Positions 1-24,000 of a stretch of 24,000 nucleotides of DNA are shown here, piece by piece. Source of the stretch: Candidatus Bathyarchaeia archaeon (GTDB lineage Archaea; Thermoproteota; Bathyarchaeia; Bathyarchaeales; SOJC01); NCBI GenBank assembly GCA_046538175.1, contig JBKHJI010000006.1:16106-40105 (forward strand). The letters run 5' to 3'. Numbering within the stretch: the first letter of the stretch is position 1; the number at the start of each line of letters is the position of its first letter. Below the pieces are notes generated by a model. It saw only the letters and a program-made list of their open reading frames with translations, searched no databases and was not told where the DNA came from. The position numbers and the translations under genes were made by a program.

Positions 1-149
1 AGATTGTTGTCGCCTAGAAAGTGCCTTAAAGAGTTAACCATTAGATTTCCGTCTTTTTCACATTCAATGTCAAACTTTGGAATTACCGTTTTCAAAGTGG
101 GATTTATCACTGTGGAGAGCAGGTGATTTTCAATGGGCTCGAAGTGCAT
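1..149 (-). CDS. hypothetical protein, N-terminal part only (gene continues past the left window edge)
   Basis: Absent from the supplied ORF track because too little of it lies inside the window. My minus-strand reading from ATG 149..147 gives MHFEPIENHLLSTVINPTLKTVIPKFDIECEKDGNLMVNSLRHFLGDNN, open to position 1. It diverges from infB across an AT-rich spacer. No recognisable motif. Confidence 0.25.
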   Translation of the reverse strand, partial: MHFEPIENHLLSTVINPTLKTVIPKFDIECEKDGNLMVNSLRHFLGDNN

Positions 150-301
150 ATTTCCCCAACCTATGGAGAAGAGCCATAGTTTTCTCTTCAAGTCTAATTA
201 CATTAAAGCTTATCCCTAGAAACAACATTAAGCAAAACTGTTTATATCAAAGGCTTGGCATTTTTATGGAGTCATAAAACTAGATCTACTAATAATAATA
301 A

Positions 302-2098
302 GTGTTGGGGGAAAACAGCGTGCCTGTAAGGCAGCCTATAGTTTGCGTGCTGGGACATGTCGACACTGGAAAGACCCTTTTGTTAGATGAAATTAGAAAA
401 AGCAGTGTCCAAGCACGCGAAGTAGGCGGTATAACCCAACACATTGGCGCAAGTTTTTTCCCTCTCGACACGCTCATGGAAGTATGTGGGCCGCTGCTAA
501 CCAGTCTGAAAGGGAAAATTCAGATCCCCGGTCTTCTAGTAATTGATACTCCCGGGCACGAAGCCTTTGCCAACCTCAGAAAGCGAGGCGGGGGAGCCGC
601 CGATATTGCTGTTTTAGTAGTCGACGTGTTGAAAGGCTTTGAGGCTCAGACCTACGAGTCTTTAGAGATTCTTAAGGTGAGAAAAACTCCCTTTTTAGTC
701 GCCGTAAACAAAATTGACCGTATATCTGGATGGAAATCTAAGGCGAAAAAGCCTTTTTTTGAATCATATCAGGCACAAGATTCTTCCGTACGAGAAGACT
801 TGGACAACCGCCTCTACTCAATAATCGGGGCATTCTCCACACTAGGTTTTCAATCTGAACGTTTCGACCATATTAAAGACTTTACACGAACGGTTGCCCT
901 AGTGCCCGTCAGCGCAAAAACCGGTGAAGGAATTCCAGAGCTCATTTCGGTTCTTGTAGGGTTGACCCAGCAGTACCTTAAAACTCGGTTGCAAACAACA
1001 AGAGGCCCTGGAAAGGGAACAGTGTTAGAGGTCAAAGAGGAAGCTGGACTCGGGATAACTTTGAACGCCATAATCTACGATGGGATGCTTCGGAAAGGGG
1101 ACACAATCGTGGTGGGAGCGAAAGAAAAGCCAATTGTAACTAAGACTCGCGCTGTTCTTTTGCCTAAACCTTTAGATGAAATTAGAGATCCGCGAGACAA
1201 GTTTTCTTCTGTAGACACGGTATCAGCCGCTGCAGGGATAAAAATAGTTGCTCCAGAATTAGATTCAGCTTTAGCGGGAGCGCCGTTGTACGTGGCGCCT
1301 TCGGAAGACCAAATTGAGAAACTTGTAAAGCTGGTCTCTGAAGAAGTTGAGAAAGCCAAGATTGAAACCGATATAGACGGAGTTGTGCTAAAAACCGACG
1401 CCTTAGGCTCTTTAGAAGCCATTGCGGAGAGTTTAAAACGTGAAAATGTCCCTGTAAGACTGGCAGACGTCGGTGACGTGTCAAAACGCGACGTGGTAGA
1501 GGCTAACGTAGTAAAGGAGCATGAACCGTTTTACGGAGCGATTTTAGCATTCAACGTAAAAGTATTACCTGATGCCGAGGAAGAGGCTAGAGACCGAGGT
1601 GTCAAAATTTTTCAACACACCGTTATTTACCACTTGATCGACGAATATGTAACTTGGATGAAAAGTGAACGAGACACCTTGGCCTTGAAAGAGTTTGACC
1701 TGCTCATTAAGCCTGGTAAGATTAAGATATTGCCAGGATATGTTTTCAGAAAAGCCAAACCAGCCGTGGTGGGAGTGAAAGTTCTAGCAGGGCGGATAAA
1801 GCCAAAGATTACATTAATCAGAGAAGATGGAGAAGACGTGGGAGACGTTATGCAAATACAAGACAAAGGAAAATCTGTCTCAGAGGCAGTAGCTGAAGCA
1901 GAAGTAGCCGTTTCAATAGACAAACCTGTTGTCGGGCGCCACATCTACGAAAACGATGTTCTATATACTCGTGTCCCAGAAGCCCACGCCAAAACTCTAT
2001 TAACAAAATTTAGAGACCACTTGGCTGCCGAAGAACTTGAAGTTTTAAACGAGTATGTCGAGTTGATGCGAAAGAAAACTCCTTTCTGGGCTGCGTAA
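302..2098 (+). CDS. infB: translation initiation factor aIF5B (archaeal IF-2)
   Basis: 598-aa ORF with a GTG start. It has translational GTPase motifs VLGHVDTGKT (G1), LVIDTPGHEAF (G3) and VAVNKID (G4). Length and C-terminal domain layout are typical of archaeal aIF5B. Confidence 0.93.
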   Translation: MLGENSVPVRQPIVCVLGHVDTGKTLLLDEIRKSSVQAREVGGITQHIGASFFPLDTLMEVCGPLLTSLKGKIQIPGLLVIDTPGHEAFANLRKRGGGAADIAVLVVDVLKGFEAQTYESLEILKVRKTPFLVAVNKIDRISGWKSKAKKPFFESYQAQDSSVREDLDNRLYSIIGAFSTLGFQSERFDHIKDFTRTVALVPVSAKTGEGIPELISVLVGLTQQYLKTRLQTTRGPGKGTVLEVKEEAGLGITLNAIIYDGMLRKGDTIVVGAKEKPIVTKTRAVLLPKPLDEIRDPRDKFSSVDTVSAAAGIKIVAPELDSALAGAPLYVAPSEDQIEKLVKLVSEEVEKAKIETDIDGVVLKTDALGSLEAIAESLKRENVPVRLADVGDVSKRDVVEANVVKEHEPFYGAILAFNVKVLPDAEEEARDRGVKIFQHTVIYHLIDEYVTWMKSERDTLALKEFDLLIKPGKIKILPGYVFRKAKPAVVGVKVLAGRIKPKITLIREDGEDVGDVMQIQDKGKSVSEAVAEAEVAVSIDKPVVGRHIYENDVLYTRVPEAHAKTLLTKFRDHLAAEELEVLNEYVELMRKKTPFWAA

Positions 2099-2143
2099 AC
2101 ATCAGACAAGTGAAGTAGTGATCGGGACTTCGTTTTTAATTGA

Positions 2144-2917
2144 CTAATGCGCTTCAAAGACTTTGCATCTGCTGAGAACCTCTTCAAAACTCTCTCTATT
2201 TTTCATCTTCTTATAAATCCGCAACGAATCCACTAAACTATGTACATCTATGTCTAATTTTCTCTGAACTGTTTCAGCAACCGAACTTCTCACGAAGAGA
2301 TATTGACAAATCGAAGTAACGTTAGAGACCCTTCTTGAAACGCTGGCAGATTCGAAATCCACAATGCAAGGTGTGTCATCAGGTTTTATTATTATGTGCT
2401 TCGGCGCGTTGCTCAACTCACCATGATCCAATCCGGCTTGATCCAATCTCCAAGCCTGCTCCAAAACCGAACGTAAAACGCTACCTAGCATTTCCTTTGC
2501 CCCTTTCCCTTTTACCGTTTTTATCCACTCTGGAAGCAAGACACCTTCAACATATTCCATCAAAAGAAAATTCGGAGTGAAATCAAAAAGACGAGTTCCA
2601 ATACCTATCTTATTTGCTTTCTTGAGGAAATGTGCTTCTCGCCGCATTGTCGCTCTATCTGCATCGGTTCTACGAATTTTCAAAGCAACTTTTTCGTTTT
2701 CTCTGTAGGCCACAACTACCAAGCCAACGCATCCTTTTCCTAATATTGGAATGTTGTAAACGCTTTTCTGTCCAGTAAACTCGACCGCTTCAACGTGTAA
2801 TCTCGCCAATTCTCGTAAGCGACGTTGGAAATCTTCTCTTTTGTATATGGGGTAACATATTACGCGTCTGTACTTTTCCTCTTTGAGCCTTTCTAGAGCG
2901 ATTTTCTCTCTTTTCAA
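2144..2917 (-). CDS. atypical RIO/Bud32-like serine/threonine protein kinase
   Basis: 257 aa. It has a glycine loop LGKGCVGLV, a VALKI lysine, a catalytic-loop-like GLDHGELSNAPKHIII and a metal-binding IVDFESA. The start is TTG. Subfamily is not resolved by eye. Confidence 0.6.
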   Translation of the reverse strand: MKREKIALERLKEEKYRRVICYPIYKREDFQRRLRELARLHVEAVEFTGQKSVYNIPILGKGCVGLVVVAYRENEKVALKIRRTDADRATMRREAHFLKKANKIGIGTRLFDFTPNFLLMEYVEGVLLPEWIKTVKGKGAKEMLGSVLRSVLEQAWRLDQAGLDHGELSNAPKHIIIKPDDTPCIVDFESASVSRRVSNVTSICQYLFVRSSVAETVQRKLDIDVHSLVDSLRIYKKMKNRESFEEVLSRCKVFEAH

Positions 2918-2974
2918 ACGGTTACCTCTATTTCAAACGGCTTATCAATTCTGCTTTTCATGAGGATAGCTAGT

Positions 2975-4687
2975 TTAGGTTTCCGCAGGCTTCATTTCTT
3001 CTTCTCGGAGTTCTCTTTTGAGAACTTTACCCACCAACGTCATTGGTAGTTCGGTTCGAAATTCTACTTCTCTTATAGCCTTATAGGATGCAACCCTTTC
3101 ATTAACAAAGTCCACGATTTCTTTTTTTGTTGCTGAAGTTCCCTCTCTCAACACAACGAAGGCCTTAGGAATCTCACCTGCAACAGAATCTGGTTTGCCG
3201 ACTACGCCGCAAAGTTTCACGGCTGGATGTTCATATAATGTATCTTCAAGTTCTCGGGGATAAACACTGTAACCTTTGTATTTGATGAGGTCCTTTTTTC
3301 GATCTGTGACGTAGAAGTATCCATCTTCATCCATCTTTCCGACATCACCCGTGTAAAGCCATTCGCCCTTGAGAACTGTGGTTGTTTCTTCTGGCATTCT
3401 CCAATAGCCTTTCATTACTTGAGGCCCCTTAACCACTACTTCGCCGATTTCACCTGTTTCGAGCTCTCTTTTCCCTGTTTTTACGTCCACAATTTTGGCA
3501 TCAGTGTCTGGCCACGGTAAACCTATAGATCCTACTTTAACGGTTTTCATGGTTCTGTCCAAAGGATTACAATGGGTAACTGGAGAAGCTTCTGTTAGTC
3601 CGTAGCCTTCGACTAGAACGCCGCCAGTGACTTCCATGAATTTTTTTTGAACTTCTGGCGAAAGAGGAGCCGAGCCTGATATGCAGAAGCGGACAGAAGT
3701 GCAGTCGTACTTGTTTAGGTTGGGCTTGTTTACCAGCATCGAATATATGGTGGGGGCGCCGCAAAACACTGTAACTCTATGTTCTTGGATGGCTTTTAAG
3801 GTGCTCACAGAGTCAAAGCGTGGAAGCATAACCATTTTTCCAGCCAGATATATTGGGGCGTTCATTCCCGTGGTCAACCCATAAATGTGAAATAGCGGCA
3901 GCACAACTAGAAAAGTTTCCTTGCCTTCGGCGCTTCCTAGCCATGCGGCACACATAAGGGCGTTTGAAACTAGGTTCATGTGGGTTAGCATGGCACCTTT
4001 GGCAGTTCCGGTTGTGCCGCCAGTATATTGAAGTGTGACCAAATCTTCTTCAGGTTTGATGGCAACTTTTGGCGGGTTCGGCTCGTATTTGTTTAGAAGG
4101 TGATGGAACAAATGGACATGAGATGATCGTTTGATTTTGCGTGAAGGAATTTTTTTGAATAGTGATCCGAGTATAGCTTTGCTTTTGGGTATGTACTCTT
4201 TCAAATTTGCCACGATTACTCTTTTCAGCGAGGTTGTCTTCCATGTTTTTTCTACAATGGGATAAAGCAGGTCTAGAGCCACCAGGGTTTGGGCTTTCGA
4301 ATCGCACAGTTGGTGTTTCACTTCTCGTTCTTTGTACAGTGGGCTTATGCATGTGGTGATTGCGCCGAGTTTTATCGCTCCGTAATAGGAGATTATGAAT
4401 TGAGGGATGTTCGGCAGAAAAAGGGCGACTTTTTCGCCCTTCTTTACGCCGAAATCGTGGAGAGCCGCTGCAAAGCTGTCAGCGGCTAAATTTAGTTCTT
4501 TATAGGTGATTTTTTTGTCAAAATACGTTATCGCCACATTATTAGGGTATTTTTCGGCGGTCTTCTCGAGGAAGTTAAAAAGCGGAACTTTTGGATATTT
4601 GAGATTTTTTGGGACTGATTTGGGCCAATGTTTGAACCATGATTTTTGTAGTTTCTCCACTTTTTTCCGGTTCTTTTTCGCAGGCAT
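2975..4687 (-). CDS. AMP-forming acyl-CoA synthetase (fatty-acid--CoA ligase type)
   Basis: 570 aa with an ATG start. Adenylate-forming enzyme motifs are LQYTGGTTGTAKGAMLTH, VEGYGLTE, YTGDVG and DRKKDLIKYKGYSVYPRELE. Confidence 0.9.
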   Translation of the reverse strand: MPAKKNRKKVEKLQKSWFKHWPKSVPKNLKYPKVPLFNFLEKTAEKYPNNVAITYFDKKITYKELNLAADSFAAALHDFGVKKGEKVALFLPNIPQFIISYYGAIKLGAITTCISPLYKEREVKHQLCDSKAQTLVALDLLYPIVEKTWKTTSLKRVIVANLKEYIPKSKAILGSLFKKIPSRKIKRSSHVHLFHHLLNKYEPNPPKVAIKPEEDLVTLQYTGGTTGTAKGAMLTHMNLVSNALMCAAWLGSAEGKETFLVVLPLFHIYGLTTGMNAPIYLAGKMVMLPRFDSVSTLKAIQEHRVTVFCGAPTIYSMLVNKPNLNKYDCTSVRFCISGSAPLSPEVQKKFMEVTGGVLVEGYGLTEASPVTHCNPLDRTMKTVKVGSIGLPWPDTDAKIVDVKTGKRELETGEIGEVVVKGPQVMKGYWRMPEETTTVLKGEWLYTGDVGKMDEDGYFYVTDRKKDLIKYKGYSVYPRELEDTLYEHPAVKLCGVVGKPDSVAGEIPKAFVVLREGTSATKKEIVDFVNERVASYKAIREVEFRTELPMTLVGKVLKRELREEEMKPAET

Positions 4688-4845
4688 AATTAGTCCTGCT
4701 TTTAAGATAAAAGTTGTTGAGATAATAGTTTTTCTGCGTTTGGGTTATTTTTCGAATTGATGATCTGGTGATGCGAGGCTTGGACGAGTTGATTGCATGG
4801 CTGAAATTGAAAGCTGATTTATAGCGAGGGTGCGGGCAGCTGTCA

Positions 4846-5274
4846 CTAAAGGGGAACGAATTCGTATGTTGGTTGGCCTTCGGCTGTGACTTTGGCTGCT
4901 AGTTTAGCTTTCATGCCAATTGTGATTTCTGACGTTTTAAATCCTGTTAACCATGCAAGCACTTTTATGCCTTCTTTTAGTTTCCCAATTGCAACAGTGT
5001 AGGGTTTATTCTGCTGGAAAGAGGAGGGTCGAATCACTATGTGTGTAAATGTTTCGATCTCTGCTTCGTTGCCAAGCTCGATCCATCGCATTTTTGATGA
5101 TAGGCAAGTTGGACAATCAGCAACCGGTGGAAATTGTAGTTCTTCGCATTTTGCGCATTTTGTCGCGTAGATTTTTCCTTGTTTTAACCCTTCCCAGAAC
5201 TTTAAAGTCTTGTTTATAGGTATGTCTTGCACGATTTTTACTTCTCTCGACTTCATTGAAGGCATAGACGACAT
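4846..5274 (-). CDS. DUF35-type Zn-ribbon/OB-fold protein (partner of archaeal thiolase)
   Basis: 142 aa. A Cys4 zinc ribbon CAKCEELQFPPVADCPTC is followed by an OB-fold-like C-terminus. The ATG lies 4 nt after the thiolase stop, with GGAGA just upstream. Confidence 0.8.
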   Translation of the reverse strand: MSSMPSMKSREVKIVQDIPINKTLKFWEGLKQGKIYATKCAKCEELQFPPVADCPTCLSSKMRWIELGNEAEIETFTHIVIRPSSFQQNKPYTVAIGKLKEGIKVLAWLTGFKTSEITIGMKAKLAAKVTAEGQPTYEFVPL

Positions 5275-5278
5275 CTAA

Positions 5279-6451
5279 TCATCTCCTCAATATTGTCACA
5301 TAACAATAGTGGCCTGTGCCACCTATGTTGTGGGCTAGTGCAATGTAATTTTTCAGTGGAACCTGTCTTCCTTTTTCAACGGCTTCTTCTTTGAGTTGTT
5401 TGGCTAGTTCGTATATCATTGAGCATCCAGTTGTGCCTATTGGGTGGCCTTTCGCCTTTAAGCCACCGTCCACATTCACGGGTGTTTTTCCACCTATCTC
5501 GGTTTGTCCTTCGCGGATGAGTTTGGCACCTTCGCCTTTTTTGCATAGTCCAATGTCTTCGTAGGCCATTATCTCTGCTATGGTGAAGCAGTCGTGGACT
5601 TCGGCAACATCGATTTGGCGGGGGGTGACTCCAGCGCGTCTATACGCTCTTCGGGCAGCATATACACTTGCCTCCAATCCTACGTAATCAGGTCTCTTAC
5701 TCAAGTTTGCTGTTCCTGAAGAGTGTCCTATTCCAGCGACCCACACCGGAGAGTCAATCTTTAATTCTTTGACTTTCTCTTCTGAAGCGAGAATTATGGA
5801 AGTCGATCCGTCAGTTACTGGACAACAGTCCAAAAGTTTTAGAGGTGACGCTATAACCATAGAAGACAACACATCATCGACGGTTATCTTGTTCTGAAGG
5901 TGAGCAACAGGGTTAATTGCGGCATATTTATGGTTCTTAACTGCCACCAACGCCAAGTCTTCTTCGGTGGTTCCAAATCTAGCCATATGAGCATTGGCAT
6001 ATAACGCGTAGTACGCAGGAAATGTTAGGCCGAAATTGTGGAACTCCCAAAAATAGTGACCCGCTCTTCCAATCCACTCCATGGCCGTCAAGGTGTCAAT
6101 TTGCCTCATCTTTTCCAAGCCCACTGCCATCGTTAGTTCAGCTTCACCGCTGGCGATAGCCAAATAGGCGTTGAAAAAGGCCGCGCTTCCGCTTGCACAT
6201 GCCGCTTCACAACGGGTTAGACCAGTTTTCGTCAAACCGCAATACTCGGCTATCACCACTGCAGGTATCAGTTCCTCATAAAATGCTCCAGCACCGGCGG
6301 TTCCTAAAGCCATGAACTCGACGTCTTTTCCGGTTACGCCGGCATCTATTAGAGAGGGTTTTACAGCTTCGAAGGCTAGCTCCGAAACGTTCACGTCATT
6401 TCTGTTGCCGAACTTTGAGGTGCCAGCTCCTATAATCGCCACTTTTTTCAT
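5279..6451 (-). CDS. thiolase-family acetyl-CoA acyltransferase (archaeal/SCP-x type)
   Basis: The N-terminus is MKKVAIIGAGTSKFG, the active-site Cys context is CEAACASGSAAF, and the C-terminal motif is NVDGGLKAKGHPIGTTGCSM. I prefer ATG 6451 to the track's upstream GTG 6460. Confidence 0.9.
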   Translation of the reverse strand: MKKVAIIGAGTSKFGNRNDVNVSELAFEAVKPSLIDAGVTGKDVEFMALGTAGAGAFYEELIPAVVIAEYCGLTKTGLTRCEAACASGSAAFFNAYLAIASGEAELTMAVGLEKMRQIDTLTAMEWIGRAGHYFWEFHNFGLTFPAYYALYANAHMARFGTTEEDLALVAVKNHKYAAINPVAHLQNKITVDDVLSSMVIASPLKLLDCCPVTDGSTSIILASEEKVKELKIDSPVWVAGIGHSSGTANLSKRPDYVGLEASVYAARRAYRRAGVTPRQIDVAEVHDCFTIAEIMAYEDIGLCKKGEGAKLIREGQTEIGGKTPVNVDGGLKAKGHPIGTTGCSMIYELAKQLKEEAVEKGRQVPLKNYIALAHNIGGTGHYCYVTILRR

Positions 6452-6494
6452 AGCAGCCACTCTGCCTTAAAGAGGAGAAGAGAGGGTATTGTAT

Positions 6495-7283
6495 TTACTT
6501 TCCTTTGAATTCTGCTTTCCTTCTTGACATGAAGGCTTCGACGCCTTCTTTAAGATCGTCTGTGGAAAAGGTCAATCCCATCAAGCCTGATTCTAATCGC
6601 AATCCCACCTCCAGCGGCACCTGCGTTCCGAAGTTTAACGCATGTTTTGCATATTTCAAAGCTATAGGCGGACCTTCTGAGAGCTTCTTAGCTAACTCTC
6701 TAACTTCGCTTGTGAGCTTGTCAAAATGCACCACTCTGTTCACTAAGCCTATTTTCAATGCTTCTTCAGCTTTCAACTTGTTTCCCAGCATCACCATTTC
6801 TTTAGCTTGGGCTAAACCTACAGTTCTCACAAGCCTTTGTGTCCCTCCCCAGCCGGGAATAAGCCCTAGAGTTATTTCTGGGCTCCCAAGCTCTGCATGT
6901 TCAGCAGCTACTCTAAAGTCGCATGCTAGAGCCAACTCTAAGCCGCCGCCTAACGCGAAGCCGTTTATCGAAGCTATGACCGGCTTGGACATTTTCTCGA
7001 TTCTAGCGAAGACTTCTTGACCAATCCTTGAGAATTCCTCAGCTTTCACTGGTGTTGCTTTAGGAAACATGGTTATGTCGGCTCCTGCGCTGAAGGCTCT
7101 GTCGCCCTCGCCTGCTATTACTACACATTTGACACTAGGGTCTTTCTCGGCGATGTCAAGCATGTCTGCGAGTTCCTCTAGCAAAACGCTGTTGAAAGCG
7201 TTTAACCGGTGTGGCCTGTTGATCACTATCCACAGAATGCTTTCTTCTCTTTCCACCTTGATGGTTTCGTATGCTTTACTCAA
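6495..7283 (-). CDS. enoyl-CoA hydratase (crotonase family)
   Basis: 262 aa. Crotonase motifs are GEGDRAFSAGADI, INGFALGGGLELALACD and EITLGLIPGWGGTQRL. TTG start. Confidence 0.9.
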   Translation of the reverse strand: MSKAYETIKVEREESILWIVINRPHRLNAFNSVLLEELADMLDIAEKDPSVKCVVIAGEGDRAFSAGADITMFPKATPVKAEEFSRIGQEVFARIEKMSKPVIASINGFALGGGLELALACDFRVAAEHAELGSPEITLGLIPGWGGTQRLVRTVGLAQAKEMVMLGNKLKAEEALKIGLVNRVVHFDKLTSEVRELAKKLSEGPPIALKYAKHALNFGTQVPLEVGLRLESGLMGLTFSTDDLKEGVEAFMSRRKAEFKGK

Positions 7284-7346
7284 AAATTTTCACCACGAGC
7301 ATGGTTTGACTTTTCGGCATATATTGTTTTTTCATGATTTTCGCTG

Positions 7347-8501
7347 TTAGAACTTTCGGAGAAGGTATTTGAGCACGGTTAGCTTTTGGATTTCGGTTGT
7401 CCCTTCGTAGATTTCGGTTATCTTAGCGTCTCTGTGATATCTTTCGACGCGGTACTCGCCCAAGTATCCGTAGCCTCCTAAAGTTTGTATGGCCAAATCT
7501 GTTGTTTCCGTGGCAACTCTGCTTGCATATTGTTTCGCCATCGCCGTGACCATCGGATCCATTTTTCCGGCGTCAATTAGCCATGCGGCTCTGTAGGTGA
7601 GCCATCTCGCAGCTTCAATCTTTGTCATGGCTTCGGCTAATCCGCAGCCTATTAGCTCATGTTGTAATATGGGCTGCCCAAAAGCTTCTCTTTGTTTGGA
7701 GTATTTGAAGGCTATTTCCCAAGCGCCTTGAGCTATGCCCACTGCTTGAGCGGCTACGCCTACTCTGGTTTTGTCGAAGAATTCCATAGAGTGGTAAAAT
7801 CCTTTGTTCAGTTCGCCGACAATGTCTTGATCAGTTACTTTGACGTTGTCAAATTTGATTTCTCCGGTTACTGAACATCTGATGCCCATTTTGTTGTTCA
7901 GCTTCGCGGTTTCGATTCCTGGAGTGTCTTTGTCGACTACGAAAAGGGTTTCTCCTCGATATGTGGGCCTGATTTTGGTGTCTGTTTGTGTTAGGACAAT
8001 TATGAAATTGGCTATTGTGGCGTTTGTGATGAAAGTTTTTGTGCCATTTATCCACCATTCGTTTCCGTATTTGATGGCGGTGGTTTCCATGTGTGTTATG
8101 TCGCTTCCGCTGACGCTAGGTTCGGTGAATGCGGCTGCCGACAAATAGTCGCCTGTACATATTGGGGACAGATATTTTTCTTTCTGGGTTTCGGTGCCGT
8201 TTGTGAGGATGAATTCGCTGCCGAAGCTTCCGCTTGAGATTGCCACGCCTAAGGACGAGTCGGCTCGGCACAGTTCTTCGATGGCTATGCATGTTTCTAG
8301 GAGACCGTATCCTTGTCCGCCGTATTTTTCTGGAAAAAATAGGCTGGTGAGTCCGAGTTTGGCGGCTTTCTTGTAAAGCTCCATGGGGTATTCTTCTTTT
8401 TTGTCTAGTTCCATGGCGAGTTCGGGTTTGAACTCTTTTTGGCAAAAGTCTCTAACGGCTTTCTTGATGTGTTGTTGGTCTTCTGTTAGTTCAAATTTCA
8501 T
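7347..8501 (-). CDS. acyl-CoA dehydrogenase
   Basis: ACAD motifs are FPEKYGGQG, AAFTEPSVSGSD, WINGTKTFITNA and QTLGGYGYLGEYRVERYHRDAKITEIYEGTTEIQ. I place the start at ATG 8501 (MKFELTEDQQ), which forms an ATGA overlap with the upstream gene's TGA stop. The track's 8537 start would add 12 residues inside that gene. Confidence 0.9.
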   Translation of the reverse strand: MKFELTEDQQHIKKAVRDFCQKEFKPELAMELDKKEEYPMELYKKAAKLGLTSLFFPEKYGGQGYGLLETCIAIEELCRADSSLGVAISSGSFGSEFILTNGTETQKEKYLSPICTGDYLSAAAFTEPSVSGSDITHMETTAIKYGNEWWINGTKTFITNATIANFIIVLTQTDTKIRPTYRGETLFVVDKDTPGIETAKLNNKMGIRCSVTGEIKFDNVKVTDQDIVGELNKGFYHSMEFFDKTRVGVAAQAVGIAQGAWEIAFKYSKQREAFGQPILQHELIGCGLAEAMTKIEAARWLTYRAAWLIDAGKMDPMVTAMAKQYASRVATETTDLAIQTLGGYGYLGEYRVERYHRDAKITEIYEGTTEIQKLTVLKYLLRKF

Positions 8502-9688
8502 TTGTAAAATCCTCTTCCAGCTTTTTTGCCCGTCCAACCTTTACTGACATAATCTTCTAGTAGTGGACAGGGATTGTACATTTCCGCGTCATATTTTGCG
8601 TGTAGTTCTTTAAGCTTGGTAACTATGTTGTCTATGCCCGTTCTGTCTGCATATTCGCATGGACCTGAAGGCCAGTATGTGCCCAGCTTCATTCCGGTGT
8701 CGATATCTTCCGGTTTTGCAGTTCCCTCACGGATTAGCCACGCTGCTTCGTTTACGGCTACCGTCCATGATCTGTCGACGTCGTATTCGTCAAGCAGGTT
8801 AAAGGGTATTCTCGGTCTGCCTTTGGTCCAGTCGTAGAATCCGACGCCGGTTTTTTGTCCGAACTTGCCCTCTTTTATGAGGGGTTCCACCACTTCTTTG
8901 CAGAGTTTAAATCGTTCGCCGTAAGCTTTGTGGAGTATTTTTCCAACTTCGTAGGCTATGTCCAGCCCCACAAAATCGGCGAGTTCGAACCACCCCATGG
9001 GGAATCCGCCGGTGTATTTTGCCGAGGCGTCTATGCCTTCTTTTGTTGCTTCCCTTCGGTGGTGAGTCCAGAAAGCCTCGTTGAATACGCTTGCCAAAAT
9101 TCTGTTTACTATGAATCCGCGTACGTCTTTTTTCACGATTACGGGTGTTTTTCCAAGTTTTTCGGTGAGTTTAACTAGCGTGTCTATCGTCTCAGGGCTT
9201 GTGTTTTCTCCTTTCACAATTTCAACCAGTGTCATTAGTTGGGGTGGATTAAAAAAGTGCGTTCCCGCCACTTTGTCTGGACGTTTAGTGGCTTTGCCCA
9301 TGTTGGTTATGCTTAGTGTCGACGTGTTAGTTGTTAGTATGGCGTGCGGAGGAGCTAGCGAATCCATTGTGGAGAATACTTTTTTCTTCAGTTCCATGTT
9401 TTCGGGGACCGCTTCAATTGCTATGTCTATGTTTTTCGCGGCTTTTTCATATTTGGTGGTTGTGATTATTCGTGAAAACGCTGCTGCGGCGTCTTCTTGC
9501 CTGATTCTTTTTTTCTCGGCGAATTTGTTTAGGCTCCACTTGATTTTTTCTTTGGCTTTTTGAAGAAGCTCGATGTTCACATCAACTATTGAGACTTCGT
9601 GTCCGGCCATTGCGAGGATTTGAGCGATTCCGTGGCCCATCGTTCCAGAGCCTAGAACTGCTGCTTTTCTGATTTTCCCAGATGACAA
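8498..9688 (-). CDS. 3-hydroxyacyl-CoA dehydrogenase (NAD-binding plus C-terminal domains)
   Basis: 396 aa. It has a Rossmann motif AAVLGSGTMGHGIAQ and the segment HFFNPPQLMTLVEIV. The TTG start at 9688 has GGAGG (9700..9704 on the plus strand as cctcc) 11 nt upstream. Confidence 0.9.
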   Translation of the reverse strand: MSSGKIRKAAVLGSGTMGHGIAQILAMAGHEVSIVDVNIELLQKAKEKIKWSLNKFAEKKRIRQEDAAAAFSRIITTTKYEKAAKNIDIAIEAVPENMELKKKVFSTMDSLAPPHAILTTNTSTLSITNMGKATKRPDKVAGTHFFNPPQLMTLVEIVKGENTSPETIDTLVKLTEKLGKTPVIVKKDVRGFIVNRILASVFNEAFWTHHRREATKEGIDASAKYTGGFPMGWFELADFVGLDIAYEVGKILHKAYGERFKLCKEVVEPLIKEGKFGQKTGVGFYDWTKGRPRIPFNLLDEYDVDRSWTVAVNEAAWLIREGTAKPEDIDTGMKLGTYWPSGPCEYADRTGIDNIVTKLKELHAKYDAEMYNPCPLLEDYVSKGWTGKKAGRGFYK

Positions 9689-9817
9689 GAAATGGTTTTC
9701 CTCCGCTTGAACTGTTTAATGATGAAGCGAAGCCACAATAAAAGTTTTGGACATAGTTTGGATCGGTTGCCTCGCCGCGTTGCGGAGATTCGGCGCATTT
9801 CTCGGATCTCTTTTTGC

Positions 9818-9837
9818 GCTTGCTGATATCAGCAAGC
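9818..9837. promoter_or_regulatory. perfect 20-bp palindrome GCTTGCTGATATCAGCAAGC in the intergenic region
   Basis: I verified base by base that the reverse complement is identical. It lies about 130 nt upstream of the acyl-CoA operon start (9688) and 37 nt downstream of the FUN14-like stop (9874). Its function as an operator or a hairpin is unproven. Confidence 0.35.
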
Positions 9838-9873
9838 CACGCGGTTTGTTGTTTTGAAACGATGTAGATATAG

Positions 9874-10182
9874 TTATCCGAGTTGGAGACCAAGTACGAA
9901 GCCTAGGACGAAGCTTCCTGCGAAAGGTAGAACGGATACCATTGCGATGAACCATGGGATTGTTTCGCCTACGAAGCCTAGAAAGTCGGCTACCATTTCC
10001 CAGAGTGCTTCGTAGTTTATTGAGATTATGTTGTTTATGCCTAGGTAGAGTAGGAAGATCATGAGGAGTCCTGCTAGAACTACTATGAGTTTGCTTAGCT
10101 TTTTAATGGCGTATCCGACTATGAATCCGCCTATTCCGCCTATGCCTAACTGGTAGGCGAGGGGGGGCAAGATGTCGATCAA
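9874..10182 (-). CDS. small membrane protein, FUN14-like
   Basis: 102 aa and strongly hydrophobic, with about three helices. The glycine-rich segment LGIGGIGGFIVGYAIKK resembles the FUN14 family. TTG start with GAGGA 7 nt upstream. Confidence 0.5.
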   Translation of the reverse strand: MIDILPPLAYQLGIGGIGGFIVGYAIKKLSKLIVVLAGLLMIFLLYLGINNIISINYEALWEMVADFLGFVGETIPWFIAMVSVLPFAGSFVLGFVLGLQLG

Positions 10183-10228
10183 ATGTTTTTCCTCGAGATT
10201 TTCATATGAGGGTTTCTGGTTTAAATGG

Positions 10229-11194
10229 CTATTGCATTTTTGGCATTTTAAAGTCTGTGATTTTCTTTTGCATGCTTCCTTCTTTGAGTGCTACTATGTG
10301 TTCAACTACGTCTGAGGGTTTTTGGAAGCTGAGTTTTTGTAGGGCTTTGAATCCCCACTGGGAGCATTTTATGCTTGAGATTACCGAGGCAACTGTGACC
10401 GATTTCATCAGGTCTTCGGTTGTGATGTACGTCGCTAGGAATGCTCCATTCCAAGCGTCTCCAGCTCCCGTAGTGTCTATTGTTTTGTTTGTTGGAACGG
10501 TTAGTGCGGGGATTATTTGGGGGTCAACGTTGGTTCCGCTTATTATGGCGCCTAATTTTCCCATGGTTACGACTAGTTTTGGGGCTTTTATTTTCTCTAG
10601 GGCCATGGAGAGTGAGCTTGTTTGGGTGAGCGTTTTTGCTTCGGATTCGTTGAGCATGAAAAAGTCGACAACTGAGGCGAGTTTGGTGAGTAGTCTTCGG
10701 TTTCTTGGTTCTTTCATGTATCCTACCCAAGTGCTGAGGGCTATTTTTGTGGAGGGTGACATCTGTTTGACGCGGTCTACTATTTTGGCAACTTTTGTTG
10801 GAGACATCGGTGACAGGTGGATTATGCTTTGTGGTGTCAGTAGTTTTTGCGGAATCTGCACTGTAGCAATTCTTGCACCAGCGTTTATGTGGGCTTCTAG
10901 GTAGTTGGCTTCCCAGTTCTTACTGTAGCGTATGTGAAATCTGGTGGTAGGCATGTTGAATTTTTTTATGTATGTGGAGTCTAAGCTGTCGAAGCTGTCT
11001 GTGTAGGGAAAGTCTTTTCCTATGGCAGAGACTATTGCTGGTTTGAGGTTTAGCGCTTTCGCGGCGATTGCGGCGTACAATGCGGCTCCGCCTGGCTGGG
11101 TTTTTGTTCCGTTGATGTTTTCTATTTTGTCGATTGAAATGTGGCCTATGAAGGTGAGGTTTGGGTGGGGCGGATTTGCGGTTTGTCGGTTCAT
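10229..11194 (-). CDS. PfkB-family carbohydrate/nucleoside kinase
   Basis: 321 aa. It carries the PfkB signature DTTGAGDAWNGAFL and an N-terminal GGAALYAAIAA segment. The ATG lies only 29 nt after the herA-like stop. Substrate cannot be assigned. Confidence 0.85.
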   Translation of the reverse strand: MNRQTANPPHPNLTFIGHISIDKIENINGTKTQPGGAALYAAIAAKALNLKPAIVSAIGKDFPYTDSFDSLDSTYIKKFNMPTTRFHIRYSKNWEANYLEAHINAGARIATVQIPQKLLTPQSIIHLSPMSPTKVAKIVDRVKQMSPSTKIALSTWVGYMKEPRNRRLLTKLASVVDFFMLNESEAKTLTQTSSLSMALEKIKAPKLVVTMGKLGAIISGTNVDPQIIPALTVPTNKTIDTTGAGDAWNGAFLATYITTEDLMKSVTVASVISSIKCSQWGFKALQKLSFQKPSDVVEHIVALKEGSMQKKITDFKMPKMQ

Positions 11195-11223
11195 TTGTAG
11201 ATTTGTTTCCTGGTGGCGTTAGA

Positions 11224-13119
11224 TTAGATTTGAGTTGTAGTGGTGTGAGTTGATAGGAATTTTTCGAGTTCGTTTTCGGCGTTGTCTGCTCGGATGAATA
11301 TGGGGACGTTTTCTATGCCTGTGGCTATGTAGCTGGACAGTAGCCATTCGCCTGGTGCGAATTCAAGTGTTTTTTCGAGTATGCTTTGGTCTATCATGAA
11401 GGTGCTGCTGACCACGGTGCGGTCGTAGGGGCGGGGTAGTGTACCGACGAAGTAGGTGTGGAGTTGTTGCAGGGCGTTGGTGTTTAGGTAGGCGAGTCTT
11501 TGGGTGGCGATACAGGCGCCTAAGCCGTATTTTCTTCCTTGTCTTAGTAGGGTTTCGACTTGTTTGCTGCATTTTTTGTCTATGCCAGTGGAGTTTGTTA
11601 GGTCGGGGATGAATTCTTGGGCTTCGTCGAAGACGAGGAGGATGTAGGGTTTGACTTGGAATCTGCGTTTTCTGCGGACGAGGAGATCACGTGTGAGGGT
11701 TATGACAAGTTCTTTTATGGTTTGCGGGTCTGATAGGGAGATGCAGACGATTCTTGTTTCGCCTTCTAGGAGGCTACGGATTTTTTCGGCGGCAAGTCCG
11801 CCGACTTCTTTGTGTTCTTCTTCTTGTCTCTTCTTTATGGTTTCTTTTAGGGCGTTTCTTGTGGTTGCCCAAGCGTAGAGGCCGCTTTTTTCGTGGACTT
11901 TGAATGCTTGGATGGTTTCGAATGCTATGGGTTCTATGTATTCGATGAATTGTTGGTTGATTTCTTGGTTTTCGCTTAGGGCTTGTTGATCTATGTATTC
12001 GTGGATGGCGTCGCTGATTTTGTCTATAGCGTTTACGTAGTGGGGTTTGTCGGTGCTGCCCTTTCTTTGAGTTTCGAGTTCTTCTAGGAATTCGCTGTAG
12101 GTGGGAACTTTTTGTTTAGGTTTGGTGTAGTATGAGAGTTTGCCTTGGTTGAAGATTTTTTGGAGTCCAGTTTTTATTCTTTGGTCGATTTCGTATTCTC
12201 GGGGTTTGACTACCGAGTTGAAGAATTGCTCTAGAGATTCGATTTTGTGTTCTAGGATGATTTTGGAGGGAATGGTCGGGTCTGAGAGGACGTCAAGGAG
12301 TAGGAAGATGTATTCGCAGCTAATGTCGAAGATGATGATTTTTGTGTCTTGGATGTGTAGTAAGATGCGTCTGAGGATGTTTGACATGATGTTGCTTTTG
12401 CCGCCTCCTGTGAAGGCGAAGACGCCGAAGTGGTAGCGTACGAGGTTTTCGAAGTCGATGTAGATGGGGATTGTTGTTTTGCTGGCTTGGAACATTTTGA
12501 TTAGGCCTAGTCTTGGGTCTTTGTGGGCGTCTGACGTGGTCTTTGAGGGGTCGACGTTTAGTTTTTGGGTGATTTTTTGGTTGTACATGCGGTTTATCAT
12601 TTTGCTGTTGAGGATGTAGGCGGGGCTGGCTATGATGGGGTAGCTGAAGCCTTTTATGAATTTGCATTGGTCGTTTGGGTGTAAGATGAGGTCGTAGTTT
12701 ATGGGGATGGCGCTTATTTGTATCATCATGGTGGCTTTGTCGTCGGTTTGCCAGTCTGCTTCTGATTGTTCTATGATTTCGAATTGCATGGGGTAATAGC
12801 CGTGGTCTGAGATGCCTCGGAGGCCGAAGTGTTCTGGCCATACGCGGCTGATTTCCATGAGGGTGTATCTTTCGGTGTTGGGTTCGGTTTGTTTAAAGTT
12901 GGGAATCGCTATGAGCATGCCTTCTTCGAGGAGGCCCATGAGGTCTTTTTGGTATTCCACTTTGATGCGGGCTTCGTAGCGAGCGCTTATGCCTGTGAAT
13001 TGGGAGTCGCTTGTGATGCCGAATTGGCGGGGTGTTACGTGGCTTAGGCGGGCGTGGAATCTGCCGTCAAAGTCGGTGAAGCATGTTTGGTTAAGTGGTT
13101 TCTCTTCTTGTGGCTTCAA
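11224..13119 (-). CDS. HerA/DUF87-type (FtsK-HerA superfamily) P-loop ATPase, enlarged
   Basis: 631 aa with an N-terminal barrel-like segment. Walker A is FAFTGGGKSN (nt 12394..12417) and Walker B is LLVFDEAQEF (nt 11623..11640). The C-terminus LLRQGRKYGLGACIATQRLAYLN is typical of HerA. About 255 mostly helical, E/K/Q-rich residues separate Walker A from Walker B. The TTG start is preceded by AAGGAGAG and lies inside the upstream gene. Confidence 0.85.
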   Translation of the reverse strand: MKPQEEKPLNQTCFTDFDGRFHARLSHVTPRQFGITSDSQFTGISARYEARIKVEYQKDLMGLLEEGMLIAIPNFKQTEPNTERYTLMEISRVWPEHFGLRGISDHGYYPMQFEIIEQSEADWQTDDKATMMIQISAIPINYDLILHPNDQCKFIKGFSYPIIASPAYILNSKMINRMYNQKITQKLNVDPSKTTSDAHKDPRLGLIKMFQASKTTIPIYIDFENLVRYHFGVFAFTGGGKSNIMSNILRRILLHIQDTKIIIFDISCEYIFLLLDVLSDPTIPSKIILEHKIESLEQFFNSVVKPREYEIDQRIKTGLQKIFNQGKLSYYTKPKQKVPTYSEFLEELETQRKGSTDKPHYVNAIDKISDAIHEYIDQQALSENQEINQQFIEYIEPIAFETIQAFKVHEKSGLYAWATTRNALKETIKKRQEEEHKEVGGLAAEKIRSLLEGETRIVCISLSDPQTIKELVITLTRDLLVRRKRRFQVKPYILLVFDEAQEFIPDLTNSTGIDKKCSKQVETLLRQGRKYGLGACIATQRLAYLNTNALQQLHTYFVGTLPRPYDRTVVSSTFMIDQSILEKTLEFAPGEWLLSSYIATGIENVPIFIRADNAENELEKFLSTHTTTTQI

Positions 13120-15004
13120 TTGCAGCTCTCCTTTCTCGGAAGGTGTTCATGTAGTATACGAATTTTTTTAATTTATGGTTGTTGAGTATCCAGTTGGCGG
13201 TGGTGTCGGCGACGCGTTTGAATTGGCTGTAGTGCCATTTGGCGATTTTGTCTGCTATGAAGAGGGGTTTGTTGTGGCCGAAGGCTTCAGGTATGCTGTG
13301 CGGAGTCATGGCGGCTAGGATGGTCATGGTGAGGTTTTGAATTGGGTTGGGCACAGTTTTGTCTTTGTAGAGTATGATTTCGACGGGTTCTTTTGCGCCT
13401 CCGAATTCGTTCCAGAATTTCATCGTGGTGTCAGGGGTGTAGTCATATTCTGGGATGACTAGGCGGTCAACGAGGAGAACGTTGCTGCGCATTAAAGAGT
13501 CTTTTTTGGCTTGGGCGAGTTGGACATAGGTTTTGAGGAAGGTTTTTTCGAGGCTTATTCTGTTTTTTATGGCGCCTAACACGTGGCCTTTCCGAGTTTG
13601 AGGGTCTGGAATCATGGTGCGGAAGGCAGAGTCGTATTCTGTTAGACTCCATGGGATTTTGGTTTTTTCAGGGTTAAAGAGGCTGGCAGACTGGAGTATA
13701 AAGCGGTCAGTGTTGGGGAGTTTCGCATAGTCTTCGGGTTTGACTTGGCTTTGTAGTACGCCTTCGTTGTTGAGGATGGGGATCAATTGTCGTTTCATGT
13801 CTCGAGCCGCGGTGTCCTTCGTTATGCCTATGAGGAGTATTCGGTTGTTCCAGCAGGCTTCTATGAGCATTTGGAGGGTGAAGAGGGTTAGAAAAGCTAT
13901 GTCGAGGGTGGTGAGCCATTGTTCTTTTTCGTTTTTTTGGATTTTCATTGGGTTCGCGGTGGGGGTTTCAAGTGTTTGGGTGTAGAAGAAGCGGTCGCCG
14001 AGGATGGTTACTAGACGTTTGAGTCTGTTCCAAGTGGTTGCGTATTTGGGGTTTATGGTGTAGGTTTGGTTTTTTCCTGTGAGGATGTTTTCTTTTACGG
14101 ATTTTTTTAGGTATTTTTCGGCGCGTTTGGCTCTTTTGTTGTCTGTTATGCCTAGTTGTTGTAAGATTTGGGTTTTGGAGATAGGGCTTCTTTGTTGTGT
14201 TAGATGGTGGATTATAGCGTAGCGTAGGTAGTCGGCTCTTGCTGGTGGGAGGTCTAAGGCTTGGTTTTGGATATGTTGTCTGCCTAAGGTGAGGTCGTTG
14301 ATGTCGATGGGTGTGCCGTCTATTTCGTAGTCTAGGAGGCTGCTTTTGGTTTTCCAGTGTTCTCGTTTTGATGTGTCGTAGAGGAGGCTGGCTTGTTCTG
14401 TGGATAGGCTTCGGTCGAGGAGTATGACTTGGGTTTTTTGTTTTGGGTCGGTGGCTAGTTTGTAGGCGAGGTAGTATTCGGCGAAGGTCATTATCCAGTT
14501 GGCGACGGTGGCGTTGTTTATGATGGCAGTGTCCTGTAACGGTTGGTTGAGGGCTACTTCTTCGGGTTGTTCTGGACTGAAGAAGGTTTGATCTATGTTT
14601 GGAACTTCGTTGATGTAGATGGGGGCGACGCTAGAGATTCCTGTCCCGTGTTGAATTGCTTTTGTGTCGTATCGAATTACGGGTTTAGAGTCAGACATGA
14701 AGGTTATCATGCCGGTTGAGGCGTAGGCGCCGCCGAAGAAAATTACGAGATCAAAAAGGGGGCGCGAGTACATCGTGCCATCTATAGCAGCGAAACGCAT
14801 AGAAGTAGAGCCGAAATATTTTCTGGCTGTATCATATGCTTTTTCAATGCTAAAGTTTGAAACTATGAGGTTGGAGAGAAAACTTTCGTGGAATGTTTTC
14901 AAGAGGGCGAAGCAACTTTCATAGTCGTTGATTTGGTTAGAAGCGCCTGATCTGAGCAAGTTGCTTGCTCTTTCAATTGTGCTGCTTAAAGGGGACAAAG
15001 ACAT
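13091..15004 (-). CDS. NurA-like (RNase H-fold) nuclease with a large central insertion containing a wHTH-like segment
   Basis: 637 aa. Candidate NurA motifs occur in the canonical order: FAAIDGT (D75, nt 14780..14782), FAEYY (E176), VILLDRSL (D197), LLIGITKDT, and C-terminal NKPLFIADKIAK. ATG 15004 is preceded by GGTGAT. The assignment is by motif pattern only. Confidence 0.55.
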   Translation of the reverse strand: MSLSPLSSTIERASNLLRSGASNQINDYESCFALLKTFHESFLSNLIVSNFSIEKAYDTARKYFGSTSMRFAAIDGTMYSRPLFDLVIFFGGAYASTGMITFMSDSKPVIRYDTKAIQHGTGISSVAPIYINEVPNIDQTFFSPEQPEEVALNQPLQDTAIINNATVANWIMTFAEYYLAYKLATDPKQKTQVILLDRSLSTEQASLLYDTSKREHWKTKSSLLDYEIDGTPIDINDLTLGRQHIQNQALDLPPARADYLRYAIIHHLTQQRSPISKTQILQQLGITDNKRAKRAEKYLKKSVKENILTGKNQTYTINPKYATTWNRLKRLVTILGDRFFYTQTLETPTANPMKIQKNEKEQWLTTLDIAFLTLFTLQMLIEACWNNRILLIGITKDTAARDMKRQLIPILNNEGVLQSQVKPEDYAKLPNTDRFILQSASLFNPEKTKIPWSLTEYDSAFRTMIPDPQTRKGHVLGAIKNRISLEKTFLKTYVQLAQAKKDSLMRSNVLLVDRLVIPEYDYTPDTTMKFWNEFGGAKEPVEIILYKDKTVPNPIQNLTMTILAAMTPHSIPEAFGHNKPLFIADKIAKWHYSQFKRVADTTANWILNNHKLKKFVYYMNTFRERRAAIEATRRETT

Positions 15005-15293
15005 TTAATCACCGTTATGCACACGTGCACATTTCAACGGCTAACAAGCTGGATACTTCCAGCTACCAAAAGAGGCTACTGTTTATTAAAATGTTCCTAA
15101 CCGTGCAATTATGATGGTTATAACACCTTGGATGCGAATTTCTCAAGATTCATAGTTTTAGGCTAACGGTCTTGAGGTTTCTACTTAGTTGTTGTTCTGT
15201 CTCGTTTTCGTTTTGTCCTCTCCAAAAGAAACGGAATGCTGACCAAAAATTCTCTGCATGTGATGAGAGTATCCAAGAAAAGACAAGTCATTC

Positions 15294-17543
15294 TTATTGG
15301 CTTAGTTTATAGTTGATTTCTCCTTCATGGCTGTTTTGTGGTATGATCATGGTGAACTGAGAGCCTCTGCCCGGCTTGCCTGTTTCTTCGATGTGCCAGC
15401 CATATACTTCGCAGATTTTCTTTATCAGATATAGTCCATAACCTGTGTGTCTTCCGTAGCCTTCTTTGAAGAGGTTTTTTCGTATGTTGTTGGGTATGCC
15501 TGCGCCGTTGTCTTCATAAACAAGGGTCACTTGGTCATTTCCTGCTTCGTAGTGTATTCTAATCTGTTTGACTTTTTCGCCGTGCTTTAGCGAGTTGTCC
15601 ATCAAATTGTAGAATAGCTGCCTTAGCAGCGAATCGGCACGCACAGTTAGACCTTGGCACTCGTTAACAATCTTCGTTTTGTTTGGGTCTGGCAGAAGAG
15701 AAGTTGCTTCGTCTACAGCCTTTGCCACATCGACATACGTTAGCTCTTCGACGCCTAACTGTTCATAAGTACTCGCAAAATCGAATATTCTCAGTATTTT
15801 GCTACAAGCCGATTCTATTTCGCTTAGCTGCACGACAAGATCTGGCTGATCGGCAGCGTCGCGTTTAGCCAAAAAAACGTTTCCCGTTATAGACGTGAGT
15901 TTATTTCTCAGATCGTGCCTAGTTAACCTGCCCACCACGTTCAGTTTTTCCAGAGTTTCTTTCAATCGTTTTTCAGTTTTTTTGAGTTTAGAAATGTCTT
16001 TGTACACTCCCACGTAGCCCACATGTCGACCTTCAACAACGATTGAAGCGGCAGATATAGAAACTGGAATTAGAGTTCCATCTTTCCTCTTTCTCACCGT
16101 GTCTTCTTGGTAAGCGTCTTCTTTCCGGACATTCCTGTCCAACATTTTTGCTTCTTTAATCTTATCTGGAGGCGCCACAAAGTCGTTGATATACCTGCCT
16201 TTCAACTCTTTTAAAGAGTAGCCGAAAAGATCGGTAAAACGGGTGTTAACGTCTAAGACATTGAAGTTCGCATCAGTATACACCGCTGCTTCAGGATTCT
16301 CCATAAACAACTGTTTGAACTTTTCTTCACTCTCAAAAAGTGCTTTTTGCTTCTTCTTGTACTCTGTGATGTCCCTTAATATGGCTTGGATGCCCGTTAT
16401 TTTGCCATGCTTTTTCATCAAACTGACAAAAACTTCGCCCACATGAGGTTCACCGTCTTTATGCTTATAGTTAAGCTCAAACGGCTCGGGCACCTTTCCT
16501 CTAATAAGAGAAGAAAAGAGTTTCAGGTGTTTAGGAAGGTCTCTGAGTTGGAGCCATCCTATTTTTGAAAAGTGTTTGCCGACGATTTCATCTTTTGAAT
16601 AGCCCGACAACGCCACAAACCTGTTGCAAGACGTGATTACACCTTTCAAATCTACGGTTACTATAGCTAAAGGCGCCAACTCGACCATGTTTCGATAGTT
16701 TTCTTCAGACTCTTTAAGGGCTTCTTCCAGTTGTTTATATTTGGTTATGTCTTTCCCAACACCAACCATTCCAGCAGTTTCGCCTTGACTATTCTTCAAA
16801 AGCTTAGAAGTCAACATTAACCATACGTGTTCACCGTTTTTTCTTACGCCTTCCCACTCGCCGGAAAATACAATTCCTTTTCGCAGATGCTCAAGTTGAA
16901 CCGCAGCTACATGTTTCCTTTCTTCCGGCTTGCACAATCTGGCTATAGTCTTGCCAAGCATCTCGTTTGCGCTGTAACCAAAGATTTGAGCCGCTCCTTT
17001 GTTCCAGAAAGTGATGCGGCCTTCCAAGTCGGTCACTATAATCGAGTCGTCAATGTTCTCCAAAATCAAGGAGTTTAATCTGAGCTGATCCTCGATCCTT
17101 TTTCTTTCCACAGCCTTGCAGACGGCATGCGCCAATTCGCAATAAACCATTTCTGGATCACCAGACTTGCTGAGATATTGATCCGCTCCATAATTTAATG
17201 CTTTGAGGGCGATTTCTTCTCGGCCCTTTCCCGTGAACATTATGAACGGAATGTTGTCGCCTCTTTCTCTAAGTTGTTTCAAAAATTCCAAGCCGTCTTT
17301 ACCCGGCATCCGGTAATCACAAACAATGGCATCATATGCTTTCTTTTCCATCATCTCAACAGCTTCTTCGACAGACAAAACAATGTCAACTTCAAACCTA
17401 CGCTGTATCTCGAGACACTTTTGGGCAACCTTCAAAAAACCAGCTTCATCGTCTACATGCAACACCTTCACTGGCTCTTTCTCACTCAAATCTACGAATA
17501 TCTCCGTCGAAACTTCAATACCAGACTTGGCCAGACAGACCAC
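15294..17543 (-). CDS. hybrid sensor histidine kinase (REC, three PAS, HisKA-like, HATPase), cytoplasmic
   Basis: 749 aa. The receiver has VLHVDDE, DAIVCDYRMPGKDGLEF and MFTGKG. The three PAS cores are SIIVTDLEGRITFWNKGAAQIFGY, AIVTVDLKGVITSCNRF and AAVYTDANFNVLDVNTRFTDLFGY. The H-box is LTRHDLRNKLTSI, the N-box NLMDNSLKHG, and the G-boxes EDNGAGIP and GYGLYLIKKI. No transmembrane segment. The GTG start is uncertain, and a later GTG or TTG near VKVLHVDD is possible. Confidence 0.9.
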   Translation of the reverse strand: MVCLAKSGIEVSTEIFVDLSEKEPVKVLHVDDEAGFLKVAQKCLEIQRRFEVDIVLSVEEAVEMMEKKAYDAIVCDYRMPGKDGLEFLKQLRERGDNIPFIMFTGKGREEIALKALNYGADQYLSKSGDPEMVYCELAHAVCKAVERKRIEDQLRLNSLILENIDDSIIVTDLEGRITFWNKGAAQIFGYSANEMLGKTIARLCKPEERKHVAAVQLEHLRKGIVFSGEWEGVRKNGEHVWLMLTSKLLKNSQGETAGMVGVGKDITKYKQLEEALKESEENYRNMVELAPLAIVTVDLKGVITSCNRFVALSGYSKDEIVGKHFSKIGWLQLRDLPKHLKLFSSLIRGKVPEPFELNYKHKDGEPHVGEVFVSLMKKHGKITGIQAILRDITEYKKKQKALFESEEKFKQLFMENPEAAVYTDANFNVLDVNTRFTDLFGYSLKELKGRYINDFVAPPDKIKEAKMLDRNVRKEDAYQEDTVRKRKDGTLIPVSISAASIVVEGRHVGYVGVYKDISKLKKTEKRLKETLEKLNVVGRLTRHDLRNKLTSITGNVFLAKRDAADQPDLVVQLSEIESACSKILRIFDFASTYEQLGVEELTYVDVAKAVDEATSLLPDPNKTKIVNECQGLTVRADSLLRQLFYNLMDNSLKHGEKVKQIRIHYEAGNDQVTLVYEDNGAGIPNNIRKNLFKEGYGRHTGYGLYLIKKICEVYGWHIEETGKPGRGSQFTMIIPQNSHEGEINYKLSQ

Positions 17544-17897
17544 TTCCTAGCTTTCAGACAAACGAGCATCATGTAACCACTTGAAGAAGCCTCAAAATAA
17601 AGCACTTATGAATCAAAAATACATCTTCAGCCTCCATTCCAATAATCCGTGATCCACACATTCTTACATCAAAAATAGACCAAAGAAAAGAACATACTAT
17701 ACTTCCAGGAGCCACAGAACGAAATATTTTGAACAGCAATTATCTCTTCGAAAACACAAAAACATTTCCAAACAAGACCCTAACCGATCTAAATTGGACA
17801 AGGAAGAAACGCCAATTCCATATATAATGCTCGATTTACCTTTTGCTAAAAAATTTAGGCTAAAAACTTAGGCACAACCCTCGTTTAAATTCCTCAA

Positions 17898-18334
17898 CTA
17901 CTGAATCTTCAAGATTTCTTTAGTTTTAACCACAAATTCTTCAGCTGTTCTTATGACATCAAGAGCACCTTCTTCAGAAAACGTGAGACCATAATCTGGT
18001 GTCTGCCGGAGATTCATTGCATCTTCAAATCCTTGAATTAGAGAGGATTCAAGTTCATCACTGAAAAGCTCTTGAATAGAAACTAAAAGCGCGTAATGAC
18101 TCTTTTCACGAAACCTTTGCTGTATAGTAATGCTCTTGCAGCATAAAAAATCGAGTAGTAACCCTGGACTATAGCCCATTTGAAATTTTCATCTTTCAAA
18201 GAATTCCTTGCAGTTTCAAGGTCCGATTCCGCTCCTTCTATTTCTTTGAGGACAAATTTTCTATCTGGCTTAATTCTGATAAGCCTTCTTTCTTCGAGCA
18301 ACCGTTTGAATTTGAAACTTACTCGTGTTCCCAT
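17898..18334 (-). pseudogene. HEPN-domain protein (toxin partner of MNT), split by a 1-nt frameshift
   Basis: Track ORFs 18083..18334 and 17898..18179 are the two halves of one HEPN domain. The first ends ...AIVQGYYSIFYAARALLYSKGF. The second continues (F)REKSHYALLVSIQ...NLRQTPDYG. The frames join at the aaa run 18111..18113 (TTT on the coding strand), and one extra T would restore a single ORF. Confidence 0.7.
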
Positions 18335-18861
18335 AGCGTTATACCTTTTGAAATCCTTTCATACAAGGGCTTGTCCTTTGTCTTCATTTTCGCAAGTCCG
18401 TTTGAATCAACAATTATTGGAGCAATTCTTCTGTTAATTTTTTGTTTATAAAGTCTTACTTCACGTTGAACGGTTTCCACGTCAGATGTTAATACGAATA
18501 TATCTATGTCGCTATCTCTCACATCGGTTCCTTTAGCACAACTTCCGAACAAGACAACTCTGTCCGAGACTTCTTTGATTTTCTCAATCAATTCGTTAAG
18601 AGCTAATACATTGAACAAGACTTTGAACTGTCTTGCAGCAGGATTCTTCAAGTTTGCTCTGTAAAGATTTGTTTTTCCTCGTCTACTCATCTCAACAAAA
18701 CCTGCTTGGTGGAATTTTCGCAAAAATTGATTCACCGCACCTACGCTTACAGTTGTTAGCCGGGCTATCTCTCTTCCATGAAATTGACCCATCGGATTGG
18801 ATAAGAGAAAATATAAAATTTCAAGACTTTTGCCAGTTATAAAATCCGTTTGTTTGGACAT
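18319..18861 (-). CDS. minimal nucleotidyltransferase (MNT) antitoxin-type protein with N-terminal winged-helix domain
   Basis: 180 aa. The N-terminal wHTH-like segment is GREIARLTTVSVGAVNQFLRKFHQAGFVE. The MNT signature is VLFGSCAKGTDVRDSDIDIFVL. Its 3' end overlaps the HEPN start by 16 nt. Confidence 0.85.
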   Translation of the reverse strand: MSKQTDFITGKSLEILYFLLSNPMGQFHGREIARLTTVSVGAVNQFLRKFHQAGFVEMSRRGKTNLYRANLKNPAARQFKVLFNVLALNELIEKIKEVSDRVVLFGSCAKGTDVRDSDIDIFVLTSDVETVQREVRLYKQKINRRIAPIIVDSNGLAKMKTKDKPLYERISKGITLWEHE

Positions 18862-18862
18862 A

Positions 18863-19339
18863 CTAAAACTCTATTCCTATTCTTCTGACCATTATTTCTG
18901 CTATTTCAGAAAGCGTGATCCATTGCTTTCGAGGCTTCATTATTTGTTCGTTTCCGCTTCTCGAAGGCAGAATCCGCTTATGCGAATTTATCATAATCCT
19001 TAGGTTCCTCAATGTATCAGCGTAGCTTGAGCCAATGAAATCAAAGAATCGCTTAAGATTGTAGTACCCAAATACCCTTAACCTGTAGCAATCCTCAGTT
19101 ATTTTCAAAACACTCGAGCCTAAGCTACTATTCTTTCTTAAGTGAAACTCAATGATGTAGCGGATGTTCATTGATCTAAGGAAATGAGCAATTTTCTGAA
19201 GTAAATCATGGTTTGTGTTCGTTATAATGATTTGTTTTTGTGTGACATAGATAAATCCATCTCCATCAAAGAAACCTCTAACATAATCTCTAGAAATCGG
19301 AGAACTTCCTTGTAAGGAACGTTCATTTTTTTGTTGCAT
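18863..19339 (-). CDS. free-standing LAGLIDADG-family homing endonuclease-like protein (single motif)
   Basis: 158 aa. The N-terminal motif YVRGFFDGDGFIYV matches the LAGLIDADG consensus, and the size fits homodimeric single-motif members. Its TAG stop lies 1 nt before the MNT ATG. Confidence 0.7.
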   Translation of the reverse strand: MQQKNERSLQGSSPISRDYVRGFFDGDGFIYVTQKQIIITNTNHDLLQKIAHFLRSMNIRYIIEFHLRKNSSLGSSVLKITEDCYRLRVFGYYNLKRFFDFIGSSYADTLRNLRIMINSHKRILPSRSGNEQIMKPRKQWITLSEIAEIMVRRIGIEF

Positions 19340-19543
19340 ATGTTCATTAAAATGAACAAATCTCCTTAAATATCTTTTCGCTATTTTGTCGTTTTTTTCT
19401 TACTGAGCACCCGCATCACAGAACTTTGAGGAATCAGAATGCTAAAGCAAATCCCCTAATCTTCGAAGAGTAGAAAACTAGGTTTCTTGCCGATTTTCAG
19501 TTAACGGGTTGCCATTGTTTTACTTATATCTTGCTCAAAATTG

Positions 19544-19580
19544 TGGTGGGGTCGCTGGGATTTGAACCCAAGCCGAATGG
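19544..19580 (-). tRNA. tRNA 3'-terminal fragment (T-arm, 3' acceptor strand, CCA); not a complete gene
   Basis: The minus-strand reading is ...CCATTCGGCTTGGGTTCAAATCCCAGCGACCCCACCA. This gives a T-stem/loop TTGGG-TTCAAAT-CCCAG, an acceptor 3' strand CGACCCC, a discriminator A and CCA. I found no matching 5' acceptor strand (GGGGTCG), D-arm or canonical anticodon arm upstream. Confidence 0.6.
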
Positions 19581-19644
19581 AGAAGTCTCCCGCAAATTCC
19601 CCTTTTTTTGGCGGGTTTCTTTGAACTAGAATGTTAATCAACGT

Positions 19645-19788
19645 GTGGAGGTGACATCATTGGCGGATGTAAAAGCTGTTAAGTGTCCAGAATACGGTTG
19701 TCAGCGAGTGTGGAAGACCGGCTTACGGCATAGTCGTTTGGGCGAGGTGCAGCGGTATCTGTCCGACCAAAAGATGGGTTACCCCTGA
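19645..19788 (+). pseudogene. possible remnant of a transposase N-terminal zinc-ribbon domain
   Basis: This 47-codon ORF, absent from the track, reads ...VKCPEYGCQRVWKTGLRHSRLGEVQRYLSDQKMGYP*. It resembles the CPxCG...KxG...G..QRYxCxxCG..F ribbon of IS1/IS6-type transposases, but several Cys positions are lost and no catalytic domain follows. Confidence 0.3.
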
Positions 19789-19850
19789 AATATCTGTGAG
19801 TTGAAACCATTAGTGCTCTTTTCATGTTTTTTCATCGAAAACTGCCGAAT

Positions 19851-20390
19851 TCACCGAATGTGGATATTTTTTCCTTTGCCCTTCTTTTTGAGTCGTACCT
19901 CGAGAACGCCATTCTTGAAGGAGGTCTTGACTGGCTTGGGGTCCACTTCCTCTGGGAGCAGCAGCTCCTTGTGGTATTTCCTTTGCGGGGTGTTAACGCT
20001 GATAGTAATTCCTCCCTTGGACGCATGAAGTTTTATGTCATCCTTTTCGACGCCTTGAAGTTCGGCTACCACCACAACCTCTTCTGCCTCACCTAACACG
20101 TCCACTAAAGGTTCTCTTTCCCCCATGATTCGAGGATCGTAGCGGCCCCTTTGTATGTTATCGAACTCTCTTATTCTAGGCCTTCCTTCGGGGCTCCTGG
20201 TAATGGAGAAGACGTAGACGGGGGATTTAATCCGTTTGTTCTTCATGGTCGCTTCGAAGGAACTGAAGGCTTGGCGCATCATCTCATCTATCATTTCTTC
20301 CATCATCTTCTCGATCCTGTCAATTTCGTGGAAGACATTGGACCGAGGATACCTCTCTTTCCGCCATTTTTCCCACCATCTGTCTCTCAT
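19851..20390 (-). CDS. small heat-shock protein, Hsp20/alpha-crystallin family
   Basis: 179 aa. The alpha-crystallin domain reads VDVLGEAEEVVVVAELQGVEKDDIKLHAS...LLLPEEVDPKPVKTSFKNGVLEVRLKK. Confidence 0.9.
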   Translation of the reverse strand: MRDRWWEKWRKERYPRSNVFHEIDRIEKMMEEMIDEMMRQAFSSFEATMKNKRIKSPVYVFSITRSPEGRPRIREFDNIQRGRYDPRIMGEREPLVDVLGEAEEVVVVAELQGVEKDDIKLHASKGGITISVNTPQRKYHKELLLPEEVDPKPVKTSFKNGVLEVRLKKKGKGKNIHIR

Positions 20391-20493
20391 TTAGATCTCT
20401 TCCGCGACAGACAATTCGAAGGGCCTCTTAAAAACCCTCTTTTAGTGCAAACTCCGATTTAGAAAACTCTAGAATGGGGTTCTTCACCTTTTC

Positions 20494-20515
20494 CGTGCTA
20501 GGGTGTTGCTGAATT
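20494..20515. repeat. left terminal inverted repeat of the IS
   Basis: CGTGCTAGGGTGTTGCTGAATT matches the reverse complement of 21474..21495 (CGTGCCAGGGTGTTGCTAAATT) at 20 of 22 positions, by hand alignment. Confidence 0.75.
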
Positions 20516-20563
20516 CTTTGTTTTGACATTTTTGTGTTTATGATCTTGTATGGAGGGAGGCGG

Positions 20564-21451
20564 ATGTTTAAGGGATGTCCTTTCCGGACTTGGTTAGATA
20601 ATGTTGAAGAAAATGTTCGTGAGCTTTATCATAAGGATGGTGCGGGTAGGCCTCCGCGGAGTGATCCAGAGCTTAGAGGGATATGCGATGTTGAGGATTA
20701 TCGGAAGCCTTATCATCCATCTCAGCTGTGCCGTTTCAGGAAGCGTGTTGGTCCCGAAAGGCTTGGAAAAATAATTAATAGCCTTATCGGTAAGCTGGTG
20801 GATGCTAGGGTCATTAAAGGCGGGATTGTTGCATGTGATGCCACATTCATAAAAGCCTATAGCAAGCGTGATCCACATGACGATTCAAGGGGACATTCTC
20901 ATTCTGAAGCTAAAGTTGATAGGGCTGGAAAAACCTATCAGCTTGGATATAAGCTTCAGTTAGCCGTAGATTCAGAATCGGAGCTTCAATTAGCCCTCAT
21001 CGCCGCTCCAGCAAATGAGAATGAGAAAAAACATGCTTCAAAACTAATAGAGAAAGTAGTTAAAGCGACAAAGGGAAATTTGAAGGTTTTCGTAGCAGAC
21101 GCCCAATACTCCAGCCAAAAGTTTAGGAGAGATAGCCTCCCATGGAATAAAACCGGTAATACCATATCCAACAAATCAGCATCCAAACGAGAAGGGATTC
21201 CCACCGTGGACAAGCAGTTCAGAACCCGTGGATCATTCAGGCTGAAAGCTTGTACAAGTATAGATCATCGGTTGAAAGGCCCCTTTTCAACGCTTAAACA
21301 GCATCTAAGCCGAGAACACCAAAAAGTTAGAGACCTAAACAACATAGCTGCACACGTCCTACTATGCATAATATCAATGCTACTCATAGCCCTAACGGCA
21401 CCAAAACTGGAGAAAGCAGAAAGCATAAAATCGATAACATGTACCGCATGA
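20564..21451 (+). pseudogene. DDE transposase (DUF772-type N-terminus plus DDE_Tnp_1-like core), frame-disrupted
   Basis: ATG 20564 follows GGAGGGAGG. The annotated frame has PSQLCRFRKRVGPERL, the first Asp in VACDATFIKA, and the second Asp in VFVADAQYSS. After about 21120 the expected C-terminal motifs appear in the other two frames: GIKPVIPYPTNQ in one, and LYKYRSSVERP at 21250..21282 in the other. The annotated frame resumes at FSTLKQHL after the cccc run near 21280. Confidence 0.65.
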
Positions 21452-21473
21452 TAAAAATCAATGATGGACCATC

Positions 21474-21495
21474 AATTTAGCAACACCCTGGCACG
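21474..21495. repeat. right terminal inverted repeat of the IS
   Basis: AATTTAGCAACACCCTGGCACG is the inverted partner of 20494..20515 (20/22). Confidence 0.75.
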
Positions 21496-21518
21496 CGAAG
21501 CAACACTTATATTTCATT

Positions 21519-21974
21519 TTGAGTCTACACACTCGTGGAGTTGAGCTTTTGGTTATCGAAAACGGGAATATAGTAAAAATACATTATGACGTTAAAATTG
21601 GCGATCGTGTGATCGATACCTCCCGAAACAAAGACCCTGTCGAATTTAAGGTTGGAGAAGGCCAAATTCTTCAAGGCTTAGATGAAGGTGTTGTTGGACT
21701 TGAGAACGGAGAGAAGAAGACTGTAGTTGTTCCACCTGAGAAGGCTTTCGGGCAACGACAGGAAGGCCTCACCAAAAAACTGCCTCGAGACAAATCTAAC
21801 GAACCGGCTAAAGGGATTAACGAGGGAGATATCATTCAGTGCGAAACTGAGCAAGGTGCAGTTATGCATGCCACTATAACGAAGGTTGAAGAGGATAACG
21901 TTACTGTAGATTTAAATCATCCTCTTGCTGGTCAAACAATAACCTTTGATCTGGAGATACTGGATGTTAAGTAA
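21519..21974 (+). CDS. FKBP-type peptidyl-prolyl cis-trans isomerase (SlyD-like, with insert-in-flap)
   Basis: 151 aa. Motifs are VKIHYDVKIGDRVIDTS, FKVGEGQILQGLDEGVVGLENGEKKTVVVPPEKAFG and VDLNHPLAGQTITFDLEILDV. The start is uncertain: TTG 21519 in the track, or the equally plausible TTG 21549. A T5 run follows the stop directly. Confidence 0.85.
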   Translation: MSLHTRGVELLVIENGNIVKIHYDVKIGDRVIDTSRNKDPVEFKVGEGQILQGLDEGVVGLENGEKKTVVVPPEKAFGQRQEGLTKKLPRDKSNEPAKGINEGDIIQCETEQGAVMHATITKVEEDNVTVDLNHPLAGQTITFDLEILDVK

Positions 21975-22027
21975 TTTTTATTGAATAGCTGTCTGTACAT
22001 CTAAAATATTGTCAAATACTTCAAGTG

Positions 22028-22345
22028 TCATCCGTCCATTTTTGGATGGAACCTAACAGAGTTGGGGATTATCGTTAGTTCCTTCAAGCTTAACGTGTTT
22101 ATGACAGCTTCTTTCTCTACCCATCCACGTCTCGCAACGCCAACGCCCAGTCGCATGTACCTTAGATGCTCTCTATCATGAGCGTCAGTGTTTATAGCCA
22201 ACTAACAGCCGGTCTCTGAAGCAGTCCTTGAATTAATGTCGTTCTAGTCGCTCTGGAAAAGAGTTTATCTCCAAGTATGTTTCGGTTCGCTTTGCAGTTT
22301 CAAAAAAGCTCGGAAGCTGCTCAACAAGCTTTCCTTGAGTTTCAG
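22028..22345 (-). pseudogene. decayed PHP-domain phosphoesterase gene (C-terminal half recognisable)
   Basis: My minus-strand translation gives ...FFETAKRTETYLEINSFPERLE. A frame change follows near 22238..22243, then NDINSRTASETGC. An in-frame TAG sits at 22202..22204. The reading resumes LAINTDAHDREHLRYMRLGVGVARRGWVEKEAVINTLSLKEL and ends at TGA 22028..22030. The LEIN and TDAH motifs are typical of PHP/PolX-type domains. More degraded upstream parts may reach about 22700. Confidence 0.5.
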
Positions 22346-23028
22346 AAGACTTTTCGCCTACAAGAGAGATCAAATGCAACAGCCGACTTTTTTCCAGCCT
22401 TCATCACATGCGTTTGTGCGAGGCAAGCCCGCAAAGTCCTCTTAAACTTTTTGGTGGGCTCGTTCGGCTTTCGCTTTCTTTTTGTTTTGACCAACGAGTC
22501 GCCGATTAGGAGGCAGACCGGACAAGATTTTATTGACCATGCAAAGATTTTGCCCTCCGCCTCAAAAATGAGAGCTATCAAGATACAGACAGAGACTTAA
22601 AATGTCGATTCTAGTGTCGGGCTCATACGTGTTTTGATTGTAATCTCCATGGTTTTAGACCCAAACGGCTTCAGGTCGCTCTCCTAATGAATTCTTTCAT
22701 GCTAGGGCAACCGGCAATTATCCCCTAGCTCACTTTTTCAGTATTTCTCAAGACCCATTTGACAGATTTGATGGGCTGTGATATTTTTGTGTTTGGTGCT
22801 ATATCTAAGTGTTGCTTATCCCGGCTTGTTGGAACAGATGTAGTCGCACCTAAAACAGTCTAGGCTTCGCCCGAACTCGCTAAGACAATGGTTGCAGTTG
22901 AATTGTTGCCTCTTTTTCGGTATATCTTGAGGGTGTCATATCCCATGTGTAGGCGCATCATTTTTTCTAGAAAAGCCTTCAAGGGCAGAATTGAGAATTC
23001 GTTTTCGAACTGCGTATTCATAAAAAAG

Positions 23029-24000
23029 TTAGATTGCTTCAGTTCTTTGCTGGGTTAAATCTCGTGCTTCTCTGATTGTTGCACAAGTGAAAAGAGCGTC
23101 CAAATCGATCCAGTAACGACCATTTGGCCATATTCTACCGTTTTTGACCACTTTTGCGGGTTTGAATGGTGTACCCAGTGTGAGTAAGAAATGAGGATTC
23201 CACTCTTCTTCATCTACTGGCAAGTGCTCATGCATCTTCGTAGCTATTTGATAAGTGTCAACATGGTGAATGGACTGCAATTTGCCGTCGTATCTAAATG
23301 CAATGTAGTTAGGTGGATCCGACGGCCAATTTTTGCCTACTGGGTAGAAATATTTTCTCTTCTTCTTGACAATGTCAATCCAGGATAATCTAGACCACTT
23401 AGGTTTTTCTGAACTCAAAGAAACGCAGAAAACCTTGTTCGAGTCTCTTCTCTGCATTCGTATTACCTTTTTGAAGTATGTTGTCAGATTATAAAGCATT
23501 TTTTTCTGATATCCGCTTGATTCGTTGTATGCAACTTCAATCAAACGCAGGATTTCACGCCAAGATATGTACTCGATGGGGATTTTTACTTCGAGTTTCT
23601 TAAGTTGTTGCCGTGCATATTCTTTTCTACATTCACTTATGACGACCAATTTCCTGTCATAAGTCTTGTAGTCCTGAAACCGAGCGCCGTATTTGTCTAG
23701 TTGGTCTTGTGTTGGTAACGCACAGCCGATCTTTGCTTCTATTATTAAAAACGTCTTGCTGTCAATTAACAGCTCTATATCTGTATACCCACGATCCTTT
23801 TCTCCAAATTCTTGAAGCCTGACTTCGCTGCTCTCATCGTCACATCGATACTCTTTACTTGTGACCTTCTGTAGGAAAATTCTGAGCAAATTCCTGTTAT
23901 TTTGGAAGTTCCATCCTAAAGCATAGGTCAAGCCGTTTTCATCACGACCAAGTAGGTCAAAAATACTGTCAATATCCTCTCTATGCAATACGAGTTTCAT
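23029..24000 (-). CDS. PD-(D/E)xK nuclease-family protein with an uncharacterised C-terminal domain
   Basis: 323 aa. The N-terminal half has ENGLTYALGWNF...LLRIFLQKV followed by GYTDIELLIDSKTFLIIEAKIGCALPTQDQLDKY, a D...ExK restriction-endonuclease-like core. The ATG coincides with the last bases of the window, so the true start could lie outside it. Confidence 0.5.
   Translation of the reverse strand: MKLVLHREDIDSIFDLLGRDENGLTYALGWNFQNNRNLLRIFLQKVTSKEYRCDDESSEVRLQEFGEKDRGYTDIELLIDSKTFLIIEAKIGCALPTQDQLDKYGARFQDYKTYDRKLVVISECRKEYARQQLKKLEVKIPIEYISWREILRLIEVAYNESSGYQKKMLYNLTTYFKKVIRMQRRDSNKVFCVSLSSEKPKWSRLSWIDIVKKKRKYFYPVGKNWPSDPPNYIAFRYDGKLQSIHHVDTYQIATKMHEHLPVDEEEWNPHFLLTLGTPFKPAKVVKNGRIWPNGRYWIDLDALFTCATIREARDLTQQRTEAI

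Follow-up and report, generated by a model that had tools for sequence, protein, structure and literature searches.

The closest described relatives of the gene pair analysed here are the archaeal HerA-NurA systems (S. solfataricus, 4d2i/2ygk; P. furiosus, 3tai; T. kodakarensis, 9x1l-9x1p), which likewise consist of a nuclease and a ring ATPase encoded by two genes. They share with this pair the RNase H-like fold of NurA, with its Asp/Glu/Asp and fourth metal-ligand positions, and the DUF87 ATPase core of HerA, with its Walker A, Walker B and RKYG motifs. The NurA-HerA proteins of the bacteria Deinococcus radiodurans and Thermus, whose end-resection function is documented (PMC9960219), also form a stand-alone pair without adjacent mre11/rad50. 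HerA-family motors are coupled to effectors as well in the SIR2-HerA, DUF4297-HerA and DndFGH/DptH-type capture systems, the partner there being SIR2, DUF4297 or DndF/G instead of a NurA-like protein.

The window, 24,000 nucleotides of DNA from a Bathyarchaeia MAG, carries both genes of the pair on the minus strand: a nurA-like gene (13091..15004, ATG start) for a 637-aa RNase H-fold nuclease with a winged-helix insertion, and a herA-like gene (11224..13119, TTG start) for a 631-aa FtsK/HerA-superfamily ATPase with a Pfam DUF87 domain. Both reading frames with their coordinates, the overlap between them and every motif quoted in an earlier note on this DNA are present in the sequence and translations. 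The 3' end of the nurA-like gene and the 5' end of the herA-like gene overlap by 29 nt (13091..13119, minus strand), with the TTG at 13119-13117 preceded by the Shine-Dalgarno-like purine run AAGGAGAG (13126..13133, minus strand). This TTG is kept in all 55 alignable homologous loci, where the overlap is 29 nt in 46 and 23 nt in 7, and the purine run is kept as GAGAGAGGMGAG. The AAGGAGAG DNA doubles as codons for the invariant FRERR at the nuclease C-terminus, and therefore the conservation of the run is not assignable to ribosome binding alone. The same note had taken this arrangement to suggest translational coupling with fixed stoichiometry; coupling through a TTG start would not obviously yield the 6:2 ratio of the known HerA-NurA complex. 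The intergenic region upstream of the nurA-like gene (15005..15293, minus strand) contains the TATA-like TTTAATAAA at 15082-15090, a putative promoter, and GGTGAT directly before the ATG (15008-15013, minus strand), a putative ribosome-binding site, both roles being proposed from sequence. Pfam searches on all large ORFs confirmed that mre11 and rad50 are absent from the window, and the nearby tRNA fragment suspected earlier was not found in it by ARAGORN.

The nuclease and the ATPase

None of the Pfam, NCBIfam and PADLOC models matches the 637-aa protein itself, which carries a "hypothetical" label in databases. Pfam NurA (PF09376) is matched by 52 of the 73 members of its family (best E 2.8e-11), and the family profile matches P. 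furiosus NurA (3tai, E 0.0016), with the alignment at three conserved motifs that hold three of the four catalytic residues. The ten top Foldseek matches of the confident AlphaFold model (pLDDT 91.4, pTM 0.91) in the PDB are all NurA (E 6e-8 to 9e-6), among them the cryo-EM structure of the T. kodakarensis HerA-NurA complex, and the match that follows them is at E 0.03; archaeal NurA structures are the sole significant structural matches of the model. Deinococcus chains were not found among the significant PDB matches of either protein. On the basis of the family profile, the Pfam matches of distant members and the predicted structure, the 637-aa protein is a highly diverged NurA, as had been proposed from its motifs.

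These motifs, AAIDGT (D75), FAEYY (E176), ILLDRSL (D197), LLIGITKDT (K396/D397) and PLFIADKIA (D585), are not chance features, since D75, E176, D197, K396, D397, D433, D458, R514 and G576 are invariant in 73 relatives with identity down to 21%; D585 is at least 90% conserved in the same set. The first catalytic aspartate, D75 (codon 14780..14782; this and the following codons on the minus strand), lies in strand beta-1 and belongs to the IDG/VDGS motif of the alignment with P. furiosus NurA; by tag-offset numbering this is the motif of Asp51, a residue reported to be essential and to coordinate Mn2+ (PMC3300031). The catalytic glutamate E176 (14477..14479), in helix alpha-1, precedes D197 by 21 residues, as Glu105 precedes Asp126 in P. 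furiosus NurA (PMC3300031), a match drawn from spacing only, the HMMER alignment beginning past E176. The second catalytic aspartate, D197 (14414..14416), aligns with the aspartate in ILMDG of the P. furiosus protein, Asp126 by tag-offset numbering, and D585 (13250..13252), at the fourth metal-binding position, with the first His of its PLQLAHH, taken as His411 in the same way. The window nuclease thus has Asp where archaeal NurA has His, and an acidic residue occupies this position also in T. maritima NurA and TtAgo (PMC3300031).

In the AlphaFold model, the RNase H core is interrupted between strands beta-4 and beta-5 by a winged helix-turn-helix insertion (residues ~255-320; 14045..14242, minus strand), in which a beta-hairpin follows three helices (H259-271, H277-283, H289-304, E308-311, E314-317). 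Over this region the family profile weakly matched the Lrp/AsnC-type regulators 1i1g, 9w4v and 7fby (E 0.018-0.06), local Foldseek matches were to MarR, IclR and TFE-alpha winged helices, and some nuclease family members match Pfam HTH_24, HTH_20 or TrmB. Besides this winged helix, the window nuclease adds extra beta-rich segments to archaeal NurA and is longer (637 aa, against 319-433 residues in solved NurA chains). The qualification "oversized", given earlier to both proteins, therefore holds for the nuclease and just mildly for the ATPase (631 aa, against 500-696 in solved HerA chains). An inserted winged helix is not known from the NurA proteins of Deinococcus or Thermus.

The 631-aa protein is a HerA/DUF87 ATPase, in agreement with the earlier assignment. 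It matches Pfam DUF87, the HerA central domain (E 4.4e-16; 60.1 bits, cut-off 23.2), and PADLOC HerA models (best E 1.7e-38), and its family profile matches the solved HerA chains 8wiv, 8xau, 4d2i and 9x1l (E 1e-19 to 6e-16). It carries the motifs FAFTGGGKSN (K241), LLVFDEAQEF (D498/E499) and GRKYGLGACIATQR, the Walker A (AFTGGGKSN) being encoded at 12391..12417 and the Walker B (LLVFDEAQEF) at 11611..11640, both on the minus strand. All 27 homologues compared, bacterial ones included, have T237, G238, G240, K241, S242 and N243 unchanged; D498, E499, E502 and F503 of the Walker B and the RQGRKYG motif are likewise invariant. Solved defence HerA proteins (8wiv, 8xau, 8j4u, 9c1m, 8ziq) and DptH (7es4) match this ATPase about as well as canonical HerA. 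Its NCBIfam scores lie far under the equivalog cut-offs for both canonical archaeal HerA (49.9 bits vs 970; 45.8 vs 800) and anti-phage HerA (48.2 bits vs 800; 40.1 vs 850). Given the scores against canonical HerA and the failure of Pfam NurA to match the nuclease, the pair constitutes a separate clade and is not orthologous to the Sulfolobus or Pyrococcus HerA/NurA proteins.

The pair in Bathyarchaeia and its bacterial relatives

A scan of GTDB species genomes with a single peptide pattern led to 175 confirmed relatives, the best 80 of the 175 being almost all labelled Bathyarchaeia, and the pair is present in 80 or more species-level genomes, almost every one of them with this label. Matching database clusters numbered 1270 for the nuclease and 1805 for the ATPase; the top matches of both proteins are 64-87% identical, and those with named sources come from Bathyarchaeia MAGs. 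No relative was found in viral contigs or plasmids. The ATPase gene lies directly downstream of the nuclease gene in about 75 of the 80 loci, and the pairing is kept even in relatives with just 23-31% identity. At other loci both genes are retained although inserted genes separate them, and on one contig they lie 70 kb apart yet persist, with ~68% and ~77% identity. The evolutionary rate of the pair is about as low as that of the pyruvate:ferredoxin oxidoreductase genes next to it: over 440 genome pairs the nuclease had a median identity of 70.8% and the ATPase one of 76.9%, the values for the syntenic alpha, beta and gamma oxidoreductase subunits being 77.1%, 83.9% and 75.9%.

Recurrent neighbours in the 80 loci are pyruvate:ferredoxin oxidoreductase subunits, a radical-SAM protein, ribosomal protein S7 and PyrI. 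The IS, the LAGLIDADG gene and the toxin-antitoxin-like nucleotidyltransferase, from which the earlier note had argued for a defence module, are unique to the window contig; since they are not conserved neighbours, and the other 80 loci are housekeeping in context and slow-evolving, a defence island is unsupported for Bathyarchaeia. The motif heuristic and neighbour survey detected no mre11/rad50 near any of 86 loci (80 of them from the Bathyarchaeia-clade scan). Thus, unlike archaeal HerA-NurA, pairs of this type are not encoded with mre11/rad50, and the description as a stand-alone, non-canonical unit stands. The housekeeping neighbours, the enzyme-like evolutionary rate and the retention of genes 70 kb apart agree with a core gene pair that is inherited vertically and do not suit a defence system of patchy distribution, and the conserved, syntenic and slow-evolving Bathyarchaeia clade differs in this from defence HerA systems.

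The neighbourhoods of bacterial relatives, which make up the closest branches outside Bathyarchaeia, are different, with DNA-modification genes of a kind typical for restriction-like systems beside the pair. They bear on the reading, in our view unlikely, of an innate-immunity "capture and degrade" module fixed in Bathyarchaeia, where HerA would reel in foreign or unmodified DNA for destruction by the NurA-like nuclease, and self would be told from non-self either through the winged helix or through a DNA-modification system not linked to the pair. Capture systems anchored by HerA/FtsK are well established as a concept (PMC12839542). The bacterial-type branch is scattered at 45-55% identity over Armatimonadota, Cyanobacteria, Anaerolineae, Thermodesulfovibrio, Terriglobales and Nitrosotenuis, and in 33 of the 44 loci with enough flank a TGT-like (DpdA-like) and/or DUF6884 (YaaA/DpdC-like) gene adjoins the pair, with preQ0-type transporters (Vut_1, QueT) also nearby. 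One relative, on a separate branch, sits within a dndB-dndA-dndE-dndD-dndC cluster, and further bacterial-type loci add UvrD-like, SIR2 plus ORC/Cdc6-like, PD-(D/E)XK or GIY-YIG genes; in the window, the PADLOC candidate gene PDC-M05A lies 3.3 kb from the pair. Given that the bacterial relatives are patchy and adjoin DNA-modification genes, the wider family may have a defence-type ancestry.

The likeness to Dpd (7-deazaguanine) modification-restriction is confined to the bacterial type, most members of which are flanked by TGT-like, DUF6884 and preQ0-type transporter genes. DUF6884 in these loci is YaaA-like and distantly related to the Dpd family DpdC, no ParB-like DpdB-type gene occurs among ten bacterial-type neighbour families annotated with Pfam, and no description of a NurA-HerA pair as a Dpd component was found in the literature searched. 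TGT-like and DUF6884 genes are absent from the window and, within 10 kb of the pair, from all 80 Bathyarchaeia-clade loci. Defence genes are typically patchy and fast-evolving, whereas the Bathyarchaeia pair keeps the pace of central-metabolism enzymes, is syntenic across species amid metabolic and ribosomal genes and carries a winged-helix insertion that is conserved, not hypervariable, within the clade; the anti-phage HerA scores and the restriction of the IS, LAGLIDADG and nucleotidyltransferase neighbours to the window contig likewise argue against immunity. The Bathyarchaeia pair therefore resembles core DNA-processing machinery more closely than a mobile module directed against viruses.

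A proposed DNA-end-processing machine

The explanation that we favour, with a probability of roughly 0.6, is that the NurA-type nuclease and the HerA-type ring ATPase work as one DNA-end-processing machine, core, constitutive and vertically inherited in Bathyarchaeia. The sequences and the model demonstrate homology, fold, conserved catalytic and ATPase residues, the linkage of the genes, their phyletic pattern and their rate of evolution; that the proteins form a complex, and its stoichiometry, substrate, polarity and role in the cell, we infer. If it operates like the archaeal HerA-NurA complexes of known structure, a hexameric HerA ring would use ATP to translocate double-stranded DNA into a NurA dimer docked at one face of the ring, where the RNase H-like site (D75, E176, D197, D585) would digest one or both strands by two-metal chemistry. 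The inserted winged helix probably provides a contact absent from canonical NurA, be it with DNA, with a partner or for regulation. Most likely the machine, encoded independently of mre11/rad50, would resect the ends of broken or linear DNA, or degrade such DNA, to allow recombination and the restart of replication. Should Bathyarchaeia genomes contain a canonical mre11-rad50-herA-nurA operon as well, this pair, as a second resection machine, would have to serve another purpose.

[quoted passage not shown] 2004, cited in PMC12839542). We nonetheless regard such an apparatus, in place of a repair nuclease, as quite improbable: the full nuclease catalytic set is invariant, which argues that DNA cleavage is the selected activity, the HerA-NurA pairs studied by experiment all act in end resection (PMC7690668), and the conserved neighbourhoods have no link to cell-division genes. 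A role as type III CRISPR-Cas accessory, like the Thermoproteota HerA/NurA pairs described as co-evolving with type III modules (PMC6546367), is effectively refuted by the gene neighbourhoods, no cas-type family being found among the Pfam-scanned window ORFs or the recurrent neighbours examined (80 Bathyarchaeia-clade and ~80 bacterial-type loci), and although the best PADLOC model of the ATPase is "HerA, Type III coevolved" (E 1.7e-38), this match is partial (best stretch 353-526 of 532) and the nuclease matches no PADLOC NurA model.

Identity of the nuclease and its ATPase partner

The nuclease gene (13091-15004, minus strand; ATG start, 637 aa) is followed by the ATPase gene (11224-13119, minus strand; TTG start, 631 aa), and every motif quoted for them in the earlier note was found in the translations of both ORFs. 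The nuclease itself has no Pfam match, even at E values up to 1, and no NCBIfam or PADLOC match; likewise, a profile of its close homologues retrieved nothing among PDB sequences. Searched exhaustively, a set of 1.84 billion cluster representatives yielded 371 related clusters, reaching down to about 24% identity and mostly of about 600 aa. An NCBIfam scan of 73 diverse full-length members of the family (as low as 21% identical) gave nothing relevant. When these 73 relatives were scanned singly against Pfam (E up to 1), 52 of them matched the NurA family PF09376, with a best E value of 2.8e-11, and precomputed PF09376 annotation exists for four relatives of the nuclease; by Pfam, the homology of the window protein to NurA is reached transitively only. 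The profile made from the 73 sequences matched the NurA protein of P. furiosus (3tai; E 0.0016), the aligned stretches being the three motifs IDG, LLD and PL..A(D/H). The AlphaFold model computed from the same diverse alignment (pLDDT 91.4, pTM 0.91), which supersedes a poor first model from 45 close homologues (pLDDT 53.5), has the NurA-type RNase H-like fold. Its ten best Foldseek matches in the PDB were all NurA, with E values from 6e-8 to 9e-6 and the next match at 0.03, and included the T. kodakarensis HerA-NurA complex and the NurA proteins of P. furiosus and S. solfataricus. Thus, three independent lines, i.e. the Pfam matches of the relatives, the family profile and the structure model, identify the 637-aa protein as a NurA, in agreement with what had been proposed from its motifs.

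The catalytic set of NurA comprises an Asp in beta-1, a Glu in alpha-1, an Asp in beta-4 and a fourth metal ligand that is His or acidic, the residue at the His411 position being acidic in both Argonaute and the T. maritima protein (PMC3300031). Residues D75, E176 and D197 of the nuclease are invariant in the 73 relatives and D585 is at least 90% conserved. D75, D197 and D585 sit in motifs aligned with those of Asp51, Asp126 and His411 of the P. furiosus protein, and E176 corresponds to Glu105 by spacing only, being 21 residues from D197. According to the model, most of the extra length of the nuclease is made up by further beta-rich segments and by a winged-helix domain of three helices and two strands (approximately residues 255-320) placed between beta-4 and beta-5 of the RNase H core. 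This region gave weak profile matches to Lrp/AsnC-type regulators and local Foldseek matches to the winged helices of MarR, IclR and TFE-alpha. The solved NurA proteins, in contrast, lack such an insertion, and our literature search for NurA proteins with a winged helix found no description of this pairing.

The 631-aa protein can be assigned from its sequence to the HerA-family ATPases, as the earlier note had anticipated for the partner of the nuclease. It matches the Pfam DUF87 family (PF01935, the HerA central domain) with 60.1 bits for a cut-off of 23.2, as well as many PADLOC HerA models, and its family profile matches solved HerA chains of both the repair type (4d2i, 9x1l) and the defence type (8wiv, 8xau, 8j4u) with E values from 1e-19 to 1e-12. 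The Walker A residue K241 and the Walker B residues D498 and E499 are invariant, and the core is preceded by an N-terminal region of about 200 residues. The protein scores far under the NCBIfam equivalog cut-offs for the canonical archaeal repair HerA (NF040819, 49.9 versus 970 bits; NF040937, 45.8 versus 800 bits) and for the anti-phage HerA of SIR2-HerA and DUF4297-HerA (NF042943, 48.2 versus 800 bits; NF042944, 40.1 versus 850 bits), which sets it apart as a separate HerA clade.

The gene pair within Bathyarchaeia

The element AAGGAGAG precedes the TTG start of the ATPase gene, which lies 29 nt inside the upstream nuclease gene. TTG is the ATPase start codon in all 55 alignable Bathyarchaeia loci, and the two genes overlap by 29 nt in 46 loci and by 23 nt in 7. 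The C-terminus of the nuclease, FRERR..IE, is invariant and encoded by the purine-rich stretch ahead of the TTG; since this stretch doubles as coding sequence, its conservation is not attributable to ribosome binding alone. A Candidatus Bathyarchaeia MAG has a hypothetical protein that matches the nuclease with 100% identity, and the exact 631-aa ATPase sequence (P0121) is recorded only from a Logan assembly and is absent from the NCBI annotation of that MAG. Therefore, the NCBI gene model of the ATPase probably uses another start or is missing.

Close relatives amount to 1270 clusters for the nuclease and 1805 for the ATPase at 90% identity; the best 120 of each are 64-77% and 73-87% identical to the respective window protein, and their named sources are Bathyarchaeia MAGs. 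A scan of GTDB, with one genome per species and a single peptide pattern, confirmed 175 relatives, the best 80 of which are almost all labelled Bathyarchaeia. In about 75 of these 80 loci the nuclease gene is immediately followed by the ATPase gene. Three species (loci L008, L017 and L082) carry 1-2 kb of unrelated genes between the two, the ATPase then starting with ATG. On one 779-kb contig about 70 kb separate the two genes (L001/L004; nuclease 68% and ATPase 77% identical to the window proteins), and there is no ATPase gene within 10 kb of the nuclease gene on a complete 1.2-Mb chromosome (CP070791.1, L036). Four contigs labelled Sulfotelmatobacter (L059), Limnocylindrales (L066), Dormiibacterota (L077) and Jordarchaeia (L086) also bear a Bathyarchaeia-type pair, with nucleases 46-56% identical; these contigs, filed under bacterial or Asgard MAGs, are likely mis-binned, real transfers being the alternative.

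Recurrent neighbours of the Bathyarchaeia loci include four subunits of pyruvate:ferredoxin oxidoreductase (in 29-38 loci), a radical-SAM protein, acetyltransferases, PadR, ribosomal protein S7 and PyrI; mre11 and rad50 are not among these recurrent families. A motif heuristic applied to the ORFs within 10 kb of 86 loci found no convincing Mre11 or Rad50, its sole flag being a 254-aa phosphoesterase-like ORF in L062. Across 440 genome pairs the nuclease had a median identity of 70.8% and the ATPase one of 76.9%, compared with 77.1%, 83.9% and 75.9% for the alpha, beta and gamma subunits of pyruvate:ferredoxin oxidoreductase in the same genomes. No relatives were found in the viral contigs searched, nor in the plasmids, where both the archaeal and the bacterial types of the pair were sought. 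Together, spread, linkage, neighbours, rate and the absence from these mobile elements characterise the two genes as a vertically inherited core unit under strong constraint. A generic defence-island system finds no support in this clade, given at least 80 species-level loci, conserved synteny and oxidoreductase-like identity.

The window itself carries an archaeal set of genes. Pfam matches of its other large ORFs comprise aIF5B, a PfkB kinase, a PAS histidine kinase, HSP20, a DDE transposase, FKBP, a PD-(D/E)XK protein and a complete beta-oxidation-type cluster (2975-9688, minus strand) of AMP-binding acyl-CoA ligase, ChsH2-like OB/zinc-ribbon protein, thiolase, enoyl-CoA hydratase, acyl-CoA dehydrogenase and 3-hydroxyacyl-CoA dehydrogenase. 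They further include an HTH-nucleotidyltransferase (18319-18861, minus strand) and a 158-aa LAGLIDADG_3 ORF (18863-19339, minus strand) that ends one base before the nucleotidyltransferase start. A 232-aa ORF without Pfam match (10206-10904, plus strand), antisense to the PfkB kinase gene, is probably spurious, because the plus strand, rich in G+T, contains little A and hence few stop codons. The scan detected neither Metallophos/Mre11 nor Rad50 families in any large ORF, so the reported lack of mre11 and rad50 in the window stands; it also detected no SIR2 or DUF4297 gene. The defence context that had been read from the nearby IS, LAGLIDADG gene and toxin-antitoxin module is not supported, the IS, LAGLIDADG and nucleotidyltransferase genes not being conserved neighbours across the Bathyarchaeia loci. 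Of these three, the nucleotidyltransferase alone has a PADLOC candidate match (PDC-M05A, E 4e-25), which upholds one half of the suggested toxin-antitoxin module; the other half, the adjacent 93-aa ORF (17898-18179), has no family match. ARAGORN, run over positions 1-24000, finds no tRNA or tmRNA gene, so that the suggested tRNA fragment is not borne out.

Strand-asymmetric composition around the pair

The pair sits in a block of extreme strand-asymmetric composition that extends over positions 7200-15000 and peaks at 10000-14800, where keto bases (G+T) make up a fraction of 0.62-0.75 on the plus strand. Third codon positions are A 0.37, C 0.53, G 0.05 and T 0.05 in the ATPase gene and A 0.34, C 0.48, G 0.07 and T 0.11 in the nuclease gene; on their coding strand, these two genes and the co-oriented PfkB, FUN14, HCDH and ACAD genes downstream use almost exclusively codons ending in A or C, with third-position A+C of up to 0.90. 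The skew sets in abruptly at the 5' end of the nuclease gene and fades slowly through the co-oriented genes downstream, down to about position 7200. Where the amino acid is the same as in unskewed homologues, T to C and G to A changes predominate, joined by A to C and G to C. Skew was also recorded at the homologous loci L001, L002/L003, L004, L007, L009, L011 and L016. It is common to the five closest relatives, including the genome with the unlinked pair, in which each of the two genes is skewed but its neighbours are not; most other Bathyarchaeia homologues are unskewed, and some of these genomes have similar patches elsewhere. In L009, genes on the opposite strand within the patch bear the complementary bias, which points to a process acting at the level of the DNA strand rather than to codon selection. 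Plain translational selection is unlikely given this complementary bias, the shift of first codon positions and amino-acid composition as well in skewed genes, and the unbiased aIF5B gene. Transcription-associated deamination of the coding strand, in turn, predicts a skew of opposite sign.

Wider family and possible roles

The unit formed by the nuclease and ATPase genes recurs outside Bathyarchaeia at 23-47% identity. A bacterial-type branch, gathered with a Fimbriimonadales seed and 45-55% identical to it, extends to Armatimonadota, Cyanobacteria, Anaerolineae, Thermodesulfovibrio, Terriglobales, Desulfotomaculum and Nitrosotenuis. We sampled 80 metagenomic loci of this branch, 44 of which had enough flanking sequence, and in 33 of these 44 a TGT-like (DpdA-like) gene, a DUF6884 gene or both adjoin the pair. 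DUF6884 is YaaA-like, and DpdC likewise belongs to the YaaA/DUF328 family (PMC11701544; PMC12839542). Subsets of these loci carry Vut_1 or QueT (preQ0-type) transporters, UvrD-like helicases, SIR2 together with an ORC/Cdc6-like protein, or PD-(D/E)XK and GIY-YIG nucleases. Furthermore, one relative (L088), which belongs to a separate branch, has the pair embedded in a dndB-A-E-D-C phosphorothioation cluster. None of these modification- or defence-type genes occurs near the 80 loci of the Bathyarchaeia clade, and the traits of a defence island, i.e. patchy occurrence, a variable defence-gene neighbourhood and fast evolution, are found only in the bacterial-type branch. Our literature search, covering also DpdA with HerA, found no paper describing an association of NurA-HerA with TGT or DUF6884. 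The bacterial loci and the dnd-cluster relative may represent an undescribed modification-linked restriction system based on this pair of proteins.

As to the archaeal pair, the phyletic and rate data favour a constitutive role in DNA-end processing that is encoded independently of mre11/rad50, to which we assign a probability of about 0.6. On the best-supported reading, by analogy with solved archaeal complexes, a HerA hexamer would feed DNA into a NurA dimer (PMC7690668; PDB 9x1l-9x1p), which may share the 5'-3' exo- and endonuclease activity stimulated by HerA that is typical of the NurA family, and the inserted winged helix seen in the model might provide an additional contact with DNA or with a partner. 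The main rival, a defence or capture function that became fixed in Bathyarchaeia, draws on the gene contexts of the bacterial branch and appears improbable to us. It is tempting to speculate, although we regard this broader scenario as doubtful too, that the long NurA with its winged-helix insertion and HerA are the effector of an undescribed immunity linked to DNA modification, acting through 7-deazaguanine or phosphorothioate marks in bacteria, and that the Bathyarchaeia clade is an ancient fixed derivative that either polices DNA via an unlinked modification or replaces the canonical resection coupled to Mre11-Rad50. Chromosome segregation is a minor rival to end processing, as is an accessory role in type III CRISPR immunity; the latter, suggested by a PADLOC HerA match that is only partial, is rejected since neither the scanned ORFs of the window nor the recurrent neighbour families examined include a cas-type family.

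Hence, the interpretation advanced in the earlier note survives in part: the pair is indeed a NurA/HerA unit away from mre11/rad50, but its placement in a defence island does not agree with the housekeeping neighbours and the slow rate of evolution. What emerges is a NurA subfamily of its own, unannotated and marked by a winged-helix insertion, which is conserved together with its own HerA clade throughout an entire archaeal class. In sediments, Bathyarchaeia rank among the uncultured archaea of greatest abundance, and the machinery with which they repair DNA is hardly characterised at all; a search of the literature on Bathyarchaeota or Bathyarchaeia with HerA, NurA, Mre11 or Rad50 found nothing specific. 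The close relatives of the nuclease that were listed have no functional name or Pfam domain, the named ones being recorded as 'hypothetical protein'. These hypothetical proteins can now be assigned to NurA, each with a dedicated HerA motor, and the class appears to keep this nuclease-translocase away from mre11/rad50, which makes it a test case for the action of HerA-NurA without Mre11-Rad50.
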